Source: an uncultured bacterium (lineage in GTDB: Bacteria; Actinomycetota; Coriobacteriia; Coriobacteriales; Coriobacteriaceae). Taken from it: a DNA stretch of 64,000 nucleotides. The stretch spans positions 11,928 through 75,927 of the forward strand of contig CAJMST010000009.1 of assembly GCA_905216145.1 (NCBI GenBank). Reading direction: 5' to 3'. The notes beneath the pieces were generated by a model that searched no databases, was not told where the DNA came from, and was given only the letters and a program-made list of their open reading frames with translations. Positions 1 to 64,000 of this stretch are shown piece after piece (within the stretch, counting starts at the first letter, position 1; every line of letters starts with the position of its first letter). The position numbers and the translations under genes are program-made.

Positions 1-1204
1 GTGTTAGGCGAATGCGGCCAAAGCGCTCGTTCATCACGACCGGCGCGATTCCGCGGCGCACCCAGACGCGCAGATCTCCATCGGCCGCATGCTCGGTCTC
101 GCCGCCGGAAAGCTCGGGGACAAGCTTGCCCAGGCTGGGGAACAGCAGGCCAAAGCCATGGTTTTGCGCGGTAATCTCCACGCGACGGCTTACCAGGTTC
201 ATGACCGGCTGGTTGCCACCGCGGTGACCGAATTTAAGCTTTTCCATCTGGGCGCCGCAGGCCAGGCTGATCATCTGATGGCCCAGGCAAATGCCAAAGA
301 CCGGCACCTTGCCGATCAGCTGCTGCACCTGCTCGTAGGTCTCCACCACGGCGTCGGGGTCGCCGGGGCCATTGGACAAAAAGACGCCGTCGGGATTCAT
401 GTCGAGCACCTCACTCGCGGGCGTGTCCCACGGCACGACGGTAAGGTCGCAGCCGGCGCGGACCAGCCCCTCCAGAATGCCGCGCTTCACACCGCAGTCG
501 TAGGCGACCACTTTGTGACGGGCAGGAGCGGCAGTCGAAAGCGCAAAGTCATGCGTGGCAGGCAGGTCGACGGCGGCAAACTCGTGAGGCGCGGGGCAAC
601 TTACGGTCTTGACCAGGTTCTCGCCTACCAGCGCGGGCGCTGCGGCCAGACGCTCGGCAAGCTCGTCGACATCGAAGATCTCGGTCGAGATAATGCCCAT
701 CTTGGAGCCGTTGTCGCGCAGGTGGCGCACCAGGGCGCGGGTGTCGACGCCCTCGATAGCGACGATGCCGTGTGCACGCAGGTACTCCGGCACGCTGACG
801 GCCGAGCGCCAGTTAGAAGGCGTGGCGCACATGTCGCGAACGATCATGCCGCGCATAGCCGGAGCGCTCGCAGGGCGCACGGCGTCGCCGGGGAAGGCCG
901 ACTGGACGTCGGTCTCGTCGATACCGTAGTTGCCGATCTGCGGATAGGTCATGGTTACGATTTGGCCGGCATAACTCGGGTCGGTCATGACCTCAAAGTA
1001 GCCCTCGAGCGAGGTGTTGAAGCAGACTTCGCCGGTCGCGGTGCCCTCGGCGCCGCATGCACGTCCATAAAAAATGGTCCCATCCTCAAGATACAGGATG
1101 CAGGGACCGCAGGTGCCCTTGCTGGTTTTGGCCAGCATGCGCTGGCAAAGCTCGCTGGGCGCGAAGGTGCGGGCGGCAGCGCCCGCGGTATGGTTGTTCG
1201 CCAT
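1..1204 (-). CDS. carA: Carbamoyl-phosphate synthase small (glutaminase) subunit; C-terminal end runs off the window
   Basis: Absent from the ORF track because it is open at the window edge. Reverse translation from ATG (1204..1202) gives MANNHTAGAAARTF...CILYLEDGTIFYGRACGAEGTATGEVCFNTSLEGYFEVMTDPSYAGQIVTMTYPQIGNYGI..., then GVFLSNGPGDP...PVFGICLGHQ...KFGHRGGNQPV (class-I amidotransferase Cys/His motifs). AAGGAG lies 4 nt upstream of the ATG. Confidence 0.9.
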   Translation of the reverse strand, partial: MANNHTAGAAARTFAPSELCQRMLAKTSKGTCGPCILYLEDGTIFYGRACGAEGTATGEVCFNTSLEGYFEVMTDPSYAGQIVTMTYPQIGNYGIDETDVQSAFPGDAVRPASAPAMRGMIVRDMCATPSNWRSAVSVPEYLRAHGIVAIEGVDTRALVRHLRDNGSKMGIISTEIFDVDELAERLAAAPALVGENLVKTVSCPAPHEFAAVDLPATHDFALSTAAPARHKVVAYDCGVKRGILEGLVRAGCDLTVVPWDTPASEVLDMNPDGVFLSNGPGDPDAVVETYEQVQQLIGKVPVFGICLGHQMISLACGAQMEKLKFGHRGGNQPVMNLVSRRVEITAQNHGFGLLFPSLGKLVPELSGGETEHAADGDLRVWVRRGIAPVVMNERFGRIRLT

Positions 1205-1341
1205 AATTCTCCTTCCCGGTCTCACAGGACCGGCTTAAAGGTGTGTAGTTAGGCCTCGCGGTATTGTAACCGCAAGCATGCCTCATGGCGTTAATTTCAT
1301 CGAAATGTTTACGAAATGATAATTATGACTTTCTATGCATA

Positions 1342-1448
1342 ATGATTTTTCTGGGACGGGGATTAAAAAATCATTCTGAGAGCAGAGCTTTGTCGCCAAC
1401 TGCATACATGACAGAATGATTTTTTAATCCCCGTCCCAGAAAAATCAT
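1342..1448. repeat. Perfect 37-bp inverted repeat (arms 1342..1378 and 1412..1448, 33-nt loop)
   Basis: ATGATTTTTCTGGGACGGGGATTAAAAAATCATTCTG and its exact reverse complement, read directly from the sequence. Located between the stop of the 1486..2451 gene and the carA leader. Confidence 0.9.
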
Positions 1449-1485
1449 CCCGCGAGGCTTGTGGCTCACGCGGGATGATGACGTC

Positions 1486-2451
1486 TTACTTTCTCTTGTC
1501 CTGCTCCAGCAGTTCGGACGGTGTGCGATCGGGCTTGCCGCCGCGGAAAATCTCGCGGCCATGCAGACGATGTTCCAGGTCACGCTCGGCCTTTTCCTCG
1601 TCAATCTTGGTCTGGCTCACCACCGGGTCCTCAATCAACGACGACACCGAGTTCACCTGCTTCTGAATGCGCTCGGCGATGGTGTCATCCATACTCACGA
1701 TGCGCATCTTCCAGTCGATACTCGTGGCGTTGGATGAGCTCTTGGTCCACACGAACGTCAAAATGGCGCTCTGGTGGCCCCGCGCGGGGAACATGCCAAA
1801 GAAGGAATCGTGCTGAATGTTGCTATCCTCGTCGATATAGGCGTGAACGTTATACACCACGCGGTCGATCTTGTCGTTGAGCAGCGCGTTGGTCGCAAGC
1901 GCCGCGGCCTGGATCTGCCCGTTGGACAGCAGCTCGAGCTCGTTGGCAGACGATGTGTCCAACACCGTCACCTCGACCGTGCCCGTACGCTCATCGGCTT
2001 CATCGACGGTAAAGTCGAGCGGGAACTGCGTAAAGCCGTTGCCCCACTCGAGTCCACCCTTGAGTGCTGTAGAAACGGTATCAACCGAAACGCTCTCGGA
2101 CAGGTTGGCGGTATTCAGACGGCGCATCACGCCGTAGCCGATCTGCATGCCCACGATCAGCACCAAAATACCGATGACCACGGCCATCGCGGTCTTCGTA
2201 ATGGTATGGCTCACCTGCGAGCCCGAAGGATCGTCCTCGGACAGCGGGTCGATATGTTTTGCCTGGCTCGCGCGGTCCTCGCTGCGCAGCTGTGCTAGCG
2301 CCGCTTTGTCACCGCGCTTGGCCGCAGCCTCCTTCTCACGCATGCGCTCGGTACGCTTTTTGGCGAGCGTGGGATCCAAGACGCCGGATGCATCGATTTC
2401 GGAGAATAACTCCGTCACTTCTTCCGGAGTCAAAGGGTTCTTGTCAGCCAT
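1486..2451 (-). CDS. Hypothetical single-pass membrane protein
   Basis: 321-aa ORF with a charged N-terminus, one clear TM helix (AMAVVIGILVLIVGMQIGYGV) and a ~200-aa extracytoplasmic domain. No motif recognised. Same strand as its neighbours. Confidence 0.6.
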   Translation of the reverse strand: MADKNPLTPEEVTELFSEIDASGVLDPTLAKKRTERMREKEAAAKRGDKAALAQLRSEDRASQAKHIDPLSEDDPSGSQVSHTITKTAMAVVIGILVLIVGMQIGYGVMRRLNTANLSESVSVDTVSTALKGGLEWGNGFTQFPLDFTVDEADERTGTVEVTVLDTSSANELELLSNGQIQAAALATNALLNDKIDRVVYNVHAYIDEDSNIQHDSFFGMFPARGHQSAILTFVWTKSSSNATSIDWKMRIVSMDDTIAERIQKQVNSVSSLIEDPVVSQTKIDEEKAERDLEHRLHGREIFRGGKPDRTPSELLEQDKRK

Positions 2452-2470
2452 AAACTTCCTGTCATATCAA

Positions 2471-4243
2471 TCAGTCGAGCTCGTGCGCACGCGCACCTTC
2501 GAACTGCATTCGATAGTAACGGGCATAGGTGCCGCCACGGGCGAGAAGCTCCTCGTGCGTGCCACGCTCCACAACGCGACCATGCTCAACGGTCGCAATC
2601 TCATCGGCATGCTTAATGGTCGAAAGACGGTGGGCGATAATAATCGTGGTGCGGCCGCGTGCCAGCTCTTCGAGTGACTCCTGCACCGCCTCCTCGCTCT
2701 CGTTATCCAAAGCACTCGTCGCCTCGTCCAAAATCAGGATCTTGGGGTTCTTGAGAAACACGCGCGCGATGGCAACGCGCTGCTTCTGTCCGCCCGAAAG
2801 ACGGCTGCCGCGCTCGCCCACCACGGTGTCGTAGCCCTGCGGAAGCGACTCGATAAAGGCATCGATGTTGGCGCGACGGGCGGCCTCGGCGATCTCTTCT
2901 GCCGTGGCGCCCGGCTTGCCGTAGGCGATGTTCTCGCCAATCGTACCGTCAAATAGATAGACATCCTGCTGCACCAGGCCGATGGCGCGGCGCAGGCTCT
3001 GCTGCGTCACATCGCGCACGTCCTGGCCGTCGATGCTAATGGATCCGGCAGCCACGTCATAAAAGCGCGGCAGCAGCGAACAGGTCGTGGACTTGCCACC
3101 GCCCGAAGGGCCAACCAGCGCGATGGTCTGCCCGGGCTTGATGGACAGATTCATATGGTCGATAACGGGACGCTCGTCGGCATAGCCCTCGCCCAGCTCG
3201 ACATCCTCGTAGTTAAAGCACACGTCGTGATACTCCACGGCGCCGGCAGTCACCTGCAGATCCGTAGCGCCCGGCTTGTCCTGGATATCCGGCGCGGTCG
3301 AGAGCACCTCGTCCATACGTTTAAAGCCGGCGATAGCCTTCTGATACGTTTCGGCCGAATTGACGAGCGTCTCGAGCGGCGTGCAGAACAGCGAAATATA
3401 GAGTGCAAAGGTCGCCATATCGACCGCCTGCAGCTGTCCCTGGGCGACCAGCCAGCCGCCCAGCAGCACCACGATCACATAGAGCACACCCGAGAGCAGG
3501 CCATACGTCGCGGTATAGACGCCCATGGCGTGATACATGTTCTCCTTGGACGAAAGGTAGCGATCGTTAGAGGCACGGAACTTGGCGCGCTCGGTCTCCT
3601 CGTTGGCAAAGCTCTTGACTACGCGCATGCCCGCAAGCGAATCCTGCAGCTGCGCATTGATGCCGCTGATCTTTTTGCGGTTGTCGCTAAAAACCTCGCG
3701 CATACGCATGTTCTGCCAAAACATGATGACCGCAAACGCCGCCGTCACCACGGCCATGGCGAGCGCCAGCACCGGGGCAATGGTAAAGAGGATCACAAAC
3801 GAGCCGATGATCTCGATGCCGCAGATGATGATCCACTCGGGCACGTGGTGCGCCGCCTCGCAGATATCGAACAGGTCGTTGACCACGCGGCTCATCATGT
3901 CGCCCGAGCTGTTGCGGTCGAAGTATGCAAAGCTAAAGCGCTCATACTGGTCAAACAGGTCCTCGCGCATTTTGGACTCCATACGCGCGCCCATCACGTG
4001 ACCCCAATAGCTCACAAAATAGCGGCAGGCGCAGCGGACGGCATACATCAGCACCAAGCCCACCGCGATCATGCCGAGCGCCTGCATAATAGCAGCCTGA
4101 CCCTGAGTAAACAGCCCACCGGTCAAATTGCGCAGGATAATGGGGAACGCCAGGTCAATGGCGGCAAGCACCAGAGCACAAACAGTATCAGCAACAAAAA
4201 GCCCCATCTGGGGCTCGTAATACGAAAGAAACCTCTTAAACAT
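2471..4243 (-). CDS. ABC transporter, fused permease/ATP-binding protein (MsbA/MdlB-type exporter)
   Basis: N-terminal ~6-TM domain. Walker A GPSGGGKST, ABC signature LSGGQKQR, Walker B ILILDEATSALD, H-loop IAHRLST. Confidence 0.9.
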   Translation of the reverse strand: MFKRFLSYYEPQMGLFVADTVCALVLAAIDLAFPIILRNLTGGLFTQGQAAIMQALGMIAVGLVLMYAVRCACRYFVSYWGHVMGARMESKMREDLFDQYERFSFAYFDRNSSGDMMSRVVNDLFDICEAAHHVPEWIIICGIEIIGSFVILFTIAPVLALAMAVVTAAFAVIMFWQNMRMREVFSDNRKKISGINAQLQDSLAGMRVVKSFANEETERAKFRASNDRYLSSKENMYHAMGVYTATYGLLSGVLYVIVVLLGGWLVAQGQLQAVDMATFALYISLFCTPLETLVNSAETYQKAIAGFKRMDEVLSTAPDIQDKPGATDLQVTAGAVEYHDVCFNYEDVELGEGYADERPVIDHMNLSIKPGQTIALVGPSGGGKSTTCSLLPRFYDVAAGSISIDGQDVRDVTQQSLRRAIGLVQQDVYLFDGTIGENIAYGKPGATAEEIAEAARRANIDAFIESLPQGYDTVVGERGSRLSGGQKQRVAIARVFLKNPKILILDEATSALDNESEEAVQESLEELARGRTTIIIAHRLSTIKHADEIATVEHGRVVERGTHEELLARGGTYARYYRMQFEGARAHELD

Positions 4244-4325
4244 GTGATCCTCAAAGAAATATCAGCAACATAAGGCCCTGGGACAAAGTAATCAGTAGTT
4301 CTTGTCCCAGGGCTATTCCCGCTCG

Positions 4326-5030
4326 TTACAGCTCGGCCCCACCCAAGCGGTGCGCGATGCTATCGCAGGCCAAGGCGCCCACGACGGTCTTGGCGTCTTC
4401 GATCTTGCCGTCGAGCACGGCGTCGATCAGCTCGTGCAGCGGCACCAGGTCCACGTTGACAAACTCGTCATCATCGGGGTTGGGCGCATCAAACTCGAGC
4501 TTGGTGGCCAAGTAGATGTGGATGATCTCATCGCAAAAACCGCAGGACGTGACAATCGACGTCAAAAAGCGAATACGACCAGCCCTAAAGCCCGTCTCCT
4601 CGTGCAGTTCGCGCTTGGCGCAATCGAGCGGGTCCTCGCCTGGATCGAGCTTGCCGGCGGGAATCTCGACCGTCACGCGGTCGATGGCGGTGCGGTACTG
4701 ACGCACCAGTACGATCTTGCCGCTCTCGGTCAGTGCCACAACGGCCGCCGCACCCGGATGGCGAACGATATCGCGGGCGCTGCGGTGACCGTTGGGCAGC
4801 TCAACCTCAAGACGGTGGACGTCAAGGATCTTGCCCTTCCAGGCGCACTCCTCCGAAAGAATCTTCTCGTGCAGCTCGGCATCGTGCGGGTCGTCGTCGC
4901 CCAGCACCAGTGCCGGCTCGTCAGCGACCTCGCCACCAGGCTCGCCCTCGGCGTGCCCATACATGCGGCTGTCCTCTTCGACGATCTGCGCGTCCATGAG
5001 CTCTTCGTTCTTCTCGTCCATCCGTCTCAT
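4326..5030 (-). CDS. NUDIX hydrolase (ADP-ribose pyrophosphatase-like)
   Basis: Nudix box GKLDPGEDPLDCAKRELHEETGF. The start may be the second ATG at 5021, which has better spacing to GAGAGGA. Confidence 0.85.
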   Translation of the reverse strand: MRRMDEKNEELMDAQIVEEDSRMYGHAEGEPGGEVADEPALVLGDDDPHDAELHEKILSEECAWKGKILDVHRLEVELPNGHRSARDIVRHPGAAAVVALTESGKIVLVRQYRTAIDRVTVEIPAGKLDPGEDPLDCAKRELHEETGFRAGRIRFLTSIVTSCGFCDEIIHIYLATKLEFDAPNPDDDEFVNVDLVPLHELIDAVLDGKIEDAKTVVGALACDSIAHRLGGAEL

Positions 5031-5042
5031 TCCTCTCGGATT

Positions 5043-6347
5043 TTAGGCATCCCAGGCGTCGCGGCCGCGCAGCGCGCGCAGGCCGATGTCGTGACGCAGG
5101 GTCTTGCCCTCAAAATCAATCTTCTCGCAGGCCTCGTAGGCAAGGTTGCGAGCGTTCTCGAACGTGTCGCCCAGAGCGGTCACGGCAAGCACGCGGCCAC
5201 CATTGGTCACGAGCTGGCCGTCCACCACGGCAGTGCCCGCGTGGTACACGGTCACGTTCTCCATGGCCTCGGCATCGGCGATACCGGTGATGACCTTGCC
5301 CTTCTCGTAGCTGCCGGGATAACCCGCGCTCGTCAGGACAATGGCCACGGCCCACTCGTCACGCCAGTCGAGCTCAATCTGATCGAGCTCGCAGTTGGCA
5401 CAAGCCAGCATGACCTCGACCAGGTCATTCTTAAGGCGCGGCAGCACGACCTGCGTCTCGGGGTCGCCAAAGCGGGCATTGAACTCCAGTACCTTGGGAC
5501 CGGCAGGCGTGAGCATAAAGCCGCCGTACAGGCAGCCGCGGTAGTCGATACCCTCGGCAGCAAGCTCGGCCACGGTCTGCTCCATGACCTTCACCATGGT
5601 GGCGTGCTCCTCGTCGGTCACGATGGGCACCGGGCTGTAGACGCCCATGCCGCCGGTGTTGGGGCCCTTGTCGCCCTCGAGCGCGCGCTTGTGGTCCTGC
5701 GAGGTGGCCATGGGGCGCACGGTCTTGCCGTCGGTAAAGGCCAACAGCGAGCACTCGGGGCCGGTCAGCATCTCCTCGATGACCACGGTATTGCCGGCAT
5801 CGCCAAAGGTGCCGCCAAAGCACTCGCGCACGGCCTCCTCGGCCTGCTCAAGTTCGGTCGCCACGATAACGCCCTTGCCCGCGGCAAGGCCGTCGGCCTT
5901 CACGACCAGCGGGGCGCCCTGCTCGCGCACGTAGGCGAGAGCCGAAGCCTCGTCGGTAAACGAACCATAGGCTGCCGTCGGAATGCCCGCACGTTCCATG
6001 AGCTGCTTGGAGAACAGCTTGGAGCCCTCCATCTGGGCGCCCTCGGCACCCGGGCCAAAGCAGGGAATACCCGCCGCGCGCACGGCGTCGGCCACGCCCG
6101 CCACGAGCGGAGCCTCGGGGCCAATTACCACGAGTCCGCATCCGTGGCTCTGCGCAAACGCCGCCACGGCCGCAGGATCGCAATCGTCGAGAACCACGTT
6201 CTCGCCGCAGCTCGCGGTGCCGCCGTTACCCGGCGCGATGTAGAGCTTGCCGGCGCGCGGTGATGCTGCGAGCTTGGCTGCCAAAGCATGCTCGCGGCCG
6301 CCGCTGCCCAACAACAGGATGTCGATGGTTTGAGTGTCCGCCTTCAA
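5043..6347 (-). CDS. purD: Phosphoribosylamine-glycine ligase
   Basis: [19 protein letters not shown]-terminal motif followed by an ATP-grasp body. The track ORF extends to 6515 and would overlap purA. An in-frame TTG at 6347..6345 is preceded by GGAGG at 5-nt spacing and gives a canonical PurD N-terminus ([17 protein letters not shown]). Confidence 0.88.
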
Positions 6348-6465
6348 GGGTGCCTCCTCTATGGATGAATGGCCCGCTCCACGCGAGCCCTTTGCAAGCA
6401 AATATACCCCTCGGCCGCCCGTCCGGGCTGCAAAGGGGTATATCGCAATAACCAAATAGTCCCGA

Positions 6466-7761
<1,296 letters not shown>

Positions 7762-7845
7762 TTACATTCATGGACTGTCTACGCGCCACGCCGGCACGCA
7801 GAAGCACAAAACATTCCCAGTATACCCGTGCAACGGGCGCCTGTC

Positions 7846-9249
7846 CTACTCCTCGGCATGTGCCCCATCAAGCTCATAGAACTTGGTGGATGCCGGCAGG
7901 AACATCAGATCGACGTCGCCGATCGGGCCCGAACGGTTCTTGGCCACGACGATACGCGTAACGCCCTCGTCGGGTCGATCGTCGCGCGAGGCCTCGGCCT
8001 CGTCGGCGGAGCGGTCCAAGAACATAACGATATCGGCGTCCTGCTCGATGGAGCCCGATTCACGAAGGTCGGAAAGCTGCGGGCGCTTGCCGGTACGGGA
8101 TTCGACCTGACGCGAGAGCTGCGACAGCGCGATGAGCGGGATCTTGAGCTCCTTGGCCATGATCTTCAGACCACGCGACATCTCCGAAACCTCGACGGTA
8201 CGGCTCTCGGAGCGGCGTCCCGGCGGAGGACTCACCAGCTGCAGGTAGTCCAGGATGATGATTGCCTTCTCCTTGTTATGGAGCATGCGGCGGCTCTTGG
8301 CGCGAATCTCGGTCACTGTGGTGCCGGGCGTATCGTCAATCAGAATATCGAGCTTGGACAAGGTCTGCGTGGCCTCGTTGATATTGGCCCACTGCTCGGG
8401 GCTAATGCGGCCCATGCGGAAGTCACTGATCGAGATCATGGCGTAGGCGCAAATCAGACGCTGGGCAATTTCTTTGCCCGACATCTCCAGCGAGAAGAAG
8501 CCGACGGTATAACCGGCAGCGGCAGCGTTGAGCGCCAGATTCAGGGCGAACGACGTCTTACCCACAGCAGGGCGGGCGCCGATAATGATGAGCTGGCCCT
8601 CGCGGAAGCCCATGAGCATGCGGTCGAGTGACGGGAAGCCCGTGGGCACGCCCGCAGCCTGACCACCGGCCTGACACACTTCCTCGGCCTCGTTATAGGC
8701 CTCAACCATAAACTCGGTCAGCGTCTTGTAGCTCGACTTGACCTCGCGTGCCGTGACCTTGAGCAGCTTGCTCTCGGCTAGCTCCACGACCTCCTTGGTG
8801 TCGGTGGGGGCGTTATATGCCAGCGCGTTGATCTCGTTGGTGGCGCCGATCAGCTCGCGCAGCATCGAATCGCGACGAACGATGGCGGCATGGTGCTGCC
8901 AGTTCACGAGCGACAGAGTCTGACCCATCAGCTCCAAAATGTAGGCCTCGCCGCCCACGGCATCGAGCTTGTTGATGCTTCGCAGGTAATCGATCAGCGA
9001 GATGGAGTCGATGGGAATGCGGCTGTTGTACATATCGACCATCGCGGTGTAGATGGTCTTATGAATGGGCCGGTAGAAATCATCGGGCTGCAGCTCGACC
9101 TGGGCCTCTTCGACCACCTCGGGCGATAGCAGCATAGCGGCCAGTACATTGGCCTCTGCATCTTGGTTTTGGGGAAGACCCAACTTTGAGCCGCGGTCCT
9201 CGACCGTCAGCCCCGTCTCCCTATCGTCATATGCCATGAGCATCCTCAT
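7846..9249 (-). CDS. dnaB: Replicative DNA helicase
   Basis: DnaB N-terminal domain (PQNQDAEANVLAAMLLSP), Walker A GARPAVGKTSFALNLA, RecA-like C-terminal domain. Sits directly downstream of rplI, as in many Gram-positives. Confidence 0.93.
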   Translation of the reverse strand: MRMLMAYDDRETGLTVEDRGSKLGLPQNQDAEANVLAAMLLSPEVVEEAQVELQPDDFYRPIHKTIYTAMVDMYNSRIPIDSISLIDYLRSINKLDAVGGEAYILELMGQTLSLVNWQHHAAIVRRDSMLRELIGATNEINALAYNAPTDTKEVVELAESKLLKVTAREVKSSYKTLTEFMVEAYNEAEEVCQAGGQAAGVPTGFPSLDRMLMGFREGQLIIIGARPAVGKTSFALNLALNAAAAGYTVGFFSLEMSGKEIAQRLICAYAMISISDFRMGRISPEQWANINEATQTLSKLDILIDDTPGTTVTEIRAKSRRMLHNKEKAIIILDYLQLVSPPPGRRSESRTVEVSEMSRGLKIMAKELKIPLIALSQLSRQVESRTGKRPQLSDLRESGSIEQDADIVMFLDRSADEAEASRDDRPDEGVTRIVVAKNRSGPIGDVDLMFLPASTKFYELDGAHAEE

Positions 9250-9387
9250 TCATATCGCTTGCGAGCATCCATAGTATCAGCCACGGTCCCAAAACGCGCC
9301 GCGCGCCGCCAATCATCACCGAACCAAACGGATGAACGGTCCTGTATATAGGACTTCGACGCAACGTTCACCATGACACTCACTCAG

Positions 9388-9428
9388 CGCAAAAAACAAA
9401 AGGGCGCCCTGGTTTCCCAGAGCGCCCT
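9388..9428 (-). terminator. Intrinsic terminator after rplI
   Basis: 12-bp stem (AGGGCGCTCTGG / CCAGGGCGCCCT, one mismatch), 4-nt loop, followed on the minus strand by TTTGTTTTTT. Confidence 0.75.
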
Positions 9429-9461
9429 TCTTAGAACAAGATTGTTGCGTTGCAGCAAATG

Positions 9462-10001
9462 CTACTCGGCAGCAGCCTCAGTCTCGACCTCGGCGGTCTC
9501 GGCCTCGGCGACCTCAGCGGCCTCCTCGACCTCAGCCTCGGCAGCGAGCTCCTCGGCGGTAACGCCGACGAGAACGACAACCTCGGCCTTGATCTCGCGG
9601 TACAGCGAGATGGCAACGGTGTGGGCACCGGCAACCTTGATGGGCTTACCGAGCTCGACGCGCTTGCGGTCGATGTCCATACCGAGCTGAGCCTTGATGG
9701 CGTCAGCGACCATAGCGGCGGTAACGGAGCCAAAGAGGATGCCCTCGTCGCCGACCTTGACGTCAACGGTGACCGTCTTGCCCTCGAAGGCAGCCTTGGT
9801 CTCGTTGGCGGTAGCCAGACGGACGGCCTCGCGCTTGGCGATGTTGTTGCGACGCTCGTCAAGCTGCTTGAGGTTGCCCTTGGTGGCGGCAACAGCGAGC
9901 TTCTTGGGGAACAGGAAGTTCTCAGCGTAACCCTGAGCGACCTCTACGACGTCACCCTCGCCGCCCTTGCCCTTGATCTCATCGAGAAGAATAACCTTCA
10001 T
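9462..10001 (-). CDS. rplI: 50S ribosomal protein L9 with an acidic Ala/Glu-rich C-terminal tail
   Basis: MKVILLDEIKGKGGEGDVVEVAQGYAENFLFPKKLA. About 30 extra C-terminal residues (AEELAAEAEVEEAAEVAEAETAEVETEAAAE). Confidence 0.9.
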   Translation of the reverse strand: MKVILLDEIKGKGGEGDVVEVAQGYAENFLFPKKLAVAATKGNLKQLDERRNNIAKREAVRLATANETKAAFEGKTVTVDVKVGDEGILFGSVTAAMVADAIKAQLGMDIDRKRVELGKPIKVAGAHTVAISLYREIKAEVVVLVGVTAEELAAEAEVEEAAEVAEAETAEVETEAAAE

Positions 10002-10016
10002 GATGCGTCTCCCTTC

Positions 10017-10283
10017 TTAGCCGCGGTCGCGGTTGCCACGAGAGGAAACCACGGGGACGGTGTACGGCAGGAGAGCCATCTCGCGGGCGCGCTTGATGGC
10101 GTTGGCGATGTCATGCTGATGCTGCGTGCAAGCGCCAGTGACGCGACGGGGCTTGATCTTGCCACGGTCGGTCATGTACTTACGGAGAAGCTGAGTGTCC
10201 TTATAGTCGATGAACTCAGTGTTCTCCTTGCAGAACTGGCAGTACTTACGACGCGGCTGACGTGCAGAAAAATCATTAGCCAT
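10017..10283 (-). CDS. rpsR: 30S ribosomal protein S18
   Basis: [50 protein letters not shown]. Start set to the internal ATG at 10283 rather than the longest ORF (10334). Confidence 0.9.
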
Positions 10284-10355
10284 GTCAAAATACCTTTCAT
10301 TTGGCAACTTCGGCGAACCGAAGCCGCCTCTCACTCAAAAATAGGTGAACAACCC

Positions 10356-10808
10356 TTAGAACGGGATGTCCTCATCGTAGACGTCGACCGCGGGCGGCGT
10401 AGCCACCGGCGCGGCAGGACGTGCTGCGGGCGCGGGAGCTGCGGGGGCGTAACCGCCCTGATCGTAGCCACCCTGGCCACCACGGGAGCTCATAAACTCG
10501 ATCTCATCGACGATGACCTCAAGCTTGCTCCGGCGCTGGCCGTCGCGCTCCCAAGAGCTGTAGCGCAGCTTGCCCTCGATCGCGACCTTGTTTCCCTTTG
10601 CCAGGAAACGGCTCACGGCCTCGGCGCGGGTGCCGAACATGGTGCAGTCGACAAAGTTGGGATAGTCCTCCCACTCGCCAGTCTGCGCGTTGCGGCGACG
10701 ATCGTTCACGGCAACGCCAAAGGACAGAACCTGGGTTCCGCCGGCGGTGGCGCGCAGCTCGGGATCGCGGGTGAGGTTACCGGTGATGTTCACTCGATTG
10801 ATGCTCAT
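10356..10808 (-). CDS. ssb: Single-stranded DNA-binding protein
   Basis: OB-fold N-terminus (MSINRVNITGNLTRDPELR), Gly/Pro/Ala-rich linker and a canonical acidic tip ending DEDIPF. Confidence 0.92.
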   Translation of the reverse strand: MSINRVNITGNLTRDPELRATAGGTQVLSFGVAVNDRRRNAQTGEWEDYPNFVDCTMFGTRAEAVSRFLAKGNKVAIEGKLRYSSWERDGQRRSKLEVIVDEIEFMSSRGGQGGYDQGGYAPAAPAPAARPAAPVATPPAVDVYDEDIPF

Positions 10809-10856
10809 AACTCACTACTTCCTCTTGGGGCACAAGCCCAGTCCAAAACGACAGTC

Positions 10857-11150
10857 TTACTCCTGGTCGTCGCGACGGACGATCATGTGGCGGACCACAG
10901 CGTCGGTGATGCGCAGGACGCGATCAAGCTCGGCGATCTGGGTAGGATCTGCGTGGAAGTTGATGAGGGTGTAGTCACCATCGGTGAGGTCGTTGATCTC
11001 GTAGGCGAGCTTGCGCTTGCCCCACTCGTCAACGGAGTCGACCTTGCCAGCGCCCTCAGCGATCGTGGTATCGATACGCTTCATAACAGCGAGACGAGTC
11101 TCGGGGTCGAGCGACGGGTCAACAAAGAACAGCAGTTCATAAGCCTTCAT
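10857..11150 (-). CDS. rpsF: 30S ribosomal protein S6
   Basis: MKAYELLFFVDPSLDPE... Start at the ATG at 11150, with GGAGGTG 5 nt upstream. The longest ORF begins at 11171. Confidence 0.9.
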   Translation of the reverse strand: MKAYELLFFVDPSLDPETRLAVMKRIDTTIAEGAGKVDSVDEWGKRKLAYEINDLTDGDYTLINFHADPTQIAELDRVLRITDAVVRHMIVRRDDQE

Positions 11151-11610
11151 ATTGTCACCTCCTCTGGGCAAATGTGGCTTCAGGTCGTGAAGGTGCGCCT
11201 GAAGCAGGAAAAGACTTGGTAATAATATCTTTCAACCTCCCAGGCCGCAAGAATATGCAGCTACAACCTCATGACCTCCACATATGCCCATACTCGCACC
11301 ACGTTTCATGCGCATTCCAACCAAATGCCGACCAAGAGCTTGACGGATTTGTGGACAAGATACGGTGCCGCGGGGACAAGCTGAGCCAAGCCGCAGGTCA
11401 ACGGGCACAAGGCTGTGGTCGCAAAATGCATACCAGTGGTCCACAGCACCACCCAAAGATTTTTAAATTCATTGCCAAGTCGCTTATGAATACCCCTTTT
11501 GAACAATTGAGTTGATCAACCACGCTGGTCGGAAGCCGTTTTTTGGCACCTCAAACCCCACTGCAACGCCAAACGTGGCAAAGCGTTTTAAAAAATGCCA
11601 ACTTTTCTGT

Positions 11611-11638
11611 TTGCACTTTGCGATTCCTCGTGTATACT
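11611..11638 (+). promoter_or_regulatory. Candidate sigma-70-type promoter for the tRNA-Ser genes
   Basis: TTGCAC (11611..11616), 16-nt spacer, TATACT (11633..11638). The tRNA 5' end is at 11655. Confidence 0.55.
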
Positions 11639-11654
11639 GACTTTCGCATTTAAC

Positions 11655-11745
11655 GGAGAGTTGTCCGAGTGGCCGAAGGAGCACGATTGGAAATCGTGTA
11701 GGCGTCAAAAGCGTCTCCAGGGTTCAAATCCCTGACTCTCCGCCA
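11655..11745 (+). tRNA. tRNA-Ser (anticodon GGA)
   Basis: Hand-folded: acceptor GGAGAGT/ACTCTCC, anticodon stem CACGA/TCGTG with loop TTGGAAA, long variable arm, T-arm AGGGTTCAAATCCCT, encoded CCA. Confidence 0.9.
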
Positions 11746-11754
11746 GTTAATTCC

Positions 11755-11784
11755 AAAGCAGGCCTTCGAGCCTGCTTTGTTTTT
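11755..11784 (+). terminator. Intrinsic terminator between the two tRNA-Ser genes
   Basis: AAAGCAGGC-CTTCGA-GCCTGCTTT followed by GTTTTT. Confidence 0.7.
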
Positions 11785-11793
11785 ACCCCACGC

Positions 11794-11884
11794 GGAGGGG
11801 TGGCAGAGTGGTTGAATGCGGCGGTCTCGAAAACCGTTTGGCCTGTATAAGGTCACGAGGGTTCGAATCCCTCCTCCTCCGCCA
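11794..11884 (+). tRNA. tRNA-Ser (anticodon CGA)
   Basis: Hand-folded: acceptor GGAGGGG/CTCCTCC (one G-U pair), anticodon loop CTCGAAA, long variable arm, T-arm GAGGGTTCGAATCCCTC, encoded CCA. Confidence 0.9.
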
Positions 11885-11895
11885 TTTTGGTTGAG

Positions 11896-11922
11896 AAAGC
11901 TCCCAAGAATGGGAGCTTTTTT
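11896..11922 (+). terminator. Intrinsic terminator after tRNA-Ser(CGA)
   Basis: AAAGCTCCC-AAGAAT-GGGAGCTTT followed by TTT. Confidence 0.75.
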
Positions 11923-11956
11923 GTTATCGAAATACATCTCGATCCCGCGCTTCCCC

Positions 11957-12034
11957 AAACATGTACGTCAGCCTCCAAAAACGACATTTTTCGACATCTT
12001 TGGAGGCTGACGTACACGTTTGGATTGAGCTCAC
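11957..12034. repeat. Left ~78-bp terminal inverted repeat of a 1.27-kb cassette; internally palindromic
   Basis: Its reverse complement matches 13145..13221 with 3 mismatches by hand alignment. It contains its own 21-bp-stem hairpin (ACATGTACGTCAGCCTCCAAA ... TTTGGAGGCTGACGTACACGT). Confidence 0.85.
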
Positions 12035-12044
12035 GGGAGCAGCA

Positions 12045-13052
12045 CTATTCGGAAGGTGCCTCCTCGTCTCGCATGCTTTTCCAGTTGCGGATAAGTGCCT
12101 TGCGTAGTTCGTTTTGTTTTCTCTGGTACCCGGTGTCGGTACAGCGAGGCATGCCGAGTGCTTCGCGAATGTTGTTCATGGCGCGGTGAAAGGCGAGCTG
12201 GCTGCCGAACTGAGCCGAAGTGAGCGTAACGATTCGATATCCCATTTGGGAGAGAACGGCCTCTCGCTCCGCATCTGCTCCCTTGCGCTCGAGCTCATCG
12301 TGAAAACCGCCCTTATATTCGATACCGAGCTCCCTGCGCTTATAGGTCACGAGCGCATCGATTTTGAGTGTTCGAGCTTTGGCGCAATGCCAGAGACGTT
12401 GAGGGATCTCGAGCGGTTTGTTGAGTTCGATACCTCGGATGCCAACGCCGCCTTCGCTTGTTGGGAGCGAGAGGGCGATTGCCGAAGCGGTCTCCATAGG
12501 CGAGGCCGAGTGATCGTAGATGTGCCTGAGCGCGAGCCGTGCACGTGTGGCACCGGGTTTGCCGGGGTGCCGATCGAGCAGTTCGGTTATTTCATCCTTG
12601 GAGGTGGTGGCTGGTTGCTCGGTATAAGGGTCGGCGGGATTGAGCCTCATGCGATAATCGCCGCAAACTTCATAGCCATATTCGAGATATTCGATCCTAT
12701 CCATCCACTCGGCAGCGAGCGCGAAGGTGAAGGCTTCGTCGGTGATGAAGATTCCGGGCGTCAACTCGTTAATATGCTCGTAGGGAAGATTTTGTCCAAG
12801 AATGTGGCAAACGACGCCTTTGGTACGAATTCGCTCAAATTCGAATACAACCGCGATATCGATAGTCTTAAGCATATCGGACGGAATGCCGCAGTCGGTA
12901 AGGGCCTGTCGTATGCGCGCAACACGTTGCTGGGTGGAGATGCCTTGTGCGCCTATCTGGTAGTCGTGCCGCGCAAGAGACTGAACCAAATTCTGGGGTG
13001 CATGATGGACAAGCCATGCGGTTTTATGCGAAATGAGAACAGGGGTATCCAT
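12045..13052 (-). CDS. PD-(D/E)xK nuclease-fold protein (DUF559 / Vsr-like C-terminal domain) with an uncharacterised N-terminal domain
   Basis: 335-aa ORF. The C-terminus, KIDALVTYKRRELGIEYKGGFHDELERKGADAEREAVLSQMGYRIVTLTSAQF, follows the DUF559 pattern (D...ExK, then D..R...L...G+..+.+T) as I recall it. Lower GC than its surroundings (one 60-nt hand count: 26/60). Confidence 0.65.
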   Translation of the reverse strand: MDTPVLISHKTAWLVHHAPQNLVQSLARHDYQIGAQGISTQQRVARIRQALTDCGIPSDMLKTIDIAVVFEFERIRTKGVVCHILGQNLPYEHINELTPGIFITDEAFTFALAAEWMDRIEYLEYGYEVCGDYRMRLNPADPYTEQPATTSKDEITELLDRHPGKPGATRARLALRHIYDHSASPMETASAIALSLPTSEGGVGIRGIELNKPLEIPQRLWHCAKARTLKIDALVTYKRRELGIEYKGGFHDELERKGADAEREAVLSQMGYRIVTLTSAQFGSQLAFHRAMNNIREALGMPRCTDTGYQRKQNELRKALIRNWKSMRDEEAPSE

Positions 13053-13144
13053 TGAGGGCCTCTCGCTCTGAGCCGGTATCCAACTCTTATGTCCGTTGAA
13101 GTGGGGAAATATACCGGATGTGAGTAAATCAACTCACTCATGCT

Positions 13145-13221
13145 GTGAGCTCAATCCAAACATGTACGTCAGCCTCCAAAGATGTCGGAAAATGTCGTTT
13201 TTGGAGGGTGACGTACATGTT
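13145..13221. repeat. Right terminal inverted repeat of the cassette
   Basis: GTGAGCTCAATCCAAACATGTACGTCAGCCTCCAAAGATGTCGGAAAATGTCGTTTTTGGAGGGTGACGTACATGTT is the reverse complement of 11957..12034 with 3 mismatches. Confidence 0.85.
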
Positions 13222-13356
13222 CTGGACCCCTGGCATTCTGGCAATGCCACGCCCGCACCCGGTCCCGACCGTTTACCGAGCAATAGGGTCGCCACGCCCG
13301 CCAACCATGTACTATGTACGGGCATTGTCTAAACCCACAACCCAAAGGACCCCATC

Positions 13357-14046
13357 TTGCCCGTCGTCGCCGCTATAACCGTTACCTCACACGCCTCGGA
13401 TGCCATGGTCGCTATTCCGTTTTGGCTCGAGATGTTCGCTGTTGTCGCTGCATCGATCTCGGGTGTGCTGGTTGCGCGCGAGCACAAGCTCGACCTGGTG
13501 GGCGCGGTCGCGCTCGCGGTGGTCTGCGGTCTGGGCGGCGGTCTTTTGCGCGATATGACGCTCCAGGTCGGCAACGTCTACATCCTCAACCAGCCGATGG
13601 CGCTTCCGCTTTCCATTGCCACGGCAGCCATCATCTATATTTTCCCGGCAATCGTCGACAAGCCCGAAAAACTCATTCCCCTGCTCGACATCATCTCGGT
13701 GGGTATTTATGCGGCAACCGGAGCGGACAAGGCGCTGGTCTACGGCTTTGCGCCGGCGGTGTGCATCATGATGGGCTTTTTTACCGCGGTGGGCGGCGGC
13801 ATGCTGCGAGATGGTTTTATGGGTGTGGTGCCGGGTATTTTCCAGCGCACCAACTTCTATGCCATCGCGGCTATCGCCGGATCGGCAAGCTATGTTTGCC
13901 TTGTCATGAGCGGCTTGGTCAGCAATGTCGTCGCACTGGTCGTTTGCGTCGTGGTGACCATGGGGCTGCGCTGGCTATCGCTACGCTTTGATATCAAAAG
14001 CCCCACCGAGGACGACATCGCACGCTTTTTGCACCGCAAAAAGTAG
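13357..14046 (+). CDS. Trimeric intracellular cation channel (TRIC)/UPF0126-family membrane protein
   Basis: Two internal repeats, each ending in the family glycine motif (GLGGGLLRDM and AVGGGMLRDG). About 7 TM segments, 229 aa. Confidence 0.8.
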   Translation: MPVVAAITVTSHASDAMVAIPFWLEMFAVVAASISGVLVAREHKLDLVGAVALAVVCGLGGGLLRDMTLQVGNVYILNQPMALPLSIATAAIIYIFPAIVDKPEKLIPLLDIISVGIYAATGADKALVYGFAPAVCIMMGFFTAVGGGMLRDGFMGVVPGIFQRTNFYAIAAIAGSASYVCLVMSGLVSNVVALVVCVVVTMGLRWLSLRFDIKSPTEDDIARFLHRKK

Positions 14047-14153
14047 GTGGCGCGGCACGACCCTTCGAAATGCAACCGAGAGGCTCTTTTAGAGCGCCCG
14101 CGCGTTGGGTACCCTGTTAGGTATATGCCAAACACCTAACAAAAGGATCAACC

Positions 14154-15299
14154 ATGGCTTTCAATCAAACCGCGGCGGCGCCGTCACACAAGATGCGTCG
14201 CTGCCTGCTTATGGCATTCGCGCTCATCGCGCTCGCGCTCACCGCTCTTCCCACGGCGTCATTTGCCGGCACGGACACGGCGGGCAACGTACTTGCAACC
14301 GACAACGACTCTAATCCGTCCGGCGTCGAGGGCGACCTGTACTGGGCCGGTCAGGCCCTCAACTTGGACGACGCCTCCATCGACCGCGACATAATTGCGG
14401 CAGGCGAGAGCCTCTCCATCCGCGACTGCACGGTGGGCGGCGCCGTCCGTCTGGCGGCACGCACCATCGACATTGCCAAGACCACGGTTGATGGCAGCGT
14501 GACCGTTGCTGGCCAGCATATCGTTCTCAATTCCGACAGCACCGCTAACTGTTTCTACGCGATAGGCGAGACGGTTGCCTTGCGAGGCTCCACCAAGTCG
14601 GCAGCGCTCGCGGGCGATACGGTGACCATCGATGGCACCGTCGATGGCGATGTCGAGGTTTGGGCCGACAAACTCATCCTAGGCAAGAACGCCCACATCA
14701 CCGGCACCGTGAACGCGCACGTCTCCGAGGACCCCGAGCGTGCCGCGGGAGCCGAGGTCGGCGCGCTCAAGATCGACCGCACCGAGAACGAGGATACTTC
14801 CACCGTTAACGATGTCATCGGCGGCATCGCCGCCGCGGCACTCTCGACCTGCTTTGTCGCTCTGCTGCTCGAGCTCGTCTTTCCGCGCGCGACCGCCGGC
14901 GCCGCCGGCATGCTCCACCAGCGCCCCATGCCCCTGTGGGTGAGCGGTCTTCTGGGCACGATTGCTATCGCCCCCGCCGTCCTACTGCTGATTATCTCTA
15001 TCGCTGGTCTGTCGCTTGCTGGAACCCTCTTGTGCGGCGTTATCGGCATCGCATTGGTGTCGAGTGCCTTTTCGGGGTGCGCGCTCGCCCGCATGGTCGG
15101 ACACATCCAGAACCGCTACGCCATGGCAGCCGTGGGCGGCATAATCGCAGGCGCCCTCACGGGGCTTCCCCTCGTAGGTGACTTCATCAGCGGCGTGGCC
15201 TTTGTCTTTATGCTCGGCTACGTTATCCAGATCATCTGGCGAAACGCCCGCCTCAAGCCGCAGCAGCCGGCTAACACGCCAGGACTCCCCACCGCTTAG
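14154..15299 (+). CDS. Membrane protein with signal peptide, bactofilin-like beta-helical repeat ectodomain and C-terminal multi-TM domain
   Basis: Signal peptide LLMAFALIALALTALPTASFA. Repeated G.V..+A..+.+ pattern (TVGGAVRLAARTIDIAKTTVDGSVTVAGQHIVL..., TIDGTVDGDVEVWADKLILGKNAHITGTV). At least 4 C-terminal TM helices. AAAGGA RBS 7 nt upstream. Confidence 0.6.
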   Translation: MAFNQTAAAPSHKMRRCLLMAFALIALALTALPTASFAGTDTAGNVLATDNDSNPSGVEGDLYWAGQALNLDDASIDRDIIAAGESLSIRDCTVGGAVRLAARTIDIAKTTVDGSVTVAGQHIVLNSDSTANCFYAIGETVALRGSTKSAALAGDTVTIDGTVDGDVEVWADKLILGKNAHITGTVNAHVSEDPERAAGAEVGALKIDRTENEDTSTVNDVIGGIAAAALSTCFVALLLELVFPRATAGAAGMLHQRPMPLWVSGLLGTIAIAPAVLLLIISIAGLSLAGTLLCGVIGIALVSSAFSGCALARMVGHIQNRYAMAAVGGIIAGALTGLPLVGDFISGVAFVFMLGYVIQIIWRNARLKPQQPANTPGLPTA

Positions 15300-15335
15300 C
15301 CACCAACCGCCACAAAGGGGACAGGCACCTTTGTG

Positions 15336-15368
15336 TTGGTGCAAAGGGGTCAGGTTACTTTGCACCAA
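15336..15368. repeat. 33-bp palindromic element, left flank of the adhesin locus
   Basis: TTGGTGCAAAGGGGTCAGGTTACTTTGCACCAA. An inverted, ~90% identical copy lies at 21230..21262. Confidence 0.8.
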
Positions 15369-15376
15369 CAAACGAG

Positions 15377-15415
15377 GCGGGGCACTCGGTCATATCGACC
15401 GGGTGCCCCGCTTTT
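15377..15415 (+). terminator. Intrinsic terminator after the 14154..15299 gene
   Basis: GCGGGGCAC...GTGCCCCGC stem followed by TTTT. Confidence 0.75.
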
Positions 15416-15519
15416 CATGGAGGGTTCTCTGGTAACTTTTTCAAAACCAATGATCATCAGGTCGGTAGGACTGCGCGTCACTCGCTGCGGCGGCAGCACG
15501 CCATTGAGCAAGGGGGCAA

Positions 15520-17220
15520 TTATTTTTCACGACGACTGCCTCCCCGCTTGATGACGAGCGCGACAACAATAGCCGCCACTCCAATGGCAGCCAAAACCGC
15601 CACCAGTACCAACGTTCTATCTCCCGTCGAGGGCATAAAGCCTCGACTTGCTTCTTTGCTTGGGGTGTTGAGCACCGACAGCTCGATCGAACCCGTCCCG
15701 GCATCGGCGGTATCAACCCGCAGAGGGCTTTCGGCCGACACGGTCACCTTGGGCTTCGCGGCTGTTACCTGCTTAACGTCCAGACCCTCGGACGCAACCG
15801 TTGCCGTTCGTTTGCCCTCAAAGGCGGTGTATCCCTTGGGAGCCGCGACCTCTTCGACGGTGTAGAGACCCGCGTCCACACCGCTCAATTCCACATGGCC
15901 ATCCGCGCCTGTGGTGATGCACGCGTCGGCATCCGTCGACCACGAGCCGTCAGTCGTTAGAATGCGCCCACGGTCATCGATGATGCGCAGCTTGGCGCCC
16001 GCGAGCGGCTTATCGTCTGCGCTTGAGCGCTTGATAAGGCTGAGTCCCCAGGTGTAGGCCGTCGCATCATCGCTCGGCGTGCGGGTGAAGCCGGCGTCGC
16101 CGGACTGGTCGGCAAAGGGAGAGCGCGGGTAGCGCAGGTAGACCTCGTTGGGGTTGCCCTTGGTAACGCCCCGATTGCAGTTGACCCCCAACGGCGCGTT
16201 GTAGACAGCAACCACACGGGCACCCTCGGCGAAGGCGTCGGCCCCGCCGAGCGCGGCGATCAGGTCGCCGGTGCGCACGGTGAAGGTGCTCCCCTCGACA
16301 GAGACCTTGCACTGTGAAGTTATGTCTGTCCACCCTTTAGCCGGCGTCGAGCTGACGTTGCCGTCCTCACATGCGACCGCACCGAAGCCGCCCTCGGCGC
16401 CCGCCGCCACGTACACATGCATGCTCGCGGCGACCTTGGAGGGATCGATCCCCGCGCTCATGGTGTCGACGAACCGCACCGTATAGGTGTCGTAGGCCGT
16501 GGGGCCCGCCGGGACCGTGGCAGAGAGGCGCCAGTACAGGTCGTCGGCGACCGTGGCGTCGGCGGCCTTCTGCCATGCGGCGGTGCCGTCCTCCAGCACG
16601 TGCTTGGCAACCTTGGGGGTCGCCGCCTTGGGCTTGACGGTGACGGCGCTGCCGCCGACCAGGGCCATGATCGGCGCGGTGCCGGCCTCGCCCTGGGCGA
16701 TGGCGTCGTCGTCGGCGACGATGAGCCAGCAGCCACAGGGCAGCTCGGCCGCCGTGCCCGCGTTAAGGGCCACGGAAGTTGCGCCGGCATTGCAAATCGC
16801 ACGAGCAAGCTTTGCCGTCAGCGCGGTCGTTATGTGTCCGTCGGCATCCATCCACTCGGCAGCCTCTTGTGCCCCCGATGCCGAGCTATCGAGCCCCGCA
16901 TCATGAAGCACGGGGAGAACAGCTTGACGAATGACGTCATTCGCCCACGTTACGTCAGTTGCGACTTTTTGGTCGGCATCAGCATCGTCGGCAACGATCG
17001 CCGAAAAGAGCTGATACGCGTCATACCGCGTCGCAACTTTACCGTCCACCGTAATAGCTCCGGTACCGACAGCATGAGCCGTCCCGGGCAACACCACAAA
17101 AGAGAGGATAGCAACCGTGACTATCGTCGCGACAGCCAGCAAGCGGCGGCAAAACCTACTCACGACGGCCACCTCGATCCAGATCGCGATGACGACGAGC
17201 ATGCATCCATGTCGCAGCAA
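15520..17220 (-). CDS. Sortase-anchored pilin-like surface protein (SpaA/CnaB-type folds)
   Basis: C-terminal sorting signal FMPSTGD + hydrophobic helix + KRGGSRREK. E-box-like LYTVEEVAAPKGYT in a CnaB-like domain; candidate pilin lysine context AVTVKPK. The true start is probably the in-frame GTG at 17163 (MSRFCRRLLAVATIVTVAILSFVVLPGTAHA is a clean signal peptide). That start overlaps the upstream stop as GTGAGTAG. Confidence 0.75.
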   Translation of the reverse strand: MLRHGCMLVVIAIWIEVAVVSRFCRRLLAVATIVTVAILSFVVLPGTAHAVGTGAITVDGKVATRYDAYQLFSAIVADDADADQKVATDVTWANDVIRQAVLPVLHDAGLDSSASGAQEAAEWMDADGHITTALTAKLARAICNAGATSVALNAGTAAELPCGCWLIVADDDAIAQGEAGTAPIMALVGGSAVTVKPKAATPKVAKHVLEDGTAAWQKAADATVADDLYWRLSATVPAGPTAYDTYTVRFVDTMSAGIDPSKVAASMHVYVAAGAEGGFGAVACEDGNVSSTPAKGWTDITSQCKVSVEGSTFTVRTGDLIAALGGADAFAEGARVVAVYNAPLGVNCNRGVTKGNPNEVYLRYPRSPFADQSGDAGFTRTPSDDATAYTWGLSLIKRSSADDKPLAGAKLRIIDDRGRILTTDGSWSTDADACITTGADGHVELSGVDAGLYTVEEVAAPKGYTAFEGKRTATVASEGLDVKQVTAAKPKVTVSAESPLRVDTADAGTGSIELSVLNTPSKEASRGFMPSTGDRTLVLVAVLAAIGVAAIVVALVIKRGGSRREK

Positions 17221-20200
17221 AACACAGCATCGAAGCGCCGGCCAGATACGTCATAGTCAAGCCAGCCCCGCCCGCCTCAGGAAGCGTGGTCGAATACTTA
17301 TTGGTAAAGGTCGGTGGGGTTGTAGAGCCGTTGTCATAGGTGACCTCGGTGTTTAGCTTTCCTTCTCCATTAGTCACGACAACCTTAACCTCATGTTTGG
17401 TCGTGTCATAGGCGATGTGGTCCTTGACATTGTTCTCGGCGCCCTCGGGGACGACCTCAGAGATGGTGTAAGTGTAGGTATCGGCCTTGTTGTAGTCGAC
17501 GTTGAAGGAAACGTTTCCCATGGCATCGTTGGTCACCGTTTGGAGCACCCTGTCGTCGCCATCCTTAAGCACAAATGAGAACTGACCTTCCTTGAACGTT
17601 CCACCTTCGAGCACCTTCTTTGCGTTAATGACCACCTTGCCCGTCATGCGGTTGTCGTAGACCCAGATCTCGTCCTTTTTTGTATCGTCGATGATCTCCG
17701 CACCATCGACGATGTCCTTTGCCTTAGTTAGCGCAGCCTGATAATCCGCGTCGCTCGCGCCGCCCTTGAGCATGATCCACGTGGGATCGGCCTTGGCATA
17801 GCCAACAGGCGCCTTGGTCTCCACGAGCTGGTAGAGCACGCAATTACTCATCTTCTTGTCGCTTGTGCCGAACGAGATTTTGCCGTTGGCGTCGGTGGGG
17901 ACGTCGATCGCGGCCTCGTCAAACGGCGTTCTGGCGTTCTCTACATTTCCGTCATCCGCAACCTGGCCCATATCCACGCTGTAGAGCGTGAACTCCGCAC
18001 CCTTGAGCGTCGCACCGACCTGCTGGGCATCGTACTTGGTCATCGTGATGCCGTAACCATTGCCACCCGCACTGGCGGAAGCGTTCTGGATGGTCCATAT
18101 TTGCTCGTCGATCGCCGTGCCTTCCGTCACACCCGTAAGCTCGGCGGTATTGGAAAGAGACACCTTATCATTGGGGTTTCCAGTCGGTATAACCTCGTAC
18201 TCGACCTTGAGGTATTTCTTGTCGGGCACATTAAGAGTCAACTTCGCACGCGAGCCAGATTCATCCTTGACTTGCTCCATCTTCGACGGATAGTCCTCAT
18301 CAGCCAGCGGTGACCAGGCACCATTCACCCACTCATAGACCTTAAGCGTAGACGGGACCAGCGTGCACTTGGCATCCATGGTGTCGACCAGCTCGAGGAC
18401 ATCAGTGCCACTCTTAAGATCGACAGCTGACTCGTTGACCAGAATGGTGTACTTGATGCGATTGCTATTACTAATCTGTTCACCAGTCTTTTTGATTACG
18501 TTGTTCTTGACGGTGCCGCTACCGGATTCGAACTTCTTGCCTCCCGACTCGGCGCTGGCCGAGTTGGTGAACTTCACCTCGTTTGTGGAGGTATCGAGCT
18601 CACCACGCTTGACCGCCGTCTGATACGTAAGCTTGGCGTAACCGGCGTAGTCGCCGAGATCCGTCGTGGGAATGGAGAAGGTGACCGTGTTGCCACTGCT
18701 GCTAACGTTGCCGGCGGCAAGCGCCTGACCCGTAACGACCTCCTTGGCCTCGCCTCCGCGCCCAAGCCCCGTATGTTGCTCATAGGGGTTCTGCACGAGC
18801 GTGTACTTTGCGGAGCCTGAAACAAAGCTCATGCCATCTGGGAGGGTATCGGCTATGCTCAGCAGTGCGCCGCCCAGCTTTCCGGCTCCATAATATTCAA
18901 ACTCGCCATTTGCGCCCTCCTTGCCCTTCTGGCGGTTCGCGTACACCGTCCAGTCGACGATCCAGGCGCCCTTCTCATCCGAGCCGTCAACGGTATGCCA
19001 ATCGAAGTTCTCAACCCAAGACACCTTCGACTCCGCTTCCGGCTTCTCGATCGCAGGCGTCGTTTCTTGGTTGACAACGTACTTGACAGGTTCGGTGAAC
19101 GGCCACTGTAATTTCAGGCCCGGCGCGCTGACCGACGCAAAGTTTGAGTACCAGCCCGACAGCGCTTCTGATGTGGTGTCGTAGGTGATAACGGCGTAGT
19201 CCTCTTTCTCGAGGGCGGCTTTCACTTTGTCGTTAATAGAGATACTGAGGTCGTAGTTTTCCTTTGTTTCATTACCCGGAAAGCTAGCCGTTGGATTCCA
19301 GTCGGTGCCCCGTTCCAGCACGGTATCGCCGATTTTAATGGTAATGGAGTTTTCGTCGACACCAAGTTTCTGCGACCATGCCGACTGAAACGTGTCCTTC
19401 ACCGTCACCTCGCCTGGATGGACCGCATTGACGATCGCCTTCAGCGCGACGCGCGTCTCCCACGTCGCCCTGCCCGTCGTCGCCGCCTCATCGGATCTCA
19501 CGAGCCTCTTGGTGATCGGCACAACACCCGTCAGCTGCGGCGTAAAACTGCCAGCATCGGTGCCAGATACGGAGCCTTCACGCTCGATGGTCGCACTGTT
19601 GCGCACGGTGTCGTACGAGCTCGTGTCGTTCATCTTTGTGTGATAAACGATGCAGTAGGTGGCGTACTTATCCTCAAGGTTATCCCGGAACTTATAGGAA
19701 AAGGAATTTTCCTTTGGGTCAAGGTTGCCTTTCCCAATCTCGACTCCGCTCGCCTCCGACTCGCCTTTGTAAACCGTAAAGTAGTTGCCCGTATACGTCT
19801 GTTTTCCGTCCAGATAATCGGTGAACACGTAGCCGCTCATGTCGACTTTGAGCTTGCCTTGGTTGAGTCTGACCGTCCACTTGATGTCCGACGGCGTGCC
19901 CGATCCGTTGGACTTGTCAATTATGTCGTAGCCGAATGTAACAGGCTCAGCCGTAGCTGTTTTGTTGTCGCCGTCGGTTGAGCCAGCCCAATTCCACGTT
20001 GCCGTATTGTCAGCTTTGATCAAATCGCCGTTGTTTGCCGAAACGCCGCTCTTCAGCACCGTTTCGTACGTGATCGTGTGATCGCCCCGGGAAAGATTGC
20101 CCAGGCTGTCGAGGGTCACGGTCTGGCCGTCGATCTTCGGCTGTGGATTGAGCTTCTCTCCGTCGAGCATAAAGCTGTCGTTCACAAATTCAAAGTTCTC

Positions 20201-20896
20201 GCCCAGCGCATCGGTTAACTTGACGTTCGTGGCATACGACTCGACAGTGAGTTTAACGGTCCAGGTCACCTTGGCCACACCGTCTGAACCCTGAGAGTAA
20301 ACCCCCGTCTTCTCTCCCGTCACCTTGCCGTCCTTGGTGGGAATATCGATCGATCCCTTACCAGGAAACTCGACAGACACGTTGCTGCCGGATCCGGTAT
20401 CCTTATTTGAAAGATGAAACGAGAAGTTTGCCGCAACATGGATGTCCGCAGGGCTATTCGCAAGCCACGCCTTGTCAAACGTAAAGAAGACCTTATTGTC
20501 CTTGATCTTCCACGTGCCAGCCCTGGCAGAGGTAGCCTCCGGACCTTCCATAAGGTCGCCACCGTCGTTATCGTCAACGGCGATGGTATCGGGAAACTTA
20601 TAGACGGCGACGTTACTGCCAGTCGACGGCGCCTTACCAGTCCTGAAATACGCTGAGAAAGCTCCATAGAGCTTCGAAGTAGACGTTACGGCACCATTGA
20701 GCTCCTGAGTACGATACTCATCGGTATACAGCTTGACATCAACCGTCGCCGTATTCTCATCAATCACAATCGGCGTTGGTGTGCTCACATCCTCGGCGCG
20801 CACGGGGGCTGCGCCGTGAAACACTGCGGCGGTGAGGCTAATTAGAATGAAGATCAGGGCCGCCATACCCAGCGACCGTGAGCGGTGTGCGTCCAT
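17156..20896 (-). CDS. Large sortase-anchored adhesin (collagen-binding/MSCRAMM-like N-terminal region, CnaB repeats, C-terminal pilin isopeptide-type domain)
   Basis: 1246 aa. Signal peptide MAALIFILISLTAAVFHGAAPVRA. Cna-A-like segment (VKLTDALGENFEFVNDSFMLDGEKL). CnaB-type GAEFTLY...LYQLVETKAPVGYA. C-terminal GQFSFVLKD...YTYTISEV repeat. Sorting signal LPEAGG + hydrophobic + RRHRD. Visibly lower GC (hand counts 25/60 and 26/60). Confidence 0.8.
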   Translation of the reverse strand: MDAHRSRSLGMAALIFILISLTAAVFHGAAPVRAEDVSTPTPIVIDENTATVDVKLYTDEYRTQELNGAVTSTSKLYGAFSAYFRTGKAPSTGSNVAVYKFPDTIAVDDNDGGDLMEGPEATSARAGTWKIKDNKVFFTFDKAWLANSPADIHVAANFSFHLSNKDTGSGSNVSVEFPGKGSIDIPTKDGKVTGEKTGVYSQGSDGVAKVTWTVKLTVESYATNVKLTDALGENFEFVNDSFMLDGEKLNPQPKIDGQTVTLDSLGNLSRGDHTITYETVLKSGVSANNGDLIKADNTATWNWAGSTDGDNKTATAEPVTFGYDIIDKSNGSGTPSDIKWTVRLNQGKLKVDMSGYVFTDYLDGKQTYTGNYFTVYKGESEASGVEIGKGNLDPKENSFSYKFRDNLEDKYATYCIVYHTKMNDTSSYDTVRNSATIEREGSVSGTDAGSFTPQLTGVVPITKRLVRSDEAATTGRATWETRVALKAIVNAVHPGEVTVKDTFQSAWSQKLGVDENSITIKIGDTVLERGTDWNPTASFPGNETKENYDLSISINDKVKAALEKEDYAVITYDTTSEALSGWYSNFASVSAPGLKLQWPFTEPVKYVVNQETTPAIEKPEAESKVSWVENFDWHTVDGSDEKGAWIVDWTVYANRQKGKEGANGEFEYYGAGKLGGALLSIADTLPDGMSFVSGSAKYTLVQNPYEQHTGLGRGGEAKEVVTGQALAAGNVSSSGNTVTFSIPTTDLGDYAGYAKLTYQTAVKRGELDTSTNEVKFTNSASAESGGKKFESGSGTVKNNVIKKTGEQISNSNRIKYTILVNESAVDLKSGTDVLELVDTMDAKCTLVPSTLKVYEWVNGAWSPLADEDYPSKMEQVKDESGSRAKLTLNVPDKKYLKVEYEVIPTGNPNDKVSLSNTAELTGVTEGTAIDEQIWTIQNASASAGGNGYGITMTKYDAQQVGATLKGAEFTLYSVDMGQVADDGNVENARTPFDEAAIDVPTDANGKISFGTSDKKMSNCVLYQLVETKAPVGYAKADPTWIMLKGGASDADYQAALTKAKDIVDGAEIIDDTKKDEIWVYDNRMTGKVVINAKKVLEGGTFKEGQFSFVLKDGDDRVLQTVTNDAMGNVSFNVDYNKADTYTYTISEVVPEGAENNVKDHIAYDTTKHEVKVVVTNGEGKLNTEVTYDNGSTTPPTFTNKYSTTLPEAGGAGLTMTYLAGASMLCFAATWMHARRHRDLDRGGRRE

Positions 20897-21229
20897 AGTT
20901 GTCCCTTAATTCCTACAACACAGTGTGGAATACGGCGAATCGTCGGATCGAACACAAGCCCCAACATCAACGAGAACCTACCTAGCGCATTGCAAGAACC
21001 CATTGGGGAGCACCTTCTAAGACGGTTCGTCTATGCCACAATGCATAAAATATAATATAGATACCAGTCATGTAAACCGCAGGTCAAGAGGTCTTTTAAT
21101 TTAATACCAGTTGATATTTACCTGTTAACAGTTTTGTATCATACCGGCTATATTCGGTGGAATAATGTATATGTTTAAACAACCTTACTTTGGCTGGAAA
21201 GCCGATCGGGGGGATAGTCGCCCCAGCTG

Positions 21230-21262
21230 TGGTGCAAACTAACCCGTCCCCCTTGCACCAAA
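21230..21262. repeat. Palindromic element, right flank of the adhesin locus (inverted copy of 15336..15368)
   Basis: TGGTGCAAACTAACCCGTCCCCCTTGCACCAA. Its reverse complement aligns to the left copy, loop included (GGGGACGGGTTAG vs GGGTCAGGTTA). Confidence 0.75.
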
Positions 21263-21292
21263 AAGGGCGCCGACCATCGCGGTCGACGCCCT
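21260..21292 (-). terminator. Intrinsic terminator after typA
   Basis: On the minus strand: AGGGCGTCGACC-GCGAT-GGTCGGCGCCCT followed by TTTTT. Confidence 0.75.
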
Positions 21293-21321
21293 TTCTTGTT
21301 AGTCGCTATAAAGCCCAGTGC

Positions 21322-23160
<1,839 letters not shown>

Positions 23161-23277
23161 GTAGTTCCCCTATCTTCTATCCATATACAAACGGCACGCG
23201 TATGCGGCCCGCCCAGCGATACAACGCTCAGCGGGAATATTGAGCCTTTTACCGAAAACTCGTTTATTTTAGCGATT

Positions 23278-23727
23278 TTAGATAAGAGGGGTTTCCTCAC
23301 CTGCAGGTTCAGGGTCGCTCCACATAAAACCATCGCCGGCGCCCATGCCCTCATACAGCACATATGCCGAAAAACCACTCTCGAGCGTGGTTTCGAAGAA
23401 GCTCACGAGCAGAGCATCGTGATAGCCGCCGTCAATCTCGACGCAGCCAGTATAGCCGATGGCATAGCGGGCGATACGGCCCAGGCCCTCGTCCTTAAGA
23501 CCCATCTTGTGCTCGGAGATAAAGTTGGTGGCCGCCTCCAGGCACGCCTCCTCGCCGTCCTCGTCGAGTGCCGCCAGATAACGGTTGGAAGCAGCGTCCT
23601 CGATCGCCACAACTACGCCCGGATTCTCGCCGGCGGCAAGGTCGTCCAAGAACGCACCAATCAGGTCACACACCATGGCGTCGAGCTCGGCGGAGACGTT
23701 ACCGGCGTCCTGCATATCCTGTGCCAT
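23278..23727 (-). CDS. Hypothetical acidic cytoplasmic protein
   Basis: 149-aa ORF, co-oriented and closely spaced with the two upstream genes. No motif recognised. Confidence 0.5.
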   Translation of the reverse strand: MAQDMQDAGNVSAELDAMVCDLIGAFLDDLAAGENPGVVVAIEDAASNRYLAALDEDGEEACLEAATNFISEHKMGLKDEGLGRIARYAIGYTGCVEIDGGYHDALLVSFFETTLESGFSAYVLYEGMGAGDGFMWSDPEPAGEETPLI

Positions 23728-23757
23728 CTTTAGACCTTCCCATCGAATCCGGCGTCG

Positions 23758-24147
23758 TTACAGTTCTTGTGCCTCGGCAGCGATCTTGGCGGCAGCGTCG
23801 CGGGCGCGCATCATATCCATCGCGCGCTTATCGAGCACCTTGATCTGACTGGTCAGCATTACCGCATCGACCACGCCCCAGATCACCAGGCCCGTAGAGA
23901 TCGAAAACCCAAGCGCACCAACTGTACCACGAAGGCGCGAGCAGATTGCCGCGACAAGGGCGGAGATGACAACCATCTTGATAAACGAGCAGCGGCGTTC
24001 GCGAAGCGTGCGGGCCTGCGTCACATAGGCAATGCGAGCCGCCTCAGAAGCCTCCGAGCGCATCTGGGCCTCGCGGGCGATCGCAGCCGCCTCGGCCGAC
24101 ATACCGCCGGCCATCAGCGAACGCTCCGCATCCTGGCCGCCCCGCAT
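23758..24147 (-). CDS. Hypothetical small membrane protein
   Basis: 129 aa with two hydrophobic helices (MVVISALVAAICS..., FSISTGLVIWGVVDAVML). Its ATG directly abuts the stop of the upstream gene (TAAATG). Confidence 0.5.
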   Translation of the reverse strand: MRGGQDAERSLMAGGMSAEAAAIAREAQMRSEASEAARIAYVTQARTLRERRCSFIKMVVISALVAAICSRLRGTVGALGFSISTGLVIWGVVDAVMLTSQIKVLDKRAMDMMRARDAAAKIAAEAQEL

Positions 24148-24648
24148 TTAGAAGTCATCGGGGGAGAGCGTATGGACGAACTCGTCGAACTTCTCGAACT
24201 CCTGCTCGTCGTCAACTTCCTCGGCATGGGCAGAAACGGTGCCCAGGCGATTCATGATGTCATCCTCCACAAACATGGGGGCATTGCTGCGCACGGCAAG
24301 GGCAATGGCATCACTGGGACGGGCGTCGATCTTGCGCTCGTCACCATCGGCCAGTACGACGATCGTCGCGTAGAACACCGGCGGCTCGGCGCGAACGATC
24401 TCGATGCGCTCGAGTTTGGCGCCCAGGGCGTCAACGGTATCGAGCAGCAGGTCATGGGTAATCGGGCGCTCGGCGCGGCCGCTATCGATGCCGCGGCTGA
24501 TGGCAGCAGCTTCAAACGAACCAGTCTGAATGGAAAGGGAACGCAGTGGCGCGGGCGAGTCCGACTTGCCGCAGCGCTCGCGAAGCACGATAAGCGATGG
24601 CACGGGACCGGCGGCCATGACGATGGTCTCTATGTCGACACGAACCAT
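24148..24648 (-). CDS. Bifunctional nuclease (BFN/DUF151) domain protein
   Basis: MVRVDIETIVMAAGPVPSLIVLRE..., RPITHDLL and ARPSDAIALAVR motifs as I recall them for the family. Start set to the ATG at 24648 (GGAGGTG 4-5 nt upstream), not the longest ORF. Confidence 0.7.
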   Translation of the reverse strand: MVRVDIETIVMAAGPVPSLIVLRERCGKSDSPAPLRSLSIQTGSFEAAAISRGIDSGRAERPITHDLLLDTVDALGAKLERIEIVRAEPPVFYATIVVLADGDERKIDARPSDAIALAVRSNAPMFVEDDIMNRLGTVSAHAEEVDDEQEFEKFDEFVHTLSPDDF

Positions 24649-24807
24649 GGAACACCTCCGGTACGTAGCGGTTAACACACGGCAGGGTCGCCGCATTGAA
24701 TAGCTATACTACCCAATCTTTCGCACAGCACACAAAACCAAAATGAGATTTATCACAGACAAGAAAAAAGCCCCGAGGCAACGCCCCAGGGCTCTTCACA
24801 GTTTTGA

Positions 24808-24884
24808 TGGTGGACCTGACAAGATTCGAACTTGTGACCTCCCGGTTATCAGCCGGACGCTCTAACCAACTGAGCTACAGGTCC
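24808..24884 (-). tRNA. tRNA-Ile (anticodon GAT), copy 2
   Basis: Reverse complement GGACCTGTAGCTCAGTTGGTTAGAGCGTCCGGCTGATAACCGGGAGGTCACAAGTTCGAATCTTGTCAGGTCCACCA folds as a cloverleaf. Identical to 25032..25108. Confidence 0.92.
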
Positions 24885-24888
24885 ATCA

Positions 24889-24964
24889 TGGTGGAGGTTA
24901 GGGGGATCGAACCCCTGACCTCAGGCTTGCAAAGCCCGCGCTCTCCCAGCTGAGCTAAACCCCC
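24889..24964 (-). tRNA. tRNA-Ala (anticodon TGC)
   Basis: Reverse complement GGGGGTTTAGCTCAGCTGGGAGAGCGCGGGCTTTGCAAGCCTGAGGTCAGGGGTTCGATCCCCCTAACCTCCACCA. The G3:U70 alanine identity pair is present. Confidence 0.92.
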
Positions 24965-25031
24965 ACGGAGACAGTAATAAACACCCCAGCGGCGACTCGG
25001 CTCTCGCTGGGGTGTTTATTGCGAAAGAAAG

Positions 25032-25108
25032 TGGTGGACCTGACAAGATTCGAACTTGTGACCTCCCGGTTATCAGCCGGACGCTCTAACCAACTGAGCT
25101 ACAGGTCC
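25032..25108 (-). tRNA. tRNA-Ile (anticodon GAT), copy 1
   Basis: 77/77 identical to 24808..24884. Confidence 0.92.
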
Positions 25109-25122
25109 ATCGCGCAAGGGAT

Positions 25123-25152
25123 ATATTAGACGAGTCGTTACGCGCGCGTCAA
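25123..25152 (-). promoter_or_regulatory. Candidate promoter of the tRNA Ile-Ala-Ile cluster
   Basis: On the minus strand: TTGACG (25152..25147), 18-nt spacer, TAATAT (25128..25123), preceded by an A-rich UP-like tract. It lies 15 nt upstream of the first tRNA. Confidence 0.5.
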
Positions 25153-25179
25153 CAACTTTTTTTGAAAATCTTTGGAGGG

Positions 25180-25317
25180 GTTCGCCCCGGCCGCCCGGCG
25201 GCATATGAAGTCGCCTGCTCGGACAGTCCTGACTCGCACGGAGAGCACATTAAGTGCTCTCCGGCTCGTGCGGAACTCGCGATCGACTTCATATGCCGCC
25301 GGGCGGCCGGGGCGAAC
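25180..25317. repeat. Large palindrome: perfect 34-bp arms (25180..25213 / 25284..25317) around a 70-nt structured spacer
   Basis: GTTCGCCCCGGCCGCCCGGCGGCATATGAAGTCG and its exact reverse complement. The spacer holds a second hairpin (GGAGAGCAC-ATTAA-GTGCTCTCC). Flanking TTTTTTGAAAA / TTTTCAAAAAA are also inverted. Confidence 0.9.
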
Positions 25318-25330
25318 GCGGGTCCCTAGG

Positions 25331-25369
25331 TTTTCAAAAAAGCGGTCGGCGCGCAGGTGCGCCGACCGC
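25331..25369 (-). terminator. Intrinsic terminator after gyrA
   Basis: GCGGTCGGCGC-ACCTGC-GCGCCGACCGC followed by TTTTTTGAAAA on the minus strand. Confidence 0.8.
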
Positions 25370-25409
25370 CGATATATGGGGTCTGATAATTTTTACCAGC
25401 TAGGGCCTC

Positions 25410-28151
25410 TTACTCGTCTAGGAGATCTTCTGGCATGTCGTTGCCGTCGCCTAGATCGACAGGGGTTTCTTCGGGGGCAGAGCCGTTTTCCGTGGCTTCA
25501 CCTTCGGGCTTCTCTTTGGCGGCTGTCATGCGGGCCACGGCGCATATGCGGTCGTTGTCGTCGACGGTCATCATCTTGACGCCCTGGGTGGCACGGCCGG
25601 TCTGACTGATCTCGTCGGTCTTGACGCGAATGACCGTCGCGCCCTCCGTCACGATGAATAGCTCGTGCTGCGGGCCCACCGTCTTCATGGCCGCGAGGTT
25701 ACCCTTACGCTCGGTCATTTGGATGGTGTAGACGCCCTGGCCGCCGCGATTCTGCTCCGGGTAGTCCGCGACCGGTGTGCGCTTGCCGTAGCCGCGCTCG
25801 GTGATGACAAACAGATCGCCGTTGCCGTTAGTGACTTCCATGCCCAGAACGCTCACGCCGTCCTTCATGCCGATACCGCGAACGCCGCTGGTATCGCGGC
25901 CGGTAGCGCGCACCTGCTCCTCGGAGAACATGATTGCCTTGCCCGCGGTGGTGGCCAGGATAATCTTGTCGCCCTCGCGTACGCGGCGCACGTTCAGCAG
26001 CGCGTCGTCGTCACGCAGGTTGATAGCGATCAGGCCGTCGCGACGGCTGCGGTCATATGCGCTCATCACGGTCTTCTTGACCATGCCGCTCTTGGTGGCA
26101 AACATCAGGTACTCGTCGGCCGGGAACTCGCGGCAGCTGATGACGCTTGCGATCTTCTCGCCCTCCTCGAAAGGCAGCAGGTTGACGATCGCGGTACCGC
26201 GGGCCTGGCGCGTACCCACCGGCAGCTCGTGCACCTTCAGGCGATAGACCTTGCCCTTGCTCGAGAAGAACAGCACGTACTCGTGCGTTGACGCGATGAA
26301 CATCTCGTCGATGACATCGTCCTCTTTGAGGTTGACGCCCGACACGCCCTTGCCACCGCGCTTCTGGGCACGATAGGCGGCCACCGGAATGCGCTTGACA
26401 TAGCCGGTGTGGGTGATGGTCACGACCATATCCTCGTCGGCGATGAGGTCCTCGACATCCAGGTCCTTCTCGACATGGCTGATCTCGGTGCGGCGCTTGT
26501 CGCCAAACTTCTTGGAGATCTCGCGCATCTCTTCCTTGATGACGCCCAGGATCTTCTCCTCGTGCGCCAGCAGGTCCTCGTAGTAGGCGATGGCGCGGCG
26601 CAGGCCGTCCAGCTCTTCCTGAATTTTGTCGCGCTCCAGGCCGGTCAGGCGGCGCAGCTTCATCTCGAGGATGGCCGTGGTCTGCTCGGGCGTAAAGCCA
26701 AAGCGCTCGATCAAGCGGCTGCTGGCCTCGGAGTCGGTCTGCGAGGAGCGGATGATGCTAATGACCTCGTCGATATGGTCGAGAGCCATCAAGTAGCCCT
26801 CAAGGATATGCGCGCGGGCCTGGGCCTTCTTAAGGTCGAAGCGGGTGCGGCGAGTGACGACGTCGACCTGGTGGTCGATGTAGTGCTGCAGCATCTCGCG
26901 CAGGCTCAGGCATTTGGGAACGCCGTTGACGAGCGCCAGGTTGTTGGCGCCGAAGGTCGTCTGCAGCGAGGTGTACTTATACAGATTGTTGAGCACGACC
27001 TGCGGAATGACGCCCTTCTTGAGCTCGATGACCAGACGGATGCCCTTCTGGTTGGACTCATCGCGCATATCCGAGATGCCCTCGATGCGTTTATCGTTGA
27101 CGAGCTGGGCGATCTTCTCCTGCAGGGTGCCCTTGTTGACCATGTAGGGAATCTCGGTAAAGACCAGGCGGCTGCGGCCGGTCTTGGTGGACTCCACATG
27201 TGCCTTGGCACGCACGGTAATGGAGCCGCGGCCGGTCTCGTAGCTCTGCTTAATGCCGGCGCTGCCCATGATGATGGCGCCGGTGGGGAAGTCCGGACCG
27301 GGCATGATCTGCATGAGCTCGTCGACGGTGGCGTCGGGGTTGTCGATCAGGTAGCAGGTGGCCTCGATCGCCTCGGTGAGGTTATGCGGGGCGATGTTGG
27401 TGGCCATGCCGACGGCGATGCCCTGGCTGCCGTTGACCAGCAGGTTGGGGAAGCGCGCAGGCAGCGCCACGGGTTCGGCGAGCGATTCGTCGTAGTTGGG
27501 CTGCCAGTCGACGGTATCCTTCTGCAAGTCACGCAGCAGTTCCATGGCGGGCTTGGCCAGGCGGCTCTCGGTGTAACGCATGGCTGCCGCGCCGTCGCCG
27601 TCGATGTTGCCGAAGTTGCCGTGACCGTCGATGAGCGGCGTGCGCATGGAGAACCACTGCGCCAGGCGGACCATGGCCTCGTAGACCGCGAAGTCGCCAT
27701 GCGGGTGGTACTTACCGATAACTTCGCCGACCGTCCAGGCCGACTTCTTGTGCGGGCGGTTGGGGTAGATGCCGCTCTCGTTCATCGCGTACAGGATGCG
27801 GCGATGCACCGGCTTTAAGCCGTCGCGCACGTCCGGCAGGGCGCGCGCCGTGATAACCGACATCGAATACTCGATGAACGACTGCTTCATCTCGCGACCG
27901 AACTCCGAAATCTGGAGCTGGCCGCCGTTGATATCCTCGCCGGCCGAGGCGCCACGGTCGACTTCGCCAAAACTCTCCTCGAGCTCGCCGTCGTCATCCT
28001 CTTCCTCGTCATCATCGACATCGGGGTTATAGGCGTCCGGGTCGCCGTCCTCGCCCTGCTCAGCACGGGCAAGCAGGCGCTTCAGATCGTCGGGCATGCC
28101 GGCATCGCCGGCCTCGTCCATACCCCCGTTATTATTGATATCGTCTGCCAC
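25410..28151 (-). CDS. gyrA: DNA gyrase subunit A, with an unusual acidic N-terminal extension and an acidic C-terminal tail
   Basis: [33 protein letters not shown] and the active-site AAMRYTE motif. C-terminal beta-pinwheel repeats. 913 aa. Confidence 0.95.
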
Positions 28152-28162
28152 GTTACCTCCTC

Positions 28163-30235
<2,073 letters not shown>

Positions 30236-30242
30236 TTATCGT

Positions 30243-30271
30243 AAAAAAATACCCTCGGGAACGAGGGTATT
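30243..30271 (-). terminator. Intrinsic terminator between the DUF721 gene and gyrB
   Basis: AATACCCTCG-TTCC-CGAGGGTATT followed by TTTTTTT on the minus strand. Confidence 0.7.
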
Positions 30272-30298
30272 TGGCTCTACAAGGCCACCAGATGCGAT

Positions 30299-30862
30299 TT
30301 AAGGCTCTTTTTTGCTTTCTACGCCCTTGGCCCACTCGGCACTGGCTCTCATGGCATTCTCGAGGGCCTCGCGCAGTTTTTGGTCTTCGATGGGCGCCAC
30401 TTGGCGCTCAATCTCGGTGCGCTCGGCATCGCTGAGGTCGGCGTGCGGGGCCGGCGGGCGCTCGGTCGTCGCCGGGCGCAGGCGCTGCTTGGCGGCGGGC
30501 GGCGTGTGACCGGGCGCGGTGGTTTTGAACACCAGGCCGTCCACATGCGCACCGGCGCGCTCCATGCGCGCGCGGATGATCTCGCGCAACAGCGTCATTT
30601 CCTGCGTCCACGAGGGCGAGTCGAGATACACCAGCAGCTCATTGGACTCGGGCAGGTAGCGCAGGCCCGTCACATGCCGCCCCTCGCGCGTGCCCGAGCA
30701 CACCGCGTTCCACGCGCGATAGACCGCGCGCGACTCCTCGGCAGCCTCCATCTGCGCGCGGCGCTCAGGTGTCGCGGCCGTCAGGATGCGCTGGCGCTCT
30801 GCGTTCAAAAACCCACTGAAGGCGACCGTTTCGCTCTCGCGCTCGTAATTAGCACGTCTCAC
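30299..30862 (-). CDS. DUF721 (DciA-like) protein
   Basis: Occupies the conserved actinobacterial slot between recF and gyrB. The core (VYRAWNAVCSGTREGRHVTGLRYLPESNELLVYLDSPSWTQEMTLLREIIRARM) fits my recollection of DUF721. Its start overlaps the recF stop by 14 nt. Confidence 0.7.
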   Translation of the reverse strand: MRRANYERESETVAFSGFLNAERQRILTAATPERRAQMEAAEESRAVYRAWNAVCSGTREGRHVTGLRYLPESNELLVYLDSPSWTQEMTLLREIIRARMERAGAHVDGLVFKTTAPGHTPPAAKQRLRPATTERPPAPHADLSDAERTEIERQVAPIEDQKLREALENAMRASAEWAKGVESKKEP

Positions 30863-31955
30863 CCATGCTCACCACCTTGGCTCGATCAAGCAGGTCATCG
30901 GTAAAATACCCCAGGTTGGTCGTGGTTATGACCGTCTGGATATCATCGCCGATCAACCGCAGAAAAGCACCGCGGCGCTCGCCGTCGAGTTCGCTCATCA
31001 CGTCGTCCAAAAGCAGCAGTGGGGCGGTGCCCAGGACATCGCGAGCCACGGCCACCTCCGCCACCTTCCAGGCCAGCACCAACGTTCGCTGCTGACCTTG
31101 GCTGGCAAACGAGCGGGCGGAACGACCCGCCACGGTAAACTCAATCTCATCGCGATGCGGTCCCACCAACGTCACGCCGCGGCGAATTTCCTCGTCGGCG
31201 TGCTCATCAAGGGCAGCCAGCATACGCTCGTACGCCCAGCCCTTCAGCTCTTCGCGATCCTCGACCTGGGGCAAATCCCCCAGCGTGGACGTATAGGTCA
31301 CGTTGGCGGCCTCACCGGACGCCACTTGCCCGTAGGCAGTGTGCACATGGCCCGCCAGCCGGTCGAGCAGGGCCAACCGGTGCACGAGCAGGGCCGAGCC
31401 CGCGCGGGCAATCGAATCGTTCCACGCGCCGAGCACCTCGCGGCAGCACCAGGTCTCTTTGAGCAGGGCGTTACGCTGGGTCACGCAGCGCCCATAGGTG
31501 CTCGCAAGATCGGCATAGCGTGCGCTCAGTTGCATGCCAAAGTCATCGAGGGCGGCACGGCGCACACTGGCTCCTCGCTTAACCATGTCCAGATGGTCGG
31601 GGCAAAACAGCACGCTCGGCAGAACCCCGCGCACACCGGCGGCAGAACATCTCTTGCCGTTGCGGCTAAACGAGCGCTTACCGTCCTCCGCGCTCAACCC
31701 CATATCAAGCACGCGGCCGTCGCCCTCGAGCCTCAGCTCGACCTTGCACGAGCCCACGCCGTCATGGACGAGCTCGGCTGCGGTCGGATGCCTAAACGAG
31801 GCGCCGCTCGTCAGCAGCTGCAGCGCCTCTATGAGATTGGTCTTTCCCGCCGCGTTGGGTCCCGCAAGTATCGTCACGCCCTCGTCTAGGGCAAGGCGAT
31901 AGCTATCGAAGCTGCGGTAGTGCGCGACGGAAAGATCGCGGGCGAACATGGTCAT
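30849..31955 (-). CDS. recF: DNA replication and repair protein RecF
   Basis: MTMFARDLSVAHYRSFDSYRL..., Walker A GPNAAGKTNLIEAL, Walker B LLLLDDVMSELD. Start set to the ATG at 31955, 10 nt after the dnaN stop. The track ORF (to 32300) runs into dnaN in another frame. Confidence 0.9.
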   Translation of the reverse strand: MTMFARDLSVAHYRSFDSYRLALDEGVTILAGPNAAGKTNLIEALQLLTSGASFRHPTAAELVHDGVGSCKVELRLEGDGRVLDMGLSAEDGKRSFSRNGKRCSAAGVRGVLPSVLFCPDHLDMVKRGASVRRAALDDFGMQLSARYADLASTYGRCVTQRNALLKETWCCREVLGAWNDSIARAGSALLVHRLALLDRLAGHVHTAYGQVASGEAANVTYTSTLGDLPQVEDREELKGWAYERMLAALDEHADEEIRRGVTLVGPHRDEIEFTVAGRSARSFASQGQQRTLVLAWKVAEVAVARDVLGTAPLLLLDDVMSELDGERRGAFLRLIGDDIQTVITTTNLGYFTDDLLDRAKVVSMGETC

Positions 31956-31965
31956 AGGGCGGTTG

Positions 31966-33069
31966 CTAGATGCGGACCGGCATGACCAGGTACAGGTAGT
32001 TGATCTTGTCGTAGGACTTGAAGATGCCCGCCTGCGAGTAGCTCTTGAGCTCCAGCGTGATCTCCTTCTCTTTGGACAGGGCATTGAGGCAGCCGAAGAT
32101 GTAGTGGTAGTTGAAGGCGATGGTGCCCGACTCGCCCTCGGCCTCGACATCGATCGTCTCCTGCGCAAGGTCCTGGTCATTGGAAATGGAGGACAGGCCC
32201 ATCTGCCCGTTCTCGACATCGATCTCGAACTTGACGGCGGGGTTGGCGCTCGCGATAACGGCCACGCGTTTGAGGGCGGCGTTAAAGGCGGCGACGTCAA
32301 TCTTGACGCTCGTCACGCACGAATCGGGGATGAGCTGCTTGTAGTTGGGGTACACGCCCTCGATGCGGCGAGACACGTAGGTGGTGTTGCCGGCCTCAAA
32401 GACAACCTGGGTGTCAGTAGCCCCGATCATGATGGTGGCCTGGCTTGCCATGATGTTCAGCGCGTCGTTAAAGGCATCGGCCGGAACGTTGAGCTCAAAG
32501 GAACCCTCGAGGGTCGAGGTCTCGACCTGCGTATCGCACACGGCCAAGCGGAAAGAATCGGTCGCCACCAGGCGAACGGTGTTGTTCTCGACCTTCATGT
32601 GCACGCCACCCAGGATGGGGCGGGCCTTGTCGGTCGAGGTGACGCGCCACACGCGGCCGACCATTTCGGACAAGATATCGGTCGGCAGCTCCACGGCACT
32701 CTCGATGGCATAGGCCGGAAACTCGGGGAAGTCATTGACATCGAGCGTGTTCAGGCGGAAAGAGCTCTTCTCGCAACCAATCAGCACCTGGCGCTCGGAC
32801 AGCTCAAAGGTGACCGGGGCATCGGGGAGGGTCTTGGTGATATTGGAGAGCATCTTACAGGGGATAACCATCTCGCCCTCTTCTTCGACATGCGCCGCGA
32901 TGCGATGACGGATCGAGATGGTGTAGTTAGAGGTCTGGAATTCCAAGATGCCGTCTTGCGCCTTGACGAGCACGCCCGACAGGATGGGAAGGGTGGACGC
33001 CGAAGCGACACCCTTCATAACGACGCCGATGGCTTGTGTAAGCGAGCTCTGACTGACGGTGAACTTCAT
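31966..33069 (-). CDS. dnaN: DNA polymerase III beta sliding clamp
   Basis: 367 aa, MKFTVSQSSLTQAIGVVMKGVASASTLPILSGVLVKA. Canonical position between dnaA and recF. Confidence 0.92.
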   Translation of the reverse strand: MKFTVSQSSLTQAIGVVMKGVASASTLPILSGVLVKAQDGILEFQTSNYTISIRHRIAAHVEEEGEMVIPCKMLSNITKTLPDAPVTFELSERQVLIGCEKSSFRLNTLDVNDFPEFPAYAIESAVELPTDILSEMVGRVWRVTSTDKARPILGGVHMKVENNTVRLVATDSFRLAVCDTQVETSTLEGSFELNVPADAFNDALNIMASQATIMIGATDTQVVFEAGNTTYVSRRIEGVYPNYKQLIPDSCVTSVKIDVAAFNAALKRVAVIASANPAVKFEIDVENGQMGLSSISNDQDLAQETIDVEAEGESGTIAFNYHYIFGCLNALSKEKEITLELKSYSQAGIFKSYDKINYLYLVMPVRI

Positions 33070-33306
33070 CTTTAATACCTTTCTATAGATATAAATATCT
33101 TAATAATAGTAATAGCACTGACGAAACTGTTGATTACTCCCAAAGACGCAGGTCAGACCCAGAAAGAGAATCGACAGCAACCTGTGTGCAACAGGGGTGG
33201 TTTTCCACGTTCAAAACCTGCGCAAAACTTTTCATCACCGCGGATTGGGTTTTAGACACCTTATGCCCGTGGTTTCGACAAGTTTTCAACAGGTGTCTCT
33301 ATTTCC
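33070..33306. promoter_or_regulatory. Candidate oriC segment in the dnaA-dnaN gap: AT-rich unwinding-element-like stretch plus DnaA-box-like 9-mers
   Basis: 33070..33120 is about 20% GC (TTTAATACCTTTCTATAGATATAAATATCTTAATAATAGTAATAGCAC). Box-like sites: TTTTCCACG (33201..33209), TTTTCATCA (33229..33237) and TTTTCAACA (33283..33291), each 2-3 mismatches from TTATCCACA. Confidence 0.6.
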
Positions 33307-35031
33307 CTACGAGCGCAGTGTAATTTTATCGCGCAGCGACTTGAGGTCTTCGGTGACGGTGCGGTCTTCCTGGATCATCTTCTGGACCTTTTTGTAGCTC
33401 GTGCTGACGGTCGAGTGGTTGCGGTTGCCAAATTCGGCGCCTACCGCCGTGGTCGTCATCTCGCACATTTCGATGGCCAGGTAGATAGCGATATGGCGTG
33501 CTTTGGCGATATTGGCGTTGCGACGCGGGCCGATGAGCTCCTCGTGTGTCACGCCGTACTGCTCTTCGATGACGGACTGAACCGTTTGCACGTTGATCTT
33601 TTTGGCCGATGTGTCGAAGTACTGGCTGGCGATGGCGTCGATATCGTCAAAGGTGAGCTCCCCTCCCTCGCGCTCGCGGTCGCCCGCCTCGCCGGCGCAG
33701 CGCTCGCAGAAGCTCTCGAGTTCGCGGATGTTGGTGCCCGACACCTCTGCCATGTGCTTAAAGTGCTCATCGGTCAGGTGCCCGCCGTCGCCCCCGTAGG
33801 CCGCCAGCAGTGAGTCGTCGCCTGCCTCGGGAGCGGCGACGATGGTGTTCTCGTAATAGCGCTGCAAGATCTTGTATTTCATCTCGTAGCTGGGCTCTGC
33901 GACCAGGCAGAGCATGCCGGCGTTGAAGCGGCTGGTCAGACGCTCGTCCATGCTCAGGTCCTTGGGGGCGCGGTCTGCCGCGATGACGACCTTCTTGTTG
34001 TTGCGGATGAACTCGTCCATGAGCTGGAAAAAGTAGTCCACGCTCGCGCGCTTGCCGATGATGTTTTGGATGTCATCGATGATGAGCACGTCCACGCCGT
34101 GGTACGCCTGCATGATGGGGGCGTTGCTCTTCTTTTGGCGGTCGAACTCGGTCATCAGGTCGTCCAGATATGCCTGGGAATTGGCATACTTGACCTTGAT
34201 CTCGGGCGACTTCTCGGCGAGCTCGTTTTTGATAGCGAGCAACAGGTGGGTCTTGCCCAGGCCCGATTTGCCGTAGATGAACAGTGATGTGCACGTGCCG
34301 CGCTCGTCCGCGAGGGCGGCAAACTTGAGTGCCGAGCGATAGGCATGGCTGTTCTCGGGGCCGTAGACAAAGTTCTCAAAGGTAAATTTTGAGTTCGCGG
34401 CGAGTGGGGCTCCATCCGTATTCTGCTCGGCCGGCACGGCCGGTGCTGGCATGGGTGAAGCGGGGGTCGCAGCTTGCGTGGATTTAGTCGGCGCTCCACC
34501 CTTCATCTGGTTCATCATGCGACGAAAATCATCGGCCGAGAGCGTGTTCTTGATTGCAATGCCCGAATCCGCGCCCGCCGCTGCGTCGTGAGCGATGGGC
34601 ATGTGCGTGACGGGTGCGTTCGTTGACGTCGCCGCCGCGGTCGGCAACGGTGCCATGGTTTCACGGGAAGCATCGCTGTGCTGGTGCTCGATTGTCGGCA
34701 CGTCGCCTGCGGAGGCCGGTACCGCCGGGGAAGCAGCGGGAGCCGTGGCGGACGCCGTCGCGGCAGCGGATTCCGTCGCGGCGCCTTGCGGTGCCACGAT
34801 GTCGAGCGCAATCGGTGCAAAGGCGATTTCTTCCAGATAGGCCTCAATAGTCGGCTGATGCTTTTTGAGCTGCGCGATGGCAAAGCGCGAGGGCGCCTCG
34901 ATCGTGAGCGTATCTTCGGTCAGGCTTATGGCGCGCGATTGCCCCAGCATGTTGATGAGGCGTGCATCTTGGCCGTCGCGCTGGCAAAAGGCGATGGCAT
35001 CCCCCAGGATGATGCTTGCTTCCTCGTCCAC
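33307..35031 (-). CDS. dnaA: Chromosomal replication initiator DnaA (long Ala/Pro-rich domain II)
   Basis: GTG start with GGGAGAG 5 nt upstream. Walker A GKSGLGKTHLL, Walker B VLIIDDIQ. C-terminal DNA-binding signature (ANIAKARHIAIYLAIEMCEMTTTAVGAEFGNRNHSTVSTSYKKV). Confidence 0.95.
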   Translation of the reverse strand: MDEEASIILGDAIAFCQRDGQDARLINMLGQSRAISLTEDTLTIEAPSRFAIAQLKKHQPTIEAYLEEIAFAPIALDIVAPQGAATESAAATASATAPAASPAVPASAGDVPTIEHQHSDASRETMAPLPTAAATSTNAPVTHMPIAHDAAAGADSGIAIKNTLSADDFRRMMNQMKGGAPTKSTQAATPASPMPAPAVPAEQNTDGAPLAANSKFTFENFVYGPENSHAYRSALKFAALADERGTCTSLFIYGKSGLGKTHLLLAIKNELAEKSPEIKVKYANSQAYLDDLMTEFDRQKKSNAPIMQAYHGVDVLIIDDIQNIIGKRASVDYFFQLMDEFIRNNKKVVIAADRAPKDLSMDERLTSRFNAGMLCLVAEPSYEMKYKILQRYYENTIVAAPEAGDDSLLAAYGGDGGHLTDEHFKHMAEVSGTNIRELESFCERCAGEAGDREREGGELTFDDIDAIASQYFDTSAKKINVQTVQSVIEEQYGVTHEELIGPRRNANIAKARHIAIYLAIEMCEMTTTAVGAEFGNRNHSTVSTSYKKVQKMIQEDRTVTEDLKSLRDKITLRS

Positions 35032-35046
35032 TGTCTCTCCCGTTCT

Positions 35047-36471
35047 TTAGCTCTGAGCTCGCACGCGAGCGGCGCCGAGTTCGGTCAGATGGTATTTCTG
35101 GCGATGCTTGATGACCAAGCCAGCCTGCGCCAAGTCATTGAGCGTGCGTGACCAAGTGGGGGCCGAGTTTCCAAACGTCCTCGCCAGATCGGTTGCACCG
35201 CACGCTTGATTTTGCGCCAAATAGCCCAGCGCGGCGTTGCCGCGATCGCTTACGAACACGTCCGGTTGTGGCTGCGCATACTGATTTGCTGCATTAGGAT
35301 ACATCATTTGAGCTGCTGGTTGTTGAGAACTCTGCATCGGCGGCATTTGCTGTTGAAAACTTTGAGGCCACTGTTGGTAAGGCTGCGGAGGCATCTGCTG
35401 GGCCCAAGGGTTGTACTGCTGCTGCGGCATCTGCTGGTACGGCTGCTGATATCCCTGCTGGTACTGTTGCGGGAACTGCTGGCCATACCCCAGTGGCGGC
35501 ATCTGCTGATATGGATATCCCTGTTGGTACGGCTGATAGCCCATTTGCTGGCCACCCGGTGCTCCCGTCGCCTGCTGCATTGCTGCTGCATCCTGATCCG
35601 CCAGCGGCATGGTCTCTGGCATGTTTGGCGGCATCGACATCGATGTCGCCTGGGGCTCTTGTGTAGGAAGCATTCCGGGCTGCTGCATCTGTCCCACGGG
35701 GGGCTGCATCTGCTGCGTTGCCATGGGCTGCTGCGCAAAAGCTCCCGGCAGGGGATATGTGGGGTGCTCCGTCTCGGGCCGCACGGCAGCACCGCGTCCG
35801 CCGGCACGCTCGATTTCCTGCACGCGTTTAGGGTTCAGGCTTACCGTAACCACGGTGCCGTTGCCCATGTTGTCCTCGATGGATACGGCACCGCCGGCGT
35901 TTTCCAAATACTCCTGCACCATGGGAAACCCTGCTCCGGTTCCACGGATATAGCGCTTCATCTTGCTGTTTGCACTGGTAACGCCAAAGTCGAAAGCGCG
36001 TTCCTTGTCGTCGATGCCGGGTCCTTGGTCAGCAAAGCGGATGGTGTCTCCGCCGTCCAGAATCGAGATGATGGGCTCTGCAAAGTGTGCGTGGATAAAG
36101 TTTTCGACAATCTCGCGGATGACCATGAGCGAGATATGGCCACCTTGTTCTTTCATGCACTGGTAGACGGTGTTGGTCGTCTCTTCCAAATACGTGCGGA
36201 CATCTTGCGGATCGATGACGATCACACGCGGTGTCGACAGCATGTCGTCATAGACGGCGATGCGCGCGGCGTACATGGCTTTTGGCGCCTGCGTTGTCGT
36301 CTGTTCACCTTCGTCACGCTCTTCGCGCACGCCGGTGATGTGCTCGTTGTCGGGTGCCGGGTCTCCGGAATCGACCATGGTGTAAAAGTCGTCAGACATG
36401 CCGCTCGCAATCTTCCAAAAGGTTTCGAACAAATAGTAGCTCACCGTGCAATGTTTCTCATCTTTCGACAA
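35047..36471 (-). CDS. Uncharacterised GHKL (Bergerat-fold) ATPase - Gln/Pro/Tyr-rich low-complexity linker - winged-helix protein; first gene of the dnaA operon
   Basis: 474-aa ORF whose TAA stop is 15 nt upstream of the dnaA GTG, with no hairpin between. N-box-like REIVENFIHAH, G1-like ADQGPGID, G2-like IRGTGAGF. About 170 aa of Q/P/Y/M-rich sequence. C-terminal wHTH-like GATDLARTFGNSAPTWSRTLNDLAQAGLVIKHRQKYHLTELG. Start uncertain: TTG 36471, GTG 36444 or ATG 36399. Confidence 0.7.
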   Translation of the reverse strand: MSKDEKHCTVSYYLFETFWKIASGMSDDFYTMVDSGDPAPDNEHITGVREERDEGEQTTTQAPKAMYAARIAVYDDMLSTPRVIVIDPQDVRTYLEETTNTVYQCMKEQGGHISLMVIREIVENFIHAHFAEPIISILDGGDTIRFADQGPGIDDKERAFDFGVTSANSKMKRYIRGTGAGFPMVQEYLENAGGAVSIEDNMGNGTVVTVSLNPKRVQEIERAGGRGAAVRPETEHPTYPLPGAFAQQPMATQQMQPPVGQMQQPGMLPTQEPQATSMSMPPNMPETMPLADQDAAAMQQATGAPGGQQMGYQPYQQGYPYQQMPPLGYGQQFPQQYQQGYQQPYQQMPQQQYNPWAQQMPPQPYQQWPQSFQQQMPPMQSSQQPAAQMMYPNAANQYAQPQPDVFVSDRGNAALGYLAQNQACGATDLARTFGNSAPTWSRTLNDLAQAGLVIKHRQKYHLTELGAARVRAQS

Positions 36472-36600
36472 ACTTTCAAAACCTGTTGAAAACTTTAGAA
36501 AACGGACGAAAAGTTCTCAACATTGCCAACATGACCTGTTGAAAACTCGATGAAATATCGTGAAAAGTTGCCACGCACCGCTAAATCGAGCTTGGCTTAT
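36472..36600. promoter_or_regulatory. DnaA-box-like cluster upstream of the dnaA operon (second candidate oriC/inc segment)
   Basis: The 13-mer CCTGTTGAAAACT occurs at 36482..36494 and 36535..36547, and inverted at 33281..33294. Its core TGTTGAAAA is 2 mismatches from TGTGGATAA. Also CGTGAAAAG near 36560. Confidence 0.5.
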
Positions 36601-36642
36601 GGGGGAACCGTGTGAACTGCGCAACCTTTTACCTTTGATTTC

Positions 36643-36672
36643 TTGACATTTGAACATTGATTTCCCTACAAT
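36643..36672 (+). promoter_or_regulatory. Candidate rpmH promoter
   Basis: TTGACA (36643..36648), 18-nt spacer, TACAAT (36667..36672). Confidence 0.55.
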
Positions 36673-36744
36673 CTTCAAGCTCACGTGTCTATATCTGCGT
36701 CCGCGTCCCCGCGGACACTCGAAATGCAGCAGGAGGAACTTAAG

Positions 36745-36879
36745 ATGAAGCGTACGTATCAGCCTAATAAGCGTAAGCGTGCCAAGACCCATGGCTTCCG
36801 TGCCCGTATGGCCACTAAGGGTGGTCGTGCCGTGCTCGCCCGTCGTCGCGCCAAGGGCCGCAAGCGTCTCACTGTCTAG
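36745..36879 (+). CDS. rpmH: 50S ribosomal protein L34
   Basis: [44 protein letters not shown], with AGGAGGA upstream. The longest ORF starts at 36685. Confidence 0.95.
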
Positions 36880-36899
36880 CAGCGATACACACATCTCGC

Positions 36900-37238
36900 A
36901 TGAAGACTATTAAGTCTCGGCAAGATTTCGAGCATGTGTTCAGTCAGGGGCGTCGTTTCAATCACCCTCTGATTCGAATGACCATATGTGAATCGGTTGG
37001 CGAAGGCGACTCCGGAAGGGTCGCCTTCGTTGGTGCTAAGCGACTCGGTTGTGCCGTCGTGCGCAACCGATCTAAGCGTGTGATGCGCGAGGCCGCCCGC
37101 AGCTGCGGATTTCCCGTTGCGGGTTATGACATCATCTTGTTTGCAACTCCCAAGACGAGGGTTTCCTCGCCGCAGGAGATGGACAAGGCGTTGCGTTCGC
37201 TTATGAAGCGCGCCGGCGTTGCCGGGGAGGAGCGATGA
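36900..37238 (+). CDS. rnpA: Ribonuclease P protein component
   Basis: Position after rpmH, RNR motif region [13 protein letters not shown], 112 aa. Confidence 0.88.
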
Positions 37239-37459
37239 GCAATCACGTTTTGCGACGTGTTGCCATCGCTCCTATTCGCATATATCAACAGGTTATTTCG
37301 CCCTTATTGCCTGACGCCTGCATTTATTACCCAACGTGCTCGCAATACGCCATCCAGGCGATTGAGAAGCACGGTGTTTTGAGAGGCTGCTGGCTTGCCG
37401 TGAGGCGCATCGCTCGCTGCAATCCCCTGCACGTCGGCGGTTATGACCCTGTGCCCTAG
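37235..37459 (+). CDS. yidD: Membrane protein insertion efficiency factor YidD
   Basis: [38 protein letters not shown]...[18 protein letters not shown] overlap with rnpA. Confidence 0.9.
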
Positions 37460-37488
37460 CGGGCACTCGCTATCGGAGGAAAACTTAC

Positions 37489-38259
37489 ATGTGGGATTGG
37501 ATCGTTAACATCCTTTTCGAGCTGCTCAAGCTCATCCAGACCTTTGCGGTCGACTGGGGCCTGTCCATCATCATCCTGGTGGTCATCATCCGTCTGCTGC
37601 TGACGCCGCTTATGCTCAAGTCGACCAAGTCGACGGCTCGCATGCAGGTGCTGCAGCCCAAGATGCTCGAGATCCAGGAGCGCTATGCCGACGATCCCCA
37701 GCGTCAGGCCGAGGAGATGCAGAAGTTCTACAGCGAGAACAAGTTCAACCCCATGGCTGGCTGTCTGCCGCTGCTGATTCAGATGCCTATCCTGTTCGCC
37801 CTGTTTACATTGCTGCGCAACCTGCCGCAGTACTTTAACAACGGCACGTTCTCGTTCTTCAACATCCTGCCCGACCTGACCACCACGCCGAGCGCTTCCT
37901 TTGCCGATGGCTTTATGGTTGCACTGCCTGCGCTGGTTTGCCTGATCCTGTTTGCCGTCCTGACCCTGATTCCGCAGCTCTATATGTCGCGCAACCAGAC
38001 CGGCCAGCAGGCTCAGAGCATGCGTATGATGGCCGTTGTCATGACGGTCATGATGCTTTGGATGGGCTGGAGCCTTCCCGTTGGTGTTCTGCTGTACTAC
38101 GACGTCTCGTCTGCTTGGCAGGTTATCCAGCAGATTTTTGTGACGCAGAAGGTCATCGACAAGGCGAAGGCCGATGAGGAGGAGCGTCTTAAGAACGCTC
38201 CGCTGCAGGTTGAGGTCACTCGTCGCGAGAAGAAGCCGCGCCCGCACAAGAAGAAGTAG
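37489..38259 (+). CDS. yidC: Membrane protein insertase YidC (short Gram-positive type)
   Basis: Five predicted TM segments, LTPLMLKSTKSTARMQVLQPKMLEIQERY and NPMAGCLPLLIQMPILFAL motifs, basic C-terminal tail. Confidence 0.9.
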   Translation: MWDWIVNILFELLKLIQTFAVDWGLSIIILVVIIRLLLTPLMLKSTKSTARMQVLQPKMLEIQERYADDPQRQAEEMQKFYSENKFNPMAGCLPLLIQMPILFALFTLLRNLPQYFNNGTFSFFNILPDLTTTPSASFADGFMVALPALVCLILFAVLTLIPQLYMSRNQTGQQAQSMRMMAVVMTVMMLWMGWSLPVGVLLYYDVSSAWQVIQQIFVTQKVIDKAKADEEERLKNAPLQVEVTRREKKPRPHKKK

Positions 38260-38303
38260 TGGGATATCAATCTTATTTAGGTACCTAACTTTTGGAGTAC
38301 GTT

Positions 38304-38873
38304 ATGTCTGAAGAGATCATCGAGGATATGCTTGAGGAGGTTGCCCCGCAGGTCGCGGGCGATTATCCCGAGATTGCACAGCGCTACAAGGCTGGTGAAG
38401 AGCTGACCGATGAGGAGCTCGACACCATTGCCGATGTTGCGATTTCCATCCTGCGTTCCATCCTTTCGCACTTCGATGCCGCCAACTCTCCTATCGATGA
38501 GTATGAGGGCGACGAGGGTGAGCTGATTTTGGATGTAACGGCTCCCGACCTTGCTGTTCTCATTGGCCGTCATGGTCGCACTCTTGATGCTCTTCAGGTT
38601 ATGTTCTCTTTGCTGGTGAGCCGCAAGCTTGGCTTTAGGTATCCGGTTGTAGTGGACGTCGAGGGATACAAGAGTCGCCGTCAGGATAAGGTCGCCTCCA
38701 TGGCTCAGTCTGCTGCCGAGCGTGCCATCCGCACTCATAAGAGTGTTTCGCTTCCGCCCATGAATGCCTACGAGCGCCGACTGGTTCACATTGCACTTCG
38801 TGGCAACGATGCAGTCGATACTCATTCTGAGGGTTCTGACCCTGATCGCCATGTGGTGATTGTTGCTCGATAA
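38304..38873 (+). CDS. jag: Jag/KhpB-family RNA-binding protein (KH + R3H)
   Basis: KH-like LIGRHGRTLDALQ and R3H NAYERRLVHIAL. Start set to the ATG at 38304 (GGAG 6 nt upstream); the track ORF starts at TTG 38292. Confidence 0.85.
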   Translation: MSEEIIEDMLEEVAPQVAGDYPEIAQRYKAGEELTDEELDTIADVAISILRSILSHFDAANSPIDEYEGDEGELILDVTAPDLAVLIGRHGRTLDALQVMFSLLVSRKLGFRYPVVVDVEGYKSRRQDKVASMAQSAAERAIRTHKSVSLPPMNAYERRLVHIALRGNDAVDTHSEGSDPDRHVVIVAR

Positions 38874-38892
38874 TCTACTCGAGCTTATGCTA

Positions 38893-38923
38893 GGGGGACG
38901 TGGTTTCCACGTCCCCCTTTTTT
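38893..38923 (+). terminator. Intrinsic terminator after jag
   Basis: GGGGGACGTGG-TTT-CCACGTCCCCC followed by TTTTTT. Confidence 0.85.
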
Positions 38924-38969
38924 GTCAAAAGTTCTCGATACGCTGATTTTTGTCAGAAAGGAGCTTCAG

Positions 38970-39707
38970 TTGTTTGTACTTACCGATCAGCAGGCTGACG
39001 AGATGTTGAGTCGCCTAACTTCCTATTGCAAAGAATATTCCTTGAGCGTAACTGATATTGAGCTGAGGAAATGTATCCAGCATTTGGATTTGGTTCTAGA
39101 AACAAATAAGACAACCAATCTCACCCGTATTCTTAACGTAGAAGATGCTGCCGTACTTCATATCCTCGACTCACTTGTTTTGCTCCCCTATATCAATAAG
39201 GCTCCTGAGGGAGCTTTGCTCGATATGGGAACAGGTGCGGGCTTCCCTGGTATTCCATTAACCATAACCACGCATCGTAAAGCTACTTATATTGACTCTG
39301 TTGGCAAGAAGGTTGATGCGGTTAATTCCTTTGTCCATGCTCTTGGATTGAAACATGCTCATGCGGTTCATGATCGTCTTGAAGAATATGCTCGAAGTCA
39401 TAAGAAGCAGTTCTCTGTCGTAACCGCCCGCGCACTGGCCCCTCTACCGATTCTTGTTGAGTATGCAGCTCCGTTCCTCAAGGACGGAGGGCTATTTGTT
39501 ATCACCAAGGGCAATCCATCTGATGAGGAGCTTGCCTCTGGCATGTCAGCAGCTAAGATTTGCGGATTCTCTTCGCTTCTGAATGATGCAATCGATTTAC
39601 CAGAGGGCCTGGGCCACAGGGAGTTCATTGTTCTTAAGAAGAGTCATCCAGCATCTGTTTCATTGCCTCGTGCAAATGGCATGGCAAAGAAGAATCCGCT
39701 TGCCTAG
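38970..39707 (+). CDS. rsmG: 16S rRNA (guanine527-N7)-methyltransferase RsmG/GidB
   Basis: SAM-binding LDMGTGAGFPGIPL. Start set to TTG 38970 (AAGGAG 6 nt upstream), because the track start at 38922 lies inside the preceding terminator T-tract. Confidence 0.85.
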   Translation: MFVLTDQQADEMLSRLTSYCKEYSLSVTDIELRKCIQHLDLVLETNKTTNLTRILNVEDAAVLHILDSLVLLPYINKAPEGALLDMGTGAGFPGIPLTITTHRKATYIDSVGKKVDAVNSFVHALGLKHAHAVHDRLEEYARSHKKQFSVVTARALAPLPILVEYAAPFLKDGGLFVITKGNPSDEELASGMSAAKICGFSSLLNDAIDLPEGLGHREFIVLKKSHPASVSLPRANGMAKKNPLA

Positions 39708-39708
39708 A

Positions 39709-39802
39709 TGTTTCACGTGAAACATAATAGATATTAACAACATGCAGTGTTTCACGTGAAACATGGCGGTTGATATTGAATCGGAATGTTTCACGTGAAA
39801 CA
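39709..39802. promoter_or_regulatory. Array of three perfect parS sites (TGTTTCACGTGAAACA) at 39709..39724, 39748..39763 and 39787..39802
   Basis: Exact 16-bp palindromes matching the Firmicute/Actinobacterial parS consensus. Start-to-start spacing is 39 bp twice. Located between the rsmG stop and the parA start. Confidence 0.92.
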
Positions 39803-39841
39803 TCCTCCGTTTGACAGCTTTAATACACACCAGGAGGGACC

Positions 39842-40642
39842 GTGGGATTTCGCGACGTTAAGCGTTCTAAGAGCGCAAAAGACACGCGTATCATTGCAAT
39901 CATCAATCAAAAAGGCGGCGTCGGTAAGTCAACGACGGCTGTAAACCTAGCTGCAGCACTGGGCGAGCAGGGTCGTAAAACTCTGATTGTCGATTTTGAT
40001 CCGCAGGGAAACAGCACCAGTGGATTTGGAATTGAAAAAGAAGACCTTGATCACTGCATCTATGATGCATTGCTGAATGATGTGTCGGCAGAATCGCTTG
40101 TTCTTGATACAAATTGCAAAAAGGTATTTGTAATTCCGGCTACAATTCAGCTTGCAGGCGCCGAAATTGAGCTCGTAAGCGCAATTGCTCGTGAAACCCG
40201 CCTCAAAGATTTGCTTGAGCCGATTCAGGACGAGTTCGATTTCATTTTCATTGACTGTCCTCCTTCGCTCGGCTTGCTTACCATCAACGCCTTGACAGCA
40301 GCAGACAGCGTTTTGATTCCAATCCAGTGCGAGTATTATGCACTCGAGGGCGTTACGAAGCTGCTTGAGTCAATGAAGATGGTCAAATCACGTCTGAATA
40401 AGGGCTTAGACACCTATGGCGTGCTTATGACTATGTATGACTCGCGTACTTCTCTGTCGAATCAGGTTGTTGAGGAGGTTCAATCGTACTTTGGTGCCAA
40501 GGCGTTTAAAACGCTGATCCCCCGTACGGTTAAAATCTCCGAAGCTCCGTCTTTTGGAGAACCGGTAATTACCTATGCACCTCAAAATAAGGGTGCAAAA
40601 GCGTATATGAACCTTGCAAAAGAGGTGATCAAGCGTGCCTAG
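39842..40642 (+). CDS. parA: Chromosome partitioning ATPase ParA/Soj
   Basis: Deviant Walker A NQKGGVGKSTT, DCPPSLG; GTG start after AGGAGG. Confidence 0.93.
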   Translation: MGFRDVKRSKSAKDTRIIAIINQKGGVGKSTTAVNLAAALGEQGRKTLIVDFDPQGNSTSGFGIEKEDLDHCIYDALLNDVSAESLVLDTNCKKVFVIPATIQLAGAEIELVSAIARETRLKDLLEPIQDEFDFIFIDCPPSLGLLTINALTAADSVLIPIQCEYYALEGVTKLLESMKMVKSRLNKGLDTYGVLMTMYDSRTSLSNQVVEEVQSYFGAKAFKTLIPRTVKISEAPSFGEPVITYAPQNKGAKAYMNLAKEVIKRA

Positions 40643-41540
40643 TGCAAAGAAACGTGGCGGATTGGGACGTGGACTCAATGCTTTGGTCTCAGAGGCCGAG
40701 TATGAGACCGGTGGTTCGGCTGCATCCGCTTCAAAGGCTGCATCTGAAACGAAACTACCTATTGAGGATATTGTTCCCAACCCAAACCAGCCGCGAATTC
40801 ACTTTAACGAAACTGAACTTCGCGAGTTGAGCGAGTCAATCCAAGAACATGGCGTTTTGCAGCCGCTATTGGTTCGCAAGCATGGAAACGGCTATGAGAT
40901 CATCGCTGGTGAGCGTCGTTACCAGGCGTCAAAGCTTGCTGGTCTTGAGGAGCTGCCTGTCATCATTAAAGATGTTAGTGATGAAGAGATGCTTGCTCTT
41001 GCTCTTATCGAAAACCTTCAGCGTTCTGATTTGAATCCCGTCGAAGAGGCTAAAGGCTATCGCCAGCTTATCGATGCCAGCGGTATGACCCAGGAAGCAT
41101 TGTCGAGGGCAGTCAGCAAGTCACGCTCTGCAATTACAAACTCGCTACGCCTTCTCGATCTCCCGGAAGTTGTTCAGCAGATGATTTTTGAGGGCAAACT
41201 TACTGCTGGTCATGCACGTGCGATTCTTGCAGTTCCCTATGAGGATGCACGAATTCGACTAGCAGAGAAAGTTGTTGCGGAGGGCCTTTCCGTAAGAGCG
41301 ACAGAAAATCTTGCTCCGTTGTTTTCTGCCGGAGAGACACCTAAAACGCCTAGACCTGCAACGCCTCAGTCTTTTAAAAAGGCTGCCCGTGTGCTTCGTC
41401 AGGTATTTAATACCAACGTGCGTGTGAAGAGCTCGCGTGGAAAGAATAAGATTGAGATTGAGTTTAAAGACGAGGAAGAGCTCTCTCGTATTCTTGGCGA
41501 AATGGTTCAATTTGGGCAGGAGGATCAGGATGAAGAATAA
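40635..41540 (+). CDS. parB: Chromosome partitioning protein ParB/Spo0J
   Basis: GLGRGLNAL, ParB box LVRKHGNGYEIIAGERRYQASKLAGL, HTH region. 8-nt overlap with parA. Confidence 0.93.
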   Translation: MPSAKKRGGLGRGLNALVSEAEYETGGSAASASKAASETKLPIEDIVPNPNQPRIHFNETELRELSESIQEHGVLQPLLVRKHGNGYEIIAGERRYQASKLAGLEELPVIIKDVSDEEMLALALIENLQRSDLNPVEEAKGYRQLIDASGMTQEALSRAVSKSRSAITNSLRLLDLPEVVQQMIFEGKLTAGHARAILAVPYEDARIRLAEKVVAEGLSVRATENLAPLFSAGETPKTPRPATPQSFKKAARVLRQVFNTNVRVKSSRGKNKIEIEFKDEEELSRILGEMVQFGQEDQDEE

Positions 41541-41784
41541 GGTTCTCGCGGTCGTTGCGTTGGCAACCACCGTCGTCGCTGGCGCTTTTGCAGGCTATAA
41601 GCTTGCGACAGATGATGAACTACGCGGTCGACTGCTGCGCGGAGCCCAGGATATTGTCGATACATCCAAGAAGAAAATGGATGTGATGACCGAAGATGTC
41701 GCTATGCGCACTGCTCAGGTGACTAAGAATCCCAAGATTAACCAAGATTGGGTTAACCATCAGTGGGAAAATGTTGGTTATTAG
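41530..41784 (+). CDS. Small single-pass membrane protein
   Basis: MKNKVLAVVALATTVVAGAFAGYKL... (84 aa). The ATG overlaps the parB stop and GGAGGA lies upstream. The track ORF starts earlier, inside parB. Confidence 0.55.
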   Translation: MKNKVLAVVALATTVVAGAFAGYKLATDDELRGRLLRGAQDIVDTSKKKMDVMTEDVAMRTAQVTKNPKINQDWVNHQWENVGY

Positions 41785-41813
41785 GTACCTAACAATTACT
41801 TGCCTGTTTTGAA

Positions 41814-41855
41814 GGGGTCCTTGTCTTATACATGAGACAAGGACCCCATATTTTG
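41814..41855 (+). terminator. Intrinsic terminator closing the rsmG-parAB unit
   Basis: GGGGTCCTTGTCT...AGACAAGGACCCC followed by ATATTTT. Confidence 0.75.
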
Positions 41856-41892
41856 GCTAAAACTAAGCTTGAAGAAGCCAAGTTCAATAGTA

Positions 41893-41940
41893 TGAAAAAA
41901 ATGAAACAGCCCTGGTTGCATTATTTGCAACCAGGGCTGT
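41893..41940 (-). terminator. Intrinsic terminator after rlmN
   Basis: 15-bp stem ACAGCCCTGGTTGCA / TGCAACCAGGGCTGT, followed on the minus strand by TTCATTTTTTT. Confidence 0.65.
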
Positions 41941-41944
41941 CGGA

Positions 41945-41960
41945 TGTTTCACATGAAACG
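41945..41960. promoter_or_regulatory. Degenerate parS-like site (TGTTTCACATGAAACG, 14/16)
   Basis: Two mismatches to the perfect sites 2.1 kb upstream. Located just past the rlmN stop. Confidence 0.5.
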
Positions 41961-41979
41961 TTATGGGGCACAGACTCCC

Positions 41980-43032
41980 CTATGCGTTCTTCTGGACCTT
42001 GAAACGTTGCTTCAGCTGACCGCAGGCGGCATCGATATCATTGCCGCGAGAATTACGGATCGTGGTCTCGATGCCACGAGACTCAAGGCGACGCTGAAGA
42101 TCCTCAACCTTATGAATCGGCGACGGCTTGAGCGGGCTGCCCTCGATGTCGTTAAGCTGAATGAGGTTAACGTGGCACAGCGTTCCCTCGCAGAAGTCGC
42201 AGAGCGCCTGCATCTCGGGATTCGTATCGTTGACGCCTTCGATCATGGCATACTCATAGGTCGGGCGGCGGCCAGTCTTCTCGGTGTAGAGCTGAAGCGC
42301 TTCGTGAAGGCGAAGCAGCGTGTACTTCTTAACACCGGGCATGAGCTTATTGCGCGTCGACTGGATGGCGGAATGCAGGGAAACGGCAAGCGTGAATTGC
42401 TCGGGGATGTCGGCAAATTTGCGAATACCGGGAATAACGCCGCTGGTAGAGACGGTGAGGTGACGAGCGCCGATACCGATGCCGTCGGGGTCGTTGAGGA
42501 TTCGCAGCGCCTTGAGAACCTCGTCGTAGTTGGCAAACGGCTCGCCCTGGCCCATAAAGACAACGCTCGTGGCGCGCTCACCAAAGTCGTTGGATACATG
42601 AAGTACCTGGTCGACGATCTCTTGAGCGGTCAGAGAACGCTTGAGGCCGTTGAGGCCGGTAGCGCAAAAGGCGCAGCCCATGCCACAGCCTGCCTGGGTT
42701 GACACGCAGACGGAAAGCTTGTTGCGACGGGGCATACCGACGGTCTCGACGGAAACGCCGTCGTGGTACTCGAGCAGATACTTGCGCGAGCCATCTTTGG
42801 AAACCTGCTTGGTGAGTTCAGTCGGCGTGTCAAAGGCAAAAGCCTCTTTAAGCTGCTCGCGGAAAGCCTTGGGAAGGTTGGTCATGTCGTCAAACGAACA
42901 AACGTTCTTCTCAAAGACCCATTCGATGAGCTGCTTTGCGCGGAAGGCGGGCTGGCCAAGTTCGGCCACGAGCTCGCGAATATCGTTTTGGCTCAAGTCG
43001 CGAATGTCCTGAGATTTAGTCCTGGGATTCAT
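41980..43032 (-). CDS. rlmN: 23S rRNA/tRNA adenine-C2 methyltransferase RlmN (radical SAM)
   Basis: CVSTQAGCGMGCAFCATG radical-SAM cysteine cluster, VFMGQGEP, C-terminal DIDAACGQL. Confidence 0.9.
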   Translation of the reverse strand: MNPRTKSQDIRDLSQNDIRELVAELGQPAFRAKQLIEWVFEKNVCSFDDMTNLPKAFREQLKEAFAFDTPTELTKQVSKDGSRKYLLEYHDGVSVETVGMPRRNKLSVCVSTQAGCGMGCAFCATGLNGLKRSLTAQEIVDQVLHVSNDFGERATSVVFMGQGEPFANYDEVLKALRILNDPDGIGIGARHLTVSTSGVIPGIRKFADIPEQFTLAVSLHSAIQSTRNKLMPGVKKYTLLRLHEALQLYTEKTGRRPTYEYAMIEGVNDTNPEMQALCDFCEGTLCHVNLIQLNDIEGSPLKPSPIHKVEDLQRRLESRGIETTIRNSRGNDIDAACGQLKQRFKVQKNA

Positions 43033-43117
43033 GGAAGCCTTTCGATTTTGGGGAAACGTAGAGGGTATCGCTACAATATGGTATCAGCTGCAGAAATTAT
43101 AGAGGAGGAGTCTGCCC

Positions 43118-44083
43118 ATGCCGGGTAAAAGCCTAAAGAACATGCACGTAGCGGTCTTGGCGGGCGGTCATTCCGCTGAGCGCGAGATCTCGCTCAATTC
43201 GGGAAAGAACGTCGTGGTGGCACTGAAGGAAGCCGGCTACACCTCGGTGGAGCTGCTCGACACGGCCGCTGATGACTTTATGGTAACCATGGCGACCGGC
43301 GGCTTTGACGTGGCGTTTATCGCCATGCACGGTGCCGGCGGCGAGGATGGTGCCATGCAGGGCGCCATGGAGACCCTGGGTATCCCCTACACGGCCTCGG
43401 GCGTGCTTGCCAGCGCCTGCGGTGCCGACAAGGAGGTCTCTAAGCTCCTGTACGCCAAGGCGGGCATTCCCATTGCCCCCGGCCTTGCGCTCGAGGTGGG
43501 CGATGAAGTCGATATCGATCATATCGTCGAGGTTTGTGGCGAGCGCTGCTTTGTGAAGCCGGCCGTCAACGGTTCCAGCTATGGCATTTCCCTGGTCCAT
43601 GAGCCCTCCGAGCTGCCCGCGGCAATCGCCAAGGCGTTTGAGTACGGCGACAAAGTGCTGGTCGAGAAGTGCATCGAGGGTACCGAGATCACCGTTGGCG
43701 TATACGGTGAAGATGACGTGCGCGCCCTGCCGATTGTCGAGATCCGTAAGCCCGAGGACTGCGAGTTCTACGATCTGGACGTGAAATATGTCGACCCTAC
43801 GGACATCCATCGCATTCCGGCGCAGATTTCACCCGAGAACTATGCTCGTGCCCAGGAGCTTGCCTGTGCCGCTCACAAGGCCCTCGGTTGCCTGGGCATC
43901 TCGCGCAGCGATTTTATCGTGAGCGAGGACGGCCCCGTTATCCTCGAGACCAATACCATTCCCGGCATGACCGATACGTCGCTGTATCCGGATGAGATCC
44001 GCCACACCGACGACATGACGTTCCCGCAGGTCTGTGACAGCCTAATCCGTATGGGTCTTCGTCGAGCGGGCATTGCATGCTAA
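43118..44083 (+). CDS. ddl: D-alanine--D-alanine ligase
   Basis: VAVLAGGHSAEREISLNSG, HGAGGEDGAMQGAMETLGIPYT, ATP-grasp C-terminus LETNTIPGMT. Confidence 0.92.
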   Translation: MPGKSLKNMHVAVLAGGHSAEREISLNSGKNVVVALKEAGYTSVELLDTAADDFMVTMATGGFDVAFIAMHGAGGEDGAMQGAMETLGIPYTASGVLASACGADKEVSKLLYAKAGIPIAPGLALEVGDEVDIDHIVEVCGERCFVKPAVNGSSYGISLVHEPSELPAAIAKAFEYGDKVLVEKCIEGTEITVGVYGEDDVRALPIVEIRKPEDCEFYDLDVKYVDPTDIHRIPAQISPENYARAQELACAAHKALGCLGISRSDFIVSEDGPVILETNTIPGMTDTSLYPDEIRHTDDMTFPQVCDSLIRMGLRRAGIAC

Positions 44084-46971
44084 TCGAGGACGCGGTTTCG
44101 TCAGGAACGCCGCAGTTTGTCATCGACTCCTATGCCACGCTTGCCGAGCGCGCCAAAACGCAGTCCTTCGGCCTTATCGAGGAAGATGTAATCGTCCTCG
44201 ATACCGAGACCACGGGTCTTTCGGTGCAGGACAATGAGCTGATCGAGATCTCGGCGGCCCGCCTTTCGGGCCGCGAGGTCGTCGACCGCTTCGATACCTT
44301 CGTGCATCCCAAGCAACTGATTCCCGCCGAGATTACCGAGCTCACGAGCATTACAAATGCCGATGTGGCAGATGCCCCGTCGGCCGTTGAGGCCGTCGCC
44401 GCTCTCGCCGATTTTGTCGGTGGTTGCCCGGTGATCGCACATAACGCCACGTTCGATCGCTCGTTTATCGAGTCGGTCAAAGGCGGCGTCAACGTGAGCG
44501 ATATTTGGATCGATTCGCTGGCGCTGTCGCGCATCGCGCTTCCGCGCCTGGCCTCGCACAAGCTGTCTTTTATGGCCGATCTGTTTGGCTGTGACTCGGT
44601 ATCACACCGTGCCAATGCCGACGTCGACGCCCTGTGTGGCGTATGGCGTGTGTTGCTCGTGGCGCTCACCGACTTGCCCCAGGGCTTCATGGCGCGCCTG
44701 GCCGACATGCATCCGGATGTGCCTTGGTCCTATCGTCCTATCTTCTCATTCTTGGCGGGGCAGAACCCTGGTTCTATCTTCTCTCTCAGCGCCGCTCGTG
44801 CTGACGTTCTCAAGGCCGATCGCGCCGACGATCGGGTGGACGCCGACGAACTGCCGGTCCTCAAGATGCCGAGTCGTGAGGAGATTGAGGCAGACTATGC
44901 GCCGGGTGGCCTGGTCAATCGCATGTATCCCACTTACGAGCCGCGTGATGAGCAGATCGCGATGGCGCTCGAGGTCCGCGATGCGCTGGTCACGGGCACA
45001 CATCGCGTAATTGAGGCGGGCACGGGCGTCGGCAAATCGATGGCCTATCTGGTGCCTTTTGCCGAGGCAGCACGCCGTAACAACATCACGGTTGGTATTG
45101 CGACCAAATCGAACAATCTTGCCGACCAGCTCATGTACCATGAGCTGCCAAAACTTGCCGAGCAACTGGACGGTGGCCTGTCATTTTGCGCTCTCAAGGG
45201 CTATGACCACTATCCGTGCCTGCGCAAGCTTGAGCGCATGAGCCGCAGCCAGGTCGAGATTACCACCAAGCGCGATCCGGCGGACACGCTCACGGCGGTC
45301 GCGGTCATTATGGCGTACGTCTGCCAATCAGCCGATGGCGACCTCGACTCGCTCGGCATTCGGTGGCGCAGCGTCAACCGCCCCGACTTTACGACGGCCT
45401 CGCGCGAGTGTGCTCGTCGCCTCTGCCCGTTTTTCCCTGATAAATGTTTGGTCCACGGCGCTCGCCGTCGTGCGGCGCATGCCGATGTGGTGGTCACCAA
45501 CCATTCCCTGCTGTTCCGCAATGTCGCGGCCGAGGGCAGGATTTTACCTCCGATTCGTCATTGGGTAATCGACGAGGCCCATTCCATCGAGCGCGAGGCG
45601 CGCCGTCAGTGGGCGCGCGTGGTGTCGGCGGACGAATCACGCGTTCTGTTTGAGCGCCTGGGTGGCTCGAGCACCGGCGCGCTAAGCCAGGTTTCCCGTG
45701 ATTTGGCAACCTCCGAGGGCTCTACGCTCTATCTGGGCCTTACTGCCAAGGCAACGTCGACGGTTGCGCGCGCGAGCATGGCAATCGCCGACGTGTTCGA
45801 TGGCGTTCGCGAGCTCGGTCGCCGTGCCCGTGGGGGTTATGACAATGCCAATCTATGGATTGGCCCCGAGTTGCGCGAATCTGACGACTGGCATGATTTC
45901 TTGCAGTCGGCCTACACTGCCATCGACGCATTGGAACAGGCTGACAAGAGCGTCGACGCGCTGGTGCAAGCCGTCGCCGCCGACAAGCCCGAGGTTGTTG
46001 TCGACCTGGGTGATATTTCGCGCCGCCTGCACGAGCTGGCCGAGAACCTCAAACTCATCATTGATGGCACCGATGAACACTACGTGTATTCGCTGCAGGT
46101 CAATCGCAGACTGCGTGCCGGCGGAGAGTCAATGACCGCAGAGCGCATCGACATTGGCGAGGCCTTGGCAACCGAGTGGCTGCCCGAGGTTCATACGGCT
46201 ATCTTTGCCTCGGCGACCATGACGGTGTCCAAAAGCTTTGAACACTTTAACCACGCGGTCGGCCTCGATCGCATCGGTGCCTCAACATCCTCATCGCTGC
46301 ACTTGGACTCGAGCTACGACTTCGATTCGAACATGGCTGTAGTCGTTGCGGGCGATATCCCCGATCCGCGCGATCGCGAGAGCTATCTTACGGCGCTCGA
46401 GCGCGTGCTGGTCGACGCCCATCTTGCCATGGGCGGATCGGTGCTCACACTGTTCACCAATCGGCGCGACATGGAAGACCTGTACGCCCGCGTTGAGCCC
46501 AAGATGGCCCGTGCGGGTCTGGAGCTCAACTGCCAGCAGCGCAACTCATCTCCTCGTCGCCTGCGCGATCGGTTTATCAACGAGCCGACTTCATCGCTTT
46601 TTGCGCTTAAGGCCTTCTGGGAGGGGTTCGACGCCAGCGGCGAGACGCTGCGCTGCGTCATCATTCCCAAGCTGCCGTTCTCGAGTCCCACGGACCCGCT
46701 CTCGTGCGAGCGCAACCTGCGCGAAGACCGCGCTTGGGCGCGCTATTCGCTGCCCGAGGCGGTGCTCGAGGTCAAGCAGGCGGCCGGCCGCCTTATCCGC
46801 TCGTCGACCGATTGCGGCGTGCTGATTCTGGCCGACCCGCGCCTGGTGACGAAGGGCTACGGAAAGAAGTTCTTAACGTCGCTGCCCACGAGCTCCTACC
46901 AGCGCATCGAATCGGCGCAGATCGGGCACTATCTGCAACTGTGGCGCGCACGCCACGAACGGCGCCGCTAA
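44077..46971 (+). CDS. dinG: Bifunctional DnaQ-like 3'-5' exonuclease / DinG-family ATP-dependent helicase
   Basis: Exonuclease motifs VLDTETTGL and HNATFDRSFI. Helicase Walker A EAGTGVGKS, DEAH box VIDEAHSIE, Cys-rich insert (FCALKGYDHYPCLRK...C...C). The ATG overlaps the ddl stop (ATGCTAA). Confidence 0.88.
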   Translation: MLIEDAVSSGTPQFVIDSYATLAERAKTQSFGLIEEDVIVLDTETTGLSVQDNELIEISAARLSGREVVDRFDTFVHPKQLIPAEITELTSITNADVADAPSAVEAVAALADFVGGCPVIAHNATFDRSFIESVKGGVNVSDIWIDSLALSRIALPRLASHKLSFMADLFGCDSVSHRANADVDALCGVWRVLLVALTDLPQGFMARLADMHPDVPWSYRPIFSFLAGQNPGSIFSLSAARADVLKADRADDRVDADELPVLKMPSREEIEADYAPGGLVNRMYPTYEPRDEQIAMALEVRDALVTGTHRVIEAGTGVGKSMAYLVPFAEAARRNNITVGIATKSNNLADQLMYHELPKLAEQLDGGLSFCALKGYDHYPCLRKLERMSRSQVEITTKRDPADTLTAVAVIMAYVCQSADGDLDSLGIRWRSVNRPDFTTASRECARRLCPFFPDKCLVHGARRRAAHADVVVTNHSLLFRNVAAEGRILPPIRHWVIDEAHSIEREARRQWARVVSADESRVLFERLGGSSTGALSQVSRDLATSEGSTLYLGLTAKATSTVARASMAIADVFDGVRELGRRARGGYDNANLWIGPELRESDDWHDFLQSAYTAIDALEQADKSVDALVQAVAADKPEVVVDLGDISRRLHELAENLKLIIDGTDEHYVYSLQVNRRLRAGGESMTAERIDIGEALATEWLPEVHTAIFASATMTVSKSFEHFNHAVGLDRIGASTSSSLHLDSSYDFDSNMAVVVAGDIPDPRDRESYLTALERVLVDAHLAMGGSVLTLFTNRRDMEDLYARVEPKMARAGLELNCQQRNSSPRRLRDRFINEPTSSLFALKAFWEGFDASGETLRCVIIPKLPFSSPTDPLSCERNLREDRAWARYSLPEAVLEVKQAAGRLIRSSTDCGVLILADPRLVTKGYGKKFLTSLPTSSYQRIESAQIGHYLQLWRARHERRR

Positions 46972-47906
46972 AGCGGACAGACGAGGGTTTTTGCCATATC
47001 GCACAGACGCTTTGACAGGGCGGGGTCATCCAAGATGCGGATGGCTCCGCCCGCTGCGATTATCTGGCTCAGTAGCCAACGCTCGGAGCCGTAATGCACG
47101 GTTACCGTTGCTATGTCTGCCCCGCGGCGCTCGATTAGGGTGATGCCGGCCCAGTCCAGATGCTCCGCCATATCGAATGGCATCAAGAGCTTTGCGCTAC
47201 GCTGCGTCCGGGCAAGGGAATCGTGGAGGGATGCAACGTCCGGTGCGTGAGGCACGACGGAGTCTTCCGTCAAGGCGAGCCCCTCGATTTTATCCATGCG
47301 ATAGGTGCGCTGCTCATCGACCGCGATGTCCCAGGCAATCAGGTATGTTTGGTCGCCGTTTGCCGTAATGCGCAAGGGGTCGACTAGACGCTCGCGTGGC
47401 CGTGCATCGTCCATCGAGCGATACGAGATGCGGCAACGAACGCCGTCCTGAATGGCGCAGCTCAGCTGCTGCCAGTGTGACCCGTGGTTGACGGTGTCAA
47501 AGACGCGCTGGTTGTAGCCGAGCTCTTCGGGTAGAAGAGCATGTCGAATCCGAGCTGCCGCCTGGGGCTCGATCCCCAACGATTCAAGTTCATGGTTGAG
47601 CACGGCGCCCTCGGCGGCACTCAGGCGCAGCGGTAGCACACGCCCGGCGTCACCGGTGAGAACCACACACTCGCCGTGGCATTCGCAGATGATGCGCGCG
47701 CCCGATTCTCGGTCCGCGAGCGTCGAGACGATCTCGAGAATCTCGTCGAGCGATACTCCCGTGATGTCAAAGCGGCCGCAAATCTCGGTTCGTGTCATGC
47801 CGCTCTCGCCGGCGGCGTAGAGGGCCTCCATGATGTCGATGGCGCGCGAGAGTCTCTGCTCGCTGGTGAGTTTACGCACGGGCATGCTCGTGCACCGTCC
47901 TTTCAA
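46968..47906 (-). CDS. HTH-WYL domain transcriptional regulator (PafC-like partner)
   Basis: N-terminal wHTH (GMTRTEICGRFDITGVSLDEILEIVSTL) and WYL-type core (DQTYLIAWDIAVDEQRTYRMDKIEGL). Probable start is the ATG at 47885. Its stop overlaps the dinG stop by 2 nt (convergent). Confidence 0.75.
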   Translation of the reverse strand: MKGRCTSMPVRKLTSEQRLSRAIDIMEALYAAGESGMTRTEICGRFDITGVSLDEILEIVSTLADRESGARIICECHGECVVLTGDAGRVLPLRLSAAEGAVLNHELESLGIEPQAAARIRHALLPEELGYNQRVFDTVNHGSHWQQLSCAIQDGVRCRISYRSMDDARPRERLVDPLRITANGDQTYLIAWDIAVDEQRTYRMDKIEGLALTEDSVVPHAPDVASLHDSLARTQRSAKLLMPFDMAEHLDWAGITLIERRGADIATVTVHYGSERWLLSQIIAAGGAIRILDDPALSKRLCDMAKTLVCPL

Positions 47907-48894
47907 TGAGGTAGTTCCACGCCTGCTTGAGCGATTTGGGGGCCATGGGCCTCATGCCGTCCATGGCGTGGGCCATGCAAAATGAGGCGGCGGCTTCAAG
48001 GTCGCGCACGTCAACGGTCCAGATCCATCCCGCATCGGTGTGTGCGAGCTCACCTCGCCCGCGCGTGAGGCCGTTGATCATATCGATCTGCGTCTGAGGG
48101 GCGAACGAGAACGTGGCTGCAACGGGCGGTCGGTCGGCGAAATCGAATTCAAAGAACAGATAGTCGTTGAGATTGAAGTCCGCAGGGATGGCGTAGGCCT
48201 TCGAAGGACGCCATGCGCGAACGATACGGTCGCAGCGGAATGTCCTGATGTCGTCGGTGACATTGTCGAGGCCGCAGAAGTACGCCACGCCCTCGCGTTC
48301 GAACATGCCGTATACGCAGACGGTACGTTCTTTCTGCTCGCCGCGTCCGTTCTGATATAAAAATCGCAGCGCGCATCGCTCGGCAAAGGCGCTCCATACC
48401 GCATCGACGGTGGGAGAGCGGCTGATCGGCGCCTCGTCCACCGTCGTCCTACCGGTGAGGTAAGCAATCTTGGAGCGAATGTCGGCAAGCGGCGCGGCAA
48501 AGGTGGAAGAGCCGGCCGCTAGCGTCTGGTCGATGGCGTTGAGTAGGATATCGGCGTCGTCTGCGGTGATGAGGCCGCCTGCAGCAAACGTGTGCTCGCG
48601 GTCGATTGTCCACGAGCTTTCCTCGGTCTCCTGCGCACCGGCGGGGCGAACCTCCTTGATTAAGATGCCACGCTCGAGCAGTTTGTCACGATCGCGCCGA
48701 AACTTGCGCTTATCCGAGTCGATATTGCCCGAGCCATATCCCAGGTCAGAATCCAAGACGATCTGCTCGGTCGTCAGCGGTTCGGGGGAGCTGTTGAGCA
48801 CAAAGAAAAGATTGAGGATGCGCTGAGCCGTTTTATCGAAACCGGGCTCCGAATTCCCCTTTTTAATTGTTGCGGTCGCGTCGCTTGCCGTCAT
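47872..48894 (-). CDS. HTH-WYL domain transcriptional regulator (PafB-like partner)
   Basis: N-terminal wHTH (RILNLFFVLNSSPEPLTTEQI) and WYL-type core (VCVYGMFEREGVAYFCGLDNVTDDIRTFRCDRI). Overlaps the start of the downstream paralogue, as pafB/pafC do. Confidence 0.75.
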   Translation of the reverse strand: MTASDATATIKKGNSEPGFDKTAQRILNLFFVLNSSPEPLTTEQIVLDSDLGYGSGNIDSDKRKFRRDRDKLLERGILIKEVRPAGAQETEESSWTIDREHTFAAGGLITADDADILLNAIDQTLAAGSSTFAAPLADIRSKIAYLTGRTTVDEAPISRSPTVDAVWSAFAERCALRFLYQNGRGEQKERTVCVYGMFEREGVAYFCGLDNVTDDIRTFRCDRIVRAWRPSKAYAIPADFNLNDYLFFEFDFADRPPVAATFSFAPQTQIDMINGLTRGRGELAHTDAGWIWTVDVRDLEAAASFCMAHAMDGMRPMAPKSLKQAWNYLIERTVHEHARA

Positions 48895-49092
48895 AGAGTC
48901 CTCGCATGAGAAGGTGGTTTGCTGCCATGATTTTAGTCCGATATGGAGATTAGGCTATATCCTTGTCCGCTCGGGGCGTTAAGATGGCCCGAATTCGGTC
49001 GTTTGCGCTCGCTCGGGGTATACTTTCGACTATATACGGTTCTAATGTGCATGCATTGGGCCTATTTGTCGGATTATGGATGTGGAGCGCAC

Positions 49093-52000
49093 ATGGCGAA
49101 CACCCAGAACTATATTAACCACCTGCTGCAGAACACCGGCATTACGCCGGCATGCAGCGAAGAAGAGCGCTTGGCTGCCGAGGATATCGCTCAGATCTTC
49201 CGCAACCACGGCTTTGACCCCGAGGTTCAGGAGTTCAATGCCCCGGCGCCCAGTAGATTGGCATTTGCCGTTACCGGTATTCTTGCGTTTGCCGGCGCCC
49301 TGCTGATGGGCATCGGCGGCGGTATCGGCTTGGTTGGCACCTTGCTGGCCATTGTCGGCGCCGTTCTTTACGTGCTCGAGCGCACGGGCCACCCCGTGGT
49401 TTCGCGCCTGGGCAAGACGGGCGTGAGCCAAAATGTCATCGCCTACCACAAGGCCTCGGGCCCGCTCGCGTCTCCGCGCAACCGCCCGGTGGTCGTTGTC
49501 GCACACTACGACTCTCCCCGTGCTGAGCTGCTCGCCCGCGAGCCCTATGCTTCGTATCGTGCGCTCATCGCCAAGCTGTTGCCCGTTGCCACGGTTGCCC
49601 CTGCTGCCGTTGCCATCCTGCGTATCCTGCCGCTCCCCGGCGCGCTCAAGGTTCTGCTGTGGATTGTCGCGATCCTCGCTTCCCTCGTTGCACTTGCCAA
49701 CGCGGCAAACATCATCTCTAACCGCCACATTCTTCCCTATACGTCCGGCGCGGTGTGCAACAAGTCTTCTGTCGCCGCTATGCTCGGCGTTATGGACAAC
49801 GTTGCTCCCTTCCAGGGCGAGAACGAGTTTCCCGACGATGTTCCGTTCGATACCTATTTTGGGGAGCAGAAACGTCGTGCCGAGGAAATGGCGCGCGCGG
49901 CGGCGGAGTATGCCGCGGCCCAGCAGCAAAACGACTACGGCAACACCATCGAGTACGAAGAGCCTACCTACGCCGAGGACGAGTTCGGTCAGCCGATTGC
50001 TCCCGACGCTCAAACCGAGCCCGAACAGGGCGAGGCTTTTGACGAGCAGATCGAGGGCTTTGAGGGTGCGTCTGCCGACGAGACGCTGATTGGCGCCATC
50101 GTGCCCGAGGATCAGAATCAGGCTGTCCAGGCCGAAGAGTTCAATGACGAGGTTCCCGCTGCTGAGCCGGCGGAGGAGCCTGCCGCGGCCGAGCCCGAGC
50201 CCAAGCTCTATCGCAACGCCGCCGGCAACATCCGCTTTGGTTCGGATGCCATCCGTGCGCTCGGAATGCTTCCCGAGTCCTGCACGCTCGATTACGAGGA
50301 GGGCGAGGAGCCGACGTTTGAGCCCGAGCCTGCGCCCGTTGTCACTGCGGATGATGAGTCTGCCGCGGTTACCGCTGCCGTTGCCGAGCCCGAGGCGGTG
50401 TCTGCGATCGATCCCGCGGCAGGACTGGACATTTTGGCTCCCGCCGCGCCGGCGCAAGACGTTGCGGACGAGTCTGACGACGATTACGTTGAACAGCCGA
50501 GGCGCGTGTCTTACGAGAGCGATACTGATTTCTCTGCCGAGATTCCCGCGGCAACGCCCCATGCCGATATTGCATCCGCGTTCTCTTCGATTGGCGCCAG
50601 CGCTTCCAGCTTCTTTAAGGGTGCGCTTGCAAAGGGCAGGAAATTTGTCGACGATTTCGAGGAGAAGCGCGCTGCCGCACGCGAGGCTGCCGAGCAGGAG
50701 GCTATCGCTCAGCAGCAGGCAGCCGAGGCGGCACGTGAGCGCGCGGCGCAAGAGTTCGAGCAGAACGAGGCTATGCAGTCCGTGCCCGTCGACGCTGCCG
50801 AAGCTACGACGTCCTTTGAGTCCCAGCAACCGGCGTCAGCGGACGTTGTTGAGGCAACAACGTCTTTCGAGGCTCAACAGCACGTCGATAGCACCATGTC
50901 GTTTGATGCCGCGCAGTTCGATTCCACGATAACGTTTGAAAAGCAAGGCACCGCGATTGCCGAGCCCCTTCCTGTTTCCGATGAGCAGGGCGACGCGGCA
51001 GACGATGACGAGCCTATCGATGCTGCCGAAATCCAAGATGCCGCCGAGGACGAGCCCGTCGAGGCCAACTCTGACGAAGAGCAATACGCGACAGCCGAGC
51101 AAGATGATTCGACCGAGGTCGAGCAGGAGGAAGTGCCTGTGGTTTCCGAGGCTCCCGAGGCAGATGAGTCGAGGCCTTACTCCACGCAGATTTTCACCAT
51201 GCCGACCCCGAGTGGTTCCGGTGCCACGGTTGCCGATGTCGCTCCCACCCAGGACGAAACGGTCGATTCCCTTATGGCCCAGATTTCCTCCCAGGCATCG
51301 CCGCGTCCGCAGATGAATGTTCCCGATCCGGCGTCGGCTCCATCGCCTGCACCTTCCTCGTCTCCGCTGGCTTCGGTCCCCGATCCGTCGCTGCCGTCGA
51401 TGAAACAGACAAACGTTGCGTCTCGCACGTCGCTGTTCGACCTTCCCGACCCCTCCGCACAGGTCAACGACCCCTTTGCTACCGCTCAGGGTCCCGAACC
51501 CACATCGGCACCCGTTGCGCCTCCTATGCCCGTTGCGTCGGGCGCTCAGCCGATCGAGACCATTTCGGCTCCCGCCCCGGCGGCACCCAAGTCTCGCAAG
51601 CGCGGCCTGGGCGGCCTGTTCGGTCGTAAAAAGAAAAATGAGCAGGACAGCATGAGTGATTGGCTGGGCGTCGAAGACGATTACGATGCCAAGAAGTCCG
51701 GTCGCGGTATCGGTTCGTGGGATAACTTCGAGGACGATAACGATGGCTGGAAGGGCGGCGCTACGTCTTCCGATGGCGCTTCTTCCGAAGATATGCTCTC
51801 GGCTGTCGCCTCTATGGGCGATGATGAGCTGCTCGGTCACGATATCTGGTTTGTGGCAACGGGCGCCTCGGATTGTGATGGCGCCGGTATGAAGGCCTTC
51901 TTGGCTTCGCATCGCGATAAGCTCCGCGGCGTATTCTTCATCAATCTTGAATCCGTCGGCGCCGGTAGGCTTTCGGTGGTGACGGTCGAGGGCGAACAGC

Positions 52001-52269
52001 AGCTGCTCAAGGGCGATCGCCGCATCATGAACCTGGTCAGCAAGGTGTGCAAGTCGTTCCATGTCGATTGTGGCGCGCTCGAGATGCCCTATGCCAAGAC
52101 CGATGCCTATGCCGCGCTCGAGGCGAGCCGCCGAGCCCTCACCATCGCCGGCGTGGACGGCACGCGTCTGGCTTGCGCTCGTACCGAGGACGACCTGCCC
52201 CACAATGTCAACCCGACGAACATTGCCACGGTATCCGAGGTCGTGACCGAGGTTATCCGCCGTTCGTAG
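49093..52269 (+). CDS. Divergent M28-peptidase-like membrane protein split by a ~650-aa acidic low-complexity region
   Basis: N-terminal PVVVVAHYDSP (HxD) and GAVCNKSSVAAMLGV. C-terminal DIWFVATGASDCDGAGMKAFL...FFINLESVG. Several TM helices after residue 60. The centre is Ala/Glu/Pro/Asp-rich. Start set to the ATG at 49093 (GGAG 5 nt upstream); the track ORF starts at 48943. Confidence 0.7.
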   Translation: MANTQNYINHLLQNTGITPACSEEERLAAEDIAQIFRNHGFDPEVQEFNAPAPSRLAFAVTGILAFAGALLMGIGGGIGLVGTLLAIVGAVLYVLERTGHPVVSRLGKTGVSQNVIAYHKASGPLASPRNRPVVVVAHYDSPRAELLAREPYASYRALIAKLLPVATVAPAAVAILRILPLPGALKVLLWIVAILASLVALANAANIISNRHILPYTSGAVCNKSSVAAMLGVMDNVAPFQGENEFPDDVPFDTYFGEQKRRAEEMARAAAEYAAAQQQNDYGNTIEYEEPTYAEDEFGQPIAPDAQTEPEQGEAFDEQIEGFEGASADETLIGAIVPEDQNQAVQAEEFNDEVPAAEPAEEPAAAEPEPKLYRNAAGNIRFGSDAIRALGMLPESCTLDYEEGEEPTFEPEPAPVVTADDESAAVTAAVAEPEAVSAIDPAAGLDILAPAAPAQDVADESDDDYVEQPRRVSYESDTDFSAEIPAATPHADIASAFSSIGASASSFFKGALAKGRKFVDDFEEKRAAAREAAEQEAIAQQQAAEAARERAAQEFEQNEAMQSVPVDAAEATTSFESQQPASADVVEATTSFEAQQHVDSTMSFDAAQFDSTITFEKQGTAIAEPLPVSDEQGDAADDDEPIDAAEIQDAAEDEPVEANSDEEQYATAEQDDSTEVEQEEVPVVSEAPEADESRPYSTQIFTMPTPSGSGATVADVAPTQDETVDSLMAQISSQASPRPQMNVPDPASAPSPAPSSSPLASVPDPSLPSMKQTNVASRTSLFDLPDPSAQVNDPFATAQGPEPTSAPVAPPMPVASGAQPIETISAPAPAAPKSRKRGLGGLFGRKKKNEQDSMSDWLGVEDDYDAKKSGRGIGSWDNFEDDNDGWKGGATSSDGASSEDMLSAVASMGDDELLGHDIWFVATGASDCDGAGMKAFLASHRDKLRGVFFINLESVGAGRLSVVTVEGEQQLLKGDRRIMNLVSKVCKSFHVDCGALEMPYAKTDAYAALEASRRALTIAGVDGTRLACARTEDDLPHNVNPTNIATVSEVVTEVIRRS

Positions 52270-52290
52270 ACGGAGCTCTAAGGAGTCAAC

Positions 52291-52509
52291 GTGTTTTCAT
52301 ATATTAAGCGCCATTGGCCTGTCTACGTGATTTTGACCTTGATTGCCATTGCGTTAGGATTTGGGGCTGCCTACATCGTGGGTGCAAAGGGCTCGACCCC
52401 CGCCTCCGCAATCAGCGAAGAGGTGGAGCAAGAACAGAGTACGGGTGCCGATGGGATTCCTGAGTCCGAGCAGGCAATCGTTGATGGTGGATCTTCGTCT
52501 GCAGAGTAG
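52291..52509 (+). CDS. Small single-pass membrane protein
   Basis: GTG start after AAGGAG. One TM helix (WPVYVILTLIAIALGFGAAYIVGA) and an acidic tail. Confidence 0.5.
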   Translation: MFSYIKRHWPVYVILTLIAIALGFGAAYIVGAKGSTPASAISEEVEQEQSTGADGIPESEQAIVDGGSSSAE

Positions 52510-52532
52510 ATACGGCGATTTACATGATTGAA

Positions 52533-52570
52533 AGCGGGCGAGCCAGGGGGACTGGCTCGCCCGCTTTTTC
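52533..52570. terminator. Terminator hairpin between convergent genes
   Basis: AGCGGGCGAGCCAG-GGGGA-CTGGCTCGCCCGCT followed by TTTTT on the plus strand. Confidence 0.75.
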
Positions 52571-52576
52571 ATCGCG

Positions 52577-55500
52577 CTAGCGCTTCTTTGGGGTCGACCT
52601 AAGGCGAGCGAACCATAGGGCTGCGGCACCCGAGGTCAGGAGCGCGGTGATGCAAGCGGCGATGGGAACTGATCCTGTTGCCGGTAGGTCCTGCGGTAGG
52701 GTACAGCGTTGAATGACACGGTCCTCGTCATGTGACTCAAGTTTATCGCCGCCGCCGTTGCGGCAAAGATCGACGCGTGCGCTGTTGGTGAGTGCGGTTT
52801 GGGGCGTATAAGCCGACGTCGCCTGCATGTGCACGATTGCGCCCCGAGCGTCTGTGCCAAGGATTGCTTTGGCATCGTCAAGGTCGTCGTGCTCATCTTT
52901 GAGATCATCGCGGGTCCAAGAATCCGCATCGCTTCGAGTCGTAAAGCCGGCGGCTACCGCACCGTATTCAATGCGAATGCCCGTTACGACGGTATTGGAC
53001 GCAAGGTCGAGTTCTTTCGCCTCGAGTGTGGTGGATTCCGTGGTCGAGACATCCGCCTTCCAGAGGTGCCAGCCGTCGTAATCGACGAGGCGGCAATCCT
53101 CACCCAGACTTTCCCTTACTTCGTCGGACTCAAGCCAAGGATTTTCGTGCCCATCGTCAAGTGTCGCGTTTGCCGGCTCATCGACGTCTGTCGAGTCCAA
53201 CGGCGTCGTGCGATACCATACGTTGCACAGACCGTTGAGGTCGCCGATGGCGACGGGGGTTTCGATTGAGATGAATCTCGCTGTGCCGTCTTTGGCGCAC
53301 TCAAGATCATCGGTAATCGTAAACTCATCAACCCAAGTAGCGGAATCGTTTCGAGCATCGATGGTATAGGAGAAAAGCCCATCCGTATTGGTTTGCATCG
53401 CGGCACGGTTTTTACCATCGCCGTTAGCCAACAGGCCCTTTTCGATAGGTTGGACAAGTTCCTGACGCTTGTCGACCTGCCCCTTGATCTCGATGGGCGC
53501 ATCCTTCATCGCGACGGATTGGACTTCTCCCGTATCCTTTATTTCAAACGTTATCTCCTCGGCAAGGTCATAGGTCCGCGGAGACATCATTTCGCGCAAC
53601 GAGTAGGTGCCGGGTGCAAGATGTTCGACGCGGTGTGGCTTGTCGGATGAGGTCCAGGAGTCTATTTCGGTTTTATCGGGACCATATAAGGTGAGCCGTG
53701 CGCCTTCTACTTCCTGCTCATCGCTTGCATCGACCTTGGAGATATCAACCTTGGTGTAATCGTCGGATACGTTAAGCCGTGCTTCTACAACGGGTGTTTT
53801 CTGGTCGGCATAAGTAAGGTCGACAATATGGGTTGTCTGATCGAGCAAGAAGCCTGCCGGCGCTTGAGTCTCGACAACCTCGTAGCGTGCGGTGCCAGAT
53901 CCCAGTGGGAGGTTGTCCGCGCGTGCTTCTCCAGTTTCATCCGTCGTGACGGTAGCGACAGTCTCACCGTCGAGTGCGGCAATGCTACCGTCGGGGCGCA
54001 CGATATCACCCGAGGCACGGATCTCAAAGATGGCGCCCGCGAGGCTGCTGCCGTCTACGGCATCGGTTTTAACGATCCTGATATTTCCGGTCGCGGCGTG
54101 GTCATAATACGAGGCGATTGCAACGGGCGTTAGGTTCATGTCGGCGGGTATGTTTACCTCGATTTCTTCGCCGACAAGATAGGGCTCTTTGGCCGAGGTT
54201 TCGCGTACATAATAGGTGCCCGGCACGAGCGATTCGGGCAGTGTGACGGTCCCGGTCGCGTCAGTCGTAAAGGTGTCCATTACGTTATGTGCTGGATACC
54301 AGCAAGTTTGTGAGACAGGTTCGTGATTGCTGTCGAGGAGTTGGAAGGTGAATCCGGCTAGGGGAACAGAAGCGCCTGTTTGGGCATCGCGTTTTACAAT
54401 CTGGAGATGCGTCGACAGAGCGTGATTGTCCACGATATATTGAAGCTCGGCGCCGTCGGAAATCTGATTGGCCCCGACGGTCCATTCCCCTGCACGTTTA
54501 AAACCCTCGGGGACGGTTTCCGGAACCTCGCGAACCGTGTAGCCGGCACGGTCGTATGGGACGGCTCCGTGGACACCGGCGGGTCGCTTGCCTGTGCCGA
54601 ACCATGCTTCGGGCTGATCTTCGGTGGAGGCAAAGCCATAGATGTTTGTGGTCAGTGTGCCAACAACCTGCTGAGAGCTGTTGCTGACAACCTCAAAGAC
54701 AACACCACCCGCCGGCTGCTCCAGGCCGGATTGGTCGCTATTGCCGTAATCCTTGAATTTGGAAATCTCAAGGTTAAACGCAATGGGGATATCGGAAACG
54801 CGAGATTCGATCTCGACCACGCCTGAATCGCCGAGCTGGTCGGCTCCAACGGTATAGGTCCAGCTGTCGTTGGATGGCAGGTAGCCCTCGGGGGCTTTTG
54901 ATTCGTAGATGGTAAAGGTTCCTAAGGGGACATCGGCGAGGGTGGCCCGACCGCTTTCGTCGGTCGTGAGGATTTGTGTCCATCCAGGGGTTGATTGCGA
55001 CACACACGTGAACTCTGCTCCTGCGAGCGAAGCTCCCACCTGGTGGCCGGCATTCGTCGCGGCATCGAGTTTTACGATACGCAGGTTGATGGTGCCGGGC
55101 TGTTCACCAATGACGACCCGCCCGCCGTCATTCCCCGTGGTAAAGGCAATACGATCGTGGCGGGGGACATAGCCGGCCGGCGCCTTCGTTTCAACTAGGT
55201 AGTATGCCGTGTTGGGCAGAAGTGTTGCTTGCGCTCGACCGTTGCTGTCCATCTTGATGGTGCCGACACGCGCGCCGCTGGCGCTCTCAAAAATATCGAA
55301 TGTTGCCCCGGTAAACTGATAGGTATTGTTTCCGCTGGTAATAACGGTGTTAGCAGACTGCTTTTGGAAGGAAACAGACACCGCCGGCAGTACATAGAGC
55401 ATGTCTTGACGTTTGCTGCCGCCCGATACGGCCCCTAGATAGCGTCGCGCGCGGTGCGGAGCGGCTTTGATGCTTCCTGATTTTGCGCTGTCGTGGAGCC

Positions 55501-56008
55501 ACCGCGCAGCCGCCACGACTTCATTGTCGGAGGTAAAGTGTCCGCTCTTGGTTTTACCCTGAGCGGTCGTGTAGGAGTAGGTGCCGTCGACATGGGTGGT
55601 GCCGTTGAGCATCCATACGGCAAGCTGGGTGGCGGCGCGGGCGCGATCGGGTGAAAGATGGTAACCGCCAAACGACGTGGCGGTAGGATATCCGTGACAA
55701 ACGATTGCCGCGAACTCGTCGTCGAGCCACACCCAGCCTTGATCAAAGTTGAGCCATGGGCCGCCCGGCTTGGTGGGGCCGGGGCGCTCCTGGTTCATGC
55801 AGTAGGCAATCGAGGCGTCTTGAGCTTCATACTTGCCGATGAAGAAGGGTCCACAATCATCGCTAATAGTGCGGAAGCCGAGCTGGTCGTAGCCATCGAC
55901 GGCAAATGCGGCTCCCGGTGCCAGGCAGCCGAAAAGCAGGAAGAGGAGCAGGAGCAGCGGACCTGTTGCGATTGCGCTGTGGACAGAGTGCGTGGGTGCG
56001 TTGGACAT
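52577..56008 (-). CDS. LPXTG-anchored thioester-domain (TED) adhesin with multiple SpaA/CnaB-type repeats
   Basis: Signal peptide. TED motifs AYCMNQERPGP (Cys) and ATQLAVWML (Gln). At least 6 prealbumin-like repeats with E-box-like YYLVETKAPAGY, TIYESKAPEGY, YYVRETSA, YEVVETQAPAGF. Sorting signal LPATGS + hydrophobic + RLRSTPKKR. Confidence 0.82.
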   Translation of the reverse strand: MSNAPTHSVHSAIATGPLLLLLFLLFGCLAPGAAFAVDGYDQLGFRTISDDCGPFFIGKYEAQDASIAYCMNQERPGPTKPGGPWLNFDQGWVWLDDEFAAIVCHGYPTATSFGGYHLSPDRARAATQLAVWMLNGTTHVDGTYSYTTAQGKTKSGHFTSDNEVVAAARWLHDSAKSGSIKAAPHRARRYLGAVSGGSKRQDMLYVLPAVSVSFQKQSANTVITSGNNTYQFTGATFDIFESASGARVGTIKMDSNGRAQATLLPNTAYYLVETKAPAGYVPRHDRIAFTTGNDGGRVVIGEQPGTINLRIVKLDAATNAGHQVGASLAGAEFTCVSQSTPGWTQILTTDESGRATLADVPLGTFTIYESKAPEGYLPSNDSWTYTVGADQLGDSGVVEIESRVSDIPIAFNLEISKFKDYGNSDQSGLEQPAGGVVFEVVSNSSQQVVGTLTTNIYGFASTEDQPEAWFGTGKRPAGVHGAVPYDRAGYTVREVPETVPEGFKRAGEWTVGANQISDGAELQYIVDNHALSTHLQIVKRDAQTGASVPLAGFTFQLLDSNHEPVSQTCWYPAHNVMDTFTTDATGTVTLPESLVPGTYYVRETSAKEPYLVGEEIEVNIPADMNLTPVAIASYYDHAATGNIRIVKTDAVDGSSLAGAIFEIRASGDIVRPDGSIAALDGETVATVTTDETGEARADNLPLGSGTARYEVVETQAPAGFLLDQTTHIVDLTYADQKTPVVEARLNVSDDYTKVDISKVDASDEQEVEGARLTLYGPDKTEIDSWTSSDKPHRVEHLAPGTYSLREMMSPRTYDLAEEITFEIKDTGEVQSVAMKDAPIEIKGQVDKRQELVQPIEKGLLANGDGKNRAAMQTNTDGLFSYTIDARNDSATWVDEFTITDDLECAKDGTARFISIETPVAIGDLNGLCNVWYRTTPLDSTDVDEPANATLDDGHENPWLESDEVRESLGEDCRLVDYDGWHLWKADVSTTESTTLEAKELDLASNTVVTGIRIEYGAVAAGFTTRSDADSWTRDDLKDEHDDLDDAKAILGTDARGAIVHMQATSAYTPQTALTNSARVDLCRNGGGDKLESHDEDRVIQRCTLPQDLPATGSVPIAACITALLTSGAAALWFARLRSTPKKR

Positions 56009-56305
56009 GGCTGCTCCTTATCCCTCGTGCGTCGCACGGGGAGGCTGCGACGCGTAGGATGAGGCTACCCCCGAGGTTCATGCGGGTAAGTACCGGAGCC
56101 TGACCAAAAGCTTGCCCAATTCCTGACAAATTGAGCTCAAATACAACAATCAAGCAAAAGCGCAGGTAGAAGATAAGGGGAACAGGAAGTCAAAGGTCCT
56201 CGTCTCCACAATTGACGCGATTTTCAAACGAATCTCCACAGCTAAAACAAGCATTGCCACCCTTGTATCGAACAAGACAACCGCGTTATACTATCCCCCA
56301 CATAT

Positions 56306-56380
56306 GCGGGCATCGCCAAGTGGTAAGGCATCAGCTTCCCAAGCTGACACTCGCGGGTTCGAGTCCCGTTGCCCGCTCCA
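56306..56380 (+). tRNA. tRNA-Gly (anticodon CCC)
   Basis: GCGGGCATCGCCAAGTGGTAAGGCATCAGCTTCCCAAGCTGACACTCGCGGGTTCGAGTCCCGTTGCCCGCTCCA, hand-folded. Anticodon stem TCAGC/GCTGA, loop TTCCCAA. Confidence 0.9.
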
Positions 56381-56390
56381 TTCGAATTTC

Positions 56391-56423
56391 AGGCACGGTA
56401 ACGTTTCGTTACCGTGCCTTTTT
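56391..56423 (+). terminator. Intrinsic terminator after tRNA-Gly
   Basis: AGGCACGGTAACG-TTT-CGTTACCGTGCCT followed by TTTT. Confidence 0.8.
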
Positions 56424-56519
56424 CAATAAAGTGCCGGGACTCGAACCCGACAGGGTGCGAGCGTTAAATAAACGCGAAGCGTTTATAGCGAGCAGGCAAG
56501 GTCGCCGATAGGCGGCCGC

Positions 56520-56571
56520 AGCCGGTGCGGATTTGCGAAGCAAATACGCGGACGTCCCGTTGCCCGCTCCA
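56520..56571 (+). repeat. 39-bp direct repeat copy 1 fused to an exact 18-bp duplicate of the tRNA-Gly 3' end
   Basis: AGCCGGTGCGGATTTGCGAAGCAAATACGCGGACGTCCC (56520..56558). GTCCCGTTGCCCGCTCCA (56554..56571) is identical to 56363..56380. Confidence 0.85.
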
Positions 56572-56650
56572 TCAGCAAAGGAAGACGTGGGGACGGACAA
56601 TTCGGCGGAGTCTTCCCCTTCGGCTTCGTGAAGCTGAGGGGCTCGCCTGA

Positions 56651-56689
56651 AGCCGGTGCGGATTTGCGAAGCAAATACGCGGATGTCCC
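56651..56689 (+). repeat. 39-bp direct repeat copy 2 (1 mismatch), followed by a degenerate tRNA-3'-end-like sequence
   Basis: AGCCGGTGCGGATTTGCGAAGCAAATACGCGGATGTCCC, then CATGGCTGCTCTT, which loosely resembles GTTGCCCGCTCCA. Confidence 0.8.
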
Positions 56690-56804
56690 CATGGCTGCTC
56701 TTGCGGCAAAATGTTAGGTTAATGCCTACTGCCCATACTTGCACCTGCGCACGGTACAATGGTTGGGTTACGACCAACGTGCCAATAACCAAAAAGGAGC
56801 CGCT

Positions 56805-58151
56805 ATGATCGATCGCTATACCCGCCCGGAGATGGGACACATCTTCTCCCTCGAGAACAAGTACGCCATTTGGCAGGAGATCGAGGTTCTGGCCTGCGAG
56901 GCCCAGGCGGAGCTCGGCAAGATCGGTATTTCCAAAGACGAGGCCCAGTGGATCCGCGACCATGCCAACTTTGAGAAGGCGAAGGTCGATGAGATCGAGG
57001 AAGTCACGCGCCACGACGTCATTGCCTTCCTGACCAACATGAAGGAATACATCGATGCCGATGTTCCCGAGGGCGACCCCAAGCCCAGCCGCTGGGTTCA
57101 CTATGGCATGACCAGCTCCGATCTGGGCGACACGGCCCTGTGCTACCAGCTCACCCAGGCCTGCGACCTGATCATCGAGGATGTCAAGAAGCTCGGCGAG
57201 ATCTGCAAGCGTCGCGCCTTCGAGGAGCGCAACACGCTCTGTGCCGGCCGCACTCATGGCATCCACGCCGAGCCGATGACCTTCGGCATGAAGTTTGGCT
57301 CTTGGGCCTGGGAGCTCAAGCGCGATCTGGACCGTCTTGAGGACGCCCGCAAGAATGTTGCCTTCGGTGCCATCTCGGGCGCTGTCGGCACGTACAGCTC
57401 CATCGAGCCGTTCGTCGAGGAGTACGTCTGCGAGCACCTGGGCCTGGTTCACGACCCGCTGTCCACGCAGGTTATCAGCCGCGACCATCACGCCTATCTC
57501 GCCGGCGTTCTCGCCACCACCGCAGCCACCTGCGAGCGCATCGCTACCGAGGTCCGCAATCTGCAGAAGACTGATACGCTCGAGGCCGAGGAGCCGTTCC
57601 GTAAGGGCCAAAAGGGTAGCTCCGCCATGCCGCACAAGCGCAATCCCATCACCATGGAGAAGGTCTGCGGTCTGTCGCGCGTCGTGAAGTCCAACGCCCA
57701 GGTTGCCTTCGATAACGTCGCCCTGTGGCACGAGCGTGACATTTCGCACTCCTCTGCCGAGCGTGTCGCCCAGGCCGATAGCTTCATCGCACTCGACCAC
57801 ATGTTCCAGTGCCTCATCCGCGTTATCGACGGCCTGCAGCTGTATCCCGCTCGCATGATGGCCAACCTCAATAAGACCCGCGGCCTCATCTTCTCCTCCA
57901 AGGTGCTGCTCGCCCTCGTCGACACGGGTATCACCCGCGAGGACGCGTACGCCATTGTGCAGGAGAACGCCATGGCAACCTGGCACGAGGTACAGGATTG
58001 TGTCTCCGGCCCCACCTTTAAGGAACGTCTCGAGGCCGACCCGCGCTGCATCGTCAGCCAGGAGAAGCTCGACGAGATTTTTGATCCGTGGGACTTCCTC
58101 ACCCGTATCGACACAGTCTTTGATCGTCTGGAGCAGCTGAGCTTCGAGTAG
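56805..58151 (+). CDS. purB: Adenylosuccinate lyase
   Basis: MIDRYTRPEMGHIFSLENKYAIWQEIE and the fumarate-lyase signature GSSAMPHKRNP. Start at the ATG at 56805, after AAAGGAG. Confidence 0.93.
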   Translation: MIDRYTRPEMGHIFSLENKYAIWQEIEVLACEAQAELGKIGISKDEAQWIRDHANFEKAKVDEIEEVTRHDVIAFLTNMKEYIDADVPEGDPKPSRWVHYGMTSSDLGDTALCYQLTQACDLIIEDVKKLGEICKRRAFEERNTLCAGRTHGIHAEPMTFGMKFGSWAWELKRDLDRLEDARKNVAFGAISGAVGTYSSIEPFVEEYVCEHLGLVHDPLSTQVISRDHHAYLAGVLATTAATCERIATEVRNLQKTDTLEAEEPFRKGQKGSSAMPHKRNPITMEKVCGLSRVVKSNAQVAFDNVALWHERDISHSSAERVAQADSFIALDHMFQCLIRVIDGLQLYPARMMANLNKTRGLIFSSKVLLALVDTGITREDAYAIVQENAMATWHEVQDCVSGPTFKERLEADPRCIVSQEKLDEIFDPWDFLTRIDTVFDRLEQLSFE

Positions 58152-58279
58152 GTTCGGGCATAACGTTAGCTTTTTAGGGCGCTTTGCTGGTAATGTGTGT
58201 TGCCGGCAAAGCGCCTCGTTGCATTTAGGGAAAGACGGGGATAATAGTCGTCTCGAATAACATTCTGAGAGGGGATCGC

Positions 58280-58543
58280 ATGATTTCGTTTGATTACAAG
58301 CCTCAGGGCGTGTGTGCTCGCAATATTCACCTTGACCTTTCCGATGACGGCAACAAGGTGATGGGCGTTGAGTTTACCGGCGGCTGCGATGGTAACCTCA
58401 AGGCCATCTCCAGGCTGGTCGAGAGTGCTCCTGCCGATCGGGTAATCGAGGTTCTCGCCGGTAATACCTGCGGTATGAAAAAGACCTCCTGCGCCGACCA
58501 GCTTACGCGCGCTATCGAGGCCGCTCGCGCCGAGATCGCCTAA
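58280..58543 (+). CDS. TSCPD-domain small protein (TIGR03905-like)
   Basis: 87 aa with GVC...FTGGCDGNL...NTCGMKKTSCADQL, the four-Cys pattern I recall for this family. Confidence 0.7.
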   Translation: MISFDYKPQGVCARNIHLDLSDDGNKVMGVEFTGGCDGNLKAISRLVESAPADRVIEVLAGNTCGMKKTSCADQLTRAIEAARAEIA

Positions 58544-59754
58544 TGGGTATCGCCGATCACATCAAGAACGGAATATCGCGTCGCGGCTTTGTACTCGGTG
58601 GGGCTGCCGCGGGCGCTGCCACGGTGCTTGCCGGATGCTCGAAAAAAACGGGCACCAGCGATGATGCCGCCGGCGAGCCGCAGGTTATCAAGGACGATTC
58701 CAAAATCATCTCGATTACGGATGAGTACGAGGCAGTCGACATCGATCTTGAGCCGGCGGTGTCGTGGACGCTGCCTCTGGGTACGCTGCTGTACTACTGC
58801 GACGGCGATTACGCCGCGGCGATGATGGCGCCCGCATCGGCACTGCACGCCAACACACTCGGTGTGCTTAACCTGGGCGATGGCTCGCTTACCACATTAA
58901 TCGAGGATCCTATCGAGGGCACGGGATATGCATTCTACGATGTCCGTGCCGGCGACGGCGTATTCGCGTGGGTTGAGATGAACTTTGCCAATTCATCGTG
59001 GAAACTCTACGCTCAAAATCTATCGGGCGCTTCGCTCTCTGGCGATGTGGTTGAGCTCGATCGAGGTGGCAAGGACTATGATCCGCCCCTGTTTACGGCG
59101 TTTGGGTCATCGGTTATCTGGTATAAAATGCCTTCGGCAGGCGGCAATAAAACGAGTAGTGATTCGTTTTGCTATCGTCGCTCGCTTGATGAATCCAAGG
59201 CCGAGGCAATTTGGAAATCGACGGGCCGCTTTGCATCGGCCCCGCGCGCGAGCGACGGCATTTTGACCATCTCGCCGCGTGTCCGCAACGACGAGGGCGT
59301 CTACTACGGCATAACGGCAATTGATCTGACCGACGGCAACAACACCAAGCGTGCCCAGCTGGTCCTCCCTTCGTCAGTTTCGCCTTTCGAGGCCGTGTAT
59401 ATGGGCGATACCTTCGTGTTTTCTATCGAGGCGGCCTATAGTGGCGTGGGCAGCCTGGGCAATATGGGCACGTATATCGGTAATGAGGGAGGGCCGTACC
59501 TCTTCCTGTCACGCGAGCCGCTCGCATGTGCGGCTGGCAAGAAGAATAAATACCTTGTTAAGGTACAGGCGTCGCATTTCCTGATCGACACCTCTGCCAA
59601 GACCTATGGCTCGCTGCTGTCGCCCGACCGCGCTTTGGAGTATGGCGATTATCCAGCTACGGCGGGAAAATCGGACTCATTCCTTACGTACGCCACGGTG
59701 CGCAACAGCCAGGGTATACCAGAGACGGTCACTGCACGCCTATTTTCTCTTTAA
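58543..59754 (+). CDS. Putative Tat-exported lipoprotein, function unknown
   Basis: SRRGFVLGGAAAGAATVLAGCSKK (twin-arginine-like n-region plus lipobox LAGC). TAATG overlap with the TSCPD gene. Confidence 0.6.
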   Translation: MGIADHIKNGISRRGFVLGGAAAGAATVLAGCSKKTGTSDDAAGEPQVIKDDSKIISITDEYEAVDIDLEPAVSWTLPLGTLLYYCDGDYAAAMMAPASALHANTLGVLNLGDGSLTTLIEDPIEGTGYAFYDVRAGDGVFAWVEMNFANSSWKLYAQNLSGASLSGDVVELDRGGKDYDPPLFTAFGSSVIWYKMPSAGGNKTSSDSFCYRRSLDESKAEAIWKSTGRFASAPRASDGILTISPRVRNDEGVYYGITAIDLTDGNNTKRAQLVLPSSVSPFEAVYMGDTFVFSIEAAYSGVGSLGNMGTYIGNEGGPYLFLSREPLACAAGKKNKYLVKVQASHFLIDTSAKTYGSLLSPDRALEYGDYPATAGKSDSFLTYATVRNSQGIPETVTARLFSL

Positions 59755-59907
59755 GCTTAGAGGGGTTAAAAAGGCGCCAACAGGGGAATAAACGCGTTGT
59801 AATTGTGAGTACCGCCCGCCGAGCTGCCGCGTCATAGCGGCATCCGGCGGGCTCAGGTGCGTTAAAATGGGCTTGTTCTTAGCTAATTGAGACAGGGGGG
59901 CCGTGTT

Positions 59908-60630
59908 ATGGCTTCAGATGCAAAAAAGATTCTGCTGGTCGAGGATGAGAAGGCAATCCGTGACGCCGTCGCTGCCTATCTCGAGCGCGAAGGCTACTGG
60001 GTTGTGGGCGTCGGCGACGGCCAGTCCGCGATCGAGGAGTTCGAGAAGCATCAGTTCGACCTGGTCGTGCTCGACCTTATGCTCCCCAAGATCCCCGGCG
60101 AGCGCGTTTGCCGCACCATTCGCGATACCTCGGATGTCCCCATCATCATGCTGACGGCTAAGGGCGAGATTGAGGACCGTATTATCGGTCTTGAGCTCGG
60201 CGCCGACGACTATCTGATTAAGCCGTTCTCGCCGCGCGAGCTCGTCGCCCGCGTTCGCGCTCTGTTCCGCCGTGCCCATCAGGCCGACGAGCCCGCCGTC
60301 GAGGTGCTCGACTTCGGCGATCTGGTCATCGATATTTCGGGCCACAAGATCTTGGTCGAGGGCAAGGAAGTCGATCTGACGGCTTCCGAGTTCAAGCTGC
60401 TCACCACGCTTGCCCGTCATCCCGGCCGTGTGTATAACCGCATGGAGCTGGTCGAGAAAGTGCTCGGGTATGACTTTGAGGGTTACGAGCGCACCATCGA
60501 CAGCCACGTGAAGAACCTTCGCGCCAAGCTGGGCGATGATCCCAAGAAGCCCAAGTGGCTCTACACCGTCCATGGTGTTGGCTATCGCTTCGAGGCTCCG
60601 GCCAAGACCGATAAGTCGGACGAGAAATAG
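59908..60630 (+). CDS. OmpR-family response regulator
   Basis: Receiver domain (KILLVEDE, DLVVLDLMLP, MLTAKG) and a winged-helix output domain ending YTVHGVGYRF. Confidence 0.9.
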   Translation: MASDAKKILLVEDEKAIRDAVAAYLEREGYWVVGVGDGQSAIEEFEKHQFDLVVLDLMLPKIPGERVCRTIRDTSDVPIIMLTAKGEIEDRIIGLELGADDYLIKPFSPRELVARVRALFRRAHQADEPAVEVLDFGDLVIDISGHKILVEGKEVDLTASEFKLLTTLARHPGRVYNRMELVEKVLGYDFEGYERTIDSHVKNLRAKLGDDPKKPKWLYTVHGVGYRFEAPAKTDKSDEK

Positions 60631-60641
60631 GGAAATCACAT

Positions 60642-62207
60642 ATGACACCTGCGCGCTTTGAAATCGGACAAAAGCACAAGCAGGAGAGCGAGGCGGGTTC
60701 CAAGGCTAGTTGGAACACGCCTCGTTCCGATTCACGGCCAACGATGAGCTATCCCTCGCGCATGGCACTTGCTTTTGCCCTGACATCGCTCATGACGGTA
60801 TTGGTGCTGGTGGGCGTTGTCTCTGTTGTGTGGGGCACGGTCTTTTCGGATTACACACGCTCCAATATCGTCGAAATCGCAAATTCCGCTGCCGAGAAGC
60901 TGGCGACCTCATATGAGGAAAACGGCTCTTGGACCGCGGGAGAACTGCGCACGGTCGCAACGTCGAGTTTGGTTTCCGACGATCTGGGCATGCAGGTCGT
61001 CAATAAAAAGGGCGTGATCGTTTATGACGATTCCTGGCCCTCGGCAAGCGCCACCGCCGATGTACGCGAAAACCAGGCTACGACCGACGACACGAGCGGC
61101 AAGAGGGCATCGCATAGCCCGGTCTCGTCTGCTCCAACCGACTCCGATAGCGTTGCTAACGTCGAGATTGTAACGTCTTCCGGCGAGCATGTCGGACAGG
61201 TAAAGCTGTGGGCCATCGGCTCCGACGCTCTGCTCACCAAGGCGGACTCTGCGTTTAGGGAGAAGACCTTTAACGCCATGGCTCTCGCCGCGGTTGTTGC
61301 AATCTGCATTTCGGTCGTTATCGGATCGCTCGTGTCGCGCATGCTCACCAAGCCGATTCATCGCATCACCAGTACCGCAAAGCAAATCCGTGACGGCGAC
61401 CTGTCGGCTCGCACGGGACTGCGCGGTGATGACGAGATCGATCAGCTGGGTGAGACCTTCGATGAGATGGCCACTTCGCTCGAGAAGGATATGAAACACG
61501 AGAAGCGCCTGACCTCAGACGTTGCACACGAGCTGCGCACGCCGCTTATGGCCATGCTCGCAACGGTCGAGGCCATGCAAGACGGCGTGTACCCCACCGA
61601 CGACGAGCACCTGGAGACGGTCGCTTCCGAGACGCGTCGCCTGGCTCGTCTGGTGCAGCAGATGCTCGACCTGTCGCGCATGGAAAACAGCACGGCTCCA
61701 CTCAACCTTGAGCCGGTGGACATGGTTCCTTTCGTGCGTTCCATCGTCAATGCCCAGGAGCGCCTGTTTGTCGACCGCGATCTGCGCCTGCGTTTTGCGG
61801 ACGAGACCCAGGGTCACGACGATGTCGTCGAGGCCGATCCCGACATGATCACGCAATGTGTTATCAACCTCATGAGCAACGCCATGCGCTACACCCCCGA
61901 GGGCGGTTGGGTCGTGGTGTCGGTGCTCAGTGACCGCAAGCACGTCAGCATTGCCGTTTCTGATACCGGCATCGGTATTGCCAAGGACGATCTGTCGCGC
62001 ATCTTCGGGCGGTTTTGGCGCGCCGATGCCAGCCGCGCCCGCGAAGCTGGCGGCCTGGGCGTTGGCCTCGCCGTGACCAAGCAGATCGTCGAGCGTCACC
62101 ATGGCTACATATCCGTGGAGTCGGAGCTTGGAAAGGGTACGACTTTTACAATTCATCTGCCCCGCGAGCACACGGCAGACGCGGCATCTACTACAATGGA
62201 GCACTAG
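60642..62207 (+). CDS. Sensor histidine kinase (2 TM, HAMP, HisKA, HATPase_c)
   Basis: H-box DVAHELRTPL, N-box NLMSNAMRYTP, G1 DTGIGI, G2 GGLGVGLAV. The start could be the internal ATG at 60744. Confidence 0.88.
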   Translation: MTPARFEIGQKHKQESEAGSKASWNTPRSDSRPTMSYPSRMALAFALTSLMTVLVLVGVVSVVWGTVFSDYTRSNIVEIANSAAEKLATSYEENGSWTAGELRTVATSSLVSDDLGMQVVNKKGVIVYDDSWPSASATADVRENQATTDDTSGKRASHSPVSSAPTDSDSVANVEIVTSSGEHVGQVKLWAIGSDALLTKADSAFREKTFNAMALAAVVAICISVVIGSLVSRMLTKPIHRITSTAKQIRDGDLSARTGLRGDDEIDQLGETFDEMATSLEKDMKHEKRLTSDVAHELRTPLMAMLATVEAMQDGVYPTDDEHLETVASETRRLARLVQQMLDLSRMENSTAPLNLEPVDMVPFVRSIVNAQERLFVDRDLRLRFADETQGHDDVVEADPDMITQCVINLMSNAMRYTPEGGWVVVSVLSDRKHVSIAVSDTGIGIAKDDLSRIFGRFWRADASRAREAGGLGVGLAVTKQIVERHHGYISVESELGKGTTFTIHLPREHTADAASTTMEH

Positions 62208-62265
62208 CTTTTCGCTATTCGGTGAAGGAGGGGCCGCGTCCCTGCCGCTCCGAGTTTGCGAAAAC

Positions 62266-62298
62266 ATGCGGGAAAGAACCCGCATTTCTGTCGTATTT
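62266..62298 (+). terminator. Probable terminator after the histidine kinase gene
   Basis: ATGCGGG-AAAGAA-CCCGCAT followed by a T-rich TTCTGTCGTATTT. Confidence 0.55.
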
Positions 62299-62307
62299 AG
62301 GTAAGGA

Positions 62308-63204
62308 GTGACTCACGTGACAACGATGGAGCGTCGTCCGGATTCCCGTGGCAAGGTTCGTGATATTTACGATGCCGGTGAAAACCTGCTGATGGTCGCC
62401 ACCGACCGCATTTCTGCGTTCGACTTCATTCTTCCCGACGAGATTCCGTTTAAGGGAGAGGTGCTCAATCGCATCTCGGCATTCTGGTTCGATAAGTTTG
62501 CCGACATCGTCCCCAACCATCTCGTTTCCATCGACCCGGCGGATTTCCCCGAGGAGTTTGTCGAGTATCGTGACTACCTCGCAGGCCGCGCCATGCTGGT
62601 CAAGAAGGCCCAGACGATTCCTATCGAGTGCATCGTCCGCGGCTATCTGACCGGTTCGGGCAAGAAGACCTATGACGAGAACGGCACCGTCTGCGGCATT
62701 CAGCTGCCCGAGGGTCTGACCGAGGCCTCCAAGCTTCCCGAGCCGCTGTTCACGCCGTCCACGAAGGCCGAGATCGGCGACCACGACGAGAACATTTCGT
62801 TCGAGCGTTGCTGCGAGATCGTGGGTGAGGACATCGCCGCGCAGATTCGCGACCTGTCCCTCAAGATTTACAAGGCTGCTGCCGAGTATGCAGCGACCCG
62901 TGGCATCATCATCGCCGACACCAAGTTCGAGTTCGGTGTCATCGATGGCAAGGTTACGCTGATCGACGAGTGCCTCACGCCCGACTCCAGCCGTTTCTGG
63001 CCTGCCGCCAGCTACGAGGAGGGCAAGATTCAGCCCAGCTACGACAAGCAATTCGTCCGCAATTGGCTCAAGGCCAACTGGGATATGACGGGGGAGACCC
63101 CGCACCTGCCCGCCGAGGTCATCGATGGCACGTCCGAGCGCTATCGCGAGGCCTTCCAGATCATCACGGGCTCCCAGTTCACAAGTATGAAGGAGAACGC
63201 ATAA
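62308..63204 (+). CDS. purC: Phosphoribosylaminoimidazole-succinocarboxamide (SAICAR) synthase
   Basis: GKVRDIYDAGENLLMVATDRISAFD, IIIADTKFEFG. The true start is probably the in-frame GTG at 62317 (8 nt after AAGGAG) or the ATG at 62326. Confidence 0.92.
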   Translation: MTHVTTMERRPDSRGKVRDIYDAGENLLMVATDRISAFDFILPDEIPFKGEVLNRISAFWFDKFADIVPNHLVSIDPADFPEEFVEYRDYLAGRAMLVKKAQTIPIECIVRGYLTGSGKKTYDENGTVCGIQLPEGLTEASKLPEPLFTPSTKAEIGDHDENISFERCCEIVGEDIAAQIRDLSLKIYKAAAEYAATRGIIIADTKFEFGVIDGKVTLIDECLTPDSSRFWPAASYEEGKIQPSYDKQFVRNWLKANWDMTGETPHLPAEVIDGTSERYREAFQIITGSQFTSMKENA

Positions 63205-63780
63205 GTGAGTACCCGTAGCGCCACGAACAAGCGCACGCAATCCCACGAGGTTACCGGGGTTGCGCGCAAGTCCGCCGCATCTGCTAAACCCGCCCGCCAG
63301 GCAGCGAGCTCCGTTCGCGTCGTGCCGGCTTCGTCTAAGGCACGCCGCAAAGAGCTCGAGAAGGGTGAGAACCTCGAGGGCCTCTCTAAAGAGGAGAAGC
63401 GCGCCCGCAAGGCTAAGCAGCGCGCCAAGGAGGACCGCATCTACACGGTGTCGAATATCCTCCTCAAGCAGGACGAGGACTACACCAAGCGCCGTCGTAT
63501 CTGGTGGGCCGTGCTCGCCATCGGCATGGTACTCGTCGTGGCAATTTGGGCTTCGCTCTACTTCGCTCCCGGCGGCACGGTGTCCAGTCCCGTCCAGATG
63601 GTCGGCATTGTTTTGTCCTATGTCATCATCTTAGGTGACTTTATCTACGACTTCGCTCGTATTCGTCCCTTGCGCAACATGTATCGCGCGCAGGCCGAGG
63701 GCATGTCCGAGAACAAGCTCAACGCTCTTATCGAGCGCGCAGCTGCCGAGGAGGACAAGAAGGACTCCAAGAAGAAGTAG
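63205..63780 (+). CDS. Hypothetical membrane protein with a basic N-terminal region and two TM helices
   Basis: 191 aa. GTG start directly abuts the purC stop. Lys/Arg-rich N-terminus; TM helices IWWAVLAIGMVLVVAIWASLYF and MVGIVLSYVIILGDFIY. Confidence 0.6.
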   Translation: MSTRSATNKRTQSHEVTGVARKSAASAKPARQAASSVRVVPASSKARRKELEKGENLEGLSKEEKRARKAKQRAKEDRIYTVSNILLKQDEDYTKRRRIWWAVLAIGMVLVVAIWASLYFAPGGTVSSPVQMVGIVLSYVIILGDFIYDFARIRPLRNMYRAQAEGMSENKLNALIERAAAEEDKKDSKKK

Positions 63781-63813
63781 CGTTTGCATACATACTTATC
63801 GCTAAGATATAAG

Positions 63814-63841
63814 GCGCGTCGTTTTTGCGGCGCGCTTTTTT
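63814..63841 (+). terminator. Intrinsic terminator
   Basis: GCGCGTCG-TTTTTG-CGGCGCGC followed by TTTTTT. Confidence 0.7.
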
Positions 63842-63869
63842 ACTGTTCTATAGATAGATGGAGTGGCAC

Positions 63870-64000
63870 ATGATTCGAGCTGCCCTGACGGTCGAAGAGG
63901 CCTTGGAGGGTATGAAGTCCCTGGAGCCCAAGATTAAAAACTATGCGCGTCTGGTTGTCCGCAAGGGCGTAAACGTTAAGCCCGGCCAGGAAGTCGTCGT
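63870..64000 (+). CDS. M29 (AmpS/PepS-type) aminopeptidase, N-terminal fragment running off the window
   Basis: MIRAALTVEEALEGMKSLEPKIKNYARLVVRKGVNVKPGQEVV resembles the N-terminus of thermophilic-metalloprotease M29 aminopeptidases (..YA.L.V..G+N+..GQ.V). GGAG 6 nt upstream. Only 43 codons are visible. Confidence 0.55.
   Translation, partial: MIRAALTVEEALEGMKSLEPKIKNYARLVVRKGVNVKPGQEVV

Follow-up and report, generated by a model that had tools for sequence, protein, structure and literature searches.

A GHKL-type ATPase and winged-helix protein encoded directly before dnaA in Coriobacteriia, a candidate controller of DnaA or the origin

In the window (the whole 64,000-nucleotide stretch of DNA that was analysed) the gene directly upstream of dnaA encodes a protein, labelled X below, which combines a GHKL-type ATPase domain with a winged helix-turn-helix (wHTH). 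X belongs to a large, unnamed family which, judging from its homologues, appears to be specific to the class Coriobacteriia, and its linkage to dnaA is near-absolute. We suggest that X binds DNA in response to ATP and so regulates either the expression of dnaA or initiation, working from an X-dnaA operon next to a DnaA-box cluster. We give this reading a probability of about 45%, and the mechanism behind it is speculative; X is nevertheless a good candidate for a factor that controls DnaA or the origin in this lineage specifically. That X is an uncharacterised protein is well supported. A full-text search of the literature found nothing on the family or on a gene intervening between rpmH and dnaA in Coriobacteriia, in agreement with the first-pass annotation, to which X looked previously undescribed.

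In the ORF list of the window the longest ORF of this gene runs over 35047-36471 on the minus strand and encodes 474 aa from a TTG codon (ORF474). In the alignment of homologues all relatives start at residue 1 with the conserved M-[AS]-D-D-F-Y-P-F-V-D motif, and most of the homologues in databases align to just 90% of the 474-aa query, from Met25 on. Because the relatives begin at this motif and the coverage begins at Met25, the true start of X is probably Met25, an ATG at 36399, which gives a protein of 450 aa, 24 codons shorter than ORF474. Hence, the ORF called earlier exists, its strand is now specified as minus, and it is its extent that has to be corrected. The probable coding sequence, placed by the start motif of the relatives, is 35047-36399 (minus strand), with the TAA stop included. 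Its extreme N-terminus is formed by the conserved aromatic motif MSDDFYTMVD (36370-36399, minus strand), which takes the form FYPFV[DE], KPFFS or FDYSxV in the relatives. Residues 1-40 are modelled with low confidence (pLDDT 46-59, AlphaFold2, Collinsella protein). A non-coding or artefactual ORF is ruled out: X is a real coding gene, because the linker between its two domains stays in frame despite indels across 80 genomes, and both domains that it joins are conserved.

The N-terminal part of X is a Bergerat-fold HATPase_c domain similar to the CA domain of histidine kinases (35800-36279, minus strand; residues ~41-200 in Met25 numbering), recognised by Pfam, AlphaFold2 and Foldseek. The Pfam match to HATPase_c (PF02518) spans residues 117-213 with E = 1.1e-10 and a score of 42.3 bits, above the cut-off of 26.4, and the N-domain alone reaches 44.6 bits. 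In the AlphaFold2 models ~40 aa at low confidence and then a beta-hairpin precede the ATPase core, which adopts an alpha/beta sandwich fold with pLDDT of 90-97 and is directly followed by the linker. Foldseek with the N-domain matched HK853 and BCKDK with E of about 4e-6 to 1e-4; it gave 126 PDB matches at E <= 1e-3, and all 50 of the 50 matches listed contain a Bergerat-type ATP-binding domain. The GHKL domain that had been read from motifs is thus borne out by profile, model (core pLDDT >90) and structural matches to histidine-kinase CA domains.

The nucleotide-binding motifs are complete. The N-box REIVENFIHAH (ExxEN..H; 36085-36117, minus strand; residues 119-129 of ORF474) contains E99, N100 and H103 in Met25 numbering, invariant in 69 sequences. 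The G1 box DQGPGI (DxGxG; 36013-36030, minus strand; residues 148-153 of ORF474), with invariant D124, G126 and G128, aligns with DNGIGI of HK853, and the G2 box IRGTGAGF (GxGxG; 35926-35949, minus strand; residues 175-182 of ORF474), with invariant G153, G155 and G157, aligns with GTGLGL of the same protein. K132 is likewise invariant among these 69 diverse members. The Bergerat-fold domain of X is minimal, every ATP/Mg2+-binding motif in it is conserved, and ATP binding is predicted.

The type of this domain is narrowed by what surrounds it. The first-pass annotation had compared it with MutL; Pfam gives no DNA_mis_repair, DNA_gyraseB or HATPase_c_3 match in X, and the MutL-like reading was dropped because the transducer domain is absent. 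The domain is closer to a histidine-kinase CA domain or a small kinase module. The CA domain of Thermotoga HK853 is the best match both in sequence and by Foldseek and shares the fold and the N, G1 and G2 motifs. However, unlike histidine kinases, X lacks the DHp/HisKA domain (no HisKA-type Pfam match), the phospho-acceptor His and any sensor or transmembrane region, and its ATPase is fused to a wHTH. No response-regulator gene lies beside X in the loci looked up, where the neighbours are rpmH and dnaA, and a two-component sensor histidine kinase was rejected on the missing HisKA and the missing adjacent response regulator.

The best two-domain match is the Corynebacterium diphtheriae protein DIP2311 (PDB 3lmm), which comes from structural genomics and has no assigned function; it is the only solved structure that aligns over both domains in the order found in X, a GHKL-like and then a wHTH domain. 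The alignment extends over 271-285 columns with E = 3e-6, and its TM-score for the N-domain (0.51-0.56) is the best one. DIP2311 is much larger than the part matched by X (chains of 477-556 residues versus 265 aligned) and the identity is 14-16%. We take its ATPase-like domain to be of the HATPase_c_4 family and its extra N-terminal domain to be of the AlbA_2/Schlafen type; neither AlbA_2 nor HATPase_c_4 has a Pfam match in X.

The C-terminal domain is a wHTH of the MarR/ArsR type (35050-35256, minus strand), as had been proposed. The isolated C-terminal 67 aa reach the Pfam cut-offs of HVO_A0261_N (35.3 against 35), MarR_2 (27.0 against 27) and HTH_IclR (23 against 22), and the equivalent domain of the homologue P0331 is modelled with an H-H-H-wing-H topology at pLDDT of about 97. 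The C-terminal 68 aa share the H-H-H-wing topology of MarR/ArsR-type regulators, but consist of the wHTH core only, without the MarR dimerisation helices, and therefore dimerisation would fall to the GHKL domain. The inter-domain arrangement is not confident in the AlphaFold2 models (pTM 0.66).

Between the two domains lies a low-complexity linker of 170 aa (35257-35766, minus strand) rich in Q, P, M, A and Y. Residues 236-405 contain 29% Q, 19% P, 10% M, 9% A and 8% Y, and 2.9% are charged, so that the disordered linker noticed earlier is indeed present. Across 80 Collinsella genomes its length varies from 146 to 182 aa, always in frame, and it evolves fast, with 69% identity where the N-domain has 98%. 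The linker is short in the named members of Eggerthellaceae that have 245-266 aa (Raoultibacter, Eggerthellaceae bacterium), and elsewhere among the relatives it reaches about 350 aa; pooled, the long linkers of relatives have a high content of A, P, Q, G and Y. Compared in this way, the disordered linker has grown long in particular lineages of the family. The Q/P/Y-rich linker described earlier thus holds for X of Collinsella and fails as a family-wide feature. The length of the linker correlates weakly with that of DnaA (Spearman 0.36, among phylogenetically non-independent loci), and we do not rely on a co-expansion of the two because of this weakness and non-independence.

The sequence family of X is large: 253 clusters (50% identity) give matches with E < 1e-30. 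The named members are all Coriobacteriia: Collinsella, Parvibacter, Raoultibacter, Eggerthellaceae and environmental MAGs. The window X shows the family signature, namely the core ARIAxYDD...ENxIHAxF...DQGPGI...IRGxGxGxP and the C-terminal wHTH, immediately 5' of dnaA, and it is 45-60% identical to all clades over the gapless 150-aa core. The X core is 48-52% identical where the best DnaA HSP has 30-39%; in the comparisons made, the ATPase core is better conserved than DnaA. No family members were found in phages or plasmids, the plasmid matches being generic histidine-kinase CA domains, and PADLOC reported no defence system for X but a generic wHTH. A defence or mobile-element origin of X was rejected on these grounds. 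Coriobacteriales lack actinobacterial signature genes, in an account that does not mention rpmH (PMC4255298).

X immediately precedes dnaA, with both genes on one strand, in 74/74 Collinsella genomes with sufficient sequence, in 68/68 informative metagenome loci and in all eight distant homologues looked up, which amounts to 150 of 150 informative loci. All 80 loci kept in the genome-collection scan are Collinsella, and the breadth comes from the distant-homologue look-ups and the metagenome scan. The linkage is kept in the locus L085, in which dnaN is inverted away and rpmH lies downstream of dnaA, and in the 9 metagenome loci with rpmH downstream of dnaA. The scatter of homologues away from origins, which the first-pass annotation had named as evidence against its own reading, is not what these loci show.

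In the window dnaA (33307-35031, minus strand; 574 aa, GTG start) is identified by Bac_DnaA (1e-41) and Bac_DnaA_C (8.5e-21) matches in Pfam. The junction reads TAA-AGAACGGGAGAGACA-GTG, and the 15-nt spacer (35032-35046, minus strand) holds the RBS GGGAGAG at 35035-35041 and no hairpin, exactly as had been described. No terminator-like site was found in the X-dnaA junction, and the RNA across the junction has less structure than that of shuffled sequences (z = +1.3). The median spacer length across loci is ~71 nt, and 75 of 81 loci have <=130 nt. We infer from the spacing alone that the two genes are co-transcribed and that X comes first after the promoter in an X-dnaA operon of two genes; its place as first gene of the dnaA operon, suggested earlier, is matched by the dnaA linkage across the whole family. 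A separate dnaA promoter may also exist inside X.

Upstream of X there are two exact 14-nt repeats ACCTGTTGAAAACT, at 36481-36494 and 36534-36547. Each includes a minus-strand TTTTCAACA that resembles a DnaA box, and the pair flanks a promoter-like site and overlaps it. With 1.23 copies expected, the window contains 6 of TTTTCNACA, a number that none of the shuffles attained. This agrees with the DnaA-box-like repeats reported in the first reading. The promoter-like site is a sigma-70-like match TTGAGA-17-TAAAGT at 36492-36520 (minus strand; a consensus match only), the sole minus-strand match in 34800-37000. It is located between the two DnaA boxes, and its -10 end adjoins the proximal box. 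Of the 29 strict DnaA boxes counted over 8 loci, 23 belong to the intergenic region upstream of X. The dnaA-dnaN intergenic region (33070-33306) contains further sites that resemble DnaA boxes, one of them TTTTCAACA at 33283-33291, as well as an AT-rich stretch adjoining dnaN; it may form part of oriC.

The divergent neighbour on the other side is rpmH (36685-36879, plus strand), followed in the ORF list by rnpA, yidD, yidC, jag, rsmG and parA. The origin-proximal rnpA, yidC, jag and rsmG are likewise conserved in synteny and have no replication role. The search for an X operator among k-mers common to 9 diverse upstream regions found only DnaA-box variants widely shared. Footprinting over 54 unique Collinsella upstream sequences is uninformative because the region is about 97.5% conserved throughout. 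No structured RNA or leader was found in 30-40 kb by an Rfam E-value scan, which gave one spurious sub-threshold match.

We propose the following scheme, in which X would be a DNA-binding regulator responsive to ATP. Nucleotide binding by the GHKL domain would lead, probably and by analogy with other GHKL proteins, to the dimerisation of X. The dimerisation would in turn control the grip of the two wHTH domains on oriC/dnaA-promoter DNA, or the contact of X with DnaA, and as the outcome dnaA transcription and/or initiation would be tuned to the nucleotide status. One shared mRNA and co-translation would fix the X:DnaA ratio. The long Q/P/Y linker of Collinsella would be a lineage-specific spacer or multivalency add-on, outside the core mechanism. 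A wider form of this proposal is tentative and less likely than not: X would represent a new class of initiation regulators, a GHKL switch with a winged helix, co-translated with DnaA and binding oriC DNA and/or DnaA, which would provide ATP-gated initiation or dnaA autoregulation across Coriobacteriia, and the expanded prion-like linker would add a multivalent, possibly condensate-type origin assembly in Collinsella-like lineages.

Other readings of the same data have to be considered. X might be a general transcription factor or nucleoid-associated protein with no replication role, found beside dnaA because of a frozen origin block or of gene-dosage/growth-rate-coupled expression. The rpmH-rnpA-yidD-yidC-jag-rsmG-parAB block is equally conserved with no such role, wHTH domains of the X type are generic, and the 9 upstream regions yielded no X-specific operator near oriC. 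However, X stays by dnaA where the neighbours are displaced (L085 and the 9 loci with rpmH moved), its spacing to dnaA is operon-like and the linkage has no exception among the 150 informative loci; we consider this reading rather unlikely. Condensate formation by the linker is a very improbable main function. A mainly scaffolding X, whose prion-like Q/P/Y linker phase-separates and concentrates DnaA or origin DNA, would fit the 170 uncharged residues, the similar composition of the long linkers of relatives and the survival of the frame through indels, but a segment that diverges quickly and ranges from short to about 350 aa is at most a lineage-specific addition and not a conserved function. 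Judged from the lengths of the proteins, condensate formation cannot be the core function of X, because the linker is short in the 245-266-aa Eggerthellaceae members.

In an unlikely alternative, X would act as a small protein kinase of the GHKL type or as a partner-switching factor, in the manner of SpoIIAB/RsbW or BCKDK/PDK; it would phosphorylate or sequester a partner, most obviously DnaA, with the wHTH as a mere DNA tether near the origin. The SpoIIAB/RsbW serine kinases and BCKDK/PDK have a small stand-alone Bergerat domain of ~150 aa with ExxxN, as X does: its domain is sized like a CA/anti-sigma kinase module without the GHL transducer, and its sequence has the ExxxN spacing (E96...N100) that places the catalytic base in PDK/BCKDK, SpoIIAB and GHL ATPases. 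BCKDK ranks high among the Foldseek matches, a place in the dnaA operon suits a stoichiometric partner, and JGI labels some members 'anti-sigma regulatory factor (Ser/Thr protein kinase)', an automatic, COG-style label. Unlike SpoIIAB/RsbW, however, X carries a DNA-binding domain, gives no match to HATPase_c_2 (PF13581) even at E <= 10 and has no STAS/anti-anti-sigma or sigma genes nearby in the loci looked up; the DHp/HisKA domain is absent, and any phospho-acceptor would be putative.

The role that we suggest for X, a regulator of dnaA expression or initiation, would resemble that of the taxon-restricted initiation factors YabA, SirA and Soj of Firmicutes, Hda, DiaA and SeqA of Proteobacteria, HobA of Helicobacter, and MtrA and AdpA of Actinomycetota. 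X has no Pfam/NCBIfam match to YabA, SirA, Hda, DiaA/HobA, SeqA or Soj beyond histidine-kinase and HTH models, and no homology to MtrA or AdpA. To our knowledge, none of these nine factors is a GHKL protein or the first gene of a dnaA operon, and the known DnaA regulators are all lineage-specific and mutually unrelated. An initiation regulator built on a GHKL module would, if true, be the first that we are aware of.

Last, as far as we know, the control of DnaA outside Proteobacteria and Firmicutes is largely unknown, and X, linked to dnaA in every lineage sampled, suggests itself as the regulator that is missing there. The variation of its linker, from short in some Eggerthellaceae to ~350 aa, offers a natural experiment on disordered linkers in a DNA-binding ATPase. 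Coriobacteriia include abundant human gut bacteria (Collinsella and relatives of Eggerthella), and if X is essential, it would be a taxon-specific target.

The 474-aa ORF that the first-pass annotation placed beside dnaA is present in the ORF listing of the window (35047..36471, minus strand), but its start is likely further downstream. The motif M-[AS]-D-D-F-Y-P-F-V-D stands at residue 1 in every relative of the encoded GHKL-wHTH protein (hereafter X), and the majority of database entries begin at the equivalent of Met25. Judged by these starts, translation likely begins at ATG 36399 and gives 450 aa, numbered here from this Met (24 lower than in the first-pass annotation). Homologues with 96–100% identity to the window protein carry the names Collinsella sp. 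or C. aerofaciens, which identifies the window as Collinsella DNA. X lies in an operon-like setting: dnaA (33307..35031, GTG start) and dnaN (31966..33069), followed by recF, share its minus strand, and rpmH-rnpA-yidD-yidC-jag-rsmG-parA diverges on the plus strand from 36685. The stop of X and the start of dnaA read TAA-AGAACGGGAGAGACA-GTG, with a 15-nt spacer containing GGGAGAG. The terminator scan finds none at this junction, and its RNA folds more weakly than shuffled sequence (z = +1.3), in line with the hairpin-free spacer noticed at first. Two long ORFs overlap the gene antisense or out of frame (35206-36489, plus, 427 aa; 35304-35807, minus, 167 aa); rather than genes, both are most likely a by-product of a linker sequence rich in G+C and in CAG/CCG.

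The extreme N-terminus of X (residues 1–10) carries a conserved aromatic motif, DDFYTMVD in the window, FYPFV[DE] in close relatives, KPFFS or SFYSM in environmental members and FDYSxV in Eggerthellaceae. The ~30-aa spacer behind it is modelled with low confidence (AlphaFold2 pLDDT 46–59). A Bergerat-fold domain spans residues ~41–200: its HATPase_c score of 42.3 bits exceeds the Pfam cut-off of 26.4, and its core reaches pLDDT 90–97 in an AlphaFold2 model from a 69-sequence alignment. Matches among PDB sequences include the CA domains of HK853 and KinB. Foldseek against the PDB gives 126 matches to the model at E <= 1e-3, and among the matches listed are histidine-kinase CA domains, BCKDK and DIP2311. 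Over 69 diverse members E99, N100 and H103 of the N-box (ExxEN..H), D124, G126 and G128 of G1, K132, and G153, G155 and G157 of G2 are invariant, from which the nucleotide site looks intact; 90% or more of them keep E96. By Pfam, X has neither a DHp/HisKA nor a GHL transducer domain, and it does not match HATPase_c_2.

Residues 212–381 are a 170-aa low-complexity linker (Q 29%, P 19%, M 10%, A 9%, Y 8%) in which charged residues make up just 2.9%; its length across 80 Collinsella species genomes is 146–182 aa, always in frame. Residues 382–450 form the wHTH, which as an isolated domain reaches the Pfam cut-offs of HVO_A0261_N, MarR_2 and HTH_IclR. A 265-aa homologue, P0331, was modelled at full length: its wHTH has pLDDT ~97 and H-H-H-wing-H topology, and the best PDB match to this model is DIP2311 (3lmm), over 271–285 columns covering both domains. 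Thus the GHKL domain, the linker and the MarR/ArsR-type wHTH, all proposed in the first-pass annotation, are borne out. By sequence identity, the domains differ widely in evolutionary rate: the window protein shares 98% of the N-domain, 69% of the linker and 90% of the wHTH with homologue P0121, and 73%, 34% and 47% with P0130. Some publicly available Collinsella assemblies, one of them a 2.16-Mb NCBI contig, encode versions of X (P0055 and P0007) that are frameshifted inside the repetitive linker and lack the wHTH, by sequencing or assembly error in the repeat or by real variation. Variants with a shorter linker (proteins of 381 and 406 aa), too, are frequent among metagenome assemblies.

When the N-domain was run exhaustively by phmmer against 1.84 billion representatives, 253 clusters (50% identity) matched at E < 1e-30; over all clades the 150-aa core gives a gapless alignment with 45–60% identity. 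We sorted the results, without a tree, into three groups: Collinsella-like and unnamed relatives with long A/P/Q/G/Y-rich linkers (up to ~350 aa; proteins up to 708 aa); Eggerthellaceae, with short-linker proteins of 245–266 aa in Raoultibacter sp. and 'Eggerthellaceae bacterium' and 358 aa in Parvibacter caecicola; and environmental proteins of ~290–350 aa, including a MAG named 'Coriobacteriia bacterium'. The named members are all Coriobacteriia. Source labels are only 'ATP-binding protein', 'helix-turn-helix domain-containing protein', 'histidine kinase' and the automatic 'anti-sigma regulatory factor'. Pfam and NCBIfam hold no X-specific family, phage and plasmid collections no members; the defence-system search gave no match and the full-text literature search no description.

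The central result is the linkage to dnaA, which holds in every informative locus. dnaA follows X directly, on the same strand, in 74/74 Collinsella loci with enough downstream sequence and in 68/68 informative metagenome loci (12 more, whose sequence stops within ~200 nt of X, were left out), and all eight distant homologues looked up keep the order (P0256, P0262, P0219, P0331, P0213, P0431, P0434, P0536). Between X and dnaA the median spacing is ~71 nt, and 75/81 loci keep it at <= 130 nt. Loci with a best DnaA HSP of 30–39% identity still show 48–52% in the core of X. Locus L085 has dnaN-recF-gyrBA moved away by inversion and rpmH placed downstream of dnaA, and X is still 5' of dnaA; nine metagenome loci (e.g. 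L113, L118, L123) share the order X-dnaA-rpmH. These ten, with L085 from GCA_964631345.1, are a low-GC lineage (locus GC 0.35) with a rearranged origin region, X-dnaA-rpmH-yidC-jag and inverted dnaN-recF-gyrB-gyrA. Collinsella DnaA (33307-35031), at 574 aa a long protein, carries an A/P/T-rich stretch of low complexity that lies between domain I and AAA+; Pfam detects DnaA_N in environmental relatives and not in the window protein. Post-core length of X (linker plus wHTH) correlates weakly with DnaA length (Spearman 0.36, loci not phylogenetically independent).

DnaA boxes, first noticed as box-like repeats upstream of X, also cluster there in other loci. Two boxes in the window sit in exact 14-nt repeats, which flank the sole minus-strand promoter-like site upstream of X. 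Over eight loci (~98 kb), 23/29 strict boxes (TT[AT]TC[CA]ACA) lie in the intergenic region upstream of X, and box variants are the most widely shared k-mers of these regions. Box-like sites also occur in the dnaA-dnaN intergenic region (33070-33306), which has a strongly AT-rich stretch adjoining dnaN; one of these sites, TTTTCAACAGGT at 33283, shares its extended motif with the boxes upstream of X. The window origin may be split between this region and that of rpmH-X. Most of the other Coriobacteriia loci have nearly all their boxes upstream of X, in a region that is much longer there, 590–950 nt versus 213–285 nt in the window.

Three perfect parS sites (TGTTTCACGTGAAACA) with exact 39-bp spacing lie in the rsmG-parA intergenic region (39709-39802), with none expected by chance, and produce the repeated 'MFHVKH' pseudo-ORFs of the ORF listing. 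G+C is 0.475–0.495 over 38001-42000 (jag-rsmG-parA and beyond) versus ~0.60 in the rest of the window. tRNA-Ile(GAT), tRNA-Ala(TGC) and tRNA-Ile(GAT) cluster tightly at 24808-25108 (minus strand). The longest recF ORF (30849-32300; 483 aa, TTG start) overlaps the 3' part of dnaN by ~330 nt; judged by the SMC_N/RecF-like genes that take its place in related loci (358–393 aa), translation probably starts far downstream of this TTG.

Both parts of X, an HK-type CA domain and a MarR/ArsR-type wHTH, are familiar, and the uncharacterised DIP2311 likewise has a GHKL-like plus wHTH arrangement. X lacks the DHp of histidine kinases and the transducer of GHL ATPases, and it has no homology to known DnaA regulators. 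We classify X as a new family assembled from known modules and strikingly linked to dnaA.

We suggest that X is an ATP-responsive DNA-binding regulator, which would act on the dnaA promoter/oriC region or on DnaA. GHKL domains commonly dimerise upon ATP binding, as established for GyrB, MutL, Hsp90 and MORC, and a CA-like module of the type in X may do likewise; the wHTH of X is minimal, without dimerisation helices of its own, and so needs a partner domain that dimerises. Therefore, the simplest model, to which we give a probability of roughly 0.45, is nucleotide-controlled pairing of two wHTHs: ATP binding would dimerise the GHKL domains and bring together the wHTHs, and the pair would then act on the promoter/oriC region, unless X acts on DnaA. 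It is doubtful that X is a nucleoid protein or general regulator that just happens to lie in a frozen origin block, a reading to be set beside the rearranged loci that keep X and dnaA together. Somewhat less probable still is a SpoIIAB/BCKDK-like kinase or partner-switch acting on DnaA; BCKDK is among the structural matches listed, and X, compared with anti-sigma kinases, has neither the profile match nor the partners. A condensate scaffold, which the linker composition had called to mind, is very improbable: short Eggerthellaceae members lack the long linker, so scaffolding cannot be the core function. Through its strong conservation and synteny X, whose function we infer in its entirety, opens DnaA control outside the model phyla, a long-standing gap, to direct test.
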